Positions 1-62,228 of a stretch of DNA of 62,228 bases are shown here, piece by piece. The position numbers were made by a program, and so were the translations under genes. Every line of letters starts with the position of its first letter. Position 1 is the first letter of the stretch. Below the pieces are notes generated by a model, which was given only the letters and a program-made list of their open reading frames with translations, had not been told where the DNA came from and ran no database searches. The stretch covers positions 1 through 62,228 of the forward strand of contig CAXMND010000131.1 of NCBI GenBank assembly GCA_964194675.1. The letters are read 5' to 3'. Source of the stretch: an uncultured Coxiellaceae bacterium. Lineage in GTDB: Bacteria; Myxococcota_A; Polyangia; Polyangiales; Houyiibacteriaceae.

Positions 1-1354
1 GGTCGATGCCCCCGAGGTCTTCGGGGGCCCCAGAGTCACCCATGTAGCCAAGCGCCTGGAGCATCGTGACGGTCTGTGGGTCGAGAGGGTTCGCCTCTGC
101 GACCAAGGCAAAGCGTTTGCTATCTTCGATGACCCGGGTCAGTGCCGCTTCGAGCTCGAGCGCCCGGGCTATGGCCGCGCTAGAGCCGCCGCCCTCCAAG
201 AGATTGCGCAGCTCACCGGGGTCCGTTCTCCGGTCATAGAGCTCGGGGCGCGGCGCACGGATGTAGGTCCATGCGTCTTGGCGCACCCCTTCCAGGTGCG
301 CCATACCGAACATCAGCTCCGGATGAAATGATTCCGAGTATTGAACCAGCGATGCGGAAGGGGCGCCGCTTGCAAAGGCCTCGCTCAGATCGGCGCCTTG
401 CGTCTCACCCGACTTCTTTCCGGCAAGACTCAGAATCGTCGGCATGATGTCCACGCTTCGCGCCGGACCGTCGTAGACCCTGCCGGCGGGGAGCTTGCGG
501 GGGTAGCGGAAGATCAACGGCACGCGTTGGGTGGATTCGTAAATGAACATCGCGTGCGTAGCTTCCCGATGCTCGCCGAGGCTCTCTCCGTGGTCCGATG
601 TGAAGACGAGGATCGTGTCGTCGAGAACCCCATTGGGCTCCAACGCTTTGACGAGTCTGCCTATTTGTCGATCGACGCTCGCGATCTCTCCGTCGTAGGG
701 CGTTGCCGAAAGCTTGGCGTCGGCCTCGGGCGGTTCATATGGCGCATGCGGGTCGAAGAGATGCACCCACAGAAAGAACGGAGAAGGGGAAGCAGACTCC
801 GTGCGTACGTCGAGCCAATGGAGCACCCGGTCCATCGTTCGTTCCCCAGAACGCTGCCGCATCCGCGCGCCTGAACCCTTCGCCTCGCTCCAAAGGTCAT
901 CGTCATAGCCGTCGAAGCCTTGGTTCAGGTTGAAGCGGCGGTGCAGAACCTCTGTGGACACGAACGCTTGCGTTTGGTAGCCCTCGGCTTTGAGACTCTC
1001 CGCGAGTGTCTGGACGCTATCCGGAACCCGGAACGCCCCGTTTCCCCGCACGCTGTGTGCGGGCGGCTCGAGGCCCGTCAAGATCGACGTGTGCGACGGA
1101 AGCGTGAGCGGAGTCGGGGCGATTGCGTGTTCGATCCGGACTCCTTCGTCCGCCAAGCGGTCGGTGTGAGGCGTGTGTGCGTGCTCGTATCCGTAACAAC
1201 CAAGGCGGTCGGCCCTCAGTGTGTCGACCGTGATGAGAAGCACGTTCGGAGGGGAAGCCGGTGCCTTGGCGGTGTCCGGTTCGGGCGCGCGCCTGCAAGC
1301 GGTCGACATGCCAAGCGATATCGTGAGGGCGAAGGCGAGCGTCTTCGGAGACAT
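1..1354 (-). CDS. sulfatase-like hydrolase/transferase (alkaline-phosphatase superfamily); 3' end runs off the window
   Basis: Minus-strand frame is open from ATG (1354-1352) to the window edge; it is absent from the ORF track because it is truncated. My translation starts MSPKTLAFALTISLGMSTAC (signal or lipoprotein-like). It then shows NVLLITVDTLRADRLGCYGY, PLTLPSHTSILTG, LWVHLFDPHAPY and VFTSDHGESLGEH, typical sulfatase-family metal and nucleophile motifs. Confidence 0.8.
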   Translation of the reverse strand, partial: MSPKTLAFALTISLGMSTACRRAPEPDTAKAPASPPNVLLITVDTLRADRLGCYGYEHAHTPHTDRLADEGVRIEHAIAPTPLTLPSHTSILTGLEPPAHSVRGNGAFRVPDSVQTLAESLKAEGYQTQAFVSTEVLHRRFNLNQGFDGYDDDLWSEAKGSGARMRQRSGERTMDRVLHWLDVRTESASPSPFFLWVHLFDPHAPYEPPEADAKLSATPYDGEIASVDRQIGRLVKALEPNGVLDDTILVFTSDHGESLGEHREATHAMFIYESTQRVPLIFRYPRKLPAGRVYDGPARSVDIMPTILSLAGKKSGETQGADLSEAFASGAPSASLVQYSESFHPELMFGMAHLEGVRQDAWTYIRAPRPELYDRRTDPGELRNLLEGGGSSAAIARALELEAALTRVIEDSKRFALVAEANPLDPQTVTMLQALGYMGDSGAPEDLGGID

Positions 1355-1428
1355 ATCCCAGAAGTCTATAAGACCAGCCTTATCGGGTCACGGGGTTTCA
1401 AGGGATCGAGGCCGAGACAGCCGAGGCT

Positions 1429-1453
1429 GAAAAAGCCCGCAAGAATAAGCGGG
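1429..1453 (-). terminator. putative intrinsic terminator just downstream of ssrA
   Basis: Minus strand reads CCCGC-TTATTCTT-GCGGG followed by CTTTTTC. It starts about 5 nt after the tmRNA 3' end. The stem is only 5 bp. Confidence 0.45.
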
Positions 1454-1457
1454 AAGT

Positions 1458-1818
1458 AGTGGAGGCGGTGGGAATCGAACCCACGTCCGGAAATGTTCCA
1501 GAACTGCATCTACGTGCGTAGTTTGTGATTTGAAATTCGCCTTGGGTTGCGCCCACAAACAGGCTCGCACCAACGCTAGTGGTTCTTCATCTCGTCATTG
1601 CGCCGAACCCGACTCGCAATGACCAGCCCGTTCAAATGACGCCTCCGCTAGAAGCACAGGCAAGCTTCTAGGTTCGACGGCTCTCTTGGCTTTACTTAGG
1701 CCGCGAGAGCAACTGCGTTATCGTTGGCAGTTGTACGTCCCAAACGTTTTTACGTCGTGCTTGGGCCGACGGACACGCAACCGAACCTTCATCATCCCCG
1801 TCGAAACCGGTCGCCCCC
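1458..1818 (-). ncRNA. ssrA: tmRNA (SsrA)
   Basis: Minus strand begins GGGGGCGACCGGTTTCGACGGGGATGATGAAGG at 1818. It ends GGACGTGGGTTCGATTCCCACCGCCTCCA at 1460, giving a tRNA-Ala-like acceptor with a G:U pair and a T-arm. The internal tag frame GCC AAC GAT AAC GCA GTT GCT CTC GCG GCC TAA (1728 to 1696) encodes ANDNAVALAA*. The CCA end is not fully encoded (CTA). Confidence 0.95.
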
Positions 1819-1966
1819 AAATTTTCAAAGACCGATACACTATGGGGTCGCGGCGCGCCTAACGCAAGTCGTGTGAAGCCCCGTGAACGGCGCGAAGCAT
1901 CGGCTTTACGGGGCATTTTGTCATCGTTGGCTGCGCTGTTAGGGTGCGGCTCAGCTGAGCTTGGCC

Positions 1967-3475
1967 ATGGCGCGGATCACGAAGAGTTTCCTCCGGGACA
2001 AGTTTCTTTCGATCGACACTCGCACCTTGGGTTTCACCCGGATCGCGATTGCGTTGTTGCTCCTCTTCGACCTCGCCAAGCGCGCCAACGAGATGTCGAT
2101 CTGGTACTTCGAGACGGGGCTCCTGCCGAACGTGATGCTCGCGGCCCGCCCGATGCGGCCGTACGGGACGTCGTTCCTCTCCTATGTGAGCTCCGACATG
2201 GGAGTACGGGTTGCGTTCGTGCTGATCGCGGTCGTGTATCTCTGTTTCCTCGTCGGCTTCTTCACCCGCCTTTTCCACGTTTTGAGCTTCGTCTGTTTGG
2301 TCTCCCTTCAGATTCGGGTCGACCTGATCGCCAACGGCGGTGACTTTGTGTTCTGCGACCTTGTTCTTTGGACTGCGTTCCTGCCCCTGGGAGCGTCCTT
2401 TTCGATCGATGCGTGGCGCCGGGACAAGGCCGAAAGGTCATCGACGCCTTCCCCGGTCGTGTCGTGGGCGGTGTCGGTCGCGATCCTACAGCTTGCAGTC
2501 ATTTACTACTTCAACGCGGTACACAAGAGCGGCGACACCTGGATCCAAGGAACGGCGGTCTACTGGGTAGCCCAGCAAGAGCATATCGTGACCTGGCTTG
2601 GCCTCTGGATGCGCGAGAACCTCCCGCTCTGGGTCTTCCAATTCCTCACCTATTTCTCTCTGGTCATCGAGTACCTGCTGCCGTGGTTGATTCTCTCGCC
2701 TTGGGGCCGCCCTTGGACACGTCGGGCGGCCATCCTCGGCGTCTTGGCGCTTCATCTCGGCATCGCCGCGATCGCGAATGTTGGTCTGTTCTCGATCGTG
2801 ATGATCGTGTACTCGACCCTCCTGATCAGTACGGAGGACTGGGACTGGCTTCGGGACAAGCTCTCCGCCCGCCGCGGCGATCGAAGCCAGCTGGTCCGCG
2901 CGCTCACGCTGCCTCCTGCCGACGCGATCCCGGCGCTACGACGGTCCCCGCTTCGATGGATGACCGGCTCGATGCTGGCGTACCTGTTCGTCGTCGCCAC
3001 ATCCCAAGTCCTCGTCGAAAACCCGGGCGTACCGAACGTTCTCAAGCATGAGCAGCCCCAGTGGATCCGAGCTACCGTCCAGACGTTCCGTCTCAATCAG
3101 GGCTGGATGATGTTTGCGAGCAACCCGCCTCGAGACGATATGTGGCTTGTCGTCGACGCGGTGGCTGAAGACGGCCGACACATCGATCCCCTCAACGAAT
3201 TGGGTTCCCGCCATTCGGACCCCGCGCTTCGCACGATTCCTCCCCGTCTCGCCCAGAACTACTACTTCTTCGACTATACCGCTCGCATCAAGGGCTTTCG
3301 CGCCTATCACCGAGGGTTGGTCGACTGGATTTATCGCTACCACGAGCGGACTGGAAACGATGCCGATCGAATCGTATCGTTCCGTGTCTACCACGTGACT
3401 CACATTCCTCCGGCCCCCGGCGAAGATGAGCCGCACGACGTGAAGGCAAGGTCCTTTCTGAAGAAGCAGCGATAA
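1967..3475 (+). CDS. HTTM domain membrane protein (vitamin K-dependent gamma-carboxylase-like)
   Basis: Track ORF 1961..3475. N-terminus reads SIDTRTLGFTRIAIALLLLFDLAKR...WYFETGLLP with multiple TM segments, typical of the HTTM family. Start is either ATG at 1967 or TTG at 1961. Confidence 0.7.
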   Translation: MARITKSFLRDKFLSIDTRTLGFTRIAIALLLLFDLAKRANEMSIWYFETGLLPNVMLAARPMRPYGTSFLSYVSSDMGVRVAFVLIAVVYLCFLVGFFTRLFHVLSFVCLVSLQIRVDLIANGGDFVFCDLVLWTAFLPLGASFSIDAWRRDKAERSSTPSPVVSWAVSVAILQLAVIYYFNAVHKSGDTWIQGTAVYWVAQQEHIVTWLGLWMRENLPLWVFQFLTYFSLVIEYLLPWLILSPWGRPWTRRAAILGVLALHLGIAAIANVGLFSIVMIVYSTLLISTEDWDWLRDKLSARRGDRSQLVRALTLPPADAIPALRRSPLRWMTGSMLAYLFVVATSQVLVENPGVPNVLKHEQPQWIRATVQTFRLNQGWMMFASNPPRDDMWLVVDAVAEDGRHIDPLNELGSRHSDPALRTIPPRLAQNYYFFDYTARIKGFRAYHRGLVDWIYRYHERTGNDADRIVSFRVYHVTHIPPAPGEDEPHDVKARSFLKKQR

Positions 3476-4332
3476 TGGGATTCACGCTTGGGGTCGCCGC
3501 CGCGCTCTGTTGGGCCGCTCTCGACGTCGTTCGCAAGGCGCTTGCCGACAAGGCGTCGCCGACGGCGTTGGCGATCGTGCTGTTGATCGGACAGTTGCCG
3601 TTCCTCGGCATCTGGGCAGCTGTCGATGAGACGTGGATCGTGAGAGAGGTCTACTGGGTGCCCGCACTCGCATCAATGACGATGAACGCGCTGGCGAATG
3701 TGCTCTTCATGCGTTCGCTGCAGCTCTCCGCGATGAGCCGCACGGTGCCGTTCCTTTCATTGTCGCCGGTGTTCGGTGCGCTCGTCGCGATCCCCTTGCT
3801 TGGAGAGATTCCCGATTCGCTGCACATGACTGGCTTCGGGCTGGTGGTGCTCGGCGCGTTCGTCCTCAACAGCGATCTGTCGAAGTCGTGGTGGCGTTCC
3901 GTCTTCAAGGAGAAGGGTGCACCGCACATGATTGCAGTCGCGTTTCTGTGGTCTGGCTCCGTGGCGCTCGACAAGGTGGCGCTGCCGCACGCGTCTGCGG
4001 CCTCTCATGCGTTTTTGCTCACCACGGGTAGTTCGTTGATGCTTCTTTTGTGGGTGAGCTTCCGAGGCGAGCTCAGCGACCTTCGGGCTGTGTGGACTGC
4101 GCCCAAGCCGTTGCTCGTGGGGCTCATCGGCTTTGCCGTGGCGGCTGTGGCCCTCCAGATGCTGTCGCTCGAGTGGCTTTGGGTGGCGGTCGTGGAGACC
4201 CTGAAACGCGGTCTGGGGGTCTTGGGCAGTATCGTTTTCGGCCGGCTCTTCTTCGCGGAGCCAATTACCGAGCGGAAACTGCTGGCCGGAGGCCTGATGG
4301 TGGCTGGGACCGTGCTGCTAGCCCTGATCTAG
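3475..4332 (+). CDS. EamA/DMT family transporter
   Basis: 285-aa polytopic membrane ORF with a duplicated EamA-like organisation. Its start overlaps the upstream stop (TAATG). Confidence 0.7.
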   Translation: MGFTLGVAAALCWAALDVVRKALADKASPTALAIVLLIGQLPFLGIWAAVDETWIVREVYWVPALASMTMNALANVLFMRSLQLSAMSRTVPFLSLSPVFGALVAIPLLGEIPDSLHMTGFGLVVLGAFVLNSDLSKSWWRSVFKEKGAPHMIAVAFLWSGSVALDKVALPHASAASHAFLLTTGSSLMLLLWVSFRGELSDLRAVWTAPKPLLVGLIGFAVAAVALQMLSLEWLWVAVVETLKRGLGVLGSIVFGRLFFAEPITERKLLAGGLMVAGTVLLALI

Positions 4333-4420
4333 GCGCTAGTGCGGGTGGGGTTGGGACCAATAGCCCGCCGAAGGCGGACCGGAGATGGCCAAGGCCTTTT
4401 TTATAGGCTAATCCTGGGGA

Positions 4421-4933
4421 GTGCCCGAAAGTGACCAACTCCCCGACAAGCTCCAGGTTGCCCGGTATTTGCTGCGCCAGGGCAGTGTCTTCGTGCACCT
4501 CGATCCTCGCGATGTCGGGGTCGTCGTCCCGCAGTGGTACCGCACCGAGCCGCAGCTAGTCCTGCAAATCGGGCTCGATATGCCGGTTCCGATTCCCGAC
4601 CTTCGTGTCGACGAAGAGGGCGTCTACGGCACCTTGTCCTTTAATCGCTCTCCCTTCACATGTCGGGTTGATTGGGATGCGGTGTTCGCGCTTGCGGGTG
4701 ATGACGGTCGAGGCATGGTCTGGCCGGACTCGATGCCCGAAGAGATTTCCCAGGAAATCGAGAGGGAAGCGGGTAGGGCATCCCCCCCAGATCCCACCAA
4801 GGATCTACCGGAGGAGCGCCCGTCGTTGCGGGTCTTGCCAAAGCTGGATGACTCGGAGCGCGAAGACATCACGCCGCGGGAAGTCACCACCAAACCCGGC
4901 GAGCTCCCCCCCTACCTCAAAGTGATCAAGTAA
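4421..4933 (+). CDS. sspB: ClpXP specificity-enhancing adaptor SspB
   Basis: Core PQLVLQIGLDMPVPIPDLRVDEEGVYGTLSFNRSPFTCRVDWDAVFAL is collinear with the E. coli SspB substrate-binding domain. An acidic linker follows. The C-terminal YLKVIK* matches the ClpX-binding LRVVK tail. GTG start. Confidence 0.8.
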   Translation: MPESDQLPDKLQVARYLLRQGSVFVHLDPRDVGVVVPQWYRTEPQLVLQIGLDMPVPIPDLRVDEEGVYGTLSFNRSPFTCRVDWDAVFALAGDDGRGMVWPDSMPEEISQEIEREAGRASPPDPTKDLPEERPSLRVLPKLDDSEREDITPREVTTKPGELPPYLKVIK

Positions 4934-5011
4934 ACCTTCGTCGACGCTGGCCCCCGCCGCTGCCGCGGGCAGCGATAGGCGTAGTTGTAGCCGCTGAAAC
5001 TACAGCCGATC

Positions 5012-5051
5012 AAAAAAGTAACGGCCCGGAAGGGGGGCTTCCGAGCCGTTA
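5012..5051 (-). terminator. rho-independent terminator (minus strand)
   Basis: 13-bp stem 5020-5032 / 5038-5050 with one mismatch and a 5-nt loop. On the minus strand it reads AACGGCTCGGAAG-CCCCC-CTTCCGGGCCGTT followed by CTTTTTTG (U6 = 5017-5012). Confidence 0.8.
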
Positions 5052-5158
5052 GAGAGATGACGATTTGGATGAAGTGGGGGGAAAACAAGCCAAATCGCCT
5101 GGTCTAACAACGCCGCAGGGGACGTGGGGGTACGTCTTCGCCACGGCGCTTATGTCGA
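5012..5158 (-). ncRNA. candidate sigma-54-dependent small RNA (~145 nt) with three C-rich loops
   Basis: Bounded by the sigma-54 promoter (5184-5169) and the terminator (5051-5012). No ATG-initiated ORF lies inside. Stem-loops are GACGU-ACCCCC-ACGUC (5136-5121), an 8-bp stem 5097-5090/5068-5061 with a CCCCCC-containing loop, and the terminator loop CCCCC. Confidence 0.5.
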
Positions 5159-5168
5159 AGTTACTGCA

Positions 5169-5184
5169 TGCGACTCTCGTGCCA
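5169..5184 (-). promoter_or_regulatory. sigma-54 (-24/-12) promoter
   Basis: Minus strand reads TGGCACG-AGAG-TCGCA. Against the consensus TGGCACG-N4-TTGCW this is 11/12 with correct GG/GC spacing. It lies in a non-coding AT-rich region. Confidence 0.6.
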
Positions 5185-5250
5185 AGAGGAAGAGAATGGG
5201 AATCACAAATGATCTCATATAGATTACTGATCGCTCCAGGGTGCGTTGAG

Positions 5251-5263
5251 TGCAGATCTGAAA
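5251..5263. promoter_or_regulatory. palindromic site 1, TGCAGATCTGAAA (candidate activator or operator site)
   Basis: CAGATCTG core centred about 99 bp upstream of the predicted sRNA start. It is the exact reverse complement of site 3 (5443-5455). Confidence 0.4.
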
Positions 5264-5422
5264 TTTTTTTGAAGTTCTGGGGACTTAACCCCTAAATCGC
5301 ACCTGATCACCCGATGGGGGACCCCCGAATGCGGGGTGGATCACAAACGACACATGTATGATTTAACCCTTACAGATGTACAACAGGCGTATCGGAGCTG
5401 GACAGGCGTGAGGCAGGTTACT

Positions 5423-5455
5423 TTTCAGATCTGAAATCTTTTTTTCAGATCTGCA
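5423..5455. promoter_or_regulatory. palindromic sites 2 and 3: TTTCAGATCTGAAA (perfect 14-bp palindrome) and TTTCAGATCTGCA
   Basis: Site centres are 20 bp apart. They lie immediately 3' of the phosphatase stop codon (5456-5458). Together they can also fold as an 11-bp hairpin. Confidence 0.4.
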
Positions 5456-6367
5456 TCACGGAACGCCATAGTCGAGGACCATAGGGTGTCTCTCCGAGAT
5501 CAGGAGGTCGGTCGCGGACCCCGCGAGCGGTTCTACGAAGCGGAAATCCTTGGTAGAAGGGTTGGCGGAGGTCTGCACCAACTCCGCGATCTCTCGACCG
5601 CTGCCAAATACTGACATCACCCCACCTGCACCCTTGGCACGAGCAACTTTGATTGCAGAGTTGAAATCCAACCCTGCTGGATTTCCCGCCGGATTAGCCC
5701 CATCGGAGGAGATCAGCTTGAGGACCACTTGGTCCGATCGCGGCTGATAGGTCTTACGGTGGTGATCCGGGACATGGGAATCGTCGTTGTGGCCCACGAG
5801 CTCCACGCGGTCGCCGGTAAATCGGAGAGTGCTGCGACCGGTGTTCCGCATCCTCCCGAGCGGCCAGGGCCACCTGCCGCGCGCGCCGATAAGGCCCGCC
5901 AGAATTGCCGCGATGATCCCACCATGGGTGAACACAATGGCTCGTCCGCCCTCGGGCATGCGTTCGCGCAGGGCGCGCAGGGCTCCGTCCGCTCGCGCGA
6001 ATACCTCCGGCCAGCTCTCTCCGCCTCCCACAGCAAATGTCTGGCGTTCTTTGAGCGCTGCGATTTGCTCTGGGAACTGCTCGACGACCTGTTCCATCGT
6101 CATGCCCTCCCAATCGCCCACGTCGATCTCGCGCCACGTCTGATCGAGCTCCAAAGGCCCGTGGGTGGATCGCGCCGAGTCGGCCGCGCGGCTCAGGTCG
6201 GAGCTGATGACGACGTCGTATTTCTCATCGGCGAGCGCTCGTTTGAGCGCGTCGGCCTGGGTCTGTCCGCGGTCGCTCAGGGGCGAATCCCCGTGGCCTT
6301 GCCACACGCCTCCGGCGTTGGAAACCGACTCGGCGTGTCGGACGAGACAGACCTCGAGCGCGCTCAT
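5456..6367 (-). CDS. histidine phosphatase family protein (PGM/CobC-like) with an uncharacterised ~100-aa C-terminal extension
   Basis: N-terminus [31 protein letters not shown] is the RHG motif. A later FTHGGII motif is present. The start overlaps the clpP stop (ATGA at 6364-6367). Confidence 0.75.
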
Positions 6368-6984
6368 GCCGCGGGCGCGACCCCTTCCTTGCGGGGCATG
6401 ATCACCTCGTCGATGATGCCGTACTCCTTGGCCTCGATCGCCGAGAGAAATTTGTCGCGTTCAGTATCGTGCCGAACTTTCTCGACGTCTTGTCCGGTGT
6501 GCTTGGCGAGGATCTCGTTTAGACGCTGCTTGGTGTGGAGGATCTCCCTGGCATGAATCTCGATGTCCGACGCCTGCCCCTGGTAACCGCCGAGCGGTTG
6601 GTGAATCATGACGCGACTGTGCGGAAGCGCGCGACGTAGCCCCTTGGTGCCTGAAGCCAGCAGGAACGCTCCCATCGAGGCGGCCTGCCCGAGGCACACG
6701 GTCGACACCGGGCATCGCACGTACCGAATAGTGTCGTAGATCGCCAGCCCTGACGAAACCAAACCGCCCGGGGTGTTGATGTAGATGGTGATCTCTCTGT
6801 CGGCGTCCTCGCTCTCGAGGTAGAGCAGCTGGGCGATGATCGCGTTCGCCACGAAATCGTCGAGCGGTGTCCCGAGGAAGACGATTCGGTCATTCAAAAG
6901 GCGGCTGTAAATATCCCAGGCCCGCTCCCCCCGGTGGGTTTCTTCGATGATAGTGATGGCACGCGTTGCTATGTCGTCGCTCAT
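6364..6984 (-). CDS. clpP: ATP-dependent Clp protease proteolytic subunit ClpP
   Basis: Shows [21 protein letters not shown]. Catalytic Ser in [11 protein letters not shown], His in MIHQPLGG and Asp in DTERDKF are all present. Confidence 0.95.
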
Positions 6985-7059
6985 GCGCTCAACGTAGTCC
7001 CTCAGGCCTCGCCCGCAATGAGGATTTTACGGACAAGGCTTCAGCGCTATGTTGCCTCA

Positions 7060-8208
7060 ATGCTCCCACCGCAGTTCGAGATACTCCGCCGCCTGGTTGC
7101 CACACCGTCGGTGAGCTCAACCGACGCTCGCTTCGACCAATCGAACCGTGGTGTCGTCGATCTCGTCGCCGAGTGGGCCGCGGATCTCGGTTTTACGATA
7201 CGGATCGAAGCTGTTCCCGGCGCAGATGGCAAGGTGAATCTGATCGCAACCCTCGGGGAGGGCGTCGACGGGTTCGTGCTGTCCGGGCACACCGACACGG
7301 TGCCGTACAACGCCGAGCGGTGGACCGACGACCCGTTCGAGCTGACGGAGCGGGATGGTAGGCTCTACGGTTTGGGCACCGCCGACATGAAGGGATTTTT
7401 TGCCGCGGCGCTTCATGCAGTCGCACGTTTCGAGCCCGGCCAGCTTCGTCGCCCGATCACGTTGCTAGGCACGGCAGATGAGGAGAGCACCATGGCCGGC
7501 GCCCGTGCACTCGCAGAAAAGGGCGAGAGCCTCGGTCGCTACGCCATCATCGGGGAACCCACGAGCCTGGCCCCGGTCCGAAAGCACAAGGGGGTGTTCT
7601 ACGTCCGCGTCACAGTGGGTGGGAAGGCAGGCCATGCCAGCAACCCAGCGCTCGGCGTCAACGCCATTGAGGGGCTTCAACGGGTGCTGGTGGCGTTACA
7701 AGCCTGGCGCGACGGGCTCGAGGGTCGGCACCGTGACGACGACTTCGAAGTCGCGGCACCCACGCTCAATTTCGGTCGCGTTGCGGGAGGCGATAGTCCG
7801 AATCGAATTTGCGATGAGTGCACGCTCGACATCGACATACGCCTCTTGCCCGGCATGCTGGCGAACGAAGTCGTCATGGAGCTACGCGACCAAGTCGCGG
7901 ATGCGCTCGATGGCGGTCCGTGGTCGTTCGACGTTCGACCTACTGGCGACTACCCCGCGTTTTCAGGCCCGGCCGATGCCGACTTCCGCAGCACCGTCGA
8001 GACCTTGTGCGGATGTTCAGCCAAGACCGCGCTTTTCGGTACCGAGGCGCCATACCTCGCCCAATTGGGCCTCGAGACACTCGTGCTTGGGGCGGGGGAC
8101 ATCGGCGTCGCGCATCAACCGGACGAATATGTCACCATTGCGGAAATCGAACGCGCGACGGATCTCTACGCAGGCCTGATCCGCCGCTACTGCACCGAGA
8201 CCGCATGA
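7060..8208 (+). CDS. argE: acetylornithine deacetylase ArgE (M20 peptidase family)
   Basis: MLPPQFEILRRLVATPSVSS..., GFVLSGHTDTVPYNAERWTDDPFELTERDGRLYGLGTADMKGFF and LGTADEESTMAGAR are collinear with E. coli ArgE. I chose the internal ATG at 7060; the track ORF starts at 6934, overlapping clpP. Confidence 0.85.
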   Translation: MLPPQFEILRRLVATPSVSSTDARFDQSNRGVVDLVAEWAADLGFTIRIEAVPGADGKVNLIATLGEGVDGFVLSGHTDTVPYNAERWTDDPFELTERDGRLYGLGTADMKGFFAAALHAVARFEPGQLRRPITLLGTADEESTMAGARALAEKGESLGRYAIIGEPTSLAPVRKHKGVFYVRVTVGGKAGHASNPALGVNAIEGLQRVLVALQAWRDGLEGRHRDDDFEVAAPTLNFGRVAGGDSPNRICDECTLDIDIRLLPGMLANEVVMELRDQVADALDGGPWSFDVRPTGDYPAFSGPADADFRSTVETLCGCSAKTALFGTEAPYLAQLGLETLVLGAGDIGVAHQPDEYVTIAEIERATDLYAGLIRRYCTETA

Positions 8209-9524
8209 GCCCCAAGATCGACCCATTCGTCCAACACTTTCGAGCGAGCGCGCCCTACATCCACACGCATCGCGGGCGCACGTTCGTGATCATGTTCGGC
8301 GGCGAAGCGCTCGCTTCGAAAGATCTGCGTACGCTGCTGTATGACGTCGCGTTGTTGCACTCGCTCGGGGTTCGTATCGTGCTGGTGGCCGGCGCGCGAC
8401 CACAAATCGACGCCTCGCTTCATCGCCGCGGGCGTTCGCCAAAATACTCTCACGGCTTGCGCATCACCGACGACGTAGCGCTCGAGTGCGTGAAAGAGGC
8501 GGTTGGCGCGACGCGCGTCGAACTCGAGGCACTCCTCTCGATGAGCCTACCGAACTCTCCGATGGCTGGCGCCCGGCTCCGCGTGGCCACGGGCAACTTC
8601 GTGATGGCGCAGCCGATCGGCGTTCTCGATGGGGTCGACTACCAGCACACCGGCAAGCCGAGGCGAGTCGACGCCGAAGCTATTCGCCAGCGACTCGACG
8701 ATGGCGCGATCGTCGTGTTGACGCCCATCGGATATTCCTCGACCGGCGAAGCGTTCAATATCAGCGGGCACGACGTTGCGGCGGCTACCGCGACAGCACT
8801 CGGCGCGGACAAGCTGATCGGTCTCTTGGAAGGAGATGGGATCCCCGACGAGAAAGGCCATCCTCACTCGCTGTTGACTCCCCAGGAAGCCGAGGAGATC
8901 CTTGGGTCGGGACGAGTGCTCGGTCACGATGTCGAGCGGCATTTGGCGGCGGCCATCACGGCTTGCCGGGGTGGGGTGCCGCGTGCCCACTTGGTTGCGC
9001 GCACGAACGATGGGGCCCTTCTGCGCGAGCTTTTCACGCGTGATGGCGTCGGCACGATGGTGACGTCCGAGGCGTTCGAAGGCGTCCGTCCTGCCGCGCG
9101 CAGCGATGTCGGCGGCATCCTTGCGTTGATCGAGCCCCTCGAGGAGCAGGGATTTCTGGTTCGGAGGTCTCGGGAGATGCTCGAGAACGACATCGAGCGG
9201 TTTACGGTGATCGAGCGTGACGGGATGGTGGTCGCCTGCAGTGCCCTCTACACTTACCCCGACGAGGCGATCGCCGAGCTTGCCTGCCTGGTCGTGCATC
9301 CGGACTACCGCACCACCGGTCGCGGTGACCAGCTTCTCCACTACATCGAGCGCCAGTGCGAGGCCCAGGAGCTCCGGAAGATCTTCGTGCTCACCACCCA
9401 GACTTCGCACTGGTTTCGCGAGCGCGGCTTCGAAAGCGGCAGCGTCGACGATGTCCCCGACGCTCGACGGTCGGCATACGATCTCGGACGGCGTTCCAAG
9501 ATCATGCTCAAGACGCTCGACTGA
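8205..9524 (+). CDS. argA: amino-acid N-acetyltransferase (N-acetylglutamate synthase) ArgA
   Basis: MSPKIDPFVQHFRASAPYIHTHRGRTFVIMFGGEAL matches the ArgA N-terminus, followed by a C-terminal GNAT domain. ATGA overlap with the argE stop. The track ORF 7818..9524 is an upstream over-extension. Confidence 0.9.
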   Translation: MSPKIDPFVQHFRASAPYIHTHRGRTFVIMFGGEALASKDLRTLLYDVALLHSLGVRIVLVAGARPQIDASLHRRGRSPKYSHGLRITDDVALECVKEAVGATRVELEALLSMSLPNSPMAGARLRVATGNFVMAQPIGVLDGVDYQHTGKPRRVDAEAIRQRLDDGAIVVLTPIGYSSTGEAFNISGHDVAAATATALGADKLIGLLEGDGIPDEKGHPHSLLTPQEAEEILGSGRVLGHDVERHLAAAITACRGGVPRAHLVARTNDGALLRELFTRDGVGTMVTSEAFEGVRPAARSDVGGILALIEPLEEQGFLVRRSREMLENDIERFTVIERDGMVVACSALYTYPDEAIAELACLVVHPDYRTTGRGDQLLHYIERQCEAQELRKIFVLTTQTSHWFRERGFESGSVDDVPDARRSAYDLGRRSKIMLKTLD

Positions 9525-9639
9525 CGCATCTGCCCTAAACGACACGACTTTCGGATGAGGCTTGGATGCCCGTTCGAATCGTGCTACTCGTCCCCGAATT
9601 GGCCAATTTGGACGCTGCTGCGTTCTTGATACACCGGAA

Positions 9640-12042
9640 ATGAAGCAGGTCGAGCTCAATCGGCGCCTTGAAGCGGAAGCGCCGCCCACGGATGCGGAGA
9701 TGGACGAAATTGTGGCTCAGGAGGAGAAAGTCCTGGCCCGCGTCCACCGAACCGTCCAGACACGTCGCCCGTCGAACCGCGGGCGGCTCATTGACTACGA
9801 CACCGAACTGATCGCCCTGCGAGACCAGATCCGAGAGGCGCGGCTCGAAGACATCCCGCCGCTGGTCGAAGAAATGGAGCGCCTCCAACAGGTCGCGCAC
9901 CGTAGGGCTAAGGTCGTCGAGGGATCGGTCGACCGACAGTCTCCGTACTTTGGCCGGATGGTGCTCGAGGAAGAGGACCGCAAGCGCGAAATCCTGATCG
10001 GCCGAAGCACCTTCTTGGACGCCAAGACCGGCGTTCGCATCGTCGATTGGCGCGACGCACCTGTGAGTCGCGTCTACTACCGGTACGAAGAGGGCGACGA
10101 CTACGACGAGATCTTCGGGGATCGCGAAGTCGAGGGGGACGTGATCTTGCGCCGAAACCTCTCGATCACCTCGGGCAAGCTTCGCCGCATCGGTTCGCCA
10201 CAAGGGACGTTTCGGTGTTCGCGCGAGGGCATGTGGCACCGCGTGGCGGATCAGGCGACACGTCTATCGGGAGGGCAGGGCGCTGCGATGCGTCCCGAGT
10301 CGTATCACCGTCCAGCGCATCGACCTGGGGAGCTTGGCATCGGTGACGATGACCTTCGTGAAGACAAGCATCTTTCCGAGATCACCGCGCTGATCGACCC
10401 GAGGCAGTTCGATCTGATCAGTCAGCCTACTTCCGGGTTGGTGGTCATCCAGGGAGGTGCAGGCAGCGGCAAGACCACCATCGGTTTGCACCGGCTGGCG
10501 TATCTCGCCTTCCAGGACGCCACTCGTTTTCGATCCGATCAGATGCTCGTCATTGTCTTCAACGACGCGCTCGTTCGGTACATCTCGAGGGTGTTGCCGG
10601 CGCTCGGAGTCGAAGACGTGCCCGTCGAGACCTTCGCGCGATGGGCCGAGCAGCAACGTCGTCGTCATTTTCCGAAGCTGACCACTCGGTATGTCGAAGA
10701 CACCCCAACCCATGTCATGCGGCTCAAGAAGCATCCTGCGATGCTGCGCGCGATCGACCAGTATGTCGCCGAACTCACCGCCCGCGTCGAAACCGAGATC
10801 CTCGACGAGGCCAAGCAGGATGGGGGCGGTGCGCGTGTGGCACGGGTGTGGCGCGGGACGGCACAGGAGCCACTAGGTGTGCGCCTCGACCTTCTGACGC
10901 GGTGGCTTCAAAGCCACCAGGAGGGCTCGGATGAGGTTCCGCTCGGCATGCGGCACGCGATCGGACGTATCTGCCAACGCTGGTCCTCGCGCACTCGGGA
11001 CGTCGTGACGGCGTGGGCGGACCTCCTAACCGATCGCCAGCGGCTCGTGGACACCTTCTCGAAGTGGGCCCCGGATGCGCTGACCGATCGCGAGATCGAG
11101 TGGGTGCATTCTTGGTGCAGCCGCAACTCCACGCGCGCACTGTTAGCGTACGAAGAAGCGCTCGAGGCAGACGACGACGACCGCGTCGAACGTAGCGTCG
11201 GTGTCGACGGTGAGCAAGAAGACGAGCCACCTGCCCTCGATCGCGAAGACGACGCGCTTCTTCTTCGCCTCTACCAGACCTTGCGAGGGCCTCTCTTTGG
11301 TCGGCGTGCACCGCTGACCTACGAGCACATCTTCATCGATGAGGCCCAGGACATGAGCCCCGTGGAGCTCGCGGTCGTGCTCGACACCTCGACCGAGCAG
11401 CAAAGCATCACGCTCGCTGGCGACATCGCGCAGAAGCTCCACCTCGACAACGGGTTTTCCGATTGGCGTCACGTTCTCGAGCAGCTCAAGCTCGACCACA
11501 TCGAGATCGAGCCCCTCAAGCTGAGCTATCGTTCCACGTACGAGATTCTAGAGTTCGCCACCGACGTGCTCGGCCCGCTCCGAAACGAGGTATCGGGCGA
11601 AGCGACGAGATATGGGGCGCCAGTCGAGCTCTTTCTCCTCGGGGGGAGCGGCGAGGCGGTGGGTTTCTTGTCCGAGGCGCTTCGGAACCTCGTGAGCTCG
11701 GAGCCGCTGTCGTCCGTAGCAGTCATTGCCCGATACCCGGAGCAGGCTGACCTCTATTACAAGGGCCTGCGCCATGGGGAGGTCCCGAACCTCCGCAGGG
11801 TCGCCGAGCAGGATTTCCCGTTCCGCCCTGGCGTCGACGTGACGGATGTCCGTCAGGTCAAAGGCTTGGAGTTTGACTACGTGGTCATCGCCGAGTGCAA
11901 CCGCTCGACTTTCCCCGTCGACAACGAAAGCCGGCATTTGCTGCACATCGCGGCAACTCGTGCAGCCCATCAGCTCTGGGTGTTCTCGACCCAGGCTCCC
12001 TCCCTGTTGCTTCCAGAATCCCTCATAAAGGCTTCGGCCTAG
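9640..12042 (+). CDS. helD: HelD-like (helicase IV / UvrD-family) ATPase
   Basis: Shows the HelD signature DWRDAPVSRVYYRY, Walker A GGAGSGKTT, FIDEAQDMSP and a C-terminal VKGLEFDYVVI. Start taken at ATG 9640 (MKQVELN). Confidence 0.75.
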   Translation: MKQVELNRRLEAEAPPTDAEMDEIVAQEEKVLARVHRTVQTRRPSNRGRLIDYDTELIALRDQIREARLEDIPPLVEEMERLQQVAHRRAKVVEGSVDRQSPYFGRMVLEEEDRKREILIGRSTFLDAKTGVRIVDWRDAPVSRVYYRYEEGDDYDEIFGDREVEGDVILRRNLSITSGKLRRIGSPQGTFRCSREGMWHRVADQATRLSGGQGAAMRPESYHRPAHRPGELGIGDDDLREDKHLSEITALIDPRQFDLISQPTSGLVVIQGGAGSGKTTIGLHRLAYLAFQDATRFRSDQMLVIVFNDALVRYISRVLPALGVEDVPVETFARWAEQQRRRHFPKLTTRYVEDTPTHVMRLKKHPAMLRAIDQYVAELTARVETEILDEAKQDGGGARVARVWRGTAQEPLGVRLDLLTRWLQSHQEGSDEVPLGMRHAIGRICQRWSSRTRDVVTAWADLLTDRQRLVDTFSKWAPDALTDREIEWVHSWCSRNSTRALLAYEEALEADDDDRVERSVGVDGEQEDEPPALDREDDALLLRLYQTLRGPLFGRRAPLTYEHIFIDEAQDMSPVELAVVLDTSTEQQSITLAGDIAQKLHLDNGFSDWRHVLEQLKLDHIEIEPLKLSYRSTYEILEFATDVLGPLRNEVSGEATRYGAPVELFLLGGSGEAVGFLSEALRNLVSSEPLSSVAVIARYPEQADLYYKGLRHGEVPNLRRVAEQDFPFRPGVDVTDVRQVKGLEFDYVVIAECNRSTFPVDNESRHLLHIAATRAAHQLWVFSTQAPSLLLPESLIKASA

Positions 12043-12252
12043 GGTCCCTATTTTCGACCCTTATCTGGAGAGTTGCAGTCTCGGGCGGGGTGTGTAAGAT
12101 CTATAACGTAGCGGCGGTTGCGGCCTACACCCGGGGTTCCACGGTGGAATGAGCAACGGCGCCGCTGACGGCGAAAGACTCGACGCGCGAGTCCCGTATA
12201 GGCCCCACGAACCGCCACCCACCACCATTTCAGGTCAACCAAAGCCTCATCG

Positions 12253-15200
12253 ATGGCCGAATCTGCACTCCAAGAACAGGGAGCTGAAGTCCCGAAACCC
12301 GAACCGGCGGAGGAACAAGCGCCCACGTGGCGCGAGCCGACGACTGTCGTTGCCAAGAAGCTCGCATCGATGAGTGATCGGGCGATCCAACGTGTCACCG
12401 GGGGCAACGCGTTTCTGCGTGGACGGCTCTACGCGCGACGCAAGGCAGTCGACAATCTCGCTGAAGAAGAGACCTCGGCGAGTGGAGAGATTTCGGTTCG
12501 TACGGCTGATGAGCCTTACCACACCACGGTGGCCTACGACGAAGAAGGCGATACGTGGCGGTCGAGCTGCACCTGTCCCGGTTGGCGCGGCCCGACCGGT
12601 CACTGCAAGCACGTTGCTGCGGTAATGGTTGCTTTGCGTGACGAGGTCCGGCCACCGCGTGCGAAGCAGCCGCAGCCGCAACCCAAGAAGAAAAAGAAAA
12701 AGAGCGAACCGATCCATATTCCCGGCACGGTCTCGGCGGGCGGCAAACGTCGTCGCTCGCGTCGTCGACGGCGTCCAAGCGGGGGCGACTCCGGCGGGCT
12801 CGAAGTGCTGTCGCCTCGCGAGCTTCAGGCCGGACGAGGTGAGTCGCGCGGACCCATGGATGCGTGGCTTCCGCCCGACGCCATGGCGCGGCCGTTCGAC
12901 TTCGAATACCGAATGACAGTCCGGCCTGCTTCGATCACGGTGACTCCGGTGTTGTCCGGCTCGCGAAGCGCCGTGCCGATCGGCGAGGCGCTCAGTGCTT
13001 TCAATATGGTGTCGATCGACGAGCGACCGCTGTTTCGAGCGTTGGCGCGCAATGCCAATCGGGGCCAAACCACCACAGCCGAGCTTCGCGGCGAGGACGC
13101 AGCCGAGGTGTTGGAGATGCTCAGCGATCGTCGCGTGCTGCTCGAGCCCGCGTCGATGGAGCTCCGATTCGCGAACGAGGCGTTGAAGCCTAAGATCGAG
13201 CTCGACCCCGCCAACGGCAACAGCGTTCGGGTGCGGGTGGTGTTCGGGCTCGAGAGCAATGGGCGCCGTTTCGTGCTGTCGAGCGGGGCCTGGTTCGAAG
13301 GGACACCAGGCTGGCAGATCGACACGACCGAAGGAGTTGCGCGCCCGGTGAGCGAGCTCGTCACCCCGGCATGGCTTCAGCGACTCTACAGATCGCCCGC
13401 CATGGTCGAGTCCCTCGAACAGCTACCGGTGCTCTTGAGCGAGTACATTCCCCGAATCGCTGCGTCTCTGGGTGCCGAGCTGCCGGATCTCAGCTCCGTC
13501 GCGGACCTGGTGGATGCCAAGCCGCACTTCGAGCTGAAGGCCAACGGCGACATCATCGATGCACAGGTCCGGCTCTTGGTTCGCTACGAAGACCAAGAGT
13601 TCGAAGTGCCGCCAGACGATTTTCCGTCCCCGCTGGCTTTCCTGCCATCAAAGAGCGACGACGCGCGGCCGCGTGTGGTCCGACGTGATGTGGGCGCCGA
13701 GATGGCTGGCGTTCAAGCGTTGATGAGCCTGGGCTTCGAGGTTTCCGAGTCCGGTGATGAACTGGTGGCCTACGGTGACGCCGCGATTAACTTCTGGACG
13801 GTCGGGATCGGTGAGCTTCCCGAGGAGTGGGATCGTTTCATCCCAGACGATTTGGTCGACGTGACTATTCGCGACAAATCGGTGACCCCGCAAGTGAGAG
13901 TATCGAGCGGCGTCGATTGGCTGAACCTCGACACAACCTTCGAATCGGGCGGGGCTGTCGTGCGGGAAGAAGAGCTTCGTGCGTGCCTCGAGCATGGCCG
14001 TCGGTTGGTGCGTCTCGAAGATGGAACGTTTGCCCCCGTCGATCCCAACGAGGTGGGGGATGTGCTCACGCGGATGGCGGAGATCTACGCGACGGCCGGT
14101 GGTCGCGGCAAGCTCCCGCTATCTCAGGCGGGGCGCGTTCAAGACCTGCTCAAGCTGGTCAGCAACGCCAAGGTGTCGTCTTCCGCGAAGACCCTGTTTT
14201 CGAAGATCGGAAACATCGACGAGATTCCGAACGTCCCAAAGCCGCGAAGCCTCAGGGCAACCCTTCGCCCCTACCAGAAAGAGGGGTTCAACTGGCTCGT
14301 CTTCCTGCACGAGATCAACAGCGGCGGGATCCTCGCCGATGACATGGGTCTCGGTAAGACAGTTCAGGCGATCGCGCTGCTGGCCTGGGCAAAGGGCAAA
14401 TACAAGCGCAAGCTCAACTTGGTGGTGGCGCCGACCTCGGTCGTTCCGAATTGGGAGCGGGAGATCAACAAGTTTGCACCGGGTCTGGCGACCGTGGTGT
14501 GGCAGGGGCCAAACCGCCAGCAGCGAAGGGCCGATCTCGAAAAGGCCGATGTGATGATCACGAGCTACGCGCTTCTTCGGCGCGATGAAGAGCTGCTTCA
14601 TGAGCTCGACCTTCGCTATGTGATCCTGGACGAGGCACAGCACATCAAGAACCCAATGAGCCACACGGCGCGGGCCGCGAAGAAGCTCAGGAGCGAACGG
14701 CGATTGGCGCTGACCGGTACACCGATCGAAAACCGGTTGAGTGAGCTTTGGAGCATCTTCGACTTCGTGTCCCCTGGGCTTCTCGGCCAGCTAAGGACCT
14801 TCGAGGATAGGATCGCGCGACCGATCGATCGGGGAGACATGGACACCGCCCAGCGGCTCCGCGCTACGATCAAGCCGTTCGTGATGCGTCGCGTGAAGCG
14901 AGACGTTGCCCAGGATCTTCCCGAGAAGATCGAGCAGGAGATGATCGTGCCGCTCGCCGAGGAGCAAGCGAAGCTCTACAAGCAGGTCCTTCGTCAGATT
15001 CGCAAGAGCGTCCTGAGCGAGGTCGAGAAGCAGGGCGTTAGCCGGGCACAGATTCAGATTCTTGTGGCGCTGACCAGGCTTCGTCAGATCGCGTGCGATC
15101 CGCGGCTGATGAAGCTTCCGGACACCGACTTCACCGCTGCCGAGAGCGGCAAGCTCGGTGCGCTTCGAGAGATCATCAGTGAGGCGGTCGACGGCGGGCA

Positions 15201-15654
15201 CCGCGTGTTGGTCTTTAGCCAGTTCGTCGAGATGCTCAATCACATCCGAGCGGCCCTCGACGAAGACGACGTCGAATACGAGTATCTAGATGGCTCGACG
15301 AAGAACCGCATCGAGCGCGTTGACCGGTTCAACCAGGACGAAACCGTTCCGGTATTCCTGATTTCGCTCAAGGCGGGCGGTACAGGCCTGAACCTCACCG
15401 GTGCGGATACCGTGGTGCACTTCGACCCTTGGTGGAATCCAGCGGTCGAAGACCAGGCCACCGACCGCGCCCACCGCATCGGGCAGACCAAGAACGTCAA
15501 CGTTTACAAGCTGATCGCGGAGGGCACGGTCGAGGAGAAGATCCTCCAGCTGTCCGCCAAGAAGCGAGAGCTAGTCTCGAACGTCCTATCAACCGAAGGA
15601 AGCCCATTGAAGGGGCTCACCAAGGCTGACGTCGAGAATCTGTTCAGCGAATAG
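12253..15654 (+). CDS. SWIM zinc-finger SNF2-family helicase/ATPase
   Basis: SWIM motif CTCPGWRGPTGHCKHVAAV. SNF2 motifs DDMGLGKT, DEAQHIKN, LTGTPIENRL and SLKAGGTGLNLTGADTVVHFDPWWNPAVEDQATDRAHRIGQ. A K6 and R-rich linker follows the SWIM domain. Confidence 0.9.
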   Translation: MAESALQEQGAEVPKPEPAEEQAPTWREPTTVVAKKLASMSDRAIQRVTGGNAFLRGRLYARRKAVDNLAEEETSASGEISVRTADEPYHTTVAYDEEGDTWRSSCTCPGWRGPTGHCKHVAAVMVALRDEVRPPRAKQPQPQPKKKKKKSEPIHIPGTVSAGGKRRRSRRRRRPSGGDSGGLEVLSPRELQAGRGESRGPMDAWLPPDAMARPFDFEYRMTVRPASITVTPVLSGSRSAVPIGEALSAFNMVSIDERPLFRALARNANRGQTTTAELRGEDAAEVLEMLSDRRVLLEPASMELRFANEALKPKIELDPANGNSVRVRVVFGLESNGRRFVLSSGAWFEGTPGWQIDTTEGVARPVSELVTPAWLQRLYRSPAMVESLEQLPVLLSEYIPRIAASLGAELPDLSSVADLVDAKPHFELKANGDIIDAQVRLLVRYEDQEFEVPPDDFPSPLAFLPSKSDDARPRVVRRDVGAEMAGVQALMSLGFEVSESGDELVAYGDAAINFWTVGIGELPEEWDRFIPDDLVDVTIRDKSVTPQVRVSSGVDWLNLDTTFESGGAVVREEELRACLEHGRRLVRLEDGTFAPVDPNEVGDVLTRMAEIYATAGGRGKLPLSQAGRVQDLLKLVSNAKVSSSAKTLFSKIGNIDEIPNVPKPRSLRATLRPYQKEGFNWLVFLHEINSGGILADDMGLGKTVQAIALLAWAKGKYKRKLNLVVAPTSVVPNWEREINKFAPGLATVVWQGPNRQQRRADLEKADVMITSYALLRRDEELLHELDLRYVILDEAQHIKNPMSHTARAAKKLRSERRLALTGTPIENRLSELWSIFDFVSPGLLGQLRTFEDRIARPIDRGDMDTAQRLRATIKPFVMRRVKRDVAQDLPEKIEQEMIVPLAEEQAKLYKQVLRQIRKSVLSEVEKQGVSRAQIQILVALTRLRQIACDPRLMKLPDTDFTAAESGKLGALREIISEAVDGGHRVLVFSQFVEMLNHIRAALDEDDVEYEYLDGSTKNRIERVDRFNQDETVPVFLISLKAGGTGLNLTGADTVVHFDPWWNPAVEDQATDRAHRIGQTKNVNVYKLIAEGTVEEKILQLSAKKRELVSNVLSTEGSPLKGLTKADVENLFSE

Positions 15655-15718
15655 GGGACACGCTGCACCCTCATAACCGCCCTAATTTCAGGTGGTTGTG
15701 ACCCACACCGCGCAAACC
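15654..15718 (-). repeat. 65-bp interspersed repeat, copy A (inverted relative to copy B)
   Basis: The reverse complement reads GGTTTGCGCGGTGTGGGTCACAACCACCTGAAATTAGGGCGGTTATGAGGGTGCAGCGTGTCCCC. It is 54/65 identical, ungapped, to 22486-22550. It fills the gap between the convergent SNF2 and ykgJ stops. Confidence 0.85.
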
Positions 15719-15725
15719 CCCGGTG

Positions 15726-16055
15726 CTACGTTTTCGCCGAGGCACAGAATCCTGCATCCCTTCGGAACTCGAGGCACTGCGGGCTGCCTTTTTCGAAGTC
15801 TCGGCACATCGTACCTCGAATCTCGTAGATCTTGCACGCGTTAGAGTTCTCGTCGGCGCCGAGATGCACGCATGCTCCGTTCTCGCGCGTGGCGAACGCG
15901 TCCATGCCAAAGTGGCCGGGTTGGACGGCCTCGGCGATGTCGTCCCTGCCCATCTCGCGCCATCGAACCAGGTCTTCGGCCGGGACCAGGATCCTGCCGT
16001 CGGTCCCAGTTCGGCAGCACGCGCCGCACGTCAGGCAATCGAGCTCCTCCGTCAT
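15726..16055 (-). CDS. YkgJ family cysteine-cluster (zinc/iron-chelating) protein
   Basis: LDCLTCGACCRTG followed by ACVHLG...NACKIYEIRGTMCRDF is the typical CxxCGxCC ... C.IY..RP..CR.F pattern. Confidence 0.75.
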   Translation of the reverse strand: MTEELDCLTCGACCRTGTDGRILVPAEDLVRWREMGRDDIAEAVQPGHFGMDAFATRENGACVHLGADENSNACKIYEIRGTMCRDFEKGSPQCLEFRRDAGFCASAKT

Positions 16056-16130
16056 CCAAACGAGTATGGCCCCGGCGAAGCCATGTGCACGCGGTGGACT
16101 TTGCCCTGCAACCGTGATCTAATTTCGTCC

Positions 16131-16622
16131 ATGTGGAGATGTTGGTTCTGTGCAGCGATCCTCATTGCCGGATGCGACGGCCGCAAAGAACAGCGAGTCG
16201 CGCTTCCGGAGGTCGCACCGACCGAGGTGGTGGTTTCCTGGGCGATGATCAGCCGCGAAGCGTCGAGCAGCACCATGTACATGGCGCTCCGTGGCAATCG
16301 TCAACTCGAGATCGTGACCAAACAGCCAAGTGGCACCATGATGCAAGTCCAGCGCGAGCTCGGCAAAGATCAATACGCGGAGCTCATCGACAAACTTCGC
16401 AAGCTCGACTGCTGCTCGCTCGAATCTCGATCGAAAACCGCCCCGACTCCGCTCGAGTCTCAACCCGAGCTCGGGATCAACTTCGGGGACATCGAGTGCC
16501 AGGTTGCGCTCTGGGACAGCGAGTGGCGTGTCGGGCGTGCGCGAGAGTGTGGATTCGCGGTGGCGCAGGTTCACGGTCACGGCTTCGTGCCCGACCCACC
16601 CGCAGTTGACCCTGCGCAGTAG
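16131..16622 (+). CDS. hypothetical lipoprotein
   Basis: Internal ATG of track ORF 15723..16622. MWRCWFCAAILIAGC carries a lipobox. The upstream part of the ORF is antisense to ykgJ. Confidence 0.55.
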   Translation: MWRCWFCAAILIAGCDGRKEQRVALPEVAPTEVVVSWAMISREASSSTMYMALRGNRQLEIVTKQPSGTMMQVQRELGKDQYAELIDKLRKLDCCSLESRSKTAPTPLESQPELGINFGDIECQVALWDSEWRVGRARECGFAVAQVHGHGFVPDPPAVDPAQ

Positions 16623-16663
16623 CCGCCTAGCGCCGATCGCGCATTTGGGTATGCTCGCGCGCC

Positions 16664-18238
16664 ATGCCAGAAAAACACTTCTGCGCGCATTGCGATCAAG
16701 AGTTCGTTCTCGAAACCGCCGAGGATAAACCCCGCTGCCCGACCTGCATGCGGCGCGGTGGCGTCCAGTTGGTGCGGGCGCCCACTGAGAAATCGGGTGC
16801 TGGGCGAAAGTGGTTCCTCGTCTTGGTGCTGACTCTCATCGTTGCTGGCATCGGCTATGGCGCGTACCGCTCGACGGCGATCACGCTAGAAGAAGTCCCG
16901 CCAGTGCGGCCTTTAGAGCCGCGAGAGCTCTCTGCGTATCTCGAACGTGATCAGCTCGTCGTCGGGAAGCTCGAAGGGATGCTCGTGCTCCCGACTTCTG
17001 ACGATTGGCCTTTTGAGGGCGAGGCGATTGCATCGTCGATCCGTACCAAGTCGGCATCTTGGGTCCTCGATCACCCGTTGCCCCGAGAGGTCTTTACCGC
17101 TGACGAGACGCTGGCCGCATTGAATGCAGGCGAGGGGCGGCTGCGCCTCTATCCGCTCGAGGCTGCAGTGGCGATGACAGCGCTGTTGCGGGCGCAAGGC
17201 GTGCGAGCGATGGTCGCTGAGGCGTGGGAACTTGGCGAACGGACCCCTCCCGATCCATCGGGCCTGTTCGGCTATTTTCTCGTGGCCGTGTATGACGGGA
17301 ATGCGCAGGAGCCCTCTGCTTTCTTTGATCCCTGGGGCGGGCGACGCGACGTGACTGCGTCTTCTGTCCGCGTGCTCCGCGACACCGAAGCGATCGCCGC
17401 AGGGCTCGGGACCGATGCGATGCGCATTTTCGCGACGTCCGGGGACAGTGGCAAGGCACTTCCCCTCGTGGAAACGGCACTGTTGCTCGATCCGGTGTCG
17501 CCCTCGCTGCGCGGTGTGCAGGGGACGGTCCTACTGGAGACTGGCGGGGTCGCGATAGGCGCCAAGGAGCTCGAAGCCGCCCTCCAGCTTCGACCCGATG
17601 GGCCCCGGCAACTCAATGTCGTGCAGCTCTTGCTTGCGAAGGCCGCCATGTTGCAGATGGCGGGGGAAACCGCTGCGGCGGAGGCGGAGCTCAACGCAGC
17701 CAGTCGATCGATCAGTGCTGTGGTCACCGCGTGGCCGAGATACTCGCGCGCTCATCTGGTGCTTGCCATGCTTCATTTCGGGATCGACGAGCCGGAGCGT
17801 GCGCGGGCGGAGCTCGAAATCGCGGAGGAGCTGGACCCTACCAGCGCGTCTCTGTGGGCCCTTTGGGGCCAGTATTACTTGTCGCAAGAGGACTACGTGT
17901 CTGCTGCGGCGCGGGTGAGGCGCGCGGTCGAGATCGACCCCGACAATTGGCAGCTGCGTCTGCAGGTCGCAAGCGTGTTGCTCGAAGCAGGCGACGAGGA
18001 AGGTGCGCGGGTGAACGCGAAGGCGGCGCTCGATTTGGTTCCGGCCGTAAAGCGAGACGAGCTCAAGCAGTATCTCGCACGTGCTTTGGGTGCGGGGGTG
18101 CTCGGCGACGAGGCGCCTTCCGTCTTGCCTTCGGCTGCAACGTCCGGCGGACTCGTGCTGCCGGAGCCGAGTTTAGGGGGGTCGAAGCTACGTTTGCGGG
18201 ACCCCGACCAGGATCTCCAGCTCAACCTCGACGACTGA
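16664..18238 (+). CDS. zinc-ribbon / TM / transglutaminase-like / TPR repeat protein
   Basis: N-terminal CAHCDQEF...CPTCMRRG, then one TM helix (WFLVLVLTLIVAGIGYGAY). A central region resembles an inactive transglutaminase-like fold. C-terminal TPRs are present. Confidence 0.65.
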   Translation: MPEKHFCAHCDQEFVLETAEDKPRCPTCMRRGGVQLVRAPTEKSGAGRKWFLVLVLTLIVAGIGYGAYRSTAITLEEVPPVRPLEPRELSAYLERDQLVVGKLEGMLVLPTSDDWPFEGEAIASSIRTKSASWVLDHPLPREVFTADETLAALNAGEGRLRLYPLEAAVAMTALLRAQGVRAMVAEAWELGERTPPDPSGLFGYFLVAVYDGNAQEPSAFFDPWGGRRDVTASSVRVLRDTEAIAAGLGTDAMRIFATSGDSGKALPLVETALLLDPVSPSLRGVQGTVLLETGGVAIGAKELEAALQLRPDGPRQLNVVQLLLAKAAMLQMAGETAAAEAELNAASRSISAVVTAWPRYSRAHLVLAMLHFGIDEPERARAELEIAEELDPTSASLWALWGQYYLSQEDYVSAAARVRRAVEIDPDNWQLRLQVASVLLEAGDEEGARVNAKAALDLVPAVKRDELKQYLARALGAGVLGDEAPSVLPSAATSGGLVLPEPSLGGSKLRLRDPDQDLQLNLDD

Positions 18239-18242
18239 GGGA

Positions 18243-18860
18243 TCAGGCCTTTGCGGCCGCCTCTTCGATGTTACTCGCGTGAAGTAGTCGCTTCCAGAGC
18301 AAGTCGCGCCCCTCTCCCGTCACGGAGCTGTACGGTCCGACCGGGTGATTCAACTGGCGCCGGAGTGCGGTCAAAGCCGGCTTTCGTTTGCTCGCGGGGA
18401 GCTTGTCGATCTTGGTCGCCACGAGAATTGGCGCGACGTCGATGCTTTCGAGGAACTCGACGAGTTGCGCATCGTCGGGCTGGACACCGCGCCGAATGTC
18501 GATGATGACCACGGCCCCACGGAGCCCCACTCGCTGTTCGAGGAAGCCTTCGATCAGCGGGCCCCACGATTTGCGCTCCGCCTTACTGCGTTGCGCGTAG
18601 CCGTAGCCGGGAAGGTCGACGAGATCCAAGTGCGCCTCGGTTTCGTCCGTCCGGAGTCGGACCCGAAAGATGTTGATCGCACGCGTACACCCGGGCGCCC
18701 CGCTGGTTCGGACGAGCTTCTTGCGCCGCACCAAGCTGTTGATCAGGCTCGACTTCCCGACGTTGGAACGGCCGGCGAACGCGATCTCTGCGAAGGTCGG
18801 CGGTGGCAACTGTTCGAGGGCAGTGGCACCTGCGATGAACTCGGCGTCGAGCACGTCCAT
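18243..18860 (-). CDS. engB: ribosome biogenesis GTP-binding protein YihA/EngB
   Basis: AFAGRSNVGKSSLINSLV (G1), DLPGYGYA (G3) and ATKIDKL (G4). Confidence 0.9.
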   Translation of the reverse strand: MDVLDAEFIAGATALEQLPPPTFAEIAFAGRSNVGKSSLINSLVRRKKLVRTSGAPGCTRAINIFRVRLRTDETEAHLDLVDLPGYGYAQRSKAERKSWGPLIEGFLEQRVGLRGAVVIIDIRRGVQPDDAQLVEFLESIDVAPILVATKIDKLPASKRKPALTALRRQLNHPVGPYSSVTGEGRDLLWKRLLHASNIEEAAAKA

Positions 18861-18886
18861 GCGGCCTCTTTAGCGCCCTTGGCGGA

Positions 18887-20497
18887 TCACGCACGCACAC
18901 GTCGACGGATGGCGGCCCGCAGATCGCCCAGTTCGGGGGCCCGTAGAGCCGCTGTCACGGCAAGGTAGGTGAGGGCGCCGACTGTCACGGTAGCGGCGAA
19001 CACCCCGAGATTGCGTGGGTCATTGCCGCCGAGGTTCCACTCTCCAAGACGTGCCATCGACCCAACGACCACCGCCATCACGATGCTGGCAGTCACCACC
19101 CTGACGAGGCTCATACCGACCTCTCGCAAGCCGAGCCCCCCTGATCGACGCCGAAGGAGCCACAGGAGTGCTGCGAGCTGGACTACCGCGGCTGCGGTCG
19201 TGGCGGCGGCCAGACCTGCGTGCTGCATCGGCCCCATGAGTGCGAAACTAAGCGCGATGAACGTCACCAAGTTTAGCCCGCTCGCGATCACCGGGGTGCG
19301 GGTGTCATTGTGCGCATGGAACATCGGAATGATGGTGCGGACGGACGCGACAGCCCAGATTCCGCCTGCTTGCCAAACGAAGGAGCGGACTGTCTCGTGG
19401 ATCGCCGTTGCGTCGTAGCGACCCCGACCAAAGAACACCGTGATGGTTGGTTCCGCCAGTACAGTGAGAGCCACGCATGCCGGCACCGCGACGAACAGAG
19501 ACAAGCGTAGCGCGTAGCGGAAGAGGCGCTTGGCTTCTTCTTCATCGCCGTGAGCCACTGCATCACTCAAGGATGGAAGAGCCGCCGAGGCGATCGCCAG
19601 CGCGAACATCCCCTGGGGGATCTCGGCTATGCGTGCGCCATAGTAGAGATAGCTCACGCTGCCGGTCGGTAGGAACGACGCGAACAGCCGAGACAGAAGA
19701 AGATTGAGCTGATAGACGCCGAGTCCTGCCAGGAGTGGCACCATCAGGCGAGCGCACTTGCGAACGTACGGGTCGTTGAAGTCGACTCGCGGCATCACCA
19801 CAAGGTCTTCCTTTGCAAGTGCCGGGAGCTGGAAGAGCACTTGAAGGCCGCCGCCGACGAGCGCGCCGAGGGCCAACGCAAAGATCCCAGGCCAACCCAG
19901 TCGTTCCAGCGTGGGCGCCAGGAGGAACGCGGCCGCGATCAACGCTACGTTGAGAAGCGCCGGAGCGAATGCGGGCGCTGCGAAGCGTTTGCTCGCGTAG
20001 AGCGCTGCCATCAGGAGGGCAGAGACACCCATCAGAAAGATGTACGGGAACAGCAGGCGCGTGAGGGCCACGGTCGTGTCGAAGAGCGCGGGGTCTCGCT
20101 GAAAGCCCCAGGCGTAGAGCTTGACGATCCAAGGTGCGAGAACGACGCCCAACGTGGCCACGACGAGGAGGACGATCGACATGGCGCCGACCAAGTGTCG
20201 ATAGAAATTCTTCGCGCGCTCCTTGCCATCGCGTTCACGGACTTCGGTGAACACAGGGATGAAGGCCGCCGACACCGCGCCTTCGCCAAGGAGCGAGCGC
20301 AGCGCGTTCGGAATGGTGAAGGCCAGCCAGAAAGCATCGGTCGCGCCAATGGCGAAGACGGCGGCGACCACTGCGTCGCGTACGGCCCCCAAGATCCGCG
20401 AGGTCAAGGTGCCCGTAGCGACCAGACCCGCGCGGCGCACGATCTCCCCGCTCGACGTTCTAGGCGGCTTTTCGGCCATCGGCGGAAGGATGCGCAC
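18887..20497 (-). CDS. murJ: lipid II flippase MurJ (MviN)
   Basis: 536-aa polytopic protein. [43 protein letters not shown] is the conserved MurJ N-terminus. GTG start. Confidence 0.9.
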   Translation of the reverse strand: [536 protein letters not shown]

Positions 20498-20530
20498 GGG
20501 GGGACACTCCCGGCAAGAAAGCCGAACGCA

Positions 20531-21391
20531 TCAACTCGTGCTCAAGAGGCCATGCAGTTGCGCGATTTCCACGATGTATGTCGCCCCGCAATAGTCGCAG
20601 CTCATGCTCAAGGGATCGCCTTCCTCGACGAGCTCTTGAACGTCGCTTCGGTCGAGGACGCTGAGTGTCGTCATCACGCGAAGCTGGCTGCATTGACAAC
20701 CGAATCGAATGTCGCTGTTCTGCAGCCAGGTGAACGGCATACCCTCGAAGATCTGCTCGATCAAAATCGATGGCGAAGCGTCCGCGTCTTGAAGGCGCTC
20801 TTCGATTTCCACGAAACCCTCGATGCGCTTCGCCATCGTCTCCATCGCGGCCTCGGCCTTGCTCGCCTCGGGAAGCAGCTGAACGACGAAGCCGCCGGAG
20901 GCGGGTCGATCCCCTTCCAGCGTTGAGCCGAGCGATATCATCGAGACGATTTGCTCTGATAGTTGCATGTAACGCATGAAGGCTTCGGAAAGATTCCCGC
21001 TTTCAGGAACTTCGACCACGCCCCGATGCAGCTCGGCGTTTGGAAGCGTTCGCATCATTTCTAGGGTCGCCTTAGTCTTTCGAATGTCGGGCGGCGCGTT
21101 CCCCGAGCCCGACTGCAACAACCCTCGGGTCCATCCGTCGGGGTGCGAATCCGCGATGAGCTGCCCGGCGTCCTCTTCGAAGCGAACGATGCATTGAACC
21201 CTCAGCGAAGGGGCCATCGTTTCTCGGTATAGAACGGCGCTCGCCACGAGGTCGGCCATGTCGTGAGCCATGTTTCCCGAGAGTTTTTGTGCGGCGACGA
21301 TCTCGCGGGCGGTATCGGTGGTTCGAGCGGCGACGACCCGAAACGCTCCATCGTTGGTCATCGCTCGGAGGACGGCGTCGGTTTCTGGCAT
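20531..21391 (-). CDS. hslO: Hsp33 family redox-regulated chaperone HslO
   Basis: C-terminal zinc centre FGCQCSQLRV...SCDYCGATY. Start set at MPETDAVLRAM (ATG 21391) to avoid overlap with the divergent gene. Confidence 0.85.
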   Translation of the reverse strand: MPETDAVLRAMTNDGAFRVVAARTTDTAREIVAAQKLSGNMAHDMADLVASAVLYRETMAPSLRVQCIVRFEEDAGQLIADSHPDGWTRGLLQSGSGNAPPDIRKTKATLEMMRTLPNAELHRGVVEVPESGNLSEAFMRYMQLSEQIVSMISLGSTLEGDRPASGGFVVQLLPEASKAEAAMETMAKRIEGFVEIEERLQDADASPSILIEQIFEGMPFTWLQNSDIRFGCQCSQLRVMTTLSVLDRSDVQELVEEGDPLSMSCDYCGATYIVEIAQLHGLLSTS

Positions 21392-21453
21392 GTTTCTCCT
21401 GAAGCGCATTGGCGATGCGTTGGTAAGCGCTACCATTGGGCCAGGAGCCACGA

Positions 21454-22527
21454 ATGACAATCCATCGAATCGTTCTCATTCCCGGTGATGGGATTGGCCC
21501 GGAGGTAGCCGCCGCAGTGACGCGGGTGCTGCGTTCTGTTGAGGCGCCCATCGAGTGGGAGGAACAACACGCGGGCATCGCCGCCCTAGATGCGCTCGGG
21601 GAAGTGTTGCCGGATCGAACGCTCGACGCCGTCAGGGGGTATGGAATTGCGCTCAAAGGCCCTTGTACGACCCCCGTGGGGGAGGGGTTCACGTCGGTCA
21701 ACGTTCAGCTTCGAAAGCGACTCGAGCTCTACGTCGCCGTTCGACCGATTCGGAACCTACCCAGCGTTTCCACCCGGTACGAAGGCGTCGATCTGGTGGT
21801 TCTCCGTGAAAATACAGAGGGCCTCTACAGCGGTATCGAGAACGAAGTGACCGCTGGGGTGGTGACGAGCCTCAAGGTCGCGACGGAGCACGCTTCGAGG
21901 CGGATCGCACAATTCGGCTTCCAGTACGCGCGGGACCGAGGTCGGAAGAAGATCACGGTCATGCACAAAGCCAACATCATGAAATTGAGCGACGGCATGT
22001 TCTTACGATGCGCGCGGGCGATTCGTGATGAAGGCGGCTACGACGACATCGAATACCAGGAGATGATCATCGATGCCGGCTGCATGAAACTGGTCCAGGA
22101 TCCCACACAGTTCGACATCTTGCTTCTCGAGAACCTCTACGGAGACGTTCTCAGCGACTTGTGCGCCGGTTTCGTCGGAGGGCTTGGAGTCGTTCCGGGC
22201 GCCAACATCGGCAACGATTGTGCGGTTTTTGAGGCGGTCCACGGTTCGGCGCCGGACATCGCAGGAAAAGGGGTCGCCAATCCGCTCGCGCTTCTGATGT
22301 CGGCGGTCATGATGCTCAACCATCTCGCCGACACTCGTGGTGACGCCCGCTGCCGAGAACTCGGGGAGCGCATCAAGAGCGCCTACAACCGAGCGCTAGC
22401 CGATGGGCAGAAAACCCGCGACCTGGGCGGCGAGCTCGGCACCGAGGACTTCGCTACCGCCGTGATCGACCGCTTTACGGATACCGGTTTGCGCGGTGTG
22501 GGTCATAACCAACTGAAATCACGCTAG
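21454..22527 (+). CDS. NAD-dependent isocitrate dehydrogenase (isocitrate/isopropylmalate dehydrogenase family)
   Basis: IVLIPGDGIGPEV, ALKGPCTTPVGEGFTSVNVQLRKRLELYVAVRP, LRENTEGLYSG and HKANIMKLSDGMFL. AGGAG lies 6 nt upstream of ATG 21454. The last ~13 codons lie in repeat copy B. Confidence 0.85.
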   Translation: MTIHRIVLIPGDGIGPEVAAAVTRVLRSVEAPIEWEEQHAGIAALDALGEVLPDRTLDAVRGYGIALKGPCTTPVGEGFTSVNVQLRKRLELYVAVRPIRNLPSVSTRYEGVDLVVLRENTEGLYSGIENEVTAGVVTSLKVATEHASRRIAQFGFQYARDRGRKKITVMHKANIMKLSDGMFLRCARAIRDEGGYDDIEYQEMIIDAGCMKLVQDPTQFDILLLENLYGDVLSDLCAGFVGGLGVVPGANIGNDCAVFEAVHGSAPDIAGKGVANPLALLMSAVMMLNHLADTRGDARCRELGERIKSAYNRALADGQKTRDLGGELGTEDFATAVIDRFTDTGLRGVGHNQLKSR

Positions 22528-22550
22528 TTTTGGGGGCGGAGCGTGTCCCC
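22486..22550 (+). repeat. 65-bp interspersed repeat, copy B
   Basis: Reads GGTTTGCGCGGTGTGGGTCATAACCAACTGAAATCACGCTAGTTTTGGGGGCGGAGCGTGTCCCC. It spans the overlapping stops (CTAG, 22524-22527) of the convergent IDH and RND genes. Confidence 0.85.
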
Positions 22551-25085
22551 TTTTCCGCCGGCTACGCGGAGGAGGGGGGGGAGGACTAGGAGGGTGGCTA
22601 CTAGGCATCCGCCGATGGTGACCGCGATCAGCTCGCCGAAGTTTCTCACGGGGACGAACGAGCTCAAAAGGAGCACCGAAAAGCCTGCCATCAGCGTTAC
22701 ACACGAGATGACGATTGCGCGTCCGGTGCCGCGCGCTGCACGAATCAGTGCTGCCTCGCGCCCGAGTCCCGATTGCATCTCTTCGCGGAACCGGGCGAGG
22801 ACGTGAATCGTGCCGTTGACCGCCAGCCCGAGGCTGATCGAAAAGATGATCACCGTCGAGACGTTGAGCGGGATCTCGCGCCACACCATGTAGGCCATCG
22901 TTACGACGAGCGGGATCAGGTTTGGCGGGATGCTCAAGAGACCGAGTCGAATGCTCCGGAAGAAGAACGCGAGCAGCAGGAAGATGACGACCACCGCCAC
23001 GAGCAGGCTGCCCAGCAAGTCCCTGACCACCGCTGCCTGACCTCGCGAGCCAGTGTACGCCTCGCCCGTGAACGAATATGAGACGGCTTCGTCGCCACCG
23101 AGCTGAGCATCGACGACCCTTTCGAGGTCATCGAGAAACGTCATCGTGGCTTGGGCTCCGACGTCTCGAAGCTTGAATTGGACCCGTGCCTTCTTTCCGT
23201 CCTCGGTTAGCCAGGCGGCGAGTGGGGTGGGCTTGCGTTGGCTCATCATCGTGACGAGACCCTTGATCTGTTTCCCGCTCTTGAACTCCTCGGAGCGAAC
23301 GCTCGGGTCGTCGGCGAGGAGCGCGTAGGACTCGCGAAGCATGTCCCCGTAGCTCAGTGTACGAATGATTTCCGGGCGAAGGGCTGCCCAGTTTCGAATC
23401 TGCTGGATGGTCTTCACCATCTTCGGATCCGTGAAGTGGTCGTCTTCGGTGCTGACGAGCACGAGCTCGAGCGGCCGAACCCCATCGAGCTTCTCCTCGA
23501 TCAACAGTGTCGTCGTGTAGACCGGATCGGTTTCGTCGAACTGGTCGAGCAAGGCATGGTCGACCGTGATCTGGCTTGCCACGTAGCCTGCGCCTAGGGT
23601 GAACACGGCAGTGATGGCGAGCACGAGCCAGCGCCAACGGAGCAGCTTGGCGACCATGTTCATGGTCACGTTGGTGTAGATGCTATTGCGATCACGGGGG
23701 GGCGGACGCTTTGGGGGCTTTGCCCATGTGAGCACGGAGGGCACGAAGGTAATGATGATCAAGTACGAAACCATGACGCCGAGACCGGCCGTCACGCCGA
23801 AGTGACGGAGCATCACCGTTTTGGAAACGACGAGCGAGGCCAAGCCGACCGCCGTCGTGGCAGATGTCAGCATGACGGCGATCGCCATCGCGCGCACCGT
23901 GCGCTGGCCAGCTTCTCGAGCGTCCTGTTCTTCCTTCACCTCGTCGCGATAGCGCTGCACGAGATGCGTCGCATCGCTGATCCCTATGATGATCAAGAGC
24001 GGAACGATGATGTTGTTGAGGATGTTCATGGACTCACCGAACAGACCCATGGCGCCCACGACGATCAGCGCGGTGACAGCCACGGCGGCAAGCGGCATCA
24101 ATACGCCGGGGATCCAGCGGAACGACACCAGCAACAGCAGCATGCACACGAGGACCGTGACGGGGATCAAGCGCAGGTTGTCCGCCCGCATCTTGTCGAC
24201 GATCACGCTGCGGAGGTATGGCAGGCCGCCCACGTGCACGGTGATGTCTTCGAACTCGGCGCGAGCGAGGCCGTCGCGAAGATCCTCCATCGCATCTCGC
24301 ATTTCGGGCGGGCCAAGCTCCGGGAGCTGTAGGGCGATTCCAGAGACCGTGTGGTCCTCGTCGATCAATCGTCCGAGGAGCAACGGGTTGCCTTCGACGA
24401 CGCGTGCGAGTTCAGCGGCTTCCTCCTCGGTGACTTCGGTGTCGACGACGAGGGGGTCGGTCTTGAGCTCTGCGGAAAGTGCCGGGCCGGCTTTAGCGAT
24501 CCCGCCCGGGAATCGATCTGGATCGCTTTCGATGATGTCGAGCAGTGCGTTGAAGGCGTCGTCTTCGAGGTCCGCCTGACTGTTCTCGTCCTTTTGATCG
24601 AGCGCGTCGAGATCTTCTAGATCGTCGAGGTCATCGAGATCTCCCCCATCTTCGTCGTCGATCGCCTCGAGGCCCAGGTCATCGAGATCGTCGCTTCCAT
24701 CGTCATCCCCTGCGCCTTTGACGCGACGCGGAATGCTGAGGGTCGTGATGCTTGCGACTTTGTCGACCCAGGGCTTGTCGGCGAAATAGAGCGACAGATC
24801 GTGGATGTCCTGTAGAGAATCGCGAGACAGGACGTCGTCTGCCTCGACCAGCAGAAGGACGGCGGTCCGACGCTTGCCGAACCACTCCTCGAAGCGTTGC
24901 TGGATGACCGCGTATTCCTCGCCCTCGAAGGATGAAAGGAGGCTTTCGGGGGCAGGATCTGCCGTGAGCTTGGGGATCTGGGAGGCGAAGGCCAGCGTGA
25001 CGAGGACGGTGACCCCAATGACCAGTTTTCGGCGGTCTGTGACGAGATTAGCTAGCCAATCCAGCGTTTGCTGCCGTCGGGACAC
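22524..25085 (-). CDS. RND superfamily / MMPL-type transporter (HpnN-like)
   Basis: 853 aa with two 5-6 TM bundles of SSD-like organisation. Large periplasmic loops are present. An acidic low-complexity insert occupies residues ~124-176. GTG start. Confidence 0.75.
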   Translation of the reverse strand: MSRRQQTLDWLANLVTDRRKLVIGVTVLVTLAFASQIPKLTADPAPESLLSSFEGEEYAVIQQRFEEWFGKRRTAVLLLVEADDVLSRDSLQDIHDLSLYFADKPWVDKVASITTLSIPRRVKGAGDDDGSDDLDDLGLEAIDDEDGGDLDDLDDLEDLDALDQKDENSQADLEDDAFNALLDIIESDPDRFPGGIAKAGPALSAELKTDPLVVDTEVTEEEAAELARVVEGNPLLLGRLIDEDHTVSGIALQLPELGPPEMRDAMEDLRDGLARAEFEDITVHVGGLPYLRSVIVDKMRADNLRLIPVTVLVCMLLLLVSFRWIPGVLMPLAAVAVTALIVVGAMGLFGESMNILNNIIVPLLIIIGISDATHLVQRYRDEVKEEQDAREAGQRTVRAMAIAVMLTSATTAVGLASLVVSKTVMLRHFGVTAGLGVMVSYLIIITFVPSVLTWAKPPKRPPPRDRNSIYTNVTMNMVAKLLRWRWLVLAITAVFTLGAGYVASQITVDHALLDQFDETDPVYTTTLLIEEKLDGVRPLELVLVSTEDDHFTDPKMVKTIQQIRNWAALRPEIIRTLSYGDMLRESYALLADDPSVRSEEFKSGKQIKGLVTMMSQRKPTPLAAWLTEDGKKARVQFKLRDVGAQATMTFLDDLERVVDAQLGGDEAVSYSFTGEAYTGSRGQAAVVRDLLGSLLVAVVVIFLLLAFFFRSIRLGLLSIPPNLIPLVVTMAYMVWREIPLNVSTVIIFSISLGLAVNGTIHVLARFREEMQSGLGREAALIRAARGTGRAIVISCVTLMAGFSVLLLSSFVPVRNFGELIAVTIGGCLVATLLVLPPLLRVAGGKGDTLRPQN

Positions 25086-25192
25086 GAGCGTGTATGCCTG
25101 CCTAGAGAGCGGGTTTCAAGTGTTTAATCACCGGCTTGACAGCCCTCTCCGGCAGGGCTACCACCCGCGTCCCCAAGGGGAGGACATCAGTA

Positions 25193-25456
25193 GTGGCCCA
25201 GCACGCCTCAGCGAAAAAGCGAGTCCGCCAGACGATCAAGCGAACCGCACGCAATCGCAACATCCGCACCAACGTACGGACCTGTGTGAAGCGTGTGCGT
25301 GTCGCCGTCGCATCGGGCGACGCCGGCGCGGCGAAAAAGGCCCTGATCGAGGCCGTAAGCAAGATCGACGCCGCGGTTTCCAAGGGCATCTATCATCGCA
25401 AGACTGGCTCGCGACACATCTCCAGGCTGGCCCACCAGGTCAACACGCTTAGCTAG
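25193..25456 (+). CDS. rpsT: 30S ribosomal protein S20
   Basis: AQHASAKKRVRQTIKRTARNRNIRTNVRT is the S20 signature. GTG start follows GGGGAGGA. The track ORF begins upstream at 25136. Confidence 0.9.
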   Translation: MAQHASAKKRVRQTIKRTARNRNIRTNVRTCVKRVRVAVASGDAGAAKKALIEAVSKIDAAVSKGIYHRKTGSRHISRLAHQVNTLS

Positions 25457-26453
25457 GCGATAGTGTGCAGAGCTCCAGTACGGCGTCCTGCAGGACTGCG
25501 TCCGGTGGTCGTTTGCTGCTCTTGAGCGCCATGTCGGTTCGGGCGATGAGCGTGAATGCTTCGCCTAGGGTGTCCGCAGTGAACTGCCGCGCGGAGGCCG
25601 TGAGGTCGCTCGCCTTGAAGGGTGGGGCGCCAGCCCGTTTGGCCGCTTCTTGGGGACGTAGGCCTTCGGACAGCGCCTCCCGCATGCGCGCGACGATCCG
25701 AAGCTGCCGAGCGACCATCGCGAGAAGACGTAGCGGAGGTTCCCGATCTGCGAGTAACGACTGAGCTGCGGCAATGCCCTTGCGTCGATCCTTGAGCCCG
25801 ATGGCGTCGACCAGGCTCCAGATCGATTCTACGCGAATCCGGGTCACGCACGTCATCACCGCGTCGGGATCGATGCGTTGTCCCGCGCCTACGAACAACG
25901 AAAGCCTTTCTACCGCATCGTCGATCGCAGCGAGATCGTCACCCACTGCGTCGAGAAGCGTTTCGATGGCTCGAGGCGCGATGTTGTGACCACGCGCGGT
26001 AGCCTCCGCACGAATGAAGGCGCGAAGTTCTCGACCCCGCATCGGCTTAGCGTCGGTGAGGTAACCTTGTTTCTTCGCGACTTTCGCGAGTTTTCCACGG
26101 CCGTCGAGCTTGTCCGCGGTCAACACGAGACTCGTCGACTCGTTGGGATCGGTCAGATATTCGGCGAGATTCGACTGCTCGGTGGGCGTCATCGCATCGA
26201 CGCGACGTACGAGCACGAATCGTTTATCGGCCATCATCGGCAGGGTCCCCGCCGCCGAGATCACGCTTGAGGCCTCGAGACCTTTTCCATCGAACAGGTC
26301 CACGTTGAAGCCGGGAGTACCGCTTTGATCGATCGCCTTGCGAACGGCATCGACCGCGCGTTCGACGAGAAGACGCTCGGCCCCGACCAATAGATAGACC
26401 GGCTCGAGAGAGCCCTCGGCGGCTCTCGTGGTGACTTCATTGATGCTCAGCAC
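25449..26453 (-). CDS. holA: DNA polymerase III subunit delta HolA
   Basis: LEPVYLLVGAERLLVERAV N-terminus. Length and helical C-terminal domain are consistent with delta subunit. Convergent 8-nt overlap with rpsT. Confidence 0.8.
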   Translation of the reverse strand: MLSINEVTTRAAEGSLEPVYLLVGAERLLVERAVDAVRKAIDQSGTPGFNVDLFDGKGLEASSVISAAGTLPMMADKRFVLVRRVDAMTPTEQSNLAEYLTDPNESTSLVLTADKLDGRGKLAKVAKKQGYLTDAKPMRGRELRAFIRAEATARGHNIAPRAIETLLDAVGDDLAAIDDAVERLSLFVGAGQRIDPDAVMTCVTRIRVESIWSLVDAIGLKDRRKGIAAAQSLLADREPPLRLLAMVARQLRIVARMREALSEGLRPQEAAKRAGAPPFKASDLTASARQFTADTLGEAFTLIARTDMALKSSKRPPDAVLQDAVLELCTLSPS

Positions 26454-26456
26454 GTA

Positions 26457-26993
26457 CTAGCGAGCTTCGTCGTCCGAAAAGGTGACTTCGCCGCTGTGTT
26501 GTACCGCGTCCCCGAGAATTTGAAAGCGATAACGCCCCACCTCTTGCCGGCGGACCGTGACCACCATTTCCAGGCGCCGGTTGGGCTCGAACTGGGGTCG
26601 CTTGAGATACATCTTGTGAACGATCGTCTTCTGATTGCTGTCGCTGACGAAGACCGTCATCGCTGGGGCGATGAACTTCCGATCGGCAGTTTGGATGTCG
26701 TAGAACAGCACCTCGAATTCGGAGTCGCGGACCGGGGCGTTGAACGACGCCACCAGGTTGGCTCTCCACTGTCGATCTTCGACCGCCATTTCTGCGGTCT
26801 CACGAAGCCGCGTAGCCTTGTGTTGACGCGCGAACCGGAGGACCCCGGCTTCGGAAAGCGATCGCGGGATCCCCTTCTGCGTAAGGTAGATCGTCGCTCT
26901 CAGCCCCGTCGCCGCCTCGGCTCCGTCCCATGGGGTTAGCGCGCAGATGATGGCTGCCGTCGAGGCCGCGATGAAGGCGATTCGTAGATTCAA
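26457..26993 (-). CDS. hypothetical secreted protein (occupies the position lptE holds upstream of holA in proteobacteria)
   Basis: TTG start at 26993 preceded by AGGAG with a 6-nt spacer. (M)NLRIAFIAASTAAIICALTPWDGAEA looks like a signal peptide. The track ORF extends to 27428 with an Arg/Pro-rich N-terminus that does not look coding. Confidence 0.5.
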   Translation of the reverse strand: MNLRIAFIAASTAAIICALTPWDGAEAATGLRATIYLTQKGIPRSLSEAGVLRFARQHKATRLRETAEMAVEDRQWRANLVASFNAPVRDSEFEVLFYDIQTADRKFIAPAMTVFVSDSNQKTIVHKMYLKRPQFEPNRRLEMVVTVRRQEVGRYRFQILGDAVQHSGEVTFSDDEAR

Positions 26994-27044
26994 AGCTTGC
27001 TCCTGAATAAGTCCCAGAATCAGGCTAACAACTGGAATTATGCA

Positions 27045-27068
27045 GTGACAGGGTGACAGGGTGAGACA
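27045..27068 (+). repeat. three tandem 8-mers GTGACAGG GTGACAGG GTGAGACA in a divergent promoter region
   Basis: Read directly from the sequence. Located between the 26993 (minus) and 27175 (plus) gene starts. Function unknown. Confidence 0.6.
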
Positions 27069-27174
27069 ATGTAGGGCTGGCGCCGATCCGTCCTTCAAAC
27101 CCCAGTCGAAAAGTTGTCCGGGAAGGCGCGGACCGCTAACTCCGAGCGAGTAACTAGGGGGAGCACGGCGTTCG

Positions 27175-29586
27175 ATGACGACAGTCGGCGGGGGAGTCAG
27201 AGGCCTGGTCGCGCGGGCACAGCGGGAGGCGCAGAGGCGCGCCCACAGCCCGTCGACCGGATACCTCCTTTTGGTGATGCTTCGGTCGGGCGGGCCCACG
27301 GGGGGGCTCCTCTCGCGGCTTGGGGTTCGGGAGGGCGATCTCTTGAGCGCGATCCGGGTCGTCGATTCGGAGCCGGCCAGTGCGCTCGAGCGCGCGGTGG
27401 AGCGGGCGTACCGAATCGCCAAGGCCATGGGCGCCGATCAAGTCTTGCCCGCTCACCTTCTGTTCGCGATCGCCCGAGACACCCGTAGTACGGCGCATCG
27501 GAGTCTCGAACAGATCGGAGCTGGGCCGAAACGCGTCCAAGAAGCGGCGAGAAGCCTGCTCTCGCCCGATGACGCGCACGCCGAGCGAGCGTCGACCTAC
27601 ATTCGCCCCGCAGCCCCGGCCAAAGAAAGCCCGGGCCGACCCTCGCGACCTTCCGCGCGTCCAAACGTAGTAGCGGCGCCCCTGATCGAGCTTCGCGTCG
27701 AGAAGCCGGAGGCGTTGATCGAGTCTGAACCGACTGAAGAGGTCCCGGCCGAAGAAGAGCTCGTCGTTCCCTCTTCCTCTCCCTTTGCGCTCGACGCGGG
27801 TGCTTATCCGATGCTCTGCAAGCTCGGGCGGAACCTGACGGAGATGGCATCACTCGGGGAGATCGACGACGTGATCGGACGGGATGCCGAGATCGAACGA
27901 TTGCTCGATGTCTTGGCTAGGCGTCGTTCGAACAACCCTCTTTTGGTGGGGCCGCCCGGCGTCGGGAAGACCGCCATCGTCGAAGGGCTCGCATGCAAGA
28001 TCGCTCTAGGCGGAGAGGGCGTCCGAGGACTGGAAGGGACGATCCTGGTGGAGCTTTCTGCAGGTGGATTGGTCTCCGGGACCGGCGTGAGGGGCGCGCT
28101 TTCCGAACGGATGCGTCGTCTCCAGTTCGAAGTGAAGCGAGCCAATGGCCGCATCGTGTTGTTCATCGACGAAGTCCACGCGCTCTTCACGGGAGGGGAC
28201 GCGCCGGACGACTTGGCGCACGAGCTCAAGGCGTCGCTTGCCCGCGGTGAGCTCCCTTGCATCGGCGCGACCACGGATGTCGACTACCGCAAATACGTCG
28301 AACGGGATGCCGCACTCGCTCGCCGATTCTCACCGATTCACATAGCCGAACCTTCGGCGGAGGACGCGATCGAGATCCTCCGCGGCATTACGCCGCGGTA
28401 TGAGGTTCATCACGGCATCGCCTATGCACCGGAGGCTGTCGAATCCGCGGTCGAGCTGTCCGTGCGCTACATGGCGGAGCAGACGTTGCCAGACAAGGCG
28501 ATCGGGCTGCTCGACCTAGCTGGAGCCCGGATCCGTCGGCGCGGCGGCGTGATCGTCGACCGTGAGGCCGTCGCCCAAGTCGTTGCGGAAAAGGTTCGTG
28601 TTCCAGTCGAGCGACTCCTCGTGACCGACGCGCAGAAGCTCCTCGATCTCGAGCGACATCTGGCCGACCACGTCGTGGGGCATGCAGGCGTCATGACTCG
28701 CGTCGCCGATGCTCTCCGCAAAGGCGCTGCGGGGTTTCACGGCGACCGTCCCCTCGCGACCTTTTTGTTCACTGGTCAGACGGGCGTCGGGAAGACCGAG
28801 ACCGCCAGGGCCCTCAACGAGCTGTTTTTCACCGGATGTCCGATGACCCGAATCGACATGAGCGAGCTCAGCGAATCGCACGCGGTAGCCAAACTCGTGG
28901 GCGCTCCACCAGGGTACATCGGACACGACGCGGGCGGTCAACTGACCGAGGCCATTCGGCACCGACCGTACCAGCTCGTCTTGCTGGACGAGATCGAGAA
29001 GGCGCACGTCGACGTACTTCAGTCGCTATTGCCGCTGCTCGAGGATGGACGGTTGACCGACGGCAAGGGTCGTACCGTCGATTGCACGCACATCATCATC
29101 GTCATGACATCGAACCTCGGAGCGGAATGCGCCAGTGGCAGTCGGGGTTCGATCGGTTTCCGAAGCGCTTCGACACGAACGGACGATGGTGAGTCTACCG
29201 CTCTTTCGGCTGCGCGACGTGCGCTTCCGCTCGAGCTTTGGAACCGTATCGACGAACCGCTGTTCTTCGGTCCCCTCAGTCGAGACGAGGTCGCCGAGAT
29301 CGCTCGGCGGCTCATCGCCGGTGTGATTCGGCAGCTCAGCGAACGTCAGGGAGTCGAGCTTCGGGTCGACCCGTCTGCGATCGACGCATTGCTTGCTCTG
29401 GGCGGCTACGAAGCCGACCTCGGGGCGCGACCGATGCGACGCGTGATCGGGCGCCTCGTCGAAGCTCCACTTGCTGCCGCGATCCTCGCAGGCGACTTCG
29501 AAAAAGGCGATCGGATCCTGGCGAGAGGCGATTCGAATGACATTCGCTTCGAGCGCGCCGAGGGCTCTGTCGAAGCCGCCGAGTAG
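27175..29586 (+). CDS. ClpA/ClpC-like AAA+ unfoldase (two ATPase modules, Clp_N repeats, short or absent M-domain)
   Basis: D1 motifs LVGPPGVGKTAIVEGLA and VLFIDEVHALF. D2 motifs FTGQTGVGKTETARAL and LVLLDEIEKAHVDVLQSLLPLLEDGRLTD. RGSIGFRS contains an IGF-type ClpP-docking tripeptide. Confidence 0.8.
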   Translation: MTTVGGGVRGLVARAQREAQRRAHSPSTGYLLLVMLRSGGPTGGLLSRLGVREGDLLSAIRVVDSEPASALERAVERAYRIAKAMGADQVLPAHLLFAIARDTRSTAHRSLEQIGAGPKRVQEAARSLLSPDDAHAERASTYIRPAAPAKESPGRPSRPSARPNVVAAPLIELRVEKPEALIESEPTEEVPAEEELVVPSSSPFALDAGAYPMLCKLGRNLTEMASLGEIDDVIGRDAEIERLLDVLARRRSNNPLLVGPPGVGKTAIVEGLACKIALGGEGVRGLEGTILVELSAGGLVSGTGVRGALSERMRRLQFEVKRANGRIVLFIDEVHALFTGGDAPDDLAHELKASLARGELPCIGATTDVDYRKYVERDAALARRFSPIHIAEPSAEDAIEILRGITPRYEVHHGIAYAPEAVESAVELSVRYMAEQTLPDKAIGLLDLAGARIRRRGGVIVDREAVAQVVAEKVRVPVERLLVTDAQKLLDLERHLADHVVGHAGVMTRVADALRKGAAGFHGDRPLATFLFTGQTGVGKTETARALNELFFTGCPMTRIDMSELSESHAVAKLVGAPPGYIGHDAGGQLTEAIRHRPYQLVLLDEIEKAHVDVLQSLLPLLEDGRLTDGKGRTVDCTHIIIVMTSNLGAECASGSRGSIGFRSASTRTDDGESTALSAARRALPLELWNRIDEPLFFGPLSRDEVAEIARRLIAGVIRQLSERQGVELRVDPSAIDALLALGGYEADLGARPMRRVIGRLVEAPLAAAILAGDFEKGDRILARGDSNDIRFERAEGSVEAAE

Positions 29587-29591
29587 CCTGC

Positions 29592-30392
29592 CTAGCGGTG
29601 CTTGACGACCTGTCGGATCTCGTCGGCTCGGCGGCGGGGCAGACCGGCTGCTTCGGCGCTTTGCAGAATGACCGGGAGCAAAGCGTCGTACGCGGACAGC
29701 GCGCGACGGCTGACGCGGCGGAGGGCCCGTCGATGGCGGTCCACGGTGGACAAATCGCCGCGGGCGACGGGACCGGTAAGGGCATCGGGGACACCCAAGC
29801 TCTGCACGTTTGCGCCGACACTCTCCAGCAAGCCGCCTATCGATCGTTCCGCGTCGGTTCTTGCCACCCCCAACCGTTCGAGCAGGCCTACCGCGACGAA
29901 AGCCAAGGCGGCGGCCCCGTTTGCGACGAGGGCGGCCGCAGCGTGATAGATCGGGTCGGCGGTTTCGGACACGATGACCCGAGCCCCGCACGCTTTGCCG
30001 ATGCGACGGCTCATCGCGATGGCACGCGGGGAGCCGTTCACGACGAAGGTTTTCCCTTCGAGATTTGGGTGACGTCGTCTGCTCGGGAACGACACAAGCG
30101 GATGCATGACTCCGACGTTCGCCCCATGGGCCGCGCATGCGTCGAGCTCATTCACGCTTCGTGCGCCGGCACAGTGAAGCACGGTGGTGCCAGGTTTCAG
30201 TTCTGTTGCGATCCGTTCGGCAACCAATTGGATGGCATCATCCGAAACGGCCAAAATGACCACATTCGCATCTCGGAGGGCGGAAAGATGCAGCTTGCGG
30301 CCCACTACGGTGACGTCATGAGTTGCATCGTGGTCCAACGATCGGCGCAAGGCGTTTCCCACGCGGCCTCGGCCGAGGATGGCGATATTCAT
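29592..30392 (-). CDS. Rossmann-like and DUF2520 domain protein (predicted NAD(P)-binding oxidoreductase)
   Basis: MNIAILGRGRVGNAL dinucleotide-binding start. C-terminal GPVARGDLSTVDRH resembles DUF2520. Confidence 0.65.
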   Translation of the reverse strand: MNIAILGRGRVGNALRRSLDHDATHDVTVVGRKLHLSALRDANVVILAVSDDAIQLVAERIATELKPGTTVLHCAGARSVNELDACAAHGANVGVMHPLVSFPSRRRHPNLEGKTFVVNGSPRAIAMSRRIGKACGARVIVSETADPIYHAAAALVANGAAALAFVAVGLLERLGVARTDAERSIGGLLESVGANVQSLGVPDALTGPVARGDLSTVDRHRRALRRVSRRALSAYDALLPVILQSAEAAGLPRRRADEIRQVVKHR

Positions 30393-30952
30393 GCGGTGCC
30401 CTGGTACAGCCCCTGCTCGCGGATGTGGGCGATGACTGACGTGGGCACCACTCCCGAGACGTCACCTGCGTTGGAGAGCCGAGCGCGGATATCGGTCGAA
30501 TTGATATCGGGGATCGAAATCGGACACCCCTCGGGGACGGGATATCCTTGGCGTCCGACGACGAGCGGGGGCGCTGCTCGTACGACTTCGTCCCAGCGGT
30601 GCCAACGCTTGGTGCCGGGTAAGACATCAGCGCCCATCAACAGCCGAAACGAGGCGTCCGAGTGCGTCGACTCGAGTGCTTCGATCGTTCGTAGGGTGCG
30701 GCTCACACCGCCGAGGCGTTGCTCAATCGATAGGACCTCGACGTGTCGAAAGGGCGTGAAGGCTAGCTCGCACATCACGAAGCGTTCCTCGAACGAAGCT
30801 CCGTGTTCCTTATCGAAGGCATGCTTCCACGTCGGAATGATCCAAACCTGATCGACATCCGTTGCGGACAGCGCCCATGCGACGGACAGCACATGCCCCA
30901 GGTGAGGCGGGTCGAAACTACCGCCGTAGAGCACGACGTGCCGGGCGCTCAT
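30389..30952 (-). CDS. nadD: nicotinate-nucleotide adenylyltransferase NadD
   Basis: VVLYGGSFDPPHLGHV is the (H/T)xGH motif. ATGA overlaps occur at both ends (30949-30952 and 30389-30392). Confidence 0.85.
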   Translation of the reverse strand: MSARHVVLYGGSFDPPHLGHVLSVAWALSATDVDQVWIIPTWKHAFDKEHGASFEERFVMCELAFTPFRHVEVLSIEQRLGGVSRTLRTIEALESTHSDASFRLLMGADVLPGTKRWHRWDEVVRAAPPLVVGRQGYPVPEGCPISIPDINSTDIRARLSNAGDVSGVVPTSVIAHIREQGLYQGTA

Positions 30953-31542
30953 GGGGCCACCTTCATCTTGGCGCCTCGCCCTCTGATGGGCTCGGTCCAC
31001 AAGAGTTCACCGGTCAGATCCATCGCGCGCAGTGAGACGCCGTCACTTGCCGCTTCATTGCCGAGAATCCCCACGTGGCCGCCTTCGAGACGTCCCGGGC
31101 TGAAAAAGCAGCGGGGTCCGTAGCGCTTGAAGGCCAACTCTTTCGCGTCGCCATAGATCACGACGTTTGAATTGATGACGTCCTCCTCGCCGATGCTCGA
31201 CCTATTTCGGACCAATAGGATGATGCGATCGTCGATCATCTCGATAGCATTCGCTGGTGGCCGAGGAAGCAGGCGCAGCTTTTCGAGGTGTCTCGCGCCC
31301 CGAAGTGCACGTAGCACGTCGGTGATCTCGCTTGGGGAGCCGGTGGCCGCCACCTGCGCGACACGCTGCTCGAAGCTCGACTCGCTCTTGTCGCGTTGGT
31401 GCGCCGTGATGAAATCGCGAATCGCCTCGTCGGCGCCGAGATAGACGATCATGTCGACTTCGAACTCGGTGACCAGGAGATCCACCGCCAGCTCCAAGAG
31501 AGCCGAGTCCGATTCTGCGGGGCCGACGACACCAAATCGCAT
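30949..31542 (-). CDS. hypothetical protein (possibly a degenerate metallophosphoesterase-like fold)
   Basis: 197-aa ORF translationally coupled to nadD. MRFGVVGPAESD resembles the MRIGVISDTHG start of YfcE-type phosphoesterases but lacks the metal ligands. Confidence 0.4.
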   Translation of the reverse strand: MRFGVVGPAESDSALLELAVDLLVTEFEVDMIVYLGADEAIRDFITAHQRDKSESSFEQRVAQVAATGSPSEITDVLRALRGARHLEKLRLLPRPPANAIEMIDDRIILLVRNRSSIGEEDVINSNVVIYGDAKELAFKRYGPRCFFSPGRLEGGHVGILGNEAASDGVSLRAMDLTGELLWTEPIRGRGAKMKVAP

Positions 31543-31545
31543 GGC

Positions 31546-34500
31546 TTATGGATCTACACCAGCTTGGGTGCGAGCTTCAAAATGTGCATCACTCAAGGCG
31601 AACCGAATGAGGCCCCAGGCCTCTGGGGTCTCCCGGACCATCGCTAAACGGGCCGCCGCCGAGGTCGGAAGCTCCCGCCCTGCGACCTTCAACAGTGCGT
31701 TGACAGCGGACGGGACGTCACCGGTTAGGGTCAATGCGATGCGGCTGCCGAGCTGGGCGATCGCGATCGGAACGGATCGGGAGGAAAAATCGGTGTCACC
31801 GCGGATCTCCAGGACCAGGCTCTCCACTTCGTCTCGCCAGCGGCGCGGAACGGCTCGCACCAGCTTGCGGCGCAGCTCTTGGGCCTCGGGTGGAGCGGGC
31901 CGAGTAGCGCGACTTGCCTCGTGGGTGCCGAGAAGGGCTAGCAGCGCGGCATCGAGGTCCTCCGGGCTGGCGCGGAGCCCTGGCGACAGATGGTTGCTCG
32001 CAATCTTCAAGGCTCTGGCAAAGAGGAAGACCCGCTCTCGGCGTGTGGTGCGCTCGGGCAAGTTGGCGCCGAGGACGAGGGTAGGCGGGTCGCCTGAAAT
32101 CGGCATGCAGGCCGTCGGCGATGCATGGGTTAGCCGAATCCTGGGCTCGCTGATCCCGAGCCCCTCAGCGGCCAGTCCCGCTTCTTCGATCAGTGCACGC
32201 TGCTTTCCCGAGAGCCTCCGAAGTCCCCATGCCCCTGCGTCGAACGGAAGGACTTTTTCGAGGCCCTGCTCGCACAGGGTGAACAACCGAAGGGCGGTCG
32301 GGGGAAGCGCTTTGGGTGCGACGATCCGATCCACCGCCGTCGACAGTGGCAAGTGCGCCTCGCCAAGCGCTTCGTCGTTTTCGGTCACTGTGCCAATGAA
32401 AAGGGAGGACGGATATCCGAGTGCGATCGCGGCGCTCGCGGCACACGAGGCGGGCCCCAGGCCATGGCGCCGATTGAGCACGCGAACCAACGTGGTCCAC
32501 AAAGCTTCGTCCTCGGGACGCTCGTCGATCGCTTCGCGCAGATCCACGACGGCGCGGTTCAAGTGCATCGCGGAAGCCGGGACCGCGCCTTGTCGATCGA
32601 AGTGATCAGCGAGAGCGAGGATCACGTCGACTTCCGTAGGCTGTTCGCTCCGAAGTTGCTCCAAGGAAAACTCCGCTTGTCGAGGTTGCCCCGCAGATTC
32701 GATCGCAGCTGCGAGCCGTATTCGATAGTCTCGATCTTCGGCGTCGTTGCCCGCTCGCCGCACCAGCTTGGCAAGAACCCGGGCAGCTTCCTGCGCCTTG
32801 CCCTGCACGTTCAAGACCGAGGCCAAGCGGTCGAGCGTCTCGTCGTGCGCCGGCGCCAATTTGAGCACCTGGCGAAGCGCTGCTTCGGCACGAGGCAGGT
32901 CCTGCAGTTGTTCGTCGTAGATCTCGGCGAGCTGTGTGAAAGCCCACACCTGTTCATCGACCGATCGCTTCAACCGCACGATTCGAATTAGGGCCTCGGT
33001 CGCCCCTTGCCAATCGCGTTGGCTTCGGTGCGTTTCGACCAGCTCGGTAAGGGCCGCGAAGTGGTTTGGGTCCAGTTCCAGGCACTCGCCCAGCGACTCG
33101 ATGACCCCTTCGATGTCGTCCCTTTCTCGTCGTTGCCCCGCCTGCTCGAGCAGGAGCGCGACGAGTGTGGGCGTATCAGCCCCTGTCTCGATCCGCGATT
33201 CGGTGAGCGCCTCTGCGTCCGCCAGCCGACCCTGGCTCCGATAGAGGGATATGAGGCGGCGGTACACATCGAGGTAAGTGATGTCCGATTCGGTCGCTGC
33301 CACATATGCGTTGACCGCTCGCTCGGGATCCTTGAGTTTCTCATCGAGAATGCTGGCGGCTGCGTTCCAAAGCGAAGCCGCCCGGCGTCCGTCCTTCGCC
33401 CGTCGCGCCGCCTCCTGGTAGAGCGACGCAGCCTCTTCCCACCTTCTCGCGGCGTGCAGCAACCGAGCTTCGACCTCGAGCGCCAATGGGTGCCCCTCGG
33501 CCTCATCGAGGGTCGCGAGCGCGCGCTCAGGCTCGTTCATCCGCTCGAGAATGTGCGCACGTTCGAGCGCTAGGGCGCCTCGCTCGAGATCGCTTGGGAG
33601 GTGTGTTTGAATAGCCGCCAACGCGCGCAACGCCGTCTCGGATTCACCGCGAGCGTACGCTCTGCCGAGCACTTGTCGCGCCAATCCGGGGTCCGGGTCG
33701 ACCTCGTCGTTGATTCCGCGGAGTAGGCGATCGATGTCGGACGCCATGATGTCGGGGTCGGACCGCAACACCTCCACCATCAACCGATACCTTGCGGCGC
33801 GCTCGGGGGTTTCCGCTGGGAGGCACTTCAGAACTCGCTTGGCGCTCGACAAGATGCGTTCGCCGTCTTGCTCGCGGAGCGCGTCCCATTCGAGGACGCG
33901 TGCAGTTGGCAAGTGATCGGGGCGAGATTCGGCGATCGATTGCAGCGAAAGGCGTGCGCCTTGCATGTCGCCTCGTGCAAGCCGATCAACCGCCGCCATG
34001 GTGCAGAGCGCGCCGAGCTTCTCGTCTTCGTCCTGCGCCTCGCGGGCGCGCCGCATGGCCGAGTCCGCAACCCGGGCAAACTCGGATGCTTGTATCTCCG
34101 CCTCCTCGCACGAGGCCCGGAGCGTTTCACTGTCCGGCTGGTGGGAGACAGCCTCGCGGAGTGCCTTCGCCGCACGCGCCGGGAAGCCTGCGCTTTGGAA
34201 AGCGGTCGCCGCTCGCTCGAGGTAGGGGGGCGCGTCGAAATGGTTCGCCGCAAGAACCAGCAGCTCACCGGCGGCCTCCGAGTGCCTACCCGCGGCTTCG
34301 ATCAGATACTCGAGTAGCAAAGGATCGGGCGCGCGTCTGTCGAGGGCTGCTTCGGCGTGGTCAAGCCGGTCGGGATCGGATCTGGCCCACATCGAGGCGC
34401 GAAGCCACGCTACGGCCGAGCTGGACGTGGGTAGAGCGGCCTGTGCCGCAGCGGCGCGCTCGCGCACCGCCGAGGCTGAGGGGCCGTCTTCGAGCTCCCA

Positions 34501-36258
34501 CAGCGCTGGCCAATAATCGAGCTGCTTGTCGAAAGCCGCTTCTAGGGCATGCGTGGAGTCGGCGCCGGCTCGCCGGAGTAGTCGCGCCGCCATCGTCAGA
34601 GCAAAGGCGCCCTGAGCGCCGGTGGTGATCGCACCTTCTTCGAGCCACTGCTCGGCGGCTGCTCTTGGGTCGTCGTGATCGAGCAGGGCCAGAGCGCGGC
34701 AGATCATCGGCTCACGTCCGCCACGCTCTTTGGCGCGGGCCAACGATTCGCGCCGGCTCGTTACCCCGATCTCGTCGGCGACCTCAGCGAGGGCGAGCAC
34801 CGCACCCACTCGATCTGACGCGCGGTCGAGCTCCCGCTCGAGCGACGCAAAAAACGCGGCACCGTCTCCCATGTTGGCGGCCGCATCGGCGCGCATCATA
34901 TCGACTGCGACGCTCCGTGGCGCAGCGCTCATCGCATCCAACACGAGCTCTAGCTCGTTCCCGTCGTCGTCAGCCGCGATCAAACGTTCCCATGCCCGTA
35001 CGTAGTGCCCCAATCCGTGATCGTCGGCTTCCGCGATGACGTTCGCCTGGAGCTCGAGTCTGCTGCCGAGCTCTGCGCGCAAGCGTGCAGCGCGAGCCTG
35101 GCTCATGGCGTGCGCCTCTGGGCTCTGGTCCGTCGCTTCGGTGTCGAAGGCTTCCATTGCGGCTGGGATGTCGCCTGCGCGCGAGGCGATATCTGCCAGC
35201 GTCCACAGCGACACGAGGTCGTCGTGCCCATCGAGCTGAGCCATAGCGTCTTCACGCTCCCCGAGCGCCTGGTCGAGGATGGTCGCTGCGGCGCGACGAA
35301 GAGCGCGGGACAAGGCCGGGACTTCGGTTTGGGTGGCTGCGTTCTGGAGAGAGGTCACACAGGTTCGAGAGTCGCCAAGTTTGCGGGCGGCGCGGATCAA
35401 ACCCAGCCGCGCCGGGAGAGACGTTGGGTCTAGACCACTCGCACGCTGGTAGAGCGAGCTTGCTGCCTCCGATTCTCCCCCCTGTTCCATCAGCGCGCCC
35501 GCATGTTGGGTGAGAACGGATTGCGCGCCCGGCTCCGGCCAGACGGAAGCGGCGCTGGCGATCGCTTCTCCGGCCCGCGCGAAGTCCCCCCGAGCGATCC
35601 GGGCAGAGGCCAACAGCATGAGCGCCACGAAATCGTCGTCATGTACTCGGGTGGCCTGCTCGGCTGCGCGCTCGGCGGCGGCCGAATCACCCGTCCGATA
35701 GAGATGGATCTGGGCGAGAAGCTTGAGAGCCGACACCTGCTCCGCTGCGGCGAGATCGAGGGCAGCCTCGTTACCGAGGGCTTCTGCGGCTCCATCCCAG
35801 TCACCCCGCCGCATCGCATGGTACCGGAGGGCGCGGAGTGCAACCACGTCTCGCGCGTCGGCGTTTAGCGCCTCGCGGTAGGCCTCCATCGCGGAGTCCG
35901 CATCCCCGAGCCGCTCGTGTAGCTCGCCGGCGGCCGTGAAGAGCCGTGCGCGGGCCGATCCAGCCGCGCGCTCAGCGAGTGTATTCAAGAGTGCGATTCG
36001 GCGCTTCTTCGCGCCTTGATCATCGCCGACGAGCGGCAGCGCCTCCTTGCGCGGCGCGTGCTGGAAGACCGTTCGCTGAGCGGCCTGAGCGCCCGCGTCG
36101 TTGGGATCGGGTGGGTGCGAGACTCGCTTGCCCTGCGGCCCGGTCTGTGTGGCGACAAACGTGTCCAGCAAAGTCGAGATGCTCTCCTCGTCGAAGTCGA
36201 ACGAGGGGGCGGCCGATTCTTGTTTCCCAGTGCGCATGTCGTGCTCGTCTTCAGCCAT
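31546..36258 (-). CDS. giant TPR repeat protein (1570 aa) with a non-TPR C-terminal domain
   Basis: Ala/Leu/Arg-rich 34-residue periodic helical repeats run throughout. No signal peptide. The C-terminal ~250 aa are collinear with the C-terminus of the upstream paralog. Confidence 0.75.
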   Translation of the reverse strand: MAEDEHDMRTGKQESAAPSFDFDEESISTLLDTFVATQTGPQGKRVSHPPDPNDAGAQAAQRTVFQHAPRKEALPLVGDDQGAKKRRIALLNTLAERAAGSARARLFTAAGELHERLGDADSAMEAYREALNADARDVVALRALRYHAMRRGDWDGAAEALGNEAALDLAAAEQVSALKLLAQIHLYRTGDSAAAERAAEQATRVHDDDFVALMLLASARIARGDFARAGEAIASAASVWPEPGAQSVLTQHAGALMEQGGESEAASSLYQRASGLDPTSLPARLGLIRAARKLGDSRTCVTSLQNAATQTEVPALSRALRRAAATILDQALGEREDAMAQLDGHDDLVSLWTLADIASRAGDIPAAMEAFDTEATDQSPEAHAMSQARAARLRAELGSRLELQANVIAEADDHGLGHYVRAWERLIAADDDGNELELVLDAMSAAPRSVAVDMMRADAAANMGDGAAFFASLERELDRASDRVGAVLALAEVADEIGVTSRRESLARAKERGGREPMICRALALLDHDDPRAAAEQWLEEGAITTGAQGAFALTMAARLLRRAGADSTHALEAAFDKQLDYWPALWELEDGPSASAVRERAAAAQAALPTSSSAVAWLRASMWARSDPDRLDHAEAALDRRAPDPLLLEYLIEAAGRHSEAAGELLVLAANHFDAPPYLERAATAFQSAGFPARAAKALREAVSHQPDSETLRASCEEAEIQASEFARVADSAMRRAREAQDEDEKLGALCTMAAVDRLARGDMQGARLSLQSIAESRPDHLPTARVLEWDALREQDGERILSSAKRVLKCLPAETPERAARYRLMVEVLRSDPDIMASDIDRLLRGINDEVDPDPGLARQVLGRAYARGESETALRALAAIQTHLPSDLERGALALERAHILERMNEPERALATLDEAEGHPLALEVEARLLHAARRWEEAASLYQEAARRAKDGRRAASLWNAAASILDEKLKDPERAVNAYVAATESDITYLDVYRRLISLYRSQGRLADAEALTESRIETGADTPTLVALLLEQAGQRRERDDIEGVIESLGECLELDPNHFAALTELVETHRSQRDWQGATEALIRIVRLKRSVDEQVWAFTQLAEIYDEQLQDLPRAEAALRQVLKLAPAHDETLDRLASVLNVQGKAQEAARVLAKLVRRAGNDAEDRDYRIRLAAAIESAGQPRQAEFSLEQLRSEQPTEVDVILALADHFDRQGAVPASAMHLNRAVVDLREAIDERPEDEALWTTLVRVLNRRHGLGPASCAASAAIALGYPSSLFIGTVTENDEALGEAHLPLSTAVDRIVAPKALPPTALRLFTLCEQGLEKVLPFDAGAWGLRRLSGKQRALIEEAGLAAEGLGISEPRIRLTHASPTACMPISGDPPTLVLGANLPERTTRRERVFLFARALKIASNHLSPGLRASPEDLDAALLALLGTHEASRATRPAPPEAQELRRKLVRAVPRRWRDEVESLVLEIRGDTDFSSRSVPIAIAQLGSRIALTLTGDVPSAVNALLKVAGRELPTSAAARLAMVRETPEAWGLIRFALSDAHFEARTQAGVDP

Positions 36259-39200
36259 GTGCCCCCCACAGTGGCGACTCGGCGCCGATCCAGAAGCGCA
36301 AGAGATCGAGTGCTCGTTCCGAGGTGCGGAGCCCTTCCAGATTTGCTTTTCGGGATGGGAGAACCTCTCCGAGCGCGACGCCGATGTCGCCCGATGCCAT
36401 GAGACCCGCGCGATCGGCGCCTTGTTGGAGCCTGCGGGCGACTTGCAGCAGGGCTGTCGTGGTGACGCGAGTTCCGGAGACGAGCTCGTGCACCGTGCGT
36501 CGGACCGAGCGTGGCAGCTTGACCTCGATTCGGGCTACCGCCGAGGAATCGAACTCGACTTCACAGCGTCCCGCTCGAAGAATGCCGGCGAGCTTGGCAG
36601 CGATATCGTCCGTCGAGTTGCCGACCAGCTCGCCCGCTCCCCGAGGAACGGCCCAGGCAAGACGGCCCGCGTGAAAAACGTCGGCGTGCCCGAGCGCGTC
36701 CTTGTTCTGCGGCGACACCAACCAATCGACCTCCCCGTGGCGACCCGCTCGCGCTTGGACGGGTGTGGGAGCATCGGACAGAGCGATCGTTCCGAGCGGT
36801 GCGCCGAAACGCCGGCATAGAAGATCGAGCTGTCCGTATACCCGATCCTCGGGGCCAGCTTTTTGCCGCGAGGGCAGTCGGCCCTTCACGAGACTCGGCC
36901 CGGCGCGCAACACCACGTGTTCGAAAGTCTCGTCGGCGCGTACGTCGCCTAAGGCTCCGAGAGGTACATGATCGAACGTCGGGCGCGACCCGTGTGTAAC
37001 CTGGTCGGCGGCGACTAGTTGGAGTGCTACGAGACTAGTCTTCACAGCCGTTGCTCGCTCCGGCTGTGAACGCCATGTTGCGGCGTCCTCCAAGCCCTGC
37101 AGCAGGGATACTTCGAGCTCGCCGCGATCGATGCTCTCCCAAATTGCGCGCTCGTAGTCCTTGATGGCGGAGGTGCGAGGGGCATCCTCGAGGAGTTCGA
37201 CCAAGCTCGAAATTGCAATCCGGAGTGTTGGCTCGAGGCCCAGGGCGCGCTGGTACGCGTCTACCGCGCGGTCATCGTGACCACGAATCGATTCGAGCTT
37301 CCCGATTCGGGTGAGCGTCGATGCATCCGCCAACCCGAGATCGTCCACCGCCCGCAACTCGGCGAGCGCTTCTTCGCTCCGTCCGAGCCGGCTTTCTAGG
37401 AAGTCCGCGGCGCCGAGGTGCGCAATACCCTTTTGCTCCGGAGGGATTTTCGCCCCGGCGAGTCGCTGAAGGCTCTCTACGGCTTCGTCCCAGTGTTCTA
37501 GAGAGACGTGCACCTCGGCCGCTAGCGCCAGAGCGCCAGGATGGTCCGGCGTCGCGACGAACAGCTCGTCGAGCACCTGCAGTGCTTCCGTTCGTTCGCT
37601 GAACCCACGAAGCAGGCGCGCTCTCTCGTAGAGAAGCTCCTCGCGGTCCTGGGGACCCCCTTGCTCGAGGCGCGACGCGACGAGGTCTTGAAGCGCGTCC
37701 GCATCTTCCTTTTCGGCGAGGAGGTCGTGGAGACGTCGGAACGCGACGTCTCTGCCCGGGTCCTCCGCCAACGCTGCTCGGAACGAGTCCTCCCCCAGCT
37801 GGTCCTGGTCGAGATGATCCAACCGAACGACACCGGCTTCTTCCAGCAGGTCGGCGCGAAGCGAGCCGTCGACGAACTGGGCCAAGCGTTCGCACGCGAG
37901 CGCCACGAGTGACCAGTCCTCGGCTCGACGAGCCGCACTTCGAAGTGTTTCCCAAAGGGCCAAGTCGTCCGGTCGCTCATCGATTTCGCGACTCAGGATC
38001 GCCACCGCTTCGGCTCCCCGATCCGCGTCGACCAGCGCGCGACAGTATGCGGACTCGAGCGCGGCACGTCCCATCGCGTCGCTGTGATGAAGCCTATGTT
38101 CGAGGGAGCTTGCGCGGAAGTCAGCGTCGTCACCCGCACTCAAGGCCTCATCGATGGCTGCCGTCGCCTCGAGCTCGTCCGTTGCAAGCTCGATCGCGTC
38201 CTGCGCCAAGAGGAATAGCTCGTCCCCGGCATCGGCACCCCGGGCAATGCGCGTCGCGCGAAGCCCTTGGAGGAGTGCGCCGGCGCGAAGGTGCTCGTTG
38301 GGCGCCAGCTCGGAGAGGCGAAGCCACGCGTCTCCGGTGGGAACACTTCGCTCGAGGTCGGCGCGCCAGGCCCCATAGGCCTCGGCGAAGCCCCCAGATG
38401 GGTCTTCCGTTGCAGCGGCGGATCGTTCGAGGACGCGCTCGGCCACTCCGCGTTGCGGATCCGTAGTGAGTCGGCCCAGCACGGACAGGAGGCCGATCGC
38501 CGCTGCGATCGAAGTCGCAGGATCGTCCAGAGCGGTTTCGTAAGCTTCGGCAGCCTCCGACTCCCGGCCGGCGAAGGCGAGAGCATCCCCGAGCAGTACC
38601 GAGTAGACCTCGGGTACGCCTCCGCCGAGGTCGCTTTGCGCCAACGCGCTGTGAGCCCGTATCGTCGCGCCCGCGTCGCCTTGCCGCCTCGCGATGTCGA
38701 GAAGCGCGAGGGCCGCAGACGGGGAAGAAGGGAAGGCTTTGAGCGCGACCTCGTATGCGTGTCTCGCGGCGGTGAAATTCTCGTTCCTCTCAGCGGTCGC
38801 ACCTGCCAGTAATAACGATAATTCGTCCAACGGAGACCCCGGATCGCTCTCGGAGCGTTGGTGAGCGAGAGACACGGCGGCCTCAGGTCGTCCACTTTCG
38901 CGGAGCACGCCTTGCAGCAGCGACAGCACGTGGCCGTCGTCCGGCGCCTCTTCGAGCGCCCGGCGAAGCGCGTCCTCGGAGGACTCCCATCGGCCCGCAC
39001 GTGCATAGGTTTGCGCCGCTGCGCACAGGTGCCCCACGCGGACGTCGTTCACCGTGAGTGAAGCGAGGGTCTCGTGCGCTCGGATCAGGAGATCCGAATC
39101 ACCGCTCCAGGCCGCCCGCGCCCGCGCGACATGAGGAGCCCAGCTCTGGTGCGCCGGATCATCGACCGCCTCTTGCAAGAACGTTCGTGCTTCGTCCTCT

Positions 39201-40687
39201 GCTTCGAGCGCGCGGCGCAAGATGTCGTATTTCGAGAAGGCGACGAGCGCTCGTTCATCGGGGCTCGCACCGCGCGACAACAGCGCGTCACACCAATCCG
39301 GGAGCAAGTCGAACCGCCCCGAGAGCAGCGCCGCGCCCATCGCTTCTCGCACGATCGCGTCGCCTGCTTCGGTCGCCACGCTTGCCGCCTCTGAGTAGAG
39401 GGCCTGTGCGTGCTCTGCACCGGAAGGGTCGTGAGTGGTGAGCTGAGCCGCGTGCCAAAACGCGCGCGCGCGGTCCTGCCCTTCTTGGCCTTCGCCGAGC
39501 CGACAGAGGACGTCGGCGCGGGCCTCGTGAGCATCTGTCCGGATCAGCGTCACATCGAGTGCCGCGCGTGCATAGGTCGACCCCGGGTACCGCTCCGCGG
39601 CTGCTCGTAGGGTTTCGATCGCGTTCCCCGGATCATCGTCGGACAGGGCACGTCGAATCCCGTGTGCGACGAAACCTGGATAGTTCGGCGCCGATGCATG
39701 GAACCACTCGGACGCTGCCTGTACTCGATCCTCGCTGCCCATCTGTTCTGCCATGGTCAGTGCGCGGAGCCGGAGACCCGGGTCCTCCGGCCGGATGCGC
39801 AGCGCAGACTCGAGAAGAGCCGCTGCTCCTTCCGGGTCGTTCTGCGATTCGAGACGACGCTCAGCGGCTTCTTGCCAAACGAGGGCAGCCGTCGGCAGCC
39901 GACGCGGCCTCGGCACGGGAAGGTTGAGTGGATCGATGGGGTCCTCGGATGCTGCTGCGCGTTCGAGTTGTTCGGCCAAGGCGGCCGCGGCATGGTCGAA
40001 GACATTCCAGCGCCGGTGCTCTCGCGCCACGCGGATCGAGAGCGTTCGCGCCTGCCAACTCAACGCGTCCGATTCGCAAGCTCGCTCGAGCGTTTCGAGC
40101 GAGGCATCGACCTCTCCCGCGTCAAGCTCCGCAAGAGCCAAGTCTAACCACAGCGCTCCACGCAGATCGCGGTCGCTGGCGTGTTGGGCCTGAGCGCGCA
40201 GTGCTTCGCGAAGACTGGTCTGGTCTCCGCGCGCCTCGGCGAGCCACTCGAGGATGAGCGCGGCGACTGCGGGCTCCGAAGACTCTTCGATCGCCTCTCG
40301 AAGCAACGAAGCCCATTCCTCGGTGTTAAGCGCGAAGTCCACGAGCGCAGCCGCTCGCAGCGAGCCCTGGTGCGCTCCTGCGACCTGCGCCTCGCACAGG
40401 GCGGACACCGAGTGTCCGTTCGGTTGGCGCTCCGCGATACGCAGTCTCGCCATGAGCGCTGGCTGAAAGAGCGGGTCCATAGTTGCGGCGCGGTCGTATT
40501 GTTTCGACGCCTCCTCCGGCTGGTCGAGCGCGTGCTCGCAGAGGATGCCCACTTCGTAAAGGATCGCAGCCTCGGCCGTGGGATCGGTCTCAGCTTCGAG
40601 CTCGCGACGCAGGTTCGCCACTCGCAACTCAACCAAGTCACGCTTTCGTGTTGCCCCGGGTGGGCTGGGTGGCGGCTGTCCGATCAT
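36251..40687 (-). CDS. giant TPR repeat protein (1478 aa), paralog of the downstream gene
   Basis: Same repeat style as the downstream gene. Its stop overlaps that gene's start by 8 nt. GAGG lies upstream of ATG 40687. Confidence 0.75.
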   Translation of the reverse strand: MIGQPPPSPPGATRKRDLVELRVANLRRELEAETDPTAEAAILYEVGILCEHALDQPEEASKQYDRAATMDPLFQPALMARLRIAERQPNGHSVSALCEAQVAGAHQGSLRAAALVDFALNTEEWASLLREAIEESSEPAVAALILEWLAEARGDQTSLREALRAQAQHASDRDLRGALWLDLALAELDAGEVDASLETLERACESDALSWQARTLSIRVAREHRRWNVFDHAAAALAEQLERAAASEDPIDPLNLPVPRPRRLPTAALVWQEAAERRLESQNDPEGAAALLESALRIRPEDPGLRLRALTMAEQMGSEDRVQAASEWFHASAPNYPGFVAHGIRRALSDDDPGNAIETLRAAAERYPGSTYARAALDVTLIRTDAHEARADVLCRLGEGQEGQDRARAFWHAAQLTTHDPSGAEHAQALYSEAASVATEAGDAIVREAMGAALLSGRFDLLPDWCDALLSRGASPDERALVAFSKYDILRRALEAEDEARTFLQEAVDDPAHQSWAPHVARARAAWSGDSDLLIRAHETLASLTVNDVRVGHLCAAAQTYARAGRWESSEDALRRALEEAPDDGHVLSLLQGVLRESGRPEAAVSLAHQRSESDPGSPLDELSLLLAGATAERNENFTAARHAYEVALKAFPSSPSAALALLDIARRQGDAGATIRAHSALAQSDLGGGVPEVYSVLLGDALAFAGRESEAAEAYETALDDPATSIAAAIGLLSVLGRLTTDPQRGVAERVLERSAAATEDPSGGFAEAYGAWRADLERSVPTGDAWLRLSELAPNEHLRAGALLQGLRATRIARGADAGDELFLLAQDAIELATDELEATAAIDEALSAGDDADFRASSLEHRLHHSDAMGRAALESAYCRALVDADRGAEAVAILSREIDERPDDLALWETLRSAARRAEDWSLVALACERLAQFVDGSLRADLLEEAGVVRLDHLDQDQLGEDSFRAALAEDPGRDVAFRRLHDLLAEKEDADALQDLVASRLEQGGPQDREELLYERARLLRGFSERTEALQVLDELFVATPDHPGALALAAEVHVSLEHWDEAVESLQRLAGAKIPPEQKGIAHLGAADFLESRLGRSEEALAELRAVDDLGLADASTLTRIGKLESIRGHDDRAVDAYQRALGLEPTLRIAISSLVELLEDAPRTSAIKDYERAIWESIDRGELEVSLLQGLEDAATWRSQPERATAVKTSLVALQLVAADQVTHGSRPTFDHVPLGALGDVRADETFEHVVLRAGPSLVKGRLPSRQKAGPEDRVYGQLDLLCRRFGAPLGTIALSDAPTPVQARAGRHGEVDWLVSPQNKDALGHADVFHAGRLAWAVPRGAGELVGNSTDDIAAKLAGILRAGRCEVEFDSSAVARIEVKLPRSVRRTVHELVSGTRVTTTALLQVARRLQQGADRAGLMASGDIGVALGEVLPSRKANLEGLRTSERALDLLRFWIGAESPLWGAHG

Positions 40688-40699
40688 CCGCCGCCTCGG

Positions 40700-41461
40700 C
40701 TATCCCAGCGTCCAGCCGCCGTCTATGACCATGACGTCTCCCGTCAAATAGTCCGATTCGTCCGAAGCCAAGTATACCGCGGCCCCCGCAATGTCTTCAG
40801 GCTGACCGATGCGTTTCACTGCGGTGCGCTCGACGATCATCGAACGGAAGGCGTCGTTTTCGACGAGCGCGCGTGCGAACTTGGTCTCGATCAGTCCGGG
40901 CGCGATTGCGTTGAGCCGTATCCCCGCCGGGCCTAGCTCCATGGCCAGCGTCCGAGTCATCGAGATCACGGCAGCTTTGGTCATCCCGTACACCCCTTGG
41001 AGCGGGGCGGCCATCTGTCCCATGACACTGGCGACGTTGATGATCGATCCCTTGGCTTTCCGTTGTTGGAGATGATTCGCGACGAGCCGCGTCATCCCGA
41101 AGTAGCCTTTGACGTTGACCTCGAAGGTCTTGTCCCAAGCGCCCCAGTCGATCGTGAGCATCGGACCAAAGTGCGGATTGGTGGCTGCGTTGTTCACCAA
41201 GATGTCGACCTTGCCGTAGGTGTCGATCGTTTGCTCCAGCATCGCCTCGCGCGGGCCGTCATGGCCCACATGACAGGCAATGGGGGTCGCTTCACCGCCG
41301 CTCGCTCGAATCTTATCGGCGACTGCCTCCAAGCCTTCGATCTTCCGCGAGACGAGGACGACCTTCGCCCCCTCTTTTGCCATCTTGTGCGCGATGGCCT
41401 CGCCGATGCCACGGCTTGATCCCGTGATGATTGCCACCTTGCCCTCGAGTCGCGCGCCCAT
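40700..41461 (-). CDS. SDR family oxidoreductase
   Basis: MGARLEGKVAIITGSSRGIGEAIA (TGxxxGIG) with YxxxK-type core motifs. Start set at ATG 41461; the track ORF extends to 41614. Confidence 0.8.
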   Translation of the reverse strand: MGARLEGKVAIITGSSRGIGEAIAHKMAKEGAKVVLVSRKIEGLEAVADKIRASGGEATPIACHVGHDGPREAMLEQTIDTYGKVDILVNNAATNPHFGPMLTIDWGAWDKTFEVNVKGYFGMTRLVANHLQQRKAKGSIINVASVMGQMAAPLQGVYGMTKAAVISMTRTLAMELGPAGIRLNAIAPGLIETKFARALVENDAFRSMIVERTAVKRIGQPEDIAGAAVYLASDESDYLTGDVMVIDGGWTLG

Positions 41462-41667
41462 ACTGTCTCTCCTGGGTGTGTGGAGAGGGTATAGCGCTCC
41501 GCGGGGTGGTATTACCAGCGCGATCTTTACTGGACTTGCGTGCCGTGCGTCCTGCGTAAGACTCTGCCCTTGGCTGACTGCATCGCGAGGTCGTCCTGAC
41601 GCTGCTCTACGCAACTGCTGCCATCCTTGTCGGCTTCGTCGCGGTCGTCTGGGGTGCGGATCGCTTT

Positions 41668-42573
41668 GTGTACGGGGCGGCCAGCTTGGCGAAGGGTCTG
41701 GGCGTGAGTCGGCTCGTCATAGGCCTCACGATCGTCGCCTTCGGGACGTCCGCACCAGAGATGCTCGTTTCCGGAATGGCCGCCTGGGCCGGAAGCCCGC
41801 AGATGGGAATCGGGAATGCGATCGGATCCAACATCATCAACGTCACGTTGGCGTTGGGCGCCGCGGCGTTGGTGCGCCCGCTTCGAGTCAACTCGCGGTT
41901 GCTGATCCGTGAGCTCCCTGTGCTTCTAGGAATCATGGTCATCGCCTGGATCTTTCTCTGGAACGACGGGTTGAGCCGCGCCGAGGGCATCATCCTACTC
42001 GTCGGCATGGTCGTCTTGGTGATCTGGATCGGCGTTCAAGGACGCAAGGAACCGGACCAAGACGCGGACCCTCTTACCGCAGGCTTCAGCGCCGAGACAC
42101 CCCAGTCGTTACCGACCTGGAAGGGTCTGCTTTGGTTCGCCACCGGGCTCGCGTTTCTCCTCGTCGGCTCCCGCGCGCTCGTATGGGGGGCCGTCGGGCT
42201 CGCGCGGGGCGTGGGGGTGAGCGAGCTCGTGATCGGGCTCACCCTGGTGGCGCTCGGAACCAGCCTTCCAGAGCTCACAGCATCGATCGCCGCGGCGAGG
42301 CGGAACGAGCAGGACATCGCGGTCGGCAACGTCGTGGGCTCGAATATGTTCAACCTGCTCGGCGTTCTCGGTCTGCCGGGTGTCATCAGGCCAGATGCCC
42401 CGGTCGACCACGCTCTCGTGACTCGGGATTTCCCGATCATGTTCGGCGTGACGGTGCTGCTGATCGTGATCGCGCTTACGAACAAAACCAGTCACATCAG
42501 CCGAAAGACAGGCTTCCTATTGGTGTGCCTCTTCGTCGGCTACTTCGTCATGCTGTTCGTTCAGCCTTCGTAG
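41668..42573 (+). CDS. calcium/sodium antiporter (CaCA family, YrbG-like); true start probably upstream, see finding
   Basis: Two alpha-repeats: GLTIVAFGTSAPE and GLTLVALGTSLPEL. The coordinates given are the GTG-initiated track ORF. Confidence 0.8.
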   Translation: MYGAASLAKGLGVSRLVIGLTIVAFGTSAPEMLVSGMAAWAGSPQMGIGNAIGSNIINVTLALGAAALVRPLRVNSRLLIRELPVLLGIMVIAWIFLWNDGLSRAEGIILLVGMVVLVIWIGVQGRKEPDQDADPLTAGFSAETPQSLPTWKGLLWFATGLAFLLVGSRALVWGAVGLARGVGVSELVIGLTLVALGTSLPELTASIAAARRNEQDIAVGNVVGSNMFNLLGVLGLPGVIRPDAPVDHALVTRDFPIMFGVTVLLIVIALTNKTSHISRKTGFLLVCLFVGYFVMLFVQPS

Positions 42574-42578
42574 CTCGG

Positions 42579-43181
42579 TCAGCGCGCTCGTCTCGTCCAT
42601 ATCAAAGTCATGTTGTTCGCGGGCATCGCGACCCGCTCCTCGAGGTCGAATCCTGTTTCGTCGCCTAGCTGTTGCAAATCATCGACGTCACGCACACCCC
42701 ATTCGGCGTCGCGGGCTCGTAAGCTCTGGTCGAACACCGCGTTGCTCGGCGCAGTGTGCGCCCCGTGGAGACGATAGGGGCCGTAGGTGATCAGGTGCTT
42801 GGCTTCATCGAGAATCTTTGCTGCGCCACGAAAAAGGGCCACCGTCGCTTCCCACGGGGCGATGTGAATCATATTGATGCACACGATCGCGTCGGCGTCG
42901 GTGAGCGGCCATGGGGTTACCCTGACATCCAATTCGAGGGGAGGCCGGAGGTTTTCTCGCCCGACTTCGTCAACGCGAGCCTTGATGCTCTCGAGTGCTT
43001 CGCTAGACGCGTCGCTTGGTTGCCATCGAATTGCCGTCAGATGCTTCGAAAAGAAGCTCGCATGTTGGCCGGTTCCACTCGCGATTTCTAGCACCAATCC
43101 CTTAGAGGGCAGAGCTCGCCGGAGCACGTCGAGAATCGGCTGCTGGTTACGCTCGGCGGCGAGTGCGAAAACTTTCGTCAT
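42579..43181 (-). CDS. DUF938-type class I SAM-dependent methyltransferase
   Basis: AAERNQQPILDVLRRAL...VLEIASGTGQHASFF, INMIHIAPWE and a C-terminal MPANNMTLIW. Alternative start at 43217. Confidence 0.7.
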   Translation of the reverse strand: MTKVFALAAERNQQPILDVLRRALPSKGLVLEIASGTGQHASFFSKHLTAIRWQPSDASSEALESIKARVDEVGRENLRPPLELDVRVTPWPLTDADAIVCINMIHIAPWEATVALFRGAAKILDEAKHLITYGPYRLHGAHTAPSNAVFDQSLRARDAEWGVRDVDDLQQLGDETGFDLEERVAMPANNMTLIWTRRAR

Positions 43182-43255
43182 TCCATGGCCCGTGAACTTG
43201 CTGTTCGCGCGGTTCATAGCCCATAACTCCCCACATCGAAACGAAGCGCAGGGAT

Positions 43256-45466
43256 GTGAGCGGAAGGGTGGGCTGGGCGCTTGTCGTGCTGGTCTGCGCG
43301 ACCGCGCCGTTGGTCAACCGCCTGATCTTGATCAATGACAAAGGCTTTGGCTGGCGGCTCGTCGACGTTCGCGGTGTGTTCGCCGACTTGTCGGTTGCGG
43401 CGCTCACTCTCGCACTCGTCGGAGCGCTTCTGTCGTTTCGTCGCGTTTGGGCGCGTATCGCGGCGTGGACGGTTCTAGCGGCTTTGGTGTTCATCAGCTT
43501 TGCGATGTTCGAGTTCGTATCCGCGTTCGATTCGTTGTACGCGCTCGGTCATGCCGGCTTTCTCGTGGATTCTACATTCCTCGGAGGCTCGGTTCGTCAC
43601 CTGCAACACCCCGTCTTCCTCGTTCTCATGATCGTGTTGTCGATCATCGCGGTGGCGTTGGGCGACGCGCCGACGGAAAGGTGGTGGTGGAGTGGCCTGG
43701 GGGTGGTGTTCGCAGCGTCGGTTTTAGGGCAAGTGGTGCTCCCCATTTGGCACGAGCAGGACGAATGGAGACAGCGTCACGCCCTGCAGGCCAATCTGTC
43801 TGCCCTCCGGATCTCCAACGTCGTGAGCACCGCCCGCACGATCAGCTCGGAGGTCCGTGACGTATTTCGCACGAATCTCGACGGGGACCGCTGGATCGAT
43901 CCGATCGACGGTAGCCCGAACGTGGTTCTCATCATGATCGAAGGGGCCTCCGGTGCTTACCTTCCGTCGATCGCCGCCGCCGAGAACATCGAGAGCGTCA
44001 CGAAGATGCCGAAGCTCGACGCACTCGCAAAGGATCACATCCTGTTCAGTCATGTCGTCTCCCACCAACGGCAGACGAACCGCGGTGAGTACGGAGTCTT
44101 GTGTGGTGACTACCCCAAGCTCGTCACCGATCAATCCAAGATGACGGAGCAGGTGTACGGGAGCGCGCGCCGGTGCCTGCCCGCGCTCTTCAGGGATGCA
44201 GGGTACGCGACCGTGTACATCCAATCGGCGCCGCTTGGCTTCATGCTCAAAGACCAGTTCATGCGGAAGGCTGGCTTCGAAGAGCTCATCGGGGATGCTT
44301 GGTTCCGGCAAAGCTACGCTCGCACGGATTGGGGCGTCGACGACAAGGCATTCTTCGAACAAGCCCTTCAGCGCGTCGTCGAACTCCACCAAGGGGACCA
44401 GCCGTTTTTCGCGACGCTTCTGACCGTGGGTACGCATCATCCATACACCTTTCCCGAGTCCTTTACGCCGGAGGGGGTCGCGGGTGAGCAGGCGAGAGCC
44501 TTTCGCTGGGCCGATGACGCACTTGAGGAGTTCCTCGTGCAGCTCGCACGGGCAGGGGTTCTCCGCGATACGGTGGTGATCGTCACCTCGGACGAATCGG
44601 TGGGCATGGCGCAGGCATCGAGCTCCTCGCAACGCCTCCTCTCGCAGAGTTGGTCCTTCGCTGTGGTCATGCTCCCGGAGCCGCAATCGGTGCGGGTCGA
44701 TGATCTATATGGGCACGTGGACCTCGCGCTGTCCGTGGCAGATCTACTTGGGATGGAGGATCAGGCGAAGGACTTCATCGGGCGGAGCATGTTTCGCCAA
44801 TACGACACGCCCCGCCGACTGTTCGGTGGCAACACGTATGCCCGCAGGGTGATCATGTGGGAGCCGACGGGGGGCGCGATCTATTGCGATGAAGCCTTCC
44901 GTCGTTGTACGCGCGCGATCTCCGAAGGCCCGTTCGGTCCGGTGACCGACACGCAGATCGCGTCAGCAAGAACGCGAAGGCTCGTTGCGGAGGTCGCTCG
45001 ACTCACACGATCCGGGCGCGCTGACATGACGCTCTCCCCCGGGATTGCGCTCTTGAGTGAAGAAAGAGTTCGCGTCCCGGCGGAAGACGGCAGGAAGCTG
45101 CTCATAGGAGGGCAATATCTACGTGTCCCTGCAGGCACGGTGGTTTGGGTCGACTTCGATCTCGAAGTGCTCGGCGAGCCAACTGCAACCATCGGGCTTC
45201 ACCAAGACGTTCTCATGAACGGGGACCTTGTCTTCGAGCGCAAGGGCATTCGGCTCGATGGGGGTGACCGCTGGCGGTTGAGCTACTCGTTTGGTGCGCC
45301 GGACGCTTCGAGTCACCTCGTGGTCCAACTGTACGCGCAGACGGTTGCGGGCGAAGTGACCGAGCTTCGATTTCACGAGGCGAGCATGTCGATGACGCGC
45401 GAACCCGTCGAATCGGAAGAGCCGACCCTCATTCGGGATGAAGTGATTCGGGGGCGGCGTCGTTGA
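43256..45466 (+). CDS. LTA synthase / phosphoglycerol-transferase-like membrane protein (alkaline-phosphatase superfamily)
   Basis: N-terminal TM bundle. Extracytoplasmic domain shows VVLIMIEGASGAY, HQRQTNRGEYGVLCG (Thr nucleophile context) and VIVTSDES. Confidence 0.7.
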   Translation: MSGRVGWALVVLVCATAPLVNRLILINDKGFGWRLVDVRGVFADLSVAALTLALVGALLSFRRVWARIAAWTVLAALVFISFAMFEFVSAFDSLYALGHAGFLVDSTFLGGSVRHLQHPVFLVLMIVLSIIAVALGDAPTERWWWSGLGVVFAASVLGQVVLPIWHEQDEWRQRHALQANLSALRISNVVSTARTISSEVRDVFRTNLDGDRWIDPIDGSPNVVLIMIEGASGAYLPSIAAAENIESVTKMPKLDALAKDHILFSHVVSHQRQTNRGEYGVLCGDYPKLVTDQSKMTEQVYGSARRCLPALFRDAGYATVYIQSAPLGFMLKDQFMRKAGFEELIGDAWFRQSYARTDWGVDDKAFFEQALQRVVELHQGDQPFFATLLTVGTHHPYTFPESFTPEGVAGEQARAFRWADDALEEFLVQLARAGVLRDTVVIVTSDESVGMAQASSSSQRLLSQSWSFAVVMLPEPQSVRVDDLYGHVDLALSVADLLGMEDQAKDFIGRSMFRQYDTPRRLFGGNTYARRVIMWEPTGGAIYCDEAFRRCTRAISEGPFGPVTDTQIASARTRRLVAEVARLTRSGRADMTLSPGIALLSEERVRVPAEDGRKLLIGGQYLRVPAGTVVWVDFDLEVLGEPTATIGLHQDVLMNGDLVFERKGIRLDGGDRWRLSYSFGAPDASSHLVVQLYAQTVAGEVTELRFHEASMSMTREPVESEEPTLIRDEVIRGRRR

Positions 45467-45475
45467 GGCAGGAGA

Positions 45476-46405
45476 CTAATTTTCCACGGGCAAATCGCCG
45501 CGGCTGCCCCATTCGTTCCATGATCCGTCGTAGAGTCGGACGTCTTCGAAGCCGAGCCACCGCATCACGAACCACGCGACTGATGCGCGGGAGCCCGACG
45601 CGCAATACGTCACGATTGCGTCGGTCGCCTCTACGTCCGGGTAGAGCTCGCGCACCTCGACGACGGTACGCATGGATCCCGAACTGAGATTTTTCGTCCA
45701 TTGCACTGATCGCGCCGTTGGGATGTGGCCTGCGTCAAACTCGCCTTGTGAACGGGCGTCGATCAAGACTAGATCGGGGTCGGTGTTCGGACCCTGAGGA
45801 AGTCGGTCGAAAACCCCGTCGGCGTCTTCGATCAACGACTCGTCGACGCCCACGATCGCGTAGTCTGATCGCATGGATGTCGGGGGACCGACCTCGACCT
45901 GCAACGCCGCTTGCTGCCAAGCGTCAAACCCTCCATCGAGCAGCCGCACGTCGCCGTGCCGGTAGTACCCGAGCGTCCATACAACCCGCGCTGCTGCGGT
46001 ATCGATTCCACCCGAGTACACGACCAGGGCAGTGCCGTTTCTCAAACCCGCCTGACGCAACACTTCCTCCACAGTATCTGGGGGCGCGACCTGCCCGTTG
46101 ATACCGTCGACGGTGGCTCGCAGGCCCGCCTGACTAAGGCTTAGTGCGCCGGGGATATGCGCCGCACCGAAGTCCAATGAGGAGCGAACGTCCACGATTT
46201 GAAGGTCAGCCGCATCGACTCGGTCTTCGACCCATGAAACATCGACGAGCAGGGCGGCGCCAATCGCCAGCTCTCCTGTTCCATCGGGAGTTCCTCTTGT
46301 CCCTCCAGTCCCACCGAGAGTCATCGCGCCGGAGTCGCCGCATCCCACCGACGCGCAAACGACGAGACCCAAAGCCAATTGAGTCAACGATGAACGGCGT
46401 CGCAT
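45476..46405 (-). CDS. tandem-rhodanese sulfurtransferase, predicted lipoprotein
   Basis: MRRRSSLTQLALGLVVCASVGC (lipobox) follows AAGGAG. Two rhodanese modules are present. Active-site loop YCASGSRAS. The track ORF extends to GTG 46483. Confidence 0.75.
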   Translation of the reverse strand: MRRRSSLTQLALGLVVCASVGCGDSGAMTLGGTGGTRGTPDGTGELAIGAALLVDVSWVEDRVDAADLQIVDVRSSLDFGAAHIPGALSLSQAGLRATVDGINGQVAPPDTVEEVLRQAGLRNGTALVVYSGGIDTAAARVVWTLGYYRHGDVRLLDGGFDAWQQAALQVEVGPPTSMRSDYAIVGVDESLIEDADGVFDRLPQGPNTDPDLVLIDARSQGEFDAGHIPTARSVQWTKNLSSGSMRTVVEVRELYPDVEATDAIVTYCASGSRASVAWFVMRWLGFEDVRLYDGSWNEWGSRGDLPVEN

Positions 46406-46479
46406 CGATCGCTCCTTACGGCACTCCGCATCGTCGGCGAGGATAGCGATCGACGGTGCCCTCTGCAATGTGCCCTGGG

Positions 46480-47886
46480 TCACGAAGGCTGTGGGCAGAG
46501 CCCTGCCATCAGGTGTCGGATTGCGGCGTCTAGGGCGCGGGAAACACAGGTTTGGTCACGGATGCGGGCGATGAGAGGCCAGGTTGCTCGTTCGCCTTCG
46601 AGGATGTGCCTCTCGAGCTCCTCGTGCGATATGTTGGAGAACGAGCGGAGGAGAGCCCGAGCGCGGAAGCGTGGGTGGATGTCGATGTCGCCGCTATAGG
46701 CTTGGTCGACGAGGGAATGAGCGAGGTCGATCGGCTTGTAGAGGGAGGTGCGTTGGGTGAGGCCGCGGGCGAGCTCGAGTTGGTGGGCGAGTTGCACCCG
46801 CAGGCTCGAGGCCGTGATGCCCGCAACGAAAGGGAGCAGGCCGCGTTTGTCGGTTATCCGGCGGACGGGCGCGACGTGGGGGTTCACCTGGCTGACGATG
46901 AAGTGATTGACATTGTGTAGACGACTCAGTCGACGCATCGGGAGATCGCCCTTGAACGTGCCGTCGATCCAAGTTTCGGTGGGCATGTACGGGACGCTTT
47001 GGCCGGACGGCAGGCGCTGATGGAGAGTGGCGGCGGGGAAGGCGCCGGGGATCGCGGCCGATGCGACCGCCGCACTGTTCAACAGGACGTCGGGAGTCGT
47101 GTCGTGGCAGAGCACCCGCGGTTTTTGGCGTTCACGCGTAGGCGACACACTGACGTTGACCGTGCGGCCCGTACGTTTGTGCGCTTCACCGAAGGTGTAG
47201 TCGCCGCAATTGTGCGCAACGATTTCTTCGAGGCGATCAGGATCATAGAGAGCGCGTTCGGTCGCCGCGCGTGCGGGCGGAAGGCGCTTGATGGCGTCGG
47301 TGCGGATGATCCTCGGATTCTCGAAAAGACTATGGAGCTCCGCATCGGTTCGAACGCCAAGGCCGCAGGCGATCATGGCGCCCATCGAGGCGCCTGAGAA
47401 CACATCGGGGAGCAAGTCGTGCTCGAACAGCGCCTTTGCGACGCCGAGATGAAAAAAGCCAAGGGTAGCGCCGCCGGAGAGCATCAGCGCCGATCGCCCG
47501 AAGATGTGCGCCGCTCGCCGAAATCCCGCCAATGTGAAATCGAGACCGAGCCCCGTCTCTTCAGGGTTCGCCAAGTACTCGATGCAGGCGAGTGCCTCCC
47601 CGTAGAAAGCTTCCACCACGTGCTTCGTGCCGAGTGGTGTCATCTCGTAGAGGCGAGGGTCCGCGAGCTCGCTGAGATGGCGGTACAACGCCTCCTGCAA
47701 CAACGGGATGAGCGCGGTGGCCTGTCCCGCCTCCCGTGTAAGGGTCAACTCCTCGGTGTGCGCGCGCAGAAGTGCGGCGTCGTAGACAGGAGACTCAGGT
47801 GCGGCGCGCCAGGTTTCGGCGTCGCGTCGCTCGGCGGCGAGCTCGGCACGCGCGCGCCACTGGTCGTAGTCGATTGCGGTCTTCAT
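46480..47886 (-). CDS. patatin-like phospholipase / lipase
   Basis: GASMGAMIACGLG (GxSxG) and WIDGTFKGDLP (catalytic Asp). A long N-terminal helical region resembles DUF3336-type TGL lipases. Confidence 0.75.
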   Translation of the reverse strand: MKTAIDYDQWRARAELAAERRDAETWRAAPESPVYDAALLRAHTEELTLTREAGQATALIPLLQEALYRHLSELADPRLYEMTPLGTKHVVEAFYGEALACIEYLANPEETGLGLDFTLAGFRRAAHIFGRSALMLSGGATLGFFHLGVAKALFEHDLLPDVFSGASMGAMIACGLGVRTDAELHSLFENPRIIRTDAIKRLPPARAATERALYDPDRLEEIVAHNCGDYTFGEAHKRTGRTVNVSVSPTRERQKPRVLCHDTTPDVLLNSAAVASAAIPGAFPAATLHQRLPSGQSVPYMPTETWIDGTFKGDLPMRRLSRLHNVNHFIVSQVNPHVAPVRRITDKRGLLPFVAGITASSLRVQLAHQLELARGLTQRTSLYKPIDLAHSLVDQAYSGDIDIHPRFRARALLRSFSNISHEELERHILEGERATWPLIARIRDQTCVSRALDAAIRHLMAGLCPQPS

Positions 47887-49862
47887 GGGGCCTCGTCGAG
47901 GTTTAGGCGACAGCGAATTCTGCGGAGCTGTTCTTCTTGCCAGGTAGCAAGGTTCTGCTCCAGAAGTAAGGCACGTTCGGGGTCGCTCGCCGAGACATCT
48001 TGTTGCTCGCCTGGGTCGCTCTCTCGATCGAAGAGGAGAGAAGTGTTGGCCGCCCTGTGGTGGATCAGCCGATGGGATCCCTGCGCGATCGCGACTTTTG
48101 GCTCGTAGCCCTTGTTCACGACCCGAATCTGGCGGAGCCGATCTCGGATTGAGGCATCGTCGAGCCTGTCGAGGCGAAAGTGGTCGAAAAGCTCGAGTCC
48201 TCGGATGGGAAATGCTTCGGCAAATGACGGGCGCTCCCGGTCCTCGGGACTAAGAGTGAAGAGGCTGCCTGCAGCAGCGTCTTGTGGAATCGGGAGGCCC
48301 AAGAAGTGGAGCACGGTCGGAGCGACGTCGGCCAGACCGACACCGACCGTTCGGGTTCCGGGAGTCAGGTCCGCGTGCCAGAGCACGAGGGGAACGTCGG
48401 TCATCCAGCCATTCAGGTATACGTGATGACCCCAGTAGGACTTCTCTCCGAGCGCCTCCCCATGGTCCGAGAAGAACACGACGAGGCTATCCTTCAGCCA
48501 TCCGTCGTCGTCGAGGTAGCTCATCAGCCGGCCGAGCTCTCGGTCGAAGTACGCTACCTCGCTGAGGTAAGCGTTCTTCTTCCCAGAGCCCATCGGGAGA
48601 CTCGGATGTTTGCGATATGGATCGTGCGGCGCGTAGTAGTGAACCCAGGCCATGACCGTCTCGTCGTCGGCGCGAGCGTCGCGCAGGTGCTGGATGAGGG
48701 CCGCGGTTGCCGCTTGGTCCGTAGGCACGAAATCGATGTGGACGCCGCTAGCCAAGAACTCAGCCACGATGGGCAGTCGGAACCAGTCGACATCGGGTAG
48801 TACCACGATCTGCCGATCGACTTGACCGACCGAACGAGTGAAAATCGTCTCCGGTAGACCGGGAAACAGATAGAGCTCCGCGGGACTGAGCCCGGTGAAC
48901 GCGCTGCCAACGGCAAACAGCGTCGCGGGATAAGTGCTCGTGGCATTCTCGAACGAGACGGCGGAATTCGCCCAACGCGAGAGCTCGGAGGTGACTGGAC
49001 GGTCGTTCGCGATCATTCCTACGACGTCTTTTCGAAGCGCGTCCACCGTGATCACGATCACGTTTCGACGCGCATCGGGGGCTGCCCAAGTCAAGCCCTC
49101 TGCGACGACCGGGAGGTCTTGCGGGCAGTCGAGGCCGCCCGATGAAAGCGGGTTATCATCGCCGAAACGGGGAAGCAGGTATAGCCTTGCGAGGGCGCCT
49201 ACGCGACTCTTCGCGATCGTTTCACGCTTACCGGTGGTGTCTAGATCAGCATCGATCTGGGAGCCGAGCGCGAATAGCAGGCATGCGGTCGCTCCGCCCA
49301 AGACGACGGGCCAGTATCGCCACTCCCGCACGAGGCCATACACCACGGCGGCGCTAAGAACACATGCGGGAAACACGAGCTGTGCGATCGAGTAGTCGTA
49401 GGCACGGTACCGGATGATGGCGAATGAGCAGGCGGCAACCCCTAGGGCACTGAAGATGAGCCAAATCGTGCGCTGCAACTTGCCTTGGGGGCGTCGGTAG
49501 CTCCACCAGAGCCACGCCCAACCGACGCCCGCGGCGAGTCCCACGAACGCAACCAGGATCAACCGGAGCGATGTCCGCTGCGGATGCGCGGCCCAGTGGG
49601 GACCTGACAACAGGAAGTCGCTATGGCTCCAAGCCGCGAGCATGGCGAACGATACGAGCGCTATGGTCGACGTCCATTTCACGGTCGCCCGGGCAGACGC
49701 CACCCACAGAACGACTCCGAGCACACCGAAGACGGGAAGCGACGCGAGCAACGCCAGCCAAAGAAGCTGTGCGAGCAGTGCCATCGAGATCGATTCGCCA
49801 CGGATCGCGAGCTCGCCGATGATGAATCCAACACATCCCAGGTACGATGCCGCCCACAGCAT
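47883..49862 (-). CDS. membrane-anchored sulfatase-like hydrolase/transferase
   Basis: About 8 TM helices. Then NVIVITVDALRKDVVG, STYPATLFAVGSAFTG, WVHYYAPHDPY and VFFSDHGEALGE. Start set at ATG 49862, 20 nt after the upstream stop; the track ORF extends to 50099. Confidence 0.75.
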   Translation of the reverse strand: MLWAASYLGCVGFIIGELAIRGESISMALLAQLLWLALLASLPVFGVLGVVLWVASARATVKWTSTIALVSFAMLAAWSHSDFLLSGPHWAAHPQRTSLRLILVAFVGLAAGVGWAWLWWSYRRPQGKLQRTIWLIFSALGVAACSFAIIRYRAYDYSIAQLVFPACVLSAAVVYGLVREWRYWPVVLGGATACLLFALGSQIDADLDTTGKRETIAKSRVGALARLYLLPRFGDDNPLSSGGLDCPQDLPVVAEGLTWAAPDARRNVIVITVDALRKDVVGMIANDRPVTSELSRWANSAVSFENATSTYPATLFAVGSAFTGLSPAELYLFPGLPETIFTRSVGQVDRQIVVLPDVDWFRLPIVAEFLASGVHIDFVPTDQAATAALIQHLRDARADDETVMAWVHYYAPHDPYRKHPSLPMGSGKKNAYLSEVAYFDRELGRLMSYLDDDGWLKDSLVVFFSDHGEALGEKSYWGHHVYLNGWMTDVPLVLWHADLTPGTRTVGVGLADVAPTVLHFLGLPIPQDAAAGSLFTLSPEDRERPSFAEAFPIRGLELFDHFRLDRLDDASIRDRLRQIRVVNKGYEPKVAIAQGSHRLIHHRAANTSLLFDRESDPGEQQDVSASDPERALLLEQNLATWQEEQLRRIRCRLNLDEAP

Positions 49863-49881
49863 CAGCGCGCGCTTTGGGACG

Positions 49882-51687
49882 CTACTGGACACGGTACTTG
49901 CTGACTTTCCCACGGAGGGACGCCTCTTCGGCAGTCGATCGAGAGACGATGATCGGAGGCTCGAACGCGTTTCGGAAGAGCCACCAGCGCGGAGTGATCG
50001 CTTGCGGGGCGACGTCCCAGATCTCGACGTCCGGTCCTTCGGCGCGCAGGTCGACCATGAAATAGCCGTCCAACTGTCGATACGGGTACCGGGCTGCAAG
50101 GTCGATTCGTTCGTTCTCGGGGAGATCGTCGACCGGAGCGATGAAGACCCAGCCCTCGATGCCCTGGTTGTTGGTGATATGTGGCCTGGGCCGTGGCGAC
50201 CACCGATAGGTCGCCCGATCGAGGGTGATATCGAAACGCGGCTCGAGGCGGCGTGACTTCAAACTCGGGTGCAATTGCACCCCCGTGTCACGATCGGTCC
50301 ACGCCTTCACGCTTTCGGCGAAACGAAGCTCGGGTCGTCCTGAGTCGTACGTGTCGACTGCGCCCCGCACCGGTGTGAAGAACCACATCGAACCCCCCAC
50401 GTAGCGCCCACGCGGAACGAGCTGTGCGTCACGAACGGCCAAGGGCACCAAGAAGATTGCGACGCTGAAGGCTGCCGCTCTCGCCACCTTGGCTCGTGCA
50501 AAGATCGACGGGCGGCCCTCTAGGGCACGGTTGACCCGGGTCTCGACCGAGCGTCCGATGGCCAGCAGAGATGTCGTGACGGCGATCGAAATGAACGGAA
50601 GTATTGGCCAGGCCCAGTACGAGTGCACCAATGCGCTCCAGCTGAAAGTGAGATAGTGGGCCAGCCCGGCAACGAGAAACGCGATGGGCACGAGGTCGCG
50701 CGCCTCGGCCTTGAAGCGCGCCAGCCGAGCACCCCACGCCAGGAGCCATGCTCCGGACAGCGCCAAAATCGGGGCGGTGAACATCAGCTCCGGGACGATG
50801 AGGAGGTGGGTTCGAAACCGCTGCCACGAAAGTGCTCTGCGTGCGTTGAACGTGCCCGTCAGCTCGTCGACATTCCCCGTCAACCATTCAACCAGTGCGA
50901 AGTGCCCTACAAACAACAACAACACCCACCCGCAGAAAATCCCTAACTGCAAGACCGCGATAGTGCTCCTTTGCGCCCCCACGCTAGCGCCTAGGTCGGG
51001 CCTACGGCCCGTCAGTTTGTCCGGCCCCACCGCCCCCACGCTAGCGCCTAAGGCCCAGTGGGCGGCGATGCAGAGGGCGACGTAGTAGGCGGGCCAGTCC
51101 CAGGTGGCGGCCATGGTGAAGGCGCCAAGGAAGAGAAAGAAAGGAGGCCACCGCCACGGTACCGCGTCCCTCGAGCGCACGTAGAGGTAGAGCACGAGCA
51201 GGCTCCAGAAGATGAACCCAGCGGAGTGGTTCGCCATGTTGGTGTAGATCGCGTTGATAGGTAGAGCGACGTAGATTGCGGCCGCCAAGAGTCCGTGAGC
51301 GTCGCTCCATAGTCGCCGCACGACCGCGAACAGCATGCAAAACGCCGCAACGCTCCAGAACGCGGCGACGAGTCGGATCGACAGTTCGCGGTCGCCGAAG
51401 ACGCCGATGCTCGCCACGTTGTGGAGGTGAAGTCCCAAGGGCGCATGGGTGTAGAGTCGCTCCTTCTTGGGGGGCACGTTGGCGGTATCGTATTGAAGGG
51501 GGAAGAGCTCACCCCATCGCAAGGTGTTGCGCGCGCCATTGTGATAAGCAGCTCCGTTCCAGCCGTTGTGGCCACGCGTCCACTGGTCGGCCACTCCCCA
51601 CATTCCGAGGAACACCTGACACGCGAGCAAGACGGCGAACGCCGCGTAGACGAGTGCTCGCCTGCCACCGACACGATCAGGGTCCAT
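49882..51687 (-). CDS. GT-C fold glycosyltransferase (family 39 / ArnT-PMT-like) membrane protein
   Basis: GHNGWNGAAYHNGARNTLRWGE...RLYTHAPLGLHL first-loop pattern. About 10 TM helices. A ~200-aa C-terminal soluble domain follows. Confidence 0.6.
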   Translation of the reverse strand: MDPDRVGGRRALVYAAFAVLLACQVFLGMWGVADQWTRGHNGWNGAAYHNGARNTLRWGELFPLQYDTANVPPKKERLYTHAPLGLHLHNVASIGVFGDRELSIRLVAAFWSVAAFCMLFAVVRRLWSDAHGLLAAAIYVALPINAIYTNMANHSAGFIFWSLLVLYLYVRSRDAVPWRWPPFFLFLGAFTMAATWDWPAYYVALCIAAHWALGASVGAVGPDKLTGRRPDLGASVGAQRSTIAVLQLGIFCGWVLLLFVGHFALVEWLTGNVDELTGTFNARRALSWQRFRTHLLIVPELMFTAPILALSGAWLLAWGARLARFKAEARDLVPIAFLVAGLAHYLTFSWSALVHSYWAWPILPFISIAVTTSLLAIGRSVETRVNRALEGRPSIFARAKVARAAAFSVAIFLVPLAVRDAQLVPRGRYVGGSMWFFTPVRGAVDTYDSGRPELRFAESVKAWTDRDTGVQLHPSLKSRRLEPRFDITLDRATYRWSPRPRPHITNNQGIEGWVFIAPVDDLPENERIDLAARYPYRQLDGYFMVDLRAEGPDVEIWDVAPQAITPRWWLFRNAFEPPIIVSRSTAEEASLRGKVSKYRVQ

Positions 51688-51720
51688 CTGCGAGGAGTAT
51701 GGCCGCTCGTGCCGCAGGCG

Positions 51721-53334
51721 TCAGCTTTCGAGAAGCCGTCGCGCGACGACGTGAGCCTGGATCTCGTTCGCGCCCTCGAAGATGCTGAGCACACGTGAGT
51801 CCACCAAAAGCCGCGAGGCCGTGTATTCCTCCGCATACCCGTTGCCGCCGTGGATCTGCACGTTGGCATCCGCCGATTCCCAAGCAGCTCGAGTCGCCAA
51901 AAGCTTGGCCATCCCGGCTTCGAGATCGCAACGCTTCCCTTCGTCTTTCTCACGGGCGCTGAAATAGGTCAGCTGCCGCGCCGCTTGGATGCGCGCGAGC
52001 ATCCTGCCGATCTTGCGAGCGACGCGTGGGAACTGGAAGATCGGACCCCCGAACTGTTCACGCTCACTGGCGTAGAGAATCGCATCCTCGAGCGACGCTT
52101 GCGCCACCCCGATACCTCGCGCGGCGGTTTGGATGCGCGCGCTTTCGAATGTCCGCATGAGCTGCTTGAAGCCCGCGCCTTCTTCGCCGCCAAGAAGCGA
52201 GTCGGCGGGCAGCTTGAAGTTGTCGAAGCCCAGCTCGTACTCTTTCATGCCACGGTAGCCGAGCACTTTGATCTCGGTTCCGGTCAGCCCCTCGTCGACG
52301 AACTCCGGCTCTCCGTCCTCGCCGGTGAGTCGTGTCTTCTCCGCGAGGAACATCGAGAGCCCGCGATAACCAGGCTCGTCCGGATTCGTGCGCGCGAGCA
52401 GAGTCATCAGGTCAGCACGGACCGCATGCGTGATCCATGTCTTGGCTCCGTTGACGACGTAACTGCCGTCGTCTTGTTTCACGGCCTTGGTGCCGAGGTG
52501 CGCAAGGTCTGAGCCGATGTTGGGCTCGGTGAAGACGGCGGTCGGAAGGACCTCGCCGGCGGCGATCTTGGGGAGCCATGTTTTCTTTTGCTCCTCGGTG
52601 CCGCCACCCATGATCAGCTCGGCCGCGATTTCTGCCCGGGTGCCGAGGGAGCCGACGCCGATATAGCCGCGTGAGAGCTCCTCGGTGACGACGCACATCG
52701 CGACCTTGCTCATGCCGAGGCCGCCGTGCTCCTCGGGGATGGTGAGGCCGAACACGCCGAGCTCGCTCATTTGGTTCACGATGTCCATCGGGATCAGCAC
52801 GTCGTTGCGGTGGATGTCTTGTGCCTGCGGAATGACCTCGCCGTCGACGAACTTCGCGAACTGCGAACGAACCTCGTCCAGCATTTCATCGCCGAAGCCC
52901 GGGTCCGGGAAGCCGTCATCGCGGGCTCGAGCCGCAAGTTCCAGGTACACAGCTCCATTCGCGTGCTCGTCGGAAAACGCGACGATCTCAGGGCGAAGCA
53001 GCGTTTCCGCCAGGTCCGCTTCGGTGATGCCGAGCTCGCTGAGACCGATGTTCTCGCAGGCGCCGAGGTCGATTCCGCCTACCAGGGTTCGGGCCACCTC
53101 GCCGATGTATGCGCGGGCGATCCTTTTTTCGTAGTTGCCGCCTAGACGCTCCGCCCAAAGCGCCAACTGGCGACACGCTTCGAGCTCGGTAGCCAAATAG
53201 GCGAGGGCATGAGCACCGAGCTGGTTCTCGTTGAGCTTGGTCGCACTAATGCGGTCCCCTTCGGAAACCTTGGCTTTGACGTTGTCGTGCGCGCGCCTGT
53301 AGAGAGCCTCGATGGTCTGGATGACTTCCTGCAT
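51721..53334 (-). CDS. mcd: acyl-CoA dehydrogenase, probable (2S)-methylsuccinyl-CoA dehydrogenase
   Basis: ACAD core with an N-terminal extension, 537 aa. Sits directly downstream of ccr. Start at MQEVIQTIE (ATG 53334). Confidence 0.65.
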   Translation of the reverse strand: MQEVIQTIEALYRRAHDNVKAKVSEGDRISATKLNENQLGAHALAYLATELEACRQLALWAERLGGNYEKRIARAYIGEVARTLVGGIDLGACENIGLSELGITEADLAETLLRPEIVAFSDEHANGAVYLELAARARDDGFPDPGFGDEMLDEVRSQFAKFVDGEVIPQAQDIHRNDVLIPMDIVNQMSELGVFGLTIPEEHGGLGMSKVAMCVVTEELSRGYIGVGSLGTRAEIAAELIMGGGTEEQKKTWLPKIAAGEVLPTAVFTEPNIGSDLAHLGTKAVKQDDGSYVVNGAKTWITHAVRADLMTLLARTNPDEPGYRGLSMFLAEKTRLTGEDGEPEFVDEGLTGTEIKVLGYRGMKEYELGFDNFKLPADSLLGGEEGAGFKQLMRTFESARIQTAARGIGVAQASLEDAILYASEREQFGGPIFQFPRVARKIGRMLARIQAARQLTYFSAREKDEGKRCDLEAGMAKLLATRAAWESADANVQIHGGNGYAEEYTASRLLVDSRVLSIFEGANEIQAHVVARRLLES

Positions 53335-53342
53335 GCCCACCC

Positions 53343-54563
53343 CTAACCGTTTGCCATCGCTGCGCGCGTTTCCTCGAGATTCTTGAGGCCGGGGCGCGGG
53401 GCGCCGACCAAGCACGAGACCGTCCCGTGAAGCTTGTTCTCGTACATGAGCTGATGTGCTTCAGGGATTTGTTCCCACGTGAACAGTCGCGTCATGACGG
53501 GCTTGATCTTGTCTTGAATCACCAGGCGGTTGGCGCGGCTTGCTGAATCCGCGTCCGCGAAATGAGAACCGATGATTCTTTTTTGGCGCATCCACAGGTG
53601 GCGCACGTCGAAGTTGAGGTTGTAGCCGGTGGTGGCGCCGCAGATCACGATGCGCCCGTACTTCGCAGCGAGGAAAACACTTGCCGGGAACGTTGCCTTG
53701 CCGACGTGCTCGAACACGACATCCGGGCCTTTGCGTTCTCCGAGGACTTCCCAGATGCGCTTTCCAAACGCCTTGATGGCGCCAGCGTGTGCCTTCTCCT
53801 CTTCGGCGGTCATTCCGTCCCGGTACTGAAGGGCGGGGAACTCTTTTCGATTGATGACGCCCTTTGCGCCGAGCTGCATGACGAGCTCGGCCTTGTCGTC
53901 ACTCGAGACGACCGCGATCGCGCGTGCTCCAGCTACCTTGCACAACTGAACCGCGAACACGCCGAGGCCACCACCGGCGCCCCAAACCAAGACGTCTTCG
54001 CCTGGCTCGATCTCGGCGCGGTCGATCAGCATCCGGTGCGCGGTGTAGTAGACCAGGCCATAGCTTGCGGCCTCTTCCCAGCTCAGGTGAGGCGGTTTCG
54101 GAAGAACCTGCTGAGCTTGCACCTTGCCAAACTGCGCGAACGATCCGTCCGGGGTCTCGTAGCCCCAGATGGTCTGAAGGTCGTTGGTGCCCGGGTTGAC
54201 CAAGTGGTTGCAGTGAAGAACGACCTCGTCGCCGACCTCGTGATCGGTCACTGCCGAGCCGACTGCCCACACGACACCCGCTGCATCCGAGCCTGCGATG
54301 TGAAAGTCGAGCCCATGACCCTTCAAGACGTTGACCGGCTTTCCGAGACCCGCCCAGACACCGTTGAAGTTTACGCCTGCGGCCATTACCTGCACGAGGA
54401 CCTCGTCAGGGCCAAGCCTCCACACGGGGACGTCTTCCTCTTGGAACGATTGCTTGGGCTCGCCGAACCGTTCGGGGCGGATCACGTAGGCGTGCATTTT
54501 TTCGGGCACGACACCTAGCTCCGGGAGTTGACCGATGGGTACGATTTCAGGGCGTTCACTCAT
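53343..54563 (-). CDS. ccr: crotonyl-CoA carboxylase/reductase
   Basis: Collinear with Streptomyces Ccr as I recall it: VMAAGVNFNGVW, HIAGSDAAGVVWAVG, IWGYETPDGSFAQF, LSWEEAAS, FGKRIWEVLG..DVVFEHVG and LWMRQKRIIGSHFA. Confidence 0.85.
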   Translation of the reverse strand: MSERPEIVPIGQLPELGVVPEKMHAYVIRPERFGEPKQSFQEEDVPVWRLGPDEVLVQVMAAGVNFNGVWAGLGKPVNVLKGHGLDFHIAGSDAAGVVWAVGSAVTDHEVGDEVVLHCNHLVNPGTNDLQTIWGYETPDGSFAQFGKVQAQQVLPKPPHLSWEEAASYGLVYYTAHRMLIDRAEIEPGEDVLVWGAGGGLGVFAVQLCKVAGARAIAVVSSDDKAELVMQLGAKGVINRKEFPALQYRDGMTAEEEKAHAGAIKAFGKRIWEVLGERKGPDVVFEHVGKATFPASVFLAAKYGRIVICGATTGYNLNFDVRHLWMRQKRIIGSHFADADSASRANRLVIQDKIKPVMTRLFTWEQIPEAHQLMYENKLHGTVSCLVGAPRPGLKNLEETRAAMANG

Positions 54564-54570
54564 GTTTTCC

Positions 54571-55578
54571 TCAATTGGTCTGGCGGAGCGTTGCTACATA
54601 CTCTCGGCTCAGACGTTCGCAAAGGCTCAACGGGGTCTCGCCCTCGTCGAGCTCTCGTTCGGCGCGGCCTGTGAGCTCCGCCAAACCGTGTAGGGTCGAG
54701 ACCCCATGTTCACCGTGCTTGCGCATGAAAAGGTCTACCGCCCATCGCACTTCGCCTTGACGCCGGCGCGTCGCGAGCGTGGGCTCGAGGTGTTTTTGAT
54801 GAGCATCGAGCGCGTCGATGAGCTCTTCAATTCCTGTGCCTTTCGTCGAGCTCGTCGCGATGATCGGGGTTTCCCAACCGCCGTCTTCTCGACCTGTCGC
54901 CCCGACCGCGTGCGCAGTGCTAAGAGCGCCCTGGAGGTCGGCGACCGCGCGTCGGGCAAGCTGGTCGTGGTCGGCCTTGTTTACAACAAGTATATCTGGG
55001 ATTTCCATGATCCCGGCCTTGAGAAACTGAAGCACATCACCGCTTCCCGGCTGAATGACCAACACGACCGTGTCCGCGACGTACACGACGTCGATCTCGG
55101 ATTGGCCGACGCCGGTCGTTTCGATCATGACCATGTCGTAGGCCGCCGCGAGTACGCGGATGGCAGAGTTGGCGGCATATGCCAGGCCGCCAACTACCCC
55201 GGCGGTAGCGAGCGAGCGCACGAACAAGCCCTCGTCCGTGGGATCGAAGCTCATCCGCGCACGATCCCCGAGCAACGAGCCGCCCGACTGGATGCTCGAA
55301 GGATCGACCGCGACCACCCCTACCGTGCGGCCACGTTCGCGGACCGCACGTGCAACGGCCGAGGTGAGGGTACTCTTGCCTACTCCGGGCGGTCCAGTGA
55401 GCCCGACCCGGTGCCCCCCGAGGGCTTTCGGCGCGCCCTTGAGTGAGGCCAGCAGTTCGGCAACTCGATCGTGCGCGTCGGCCCTCTTGTCTTCGACGAG
55501 GTTCAACGCGCGGGAAACCGCGGCCTTGTTGGCGGCCATCACTCGGTCGGCGTCATCCACGGGATCACTCGGCGGCAT
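54571..55578 (-). CDS. meaB: methylmalonyl-CoA mutase-associated GTPase MeaB (ArgK family)
   Basis: GLTGPPGVGKSTL (P-loop), IETTGVGQSE and VVNKADH. Confidence 0.85.
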   Translation of the reverse strand: MPPSDPVDDADRVMAANKAAVSRALNLVEDKRADAHDRVAELLASLKGAPKALGGHRVGLTGPPGVGKSTLTSAVARAVRERGRTVGVVAVDPSSIQSGGSLLGDRARMSFDPTDEGLFVRSLATAGVVGGLAYAANSAIRVLAAAYDMVMIETTGVGQSEIDVVYVADTVVLVIQPGSGDVLQFLKAGIMEIPDILVVNKADHDQLARRAVADLQGALSTAHAVGATGREDGGWETPIIATSSTKGTGIEELIDALDAHQKHLEPTLATRRRQGEVRWAVDLFMRKHGEHGVSTLHGLAELTGRAERELDEGETPLSLCERLSREYVATLRQTN

Positions 55579-57571
55579 GCTGCCGGTCCACCAGATCGAT
55601 CAAGTCGCTCATGATGTGATCGAACTCGAAGTCTTTCGGGGTGTAGACCGCGGCCACTCCGTCGCGGCGCAGCCTTTCGGCGTCGGCGTCGGGGATGATT
55701 CCGCCGACCACGACAGGGATGTCCGACAGGCCCGCCTCTCGCAGACGCTCGACCACTTCCGGCACGAGGGCGAGGTGAGAGCCGCTCAGGATGCTCAGAC
55801 CGATGAGATGCACTCCTTCTTCGAGGGCCGAGGCGACTATCTGTCCGGGCGAAACCCGAATGCCCTCGTAGACGACGTCGAACCCGACGTCGCGTGCCTT
55901 GATGGCGATTTGCTCGGCGCCATTCGAGTGCCCATCGAGGCCAGGTTTGCCCACCAGCAATTTCGGCCGACGTCCCATGCGGACTTCGAGCTCGCCGAGC
56001 CGCTTTCGCAGTCGATCGACGACCTCGGCGGCGACTCCGGAGCCAGAGGCTTTCACCGTCGCGCCTGCGACGCCTGTCGGTGCTCGATACTCGCCCCAAA
56101 CGGCGCGAAGAGTGTGCGCCCATTCGCCGGTCGTCACACCAGCATGGGCTGCCGCGATCGAAGCCGGCATGATGTTCTCGTCCGAACGAGCTACGCGCTG
56201 GAGCTCGGTGATGGCGCTTTCAACTGCGGACGTATCGCGCTCCGCCTTCCAGCGACCAAGCGCTGCGATCTGTTTTTCCTCGATGCCAGGATCGACCGTC
56301 AGGATCGCGTCATCGAGATTCTCGACGAGAGGCGAAGAGGCCCCCTCGATGTATTTGTTGACCCCCACGACCACCTGTTCGCCGCTTTCGATCGCACGAA
56401 GCCGGGCCGCGTTGGACTCCACCAGTTTCTGCTTGATGTAGCCGCTTTCGACTGCCTCGACGGCGCCGCCCCGCTTTAGGACTTCTTGCACCTCTGTCCA
56501 AGCAGACTCGACCAGACGCTCGGTCTCTGCGGCGACGATCTCGCTCCCTTTGAAGAGGTCCGCGTACTCCAAGAGGTCGCTTTCGTAACAGAGGATTTGT
56601 TGAGCCCGCAACGACCACTGCTGATCCCAAGGTCGTGGAAGACCGAGCGCTTCGTTCCATGCGGGGAGCTGGACCGCGCGTGCTCGTGCGTCCTTGCTGA
56701 GCGTCACCGCAAGCATCTCGAGGACAATTCGAATGATGTTGTTCTCGGGTTGCTGCTCGGTGAGCCCGAGAGAGTTTACCTGAACTCCGTAGCGGAAGCG
56801 ACGCAGCTTGGGATCGGTGACGCCATAGCGTTCTTGGGTCACCCGGTCCCAGAGCTCGACGAACGCTCGCATCTTGCACATTTCTTCGACGAATCGAATC
56901 CCCGCATTGACGAAGAAGCTCATGCGTCCGACGACCTTGCCGAATTCGCTGTCGGGAATGCGACCGGTAGCTTTGACCGCATCGAGCACACCGATCGCCG
57001 TCACCAAGGCGTACGCGAGCTCTTGCGTGGGCGTCGCGCCGGCCTCTTGCAGGTGGTAGCTACAGATGTTGATCGGGTTCCACTTCGGCACCTCGATCAC
57101 GGCGTAGGTAATCAGATCACTGATCAGCCTCATCGACACCGCCGGCGGGAAGATGTGCGTGCCACGGGACAGATACTCTTTGATGATGTCGTTTTGGGTC
57201 GTACCGCGAAGCGCAGCTCGATCGGCGTTCTGATCGTCCGCGACCGCGACGTACAGCGATAACAACCAGGCGGCGGTCGCGTTGATCGTCATCGACGTGT
57301 TCATCTGCTCGAGCGGCAGGCCTTCGAAGAGGGCACGCATGTCTCCGAGGTGGGAGATCGGCACGCCAACTTTGCCGACTTCGCCACGAGCAAGCGGGTC
57401 GTCCGCGTCGTAACCGGTTTGCGTGGGGAGGTCGAAAGCGACGCTGAGGCCAGTCTGGCCCTTGGCGAGGTTCGTTCGGTAGAGCTCGTTCGACGCCGCC
57501 GCGGTGCTGTGGCCGGCGTAGGTCCGCATTATCCACGGTTTGTCGCGTTCACGCCTGCCGCTCGGAGCCAT
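55565..57571 (-). CDS. ecm: B12-dependent acyl-CoA mutase, fused catalytic and B12-binding domains; probable ethylmalonyl-CoA mutase
   Basis: KPWIMRTYAGHSTAAASNELYRTNLAKGQTGLSVAFDLPTQTGYD and TSMTINATAAW are MeaA/Ecm-like rather than Mcm-like. The C-terminal cobalamin domain carries GLDGHSNGAEQIA. ccr and meaB are adjacent. Confidence 0.75.
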   Translation of the reverse strand: MAPSGRRERDKPWIMRTYAGHSTAAASNELYRTNLAKGQTGLSVAFDLPTQTGYDADDPLARGEVGKVGVPISHLGDMRALFEGLPLEQMNTSMTINATAAWLLSLYVAVADDQNADRAALRGTTQNDIIKEYLSRGTHIFPPAVSMRLISDLITYAVIEVPKWNPINICSYHLQEAGATPTQELAYALVTAIGVLDAVKATGRIPDSEFGKVVGRMSFFVNAGIRFVEEMCKMRAFVELWDRVTQERYGVTDPKLRRFRYGVQVNSLGLTEQQPENNIIRIVLEMLAVTLSKDARARAVQLPAWNEALGLPRPWDQQWSLRAQQILCYESDLLEYADLFKGSEIVAAETERLVESAWTEVQEVLKRGGAVEAVESGYIKQKLVESNAARLRAIESGEQVVVGVNKYIEGASSPLVENLDDAILTVDPGIEEKQIAALGRWKAERDTSAVESAITELQRVARSDENIMPASIAAAHAGVTTGEWAHTLRAVWGEYRAPTGVAGATVKASGSGVAAEVVDRLRKRLGELEVRMGRRPKLLVGKPGLDGHSNGAEQIAIKARDVGFDVVYEGIRVSPGQIVASALEEGVHLIGLSILSGSHLALVPEVVERLREAGLSDIPVVVGGIIPDADAERLRRDGVAAVYTPKDFEFDHIMSDLIDLVDRQHAAE

Positions 57572-57746
57572 GCGCCGAATCCTTTCGTTCCTGGCCGTTG
57601 CGGTGCTTTTTTACAGCTTCACACAGCCAAGCCCGGCCTTTGTTGAATTATCACACCGCATGCGGGGGTCAAGCTGCTGAGATACCAGAGTTTTCAGTGT
57701 TTCAGGCGTCCTGGCGGCTTCTGTAAATTCGCGGTAAAGGCTGTGG

Positions 57747-59252
57747 ATGGCGGCAACAAACGCTGGCATGGGGCAGCGATTGCGCGAGCTTCGGCTGCGT
57801 CGGGGGCTCCAGCAAAGCGAGGTTGCCCGGCGCCTCGAGATCTCGCCCGCCTACCTCAGCTTGATCGAAAAAGGAAGGCGGGTGGTCCAGCTCCCGCTCC
57901 TTTTCCAAGCGCTCGAGCTCTACGGGATCCCCGTCGAAGATTTCATGAGCAGTCTCGGCGAGCGTCCAGTCGACGACGGGTTGGCTCGGCTTCTCGACGA
58001 ACCCTTGCTTCGTTCGCTCAACCTCAGTGAGGAGGACCTCGCCAGCATCAGTGCGGAGCCCCGCATGGTGGCAACCATTACGGTGCTCTTCAATCTCTAC
58101 AAGAACAGCCGCAGTCAGTTGGATCACGTCATGGCGAGCATGGCTCAGCGGGAACGGCAGGCCGGCGAGGACGACGTTCGATTCGACTACAGCCCGTACG
58201 ATGAGGTGACCGACTTCCTCGAGCAGAACCACAACTGGTTCGAAGCCCTAGAGGAACGTGCACAACAGTTTCGCCGAGACTCCACCTTCGGGCGCCGGGT
58301 AACCAGTGACGATCTCGAGCGGGGGCTGCGGGAACAACTAGGGGTGCGCGTGCAACGAACATCGGAGCGAGCGAACAGCTCCGTGATTCGCAGATGGAAC
58401 GCGGAGGAGCGGGTGCTGACGGTGTCGAGCGACCTTTTTGAGCAACGACTCAAGTTCCAGCTCGCTCACACGATCGCTCTCGGTCTCTTCGATGAGGAGA
58501 AACTCCACAAACCGATCTTGGAGGGGTACGCGGGTCAGCATGCAGAAACCCGAAGGCTGATCAAGATCCACCTCGCAAACTACTTCGCAGGCGCGCTTCT
58601 GTTGCCGTATCCGGAATTCTATCGCGAGGTGACGAGCACCAGGTACGACGTCGAGCTTCTGGCACAACTCTTCGAGTCATCCTATGAAACGGTCGCTCAC
58701 CGCATGTGCAACCTCGCCGACCCTCGCCGTCGCGGGGTGCCGATGCACTTCCTGAGAGTAGATGTCGCGGGAAACATTTCGAAGCGCTACTCCGGTGACG
58801 GAATACGTTTCGCGCACCAGGACGGTTCATGTCCCAAGATGGCCGTTCATCTCGCGTTCCTGACGCCCAATGTCATCACCAAGCAATACTCAGCGTTTCC
58901 CGATGGCTCGACCTATTTCTGTTTCGCGAAAGTCGTGAGCGAGCCCCAGCAGGGGTCCCTCGTGAAGGGTACGACCTACAGCATTGGCCTTGGAATCCAC
59001 GCGGATAACGCCAAGTTCTTCGCGTACGCCGACGATATGCCTTTTGCGGATCCAAAGAAGATGGCGGTGCCTGTTGGCACGACCTGCCGCTTCTGCGAGC
59101 GGACGGATTGCAACATGCGATCTGCGCCTAGCTACAAGTTCGCCTTCCGCGTCGACGAATACACCAAGAAGGACAACTTCTTTTCACCGCTCGTCAGCGG
59201 CGACCAGGACGTTGGCGAGCGAAAGCGCGGTCGCCGTAAGCCAACGGCGTGA
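57747..59252 (+). CDS. XRE-HTH / degenerate ImmA-IrrE / DUF2083 regulator (short-chain fatty acyl-CoA regulator, ScfR/RamB/PrpR family)
   Basis: N-terminal HTH LRELRLRRGLQQSEVARRLEISPAYLSLIEKGRR. The central LAHTIAL lacks HExxH. C-terminal Cys cluster SCPKMAVH...TTCRFCERTDCNMRSAP. Divergent from ecm. Confidence 0.75.
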   Translation: MAATNAGMGQRLRELRLRRGLQQSEVARRLEISPAYLSLIEKGRRVVQLPLLFQALELYGIPVEDFMSSLGERPVDDGLARLLDEPLLRSLNLSEEDLASISAEPRMVATITVLFNLYKNSRSQLDHVMASMAQRERQAGEDDVRFDYSPYDEVTDFLEQNHNWFEALEERAQQFRRDSTFGRRVTSDDLERGLREQLGVRVQRTSERANSSVIRRWNAEERVLTVSSDLFEQRLKFQLAHTIALGLFDEEKLHKPILEGYAGQHAETRRLIKIHLANYFAGALLLPYPEFYREVTSTRYDVELLAQLFESSYETVAHRMCNLADPRRRGVPMHFLRVDVAGNISKRYSGDGIRFAHQDGSCPKMAVHLAFLTPNVITKQYSAFPDGSTYFCFAKVVSEPQQGSLVKGTTYSIGLGIHADNAKFFAYADDMPFADPKKMAVPVGTTCRFCERTDCNMRSAPSYKFAFRVDEYTKKDNFFSPLVSGDQDVGERKRGRRKPTA

Positions 59253-59276
59253 TATGGTCCGCGCTAGGAGGTACGG

Positions 59277-59762
59277 ATGCCGTCGTTCGATGTCGTTTCA
59301 CAGATCGATCAGCATGAAGTCGACAACGCCTGCAATCAGGCCCGAAAGGAGATCGCGCAGCGGTACGACTTCAAAGGCACCGAGAGCTCGATCGAGCAAA
59401 CCGACGAGGGGATCGTCATTCGCGCGAACAGCGAGGGGCGGGTCGACGCTGCTCGCGACGTCCTCGAGAGTAAGATGGTGCGCCGCCAAGTCTCCCTGAA
59501 GTCCCTTGATGCCCAGAAGGCCCAGCAAGCAGGCGGTTCGATGTGGCGTCAGCTCGTCAAGCTCAAGGAAGGCGTCTCCAAGGAAAAGGCCAAAGAGATC
59601 GTCAAGGCCATCAAGGACAGTAAGGTCAAGGTCCAGGCGGCCATCCAGGGTGACATGGTTCGGGTATCGGGGAAGAAGCGCGACGACCTGCAGGACACGA
59701 TCGCTCTTTTGAAAGAGAAAGACTTCGATCTCCCGCTTCAATTCACGAACTTCCGCGACTGA
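59277..59762 (+). CDS. yajQ: YajQ family nucleotide (c-di-GMP)-binding protein
   Basis: MPSFDVVSQIDQHEVDNACNQARKEIAQRYDFKGT is the conserved UPF0234 N-terminus. AGGAGG lies upstream. Confidence 0.85.
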   Translation: MPSFDVVSQIDQHEVDNACNQARKEIAQRYDFKGTESSIEQTDEGIVIRANSEGRVDAARDVLESKMVRRQVSLKSLDAQKAQQAGGSMWRQLVKLKEGVSKEKAKEIVKAIKDSKVKVQAAIQGDMVRVSGKKRDDLQDTIALLKEKDFDLPLQFTNFRD

Positions 59763-59773
59763 GGTCATCTGCA

Positions 59774-60664
59774 TTGGCCGACGCACGAAAAGAACTTGTA
59801 ATCGGGTATCAGGGCACCGAGGGGGCGTACAGCCAACTTGCCGCGACTCGGCACTTCGCCGAGTCGCCGAAGCCGGTGCGCTACGAGGGCTTTCACGGCT
59901 TCCGCGAGATGCTCGAGGCTCTCGGGGACGGGAAGGTCGACTACGCGGTCTTGCCGATCGAGAATTCGATCGCCGGCTCGATTAACGAAAGCTACGACCT
60001 ACTCGCGCACATGGGTCTTTCGTTGGTCGGAGAAGAGTTTCAGCCGATCGCGCACTGCTTGATCGGCGCGGCCAAAGTTCCGGTGACCGACATTCGGCGA
60101 GTCTATTCTCACCCCGTCGCCCTGGCGCAGTGCGGCGAGTTTCTCGAAGGGCTCGAGGACTGTCACGTCGAAGCTTTCGTCGACACCGCGATGGCCGTCG
60201 AGAAGGTCAAAGCCGATGCCGATCCCTCACAAGCCGCCATCGCCAGCGAGCAGGCTGCGGTCCTTCACGGCCTTCCCATCCTGCGTCGGGACATCGCCGA
60301 CCACCCCGAGAACTACACCCGCATGGTCATCGTCGCCTCTGAGCCGGCGCACTACGGACCGGACGTATCCTGCAAGACCTCGCTGGTGTTCTCCACGATC
60401 CACGAGCAAGGTGCGCTCGCTCGTTGCATTTCGATCTTCGCCGAGAGAGGTTTGAACCTCACGAAAATCGAATCCCGCCCCAAGCCCGACTCTCCGTTCG
60501 AGTACATTTTTTACATGGACTTCGAGGGGAACATCGACGGCAGCGCGACACGAGATGCGCTAGAGGAGCTCCGCACCGTAACCACGTTTCTCACCGTTCT
60601 CGGCTCGTATCCGAGTCGAAAGCTTAGGAGTTTCAGCCATAGCGAGCCGCTGGGTCCTGAATGA
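59774..60664 (+). CDS. pheA: prephenate dehydratase with ACT domain
   Basis: IGYQGTEGAYSQLA, AVLPIENSIAGSI, TRMVIV and a C-terminal ACT domain with ESRP and YIFYMDFEG. TTG start. Confidence 0.85.
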   Translation: MADARKELVIGYQGTEGAYSQLAATRHFAESPKPVRYEGFHGFREMLEALGDGKVDYAVLPIENSIAGSINESYDLLAHMGLSLVGEEFQPIAHCLIGAAKVPVTDIRRVYSHPVALAQCGEFLEGLEDCHVEAFVDTAMAVEKVKADADPSQAAIASEQAAVLHGLPILRRDIADHPENYTRMVIVASEPAHYGPDVSCKTSLVFSTIHEQGALARCISIFAERGLNLTKIESRPKPDSPFEYIFYMDFEGNIDGSATRDALEELRTVTTFLTVLGSYPSRKLRSFSHSEPLGPE

Positions 60665-60704
60665 TGTCTTTGAAGGTCTTGGCGAGCTTGCCAAAACTGA
60701 ATCG

Positions 60705-62147
60705 TCAGAGGTCTTGCTGATCGTGATGCACCGTGGGATCGAGCAAACCCACAACGTCTTGTCGAAATCTGCCCATGCTGCGATACGTGCCGCGCAACCA
60801 GATCAAGAGCGTATGATCCTTCCACACCGGAATGACGGGGCGAAGGTTGTCGGTGGATGAGTTGAAAGTGATCGGCGTCCACTTCCAGCTCGCGCCGAGG
60901 TTGCCTGTTCGACCTTGAAAAATCTCCCAGTGGCGCCTGCCGTCGGCGCGGCTTACGAGGGGCTCGCCAGTGACTGGATCGGAATTTGCGGAGATGTAAA
61001 CCGTATTGGGATCGTTGGGGTCCAGAGCCGCCAGGCCGGTGTAGTTCTGCTCATGAACGTAGAGCTTCGTACCCGCATGGGCCATCTCGTGGACGTGCCA
61101 TCGCTCACCGTCGAAGCGGCCATAGTAGTAGCGATGATCGAGTCCATCCACGTTCTGTTTGATTCGCCGCGTGGGGGCCCCGTCCTTCTGAACTGAGAAC
61201 GCGATGTAGGGGTGGCCGCGTTCGTCGACGTCGATGTCCGTGGTCCACGCAACGTGCTCGGCATCGCCTTCGAAAACGCGCGTGAGATCCACCAGCTTGG
61301 CGCCGTTCTGGTCCAGCATATTGTCGTCCACGACCCGGCCAAAGCTATCGTGGACGGCGCCGTCGCGAATGAACCCGTGATAGATGCCGTTGTCATAGCC
61401 GCGCGGATGGTCCTCCGTCGTGATGAAGTGAATCGTGTCGATGCTGTTGGACTGATAGACGACGTACGGTTTCGCGATTTTGCTTCTCCCGGTGATTTTT
61501 ACTGGGTCGGCACCGAGCGCGGGTGTCAGCTCCCATTTGAGCAGTTGGCCCGAGGGTTGAAACCGCGACGCCGAAGCTGGCCCTATCATCACGTTCGGCT
61601 TGTGGCCCGCACCGCGGTAGAAGTTGTAAACCCGGTCGGGCTCGTGGGATAGAATGAACGTGTTGGAGTAGGTCACGGACGCACCGACGTCGGTCGTCCT
61701 TTCCGGTTCCCACTCGCTCACGTCGCGCGGGCGAGCAGACACGCGCCAGCGCATCAACCTGTCGGAGCCATGTTTGGTGTACATCGTTAGATACCGACCG
61801 TCGGGAAGGACCGCGATGGAAGGCGAGGCGTGGTCATCGCTCTGAAGGCGCTCGTGTGCCTTGAAGGTTTCCGACGTCCGGCTCTTGATGTCGAAGGCCG
61901 TCACTTCGATGTCGCCCCGCTGGCTGCCGGCGTAGTCGGCGCCAGCAACCGTACCGACCAATGCGTGGTCGCCGTCTACGATCGCACGCGGGCGCTGAAA
62001 CCAGCACCAGCCCCCGTTCTGCTTGATGGTCAGCAGCTCGCCGGCGACGAAACTCCGCTCTGATGAGCGTGACGGGCACCCAGCAATCGCAAGGAGGCCG
62101 GTGGTGACCAGAAGCAGGACGATTGACTGTCGCACGTATATCCCCAT
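60705..62147 (-). CDS. predicted beta-propeller lipoprotein (BNR-4 / sialidase-like repeat family)
   Basis: MGIYVRQSIVLLLVTTGLLAIAGC has a lipobox. Repeated strand-rich segments are present, with motifs such as YNFYRG and YISANSDP. Family assignment is by resemblance only. Confidence 0.5.
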   Translation of the reverse strand: MGIYVRQSIVLLLVTTGLLAIAGCPSRSSERSFVAGELLTIKQNGGWCWFQRPRAIVDGDHALVGTVAGADYAGSQRGDIEVTAFDIKSRTSETFKAHERLQSDDHASPSIAVLPDGRYLTMYTKHGSDRLMRWRVSARPRDVSEWEPERTTDVGASVTYSNTFILSHEPDRVYNFYRGAGHKPNVMIGPASASRFQPSGQLLKWELTPALGADPVKITGRSKIAKPYVVYQSNSIDTIHFITTEDHPRGYDNGIYHGFIRDGAVHDSFGRVVDDNMLDQNGAKLVDLTRVFEGDAEHVAWTTDIDVDERGHPYIAFSVQKDGAPTRRIKQNVDGLDHRYYYGRFDGERWHVHEMAHAGTKLYVHEQNYTGLAALDPNDPNTVYISANSDPVTGEPLVSRADGRRHWEIFQGRTGNLGASWKWTPITFNSSTDNLRPVIPVWKDHTLLIWLRGTYRSMGRFRQDVVGLLDPTVHHDQQDL

Positions 62148-62164
62148 CCATAACAGATCCAGTG

Positions 62165-62228
62165 CTACTTACCGCGTTCGAGATCATGCTGGTCGAGCTC
62201 GTAGAGGAAGGTCCGCAGATGTTCGCGC
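62165..62228 (-). CDS. 3' end of an unidentified gene (start lies outside the window)
   Basis: Minus-strand frame reads ...REHLRTFLYELDQHDLERGK* with the stop at 62167-62165. Too short to name. Confidence 0.3.
   Translation of the reverse strand, partial: REHLRTFLYELDQHDLERGK

Follow-up and report, generated by a model that had tools for sequence, protein, structure and literature searches.

The intergenic region between sspB and a phosphatase gene in the 62,228-nt window (the whole stretch of DNA analysed here) raises the question of whether it holds a gene for a regulatory small RNA (sRNA) and, if so, how such an RNA would be switched on and what it would act upon. An orphan sigma-54-type promoter driving a terminator-bounded RNA of ~145 nt with three C-rich loops had been proposed at this site in what we refer to as the original prediction. 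All of the sequence features it named were present where it had placed them, and the proposal was supported by comparative data. The unit occupies the minus strand from 5185 to 5012 and consists of a sigma-54-type promoter, a predicted RNA of ~147 nt and an intrinsic terminator (Table 1).

Table 1. Features of the sRNA locus and of its upstream control region, listed from the phosphatase side towards sspB. Positions given as negative numbers are relative to the predicted transcription start.
Feature	Position	Strand	Description and basis
Distal palindrome pair, two copies of TTCAGATCTGAA (5455-5444 and 5435-5424)	5424..5455	-	20 bp apart; centres at ~-291.5 and ~-271.5
Blocks GT(G/A)AGCTGCCTCACGCCTGTCCAGCT and ATACA-TGTAATTCATCTGTAAGGGTTA	5364..5422	-	Conserved; no supported RNA structure
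Blocks GTGTCGTTTGTGATCC...(variable 12 nt)...TCGG-CGATCGGGTGCAATTTAGGGGTTAA	5284..5353	-	Block conservation at fixed spacing
A/T tract GAACTTCAAAAAAA, then proximal palindrome TTCAGATCTGCA (5262-5251)	5251..5277	-	Palindrome centre at ~-98.5
Promoter-proximal block ATGAGATCATT(C/T)(A/G)TGATTC	5200..5218	-	~-60 to -42; flanks vary
Sigma-54-type promoter TTGGCACGAGAGTCGCA	5169..5185	-	Read from the sequence; sole such match in the 62-kb window
Predicted sRNA transcript, ~147 nt	5012..5158	-	Start from promoter geometry; U-tract taken as 3' end
Single-stranded 5' segment GACAUAA	5150..5156	-	Conserved
Stem-loop 1 (SL1)	5109..5150	-	Outer stem 5150-5141/5118-5109; inner stem 5136-5132/5125-5121
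Linker GUUAGACC	5101..5108	-	Conserved; UAGACC invariant in alignment A1
Stem-loop 2 (SL2)	5060..5099	-	Stem of 9-10 bp; 21-nt loop CUUGUUUUCCCCCCACUUCAU
Pyrimidine linker CAUCUCUC(U)	5052..5059	-	Conserved; UCUCU invariant in alignment A1
Stem-loop 3 (SL3), intrinsic terminator	5012..5051	-	Terminator scan; C5 loop, then C + U6

The promoter is of the -24/-12 type and takes the form TTGGCACG-N4-TCGCA. Within CTTGGCACGAGAGTCGCATGC (5186 to 5166, minus strand), TGGCACGAGAGTCGCA agrees with the consensus TGGCACG-N4-TTGCW at 11 of 12 positions, with GG (5183-5182) at -24 and GC (5171-5170) at -12 in the canonical spacing, as had been predicted, and +1 thus falls near 5158. A single match of this kind is within chance for one window, as 41 of 100 shuffled sequences gave at least one sigma-54 match at one mismatch or fewer; the significance of the promoter therefore comes from its conservation among relatives. 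Across 69 unique sequences neither the -24 GG and the -12 GC nor the distance between them changed, while the flanking bases varied, and TTGGCA and GCAT were likewise invariant at fixed spacing both in these and in 38 aligned sequences, where the 14 nt 5' of the promoter and the 4-nt spacer varied. The -12 element reads T(A/C)GCA and departs from TTGCW, and its GC is replaced in the divergent relative L103. No sigma-70 promoter was found when such promoters were sought in 4500-6000; a divergent plus-strand candidate spotted by eye (TTGAAG-N18-TAAATT with a small hairpin terminator) was dropped because its support was too thin. The sRNA is apparently switched on by the sigma-54 machinery, and from the promoter geometry we infer a transcription start at 5158 +/- 2 and, likewise from sequence, dependence on RpoN and a discrete RNA.

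To the extent that the loci can be assigned by record title, the unit belongs to Polyangiales or Myxococcota metagenome-assembled genomes (MAGs). Of 39 genome loci, 37 carried it, as did 44 of 46 metagenome matches, with one copy per locus; two metagenome pattern matches (L095 and L099) were rejected as chance matches within unrelated sequence. Gene order was the same throughout (M20> <clpP <phosphatase <sRNA sspB> EamA>), and in genome and metagenome loci alike the sRNA kept its position, with the phosphatase on one side and sspB on the other. Model R1 scored 157 bits at 5012..5158 and 154-187 bits at 81 other loci, and detected no paralogues, either in the window or among the 53 genome-scan loci. 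DNA identity of the unit was 81-94%, compared with 49-91% protein identity for the adjoining phosphatase at the same loci, and the conservation footprint began at TTGGCA and ended directly after the U-tract. This conservation is the decisive evidence for the predicted sRNA gene, and among the loci found the putative family is confined to uncultured marine myxobacteria.

The 149-nt stretch folded with a minimum free energy of -58.2 kcal/mol (z = -7.2 against shuffles). Compensatory changes, which the original prediction had suggested looking for in relatives, occurred in 12 of 43 base pairs (0-5 in slid controls), with promoter and C-runs conserved; paired cells made up 99.1% overall (39-46% in slid controls), and none of 500 shuffles reached the observed pairing and covariation values. 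In the single-stranded 5' segment, A8, C9 and A10 were invariant and their neighbours nearly so (alignment A1), and the preceding 5-6 nt were variable. SL1 was altered on both sides in 8 of 16 pairs, with 98.1% of cells paired. Its 10-bp outer stem, which had gone undescribed, is the helix richest in covariation; the tip (5136-5121) combines the inner stem GACGU/ACGUC with the loop ACCCCC, and ACGU-(A)C5-6-ACGU was invariant there and seen again in distant relatives. SL2 has a core stem at 5097-5090/5068-5061 and a 21-nt loop containing C6, in which CCCCCACUUC was invariant; paired cells reached 99.1%, and two of its pairs were compensatory (A-U to G-C in 11 sequences). SL3, the sole terminator-like site in 4500-6000, is formed by a stem (5051-5019) followed by CUUUUUU, with U6 at 5017-5012. 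Its loop is CCCCC in the window and C6-C7 in relatives, and it showed two compensatory pairs (C-G to U-A and A-U to G-C) with 100% of cells paired. The hairpin, the CCCCC loop and U6 were as originally described, but the stem comprises 14 pairs, eight of them G-C and one G.U, and not 13 bp with one mismatch. All three C-run loops, (A)C5-6 closed by ACGU/ACGU, UUUC6ACUUCA and C5-7, were invariant. Thus, the three predicted C-run hairpins lie at the expected positions, and their loops and the single-stranded linkers are invariant while the three stems covary.

Conservation also extends over ~270 bp 5' of the promoter, as blocks at fixed spacing. The locus had been said to lie in the only AT-rich stretch of the window; the GC minimum of the window (0.515) is indeed here, but it coincides with the upstream regulatory region (5201-5456) and not with the RNA itself, which has a GC content of 0.56-0.58. 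The promoter-proximal block at 5200..5218 forms an inverted repeat, ATCAT-TC-ATGAT, in most relatives, with GAGATCA and TGATTC invariant, and kindred AAATCATTGCG and CAATGATTTCG motifs are equally placed before the sigma-54 promoters of the distant relatives L101 and L102. Around the A/T tract and the proximal palindrome, TTTCAGATCTG was invariant in all sequences, and this segment is a candidate bending site and upstream activator site. A CRP/FNR-like TGTGA-N6-YCACR lies at 5345-5330 (~-180), inside the blocks at 5284..5353. The distal palindrome pair lies directly against the phosphatase stop codon or overlaps it; its first copy was kept in all relatives and its second was degenerate in most. 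The 62-kb window has three matches to the palindrome, all of them in this intergenic region, and paired TTCAGATCTGAA palindromes, 20-22 bp apart, were also found 76-152 bp 5' of the sigma-54 promoters in L100, L101, L102 and L105. Sites for enhancer-binding proteins (EBPs) typically lie 80-150 bp upstream of sigma-54 promoters, and the TTCAGATCTGAA palindromes are putative activator sites. Because no covarying RNA fold was found in the upstream blocks on either strand, the region was taken to consist of DNA-level sites. A second RNA in the upstream 270 bp was rejected (RNAalifold -21 / -8.5 kcal/mol, almost no compensatory pairs), and an apparent long-range helix was merely the two palindrome copies pairing together.

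Divergent relatives of the locus were found at sspB as well. L103 contains a homologue scoring 78.7 bits in the same synteny, and L100, L101, L102 and L105 together contain seven more sigma-54-type promoters, the sole such matches in ~80 kb, each before a hairpin RNA with a UUC6-8AC loop near sspB. These distant sspB-linked loci carry one to three such promoter and C-loop hairpin RNA genes each, with two in L101 and three in L102. A locus of cultured Sandaracinus amylolyticus with an EBP-like/Crp gene pair was set aside, as it lacks both a sigma-54 promoter and the C6AC motif. The claim that the window contains no activator gene held up: neither a GAFTGA regular expression nor tblastn with an EBP AAA+ domain detected an EBP gene, whether in the window or in the flanks retrieved for the clade. 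In L100, L102 and L105, an EBP-like FHA-AAA+-HTH_8 protein without GAFTGA adjoins the sRNAs. It was rejected as a canonical activator, given that comparison with ZraR shows a deletion of the GAFTGA loop together with the insertion that follows it, and without GAFTGA it cannot serve as a conventional activator.

We compared the RNA with known families. A search of the whole window against Rfam at gathering thresholds returned tmRNA only, and at E <= 10 the region 4850-5550 gave four matches, of which mir-7385 and sR53 were dismissed as chance and ar7 and 6C are relevant, both far below threshold; the Rfam check proposed earlier thus yielded no family that reached its threshold. ar7 (RF02342) scored 28.4 bits in the window and 29.4-35.7 in relatives, short of its gathering score of 60. 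6C (RF01066) scored 23.8 bits in the window and 31.7-33.4 in relatives, short of its gathering score of 47, so the sRNA is not a 6C member. Sub-threshold full-length alignments were obtained in the window and in up to four of seven relatives (L006, L017, L019 and L036 for ar7; L017, L019, L033 and L036 for 6C). The likeness to ar7 covers its full length (1-145 of 145): both RNAs are single-copy, ~145-150 nt long and built of three covarying hairpins, the last being the terminator, and C-rich loops also occur in the ar7 family consensus. The alpha-r7 RNAs, however, belong to alpha-proteobacteria (Rhizobiales, Smr7C) and not to Myxococcota. They show strict microsynteny within their lineage, their promoters are described just as 'well-defined promoter regions', with no evidence of a sigma-54 type, and their function is not established (PMC3346310). 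As for 6C, its two hairpins can be aligned over their whole length to SL2 and SL3, and the family's mark of two hairpins with at least six C per loop is found here: SL2 has C6, and the SL3 run is C5 in the window and reaches C6-7 in relatives. To bind several mRNAs, 6C uses its C-rich loops and needs no chaperone (PMC6486639). It is known from Actinobacteria (Mycobacterium/Streptomyces 6C/B11), whereas the new sRNA is from Myxococcota and differs further by an extra hairpin at the 5' end (three in total), by conserved linkers and by its sigma-54 promoter. In sX13 of Xanthomonas and RsaE/RoxS of Firmicutes, C-rich apical motifs base-pair with G-rich stretches located at ribosome-binding sites or close to them (PMC3771888, PMC6435200). 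These RNAs resemble the new sRNA in having several stem-loops with C-rich apical motifs, but the motifs are shorter (CCCC, against C6-7 followed by AC), and neither family was returned by the Rfam search at E <= 10, which gave four matches. Their promoters are, to our knowledge, not of the sigma-54 type. As expected of C-rich-loop sRNAs, the apical C-runs of the new RNA are conserved more strictly than its stems, and the same motif recurs in distant relatives.

Sigma-54-driven sRNAs offer a second set of comparisons. Qrr1-5/LuxO, GlmY/GlrR and CrcZ/CbrB share with the new locus a -24/-12 promoter, a short terminator-bounded RNA and upstream activator sites, and Qrr also shares the growth of copy number in some lineages (here two genes in L101 and three in L102), but Qrr, GlmY and CrcZ have no kinship to the new sRNA in sequence or structure. 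The activator is identified in these systems and is often encoded adjacently. Pxr, a developmental sRNA of Myxococcus xanthus, has three predicted stem-loops and is restricted to Cystobacterineae (PMC11928866). The comparison of two myxobacterial sRNAs with three stem-loops is an analogy only: Pxr did not turn up among the four matches when 4850-5550 was searched against Rfam at E <= 10, and it lies in another genomic context, and the loci found here are from Polyangiales/Myxococcota. These sequence comparisons lend good support to a new family of sRNAs that is of a known kind and present in no catalogue. Its support comes from 81 loci, from covariation in the stems and from the sharp limits of conservation, and the alignment is adequate to seed a new Rfam family. 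The C-rich-loop design, known from Actinobacteria, Firmicutes, Xanthomonas and Rhizobiales, would thereby be extended to a further phylum and joined to sigma-54 control. We know of very few regulatory RNAs in Myxococcota and of none in uncultured marine or sediment Polyangia-like lineages. The sRNA comes with a known type of promoter and with a conserved control region that, at ~270 bp, is unusually large, so that both its regulation and its action are directly testable.

With somewhat better than even confidence, we read the locus as an independent gene for a trans-acting regulatory sRNA that is fired by sigma-54 and pairs through its C-runs with G-tracts of mRNAs. Sigma-54 RNA polymerase would wait at the promoter as a closed complex, and an AAA+ activator of the enhancer-binding type, with its gene at another place in the genome, would bind the palindromes and fire transcription upon some signal; the A/T tract may assist through DNA bending. 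The exposed C-runs (common motif CCCCCCAC) would pair with GUGGGGGG-like G-tracts in or near the ribosome-binding regions of several mRNAs, and the pairing would alter translation or stability of these mRNAs, as with 6C, sX13 and RsaE/RoxS. Judged by analogy, the C-rich hairpin loops probably pair with G-rich mRNA sites, and the precedents of 6C, sX13 and RsaE make the anti-Shine-Dalgarno mechanism plausible. The term 'G-tract pairing' is more accurate than a generic anti-Shine-Dalgarno label, because the loop motif CCCCCC(AC) fits GUGGGGGG-type tracts and not the GGAGGG Shine-Dalgarno sequence 5' of clpP in the clade. The best site in the window, GUGGGGGG, spans -12 to -5 relative to the start of a TPR protein gene (36258), with a duplex energy of -19.7 kcal/mol; at ~3 sd from the mean among 510 start-site tests in the 62 kb of genome scanned, it is not significant. 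G-tracts at the start sites of neighbouring genes revealed no recurrent site and no conserved target across loci. clpP was rejected as a target via CGGGGGGAG, a G6 run early in the gene, because the run is not conserved.

Other readings of the conserved RNA were weighed against this one. It is hardly credible that the locus encodes a small protein, either from a minus-strand GTG/TTG open reading frame (ORF) or from an ATG ORF antisense to SL2. Short minus-strand ORFs of 31-58 aa do exist, and an antisense ATG ORF starting MAIWMKWGE is present in many relatives, but single-nucleotide indels, present in the loops of SL1, SL2 and the terminator, throw every frame out of register among relatives, the peptides are wholly divergent past the indels, and the substitutions in the stems are compensatory. 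No ATG ORF was conserved and no ORF was common to the relatives; the GTG/TTG ORFs are interrupted by the one-base indels, which rules out a conserved ORF. The variable columns by position modulo 3 (17/26/22) show no 3-nt periodicity, which the original prediction had named as a sign of a small protein. We also regard it as very unlikely that the RNA is a 3'-UTR element and terminator of the clpP-phosphatase operon, from which any sRNA would be processed and to which the -24/-12 match would be incidental or secondary. Such an origin is difficult to reconcile with GG and GC dinucleotides invariant at exact spacing amid variable bases, with upstream blocks free of RNA covariation, and with L100, L101, L102 and L105, where the promoter and C-loop RNA occur without an upstream clpP-phosphatase operon and the RNAs lie on either strand relative to sspB. 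The RNA is nevertheless co-directional with the phosphatase, its terminator is the sole intrinsic terminator downstream of the operon in 4500-6000, and conservation spans the distance from the phosphatase stop to the terminator; operon read-through could be a second source of the RNA.

A decoy or protein-binding RNA, which we consider unlikely, would offer its three identical C-rich loops as a multivalent platform to an RNA-binding protein, such as a KH-type poly-C binder, or to a second RNA, and would act by sequestration, as CsrB/RsmZ or 6S RNA do, instead of by mRNA pairing. This would fit the presence of the same motif in three loops per RNA and its multiplication in relatives (three genes in L102, an array in L100), the invariance of the loops beyond mere C-richness, and the outcome of the search for a conserved mRNA target, which found none. 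However, the locus has no linked candidate for such a protein, the known multi-C-loop sRNAs act by base pairing (6C, PMC6486639; sX13, PMC3771888; RsaE, PMC6435200), and the conserved single-stranded linkers and 5' end also fit seed-type pairing.

The preferred reading, an sRNA pairing with mRNA G-tracts, can be set in a wider frame by its place at sspB, near tmRNA and clpP. The sRNA would then be one member of a lineage-wide regulatory module composed of one to several sigma-54-fired C-loop RNAs and a shared palindromic enhancer. In sister lineages, the GAFTGA-less FHA/AAA+/HTH_8 protein and a Crp-family partner would gate this enhancer, and tandem arrays of G8/C8 hairpin units would represent extra copies or sponges. 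That all of these parts hold jointly is rather improbable; if they did, a signal from a Ser/Thr kinase or a cyclic nucleotide would be linked through the module to the post-transcriptional regulation of proteolysis or ribosome rescue. The tandem array in L100 repeats a 105-nt unit 6.6 times and carries C8AC on one strand.

Reading of the minus strand between sspB and the clpP-operon phosphatase showed that the coordinates originally predicted for the promoter, loops, stems and terminator of a ~147-nt small RNA (sRNA, 5012..5158) were correct. Of the 12 positions in the sigma-54 consensus TGGCACG-N4-TTGCW, the promoter (TGGCACG-N4-TCGCA) matches 11, and its GG and GC elements put the predicted +1 near 5158. 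The listed C-loop stems are present, but the outer stem of stem-loop 1 (SL1) had been overlooked; the terminator hairpin (SL3) and its U6 are also present, but G and U pair at the supposed stem mismatch. The AT-rich stretch is indeed the window minimum (GC 0.515) but is located upstream of the promoter, not in the RNA. A scan of 4500-6000 returned SL3 as the sole terminator-like site and no sigma-70-like promoter. The minimum free energy of the 149-nt stretch is -58.2 kcal/mol, against -36.1 +/- 3.1 in shuffles (z = -7.2).

Features of the sRNA gene, its upstream region and associated genes (window coordinates unless a locus of a relative is named)
Feature	Position	Strand	Details
sigma-54-type promoter	5186->5166	minus	CTTGGCACGAGAGTCGCATGC; GG 5183-5182, GC 5171-5170
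5' segment	5156-5150	minus	GACAUAA
SL1	5150-5109	minus	outer stem 10 bp; inner stem GACGU/ACGUC; loop ACCCCC
Linker 1	between SL1 and SL2	minus	GUUAGACC
SL2	5099-5060	minus	21-nt loop, CUUGUUUUCCCCCCACUUCAU
Linker 2	between SL2 and SL3	minus	CAUCUCUCU
SL3	stem 5051-5019	minus	loop CCCCC; then C + U6 at 5017-5012
Distal palindrome pair	5455-5444, 5435-5424		TTCAGATCTGAA; 20 bp apart; about -292, -272
GTGAGCTGCCTCAC-type and TGTAA-containing blocks	within conserved 270 bp		
CRP/FNR-like TGTGA-N6-YCACR	5345-5330		TGTGA-N6-CCGCA in window
Conserved block	upstream region		CGATCGGGTGCAATTTAGGGGTTAA
A/T tract, then third palindrome	palindrome 5262-5251		about -98
Promoter-proximal block	-60 to -42		ATGAGATCATTCATGATTC
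tmRNA	1457-1818	minus	
SspB-like adaptor	4421-4933	plus	
ClpP	6364-6984	minus	
ClpA/ClpC-type ATPase	27175-29586	plus	
FHA-AAA+-HTH_8 genes without GAFTGA	L100 6538-8136; L102 6553-7776; L105 6001-7608; L106 6001-7626; L104 6001-7638		

A genome scan with the adjacent histidine-phosphatase protein as query, one genome per species, yielded 39 loci with phosphatase orthologues 58-87% identical, all from MAGs whose titles read Myxococcota, Polyangiales, Myxococcales or Deltaproteobacteria. The promoter and the RNA with its stems, expected to be conserved in relatives, were found in 37 of the 39 (DNA identity 80-91%); the contigs of the remaining two stop short of this region. The SL1 loop plus linker, used as a metagenome search pattern, matched 46 contigs, of which 44 carry the full RNA (154-187 bits with R1, the model of the family) and two are chance matches rather than sRNA loci. 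Gene order is the same everywhere (M20 peptidase >, < clpP, < phosphatase, < sRNA, sspB >, EamA >), with tmRNA a few kb beyond the syntenic block. Identity across loci is 81-94% for the RNA (DNA), compared with 49-91% for the phosphatase and 62-95% for SspB (protein), and among 69 unique sequences the conservation footprint begins exactly at TTGGCA and ends just past the U-tract.

RNAalifold on 38 sequences again gave three hairpins with 43 pairs, 12 of them with compensatory changes and eight of these covarying pairs in the outer stem of SL1, while the loops with their C-runs and the linkers are invariant. In pair counts with controls, paired cells amounted to 99.1% versus 39-46% with partners slid by 1-3 columns, pairs with double changes numbered 12 versus 0-5, and none of 500 shuffles reached any observed pairing measure. 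A small-protein gene in the same stretch was rejected: relatives differ by 1-nt indels in loops 1 and 2, in the flank of SL2 and in the loop of the terminator, past each of which the predicted peptides diverge, no ORF within the sRNA is common to them, and the variable columns have no 3-nt periodicity (17/26/22). Membership of a known family was also considered. At gathering thresholds, tmRNA was the sole Rfam 15 match in the window, and two families aligned at the sRNA fell far below their gathering scores: ar7 aligned over its full length, yet scored 28.4 bits in the window and 29-36 in relatives against 60, and 6C scored 23.8 and 32-33 against 47. This likeness is one of architecture, and the sRNA is a member of neither. 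Pxr, which is restricted to Cystobacterineae (PMC11928866), was not among the Rfam matches at the locus, and no description of this RNA was found in the literature on sigma-54-dependent sRNAs in Myxococcota or Deltaproteobacteria. The sRNA is a new family of familiar design. Conservation, covariation and promoter recurrence support the overall interpretation of the original prediction; the gene is very probably real, and the family is both better defined and more testable than is usual.

Of 100 shuffled versions of the window, 41 gave at least one promoter match with <=1 mismatch; by itself, in a single window, the motif is not significant, and the evidence comes from the relatives. Among them TTGGCA and GCAT, and with them the GG/GC elements, are invariant at fixed spacing (majority form TTGGCACGGTAGTAGCAT). 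The variable parts are the 4-nt spacer, the 14 nt preceding the promoter and a stretch of 8-10 nt from -12 to the RNA. The orphan sigma-54-type promoter thus holds up, and the gene is probably sigma-54-dependent.

Four further contigs were reached via SspB homologues of 55-60% identity; the loci of more distant relatives compared here are L100, L101, L102, L103 and L105. In L103, synteny is retained and the phosphatase stop still carries the TTTCAGATCTGAAA site. Its RNA has diverged (78.7 bits), with numerous compensatory changes and each of the three C-loops preserved, and the GC of its -12 element is lost. In L100, two perfect palindromes 22 bp apart directly follow the sspB stop, and ~100 bp past them lies promoter TTGGCACGAACCTCGCT, followed by a 110-nt RNA comprising a single long hairpin with a C8 loop and a terminator. 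L101 has two sigma-54/C-loop genes (5671-5750, 5948-6148; promoters TGGCACGACAATCGCA and TGGCACGCGGTTAGCA); one of their RNAs is a single hairpin of 55 nt, and the second has three hairpins (39.9 bits). L102 has three on both strands (5742-5880, 6190->5930, 6474->6330), and L105 has one in the gap of 188 nt that follows sspB. Apart from these seven, ~80 kb of L100, L101, L102 and L105 contain no sigma-54-type match, all seven have a C-loop hairpin downstream, and palindrome pairs spaced 20-22 bp lie 76-152 bp upstream of the predicted starts. Of all the evidence, this recurrence among diverged RNAs argues most strongly for a functional -24/-12 element, for the C-run as the working part and for the palindrome as part of the control region. 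The two or three sRNA genes per intergenic region in L101 and L102 include minimal ~55-nt forms whose C-loop hairpin doubles as terminator. In L100 a tandem array (5826-6513; 105-nt unit, 6.6 copies, 99% identical) separates the sigma-54 sRNA from the EBP-like (enhancer-binding protein) gene. Each unit forms a hairpin whose plus strand has G8 and whose minus strand reads C8ACG, the loop motif of the family; the array could provide extra sRNA modules or a sponge.

The 270 bp from the phosphatase stop to the promoter comprise conserved blocks with variable segments of constant length between them. The palindrome matches three sites in the 62-kb window, each of them inside this region. RNAalifold supported no RNA structure here on either strand, and the conserved blocks are therefore read as protein-binding DNA, the whole as a sigma-54 enhancer with candidate activator sites and a candidate bending tract. 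No EBP gene was found in the window, as originally noted, nor in the flanks retrieved for this clade. The phosphatase ORF of most relatives stops within the distal palindrome (...CAG ATC TGA; columns 13-29 of A2, an alignment of relatives). The window has its stop 6 nt before this point and nonetheless retains the palindrome (5444-5456), which is therefore conserved for a non-coding reason. Within 5186-5456 the clade shares five invariant motifs that contain GATC (AGATCT twice, TGATCC, CGATCG, AGATCA). Six GATC occur here in the window versus ~1 per 270 bp expected from G+C composition; the half-site of a single regulator, or control sensitive to methylation, could underlie the excess. Upstream of clpP (6985-7030, minus strand), the clade conserves AAAATCCGGATTGCAGG as a motif along with a Shine-Dalgarno region, GGAGGGACUAGGUU; the two may represent promoter and leader of the operon.

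In L100, L102 and L105 the sRNA cluster adjoins a gene for an FHA - Sigma54_activat - HTH_8 protein, beyond which lies a divergent Crp-family gene (cNMP_binding + HTH_Crp_2); such a gene accompanies each of the five FHA-AAA+-HTH_8 genes, those of L104 and L106 included. L106 has the pair with sspB ~2 kb downstream, and no sigma-54 promoter or C-loop motif; Sandaracinus amylolyticus has it with no sRNAs nearby. Alignment to ZraR (PDB 1ojl) shows that the protein has neither the GAFTGA loop nor the insertion after it, and usual remodelling of the sigma-54 holoenzyme by it is therefore ruled out; it may bind the enhancer via HTH_8. The window has a CRP-like site, and in three loci the FHA-AAA+-HTH_8 genes, each with its Crp-family gene, directly adjoin the sRNAs and sspB.

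Several C-rich apical loops pair with G-rich mRNA sites in 6C (PMC6486639), sX13 (PMC3771888) and RsaE (PMC6435200). By analogy, the C-runs of the sRNA would pair with G-tracts in mRNAs, a mode of action towards which we lean slightly. Loops 1 and 2 share CCCCCCAC, and the expected partner is therefore GUGGGGGG. The best start-site partner in the window is the gene for a 1570-aa TPR protein (CUGUGGGGGGCACAUG, G-tract at -12 to -5), whose duplex of -19.7 kcal/mol, versus a mean of -8.8 (sd 3.6) over 170 start sites, is not significant given 510 tests. GUGGGGGG, the exact complement of CCCCCCAC, occurs at 36258-36275 (minus), upstream of this gene (31546-36258) and separated from its ATG by 4 nt. 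As a target, clpP was rejected because its early G6 run is not conserved among relatives, and no G-tract recurs at the starts of neighbouring genes across loci. A 10-nt perfect complement (ACGUGGGGGG, 50391-50400, minus) of the relatives' SL1 tip CCCCCCACGU, which has one C more than the window's own, lies within the sequence coding for a PMT_2-family glycosyltransferase (49882-51687). The sRNA is set among ssrA-tagging and Clp proteolysis genes in the window, and tmRNA is near it in relatives L010 and L019 as well.
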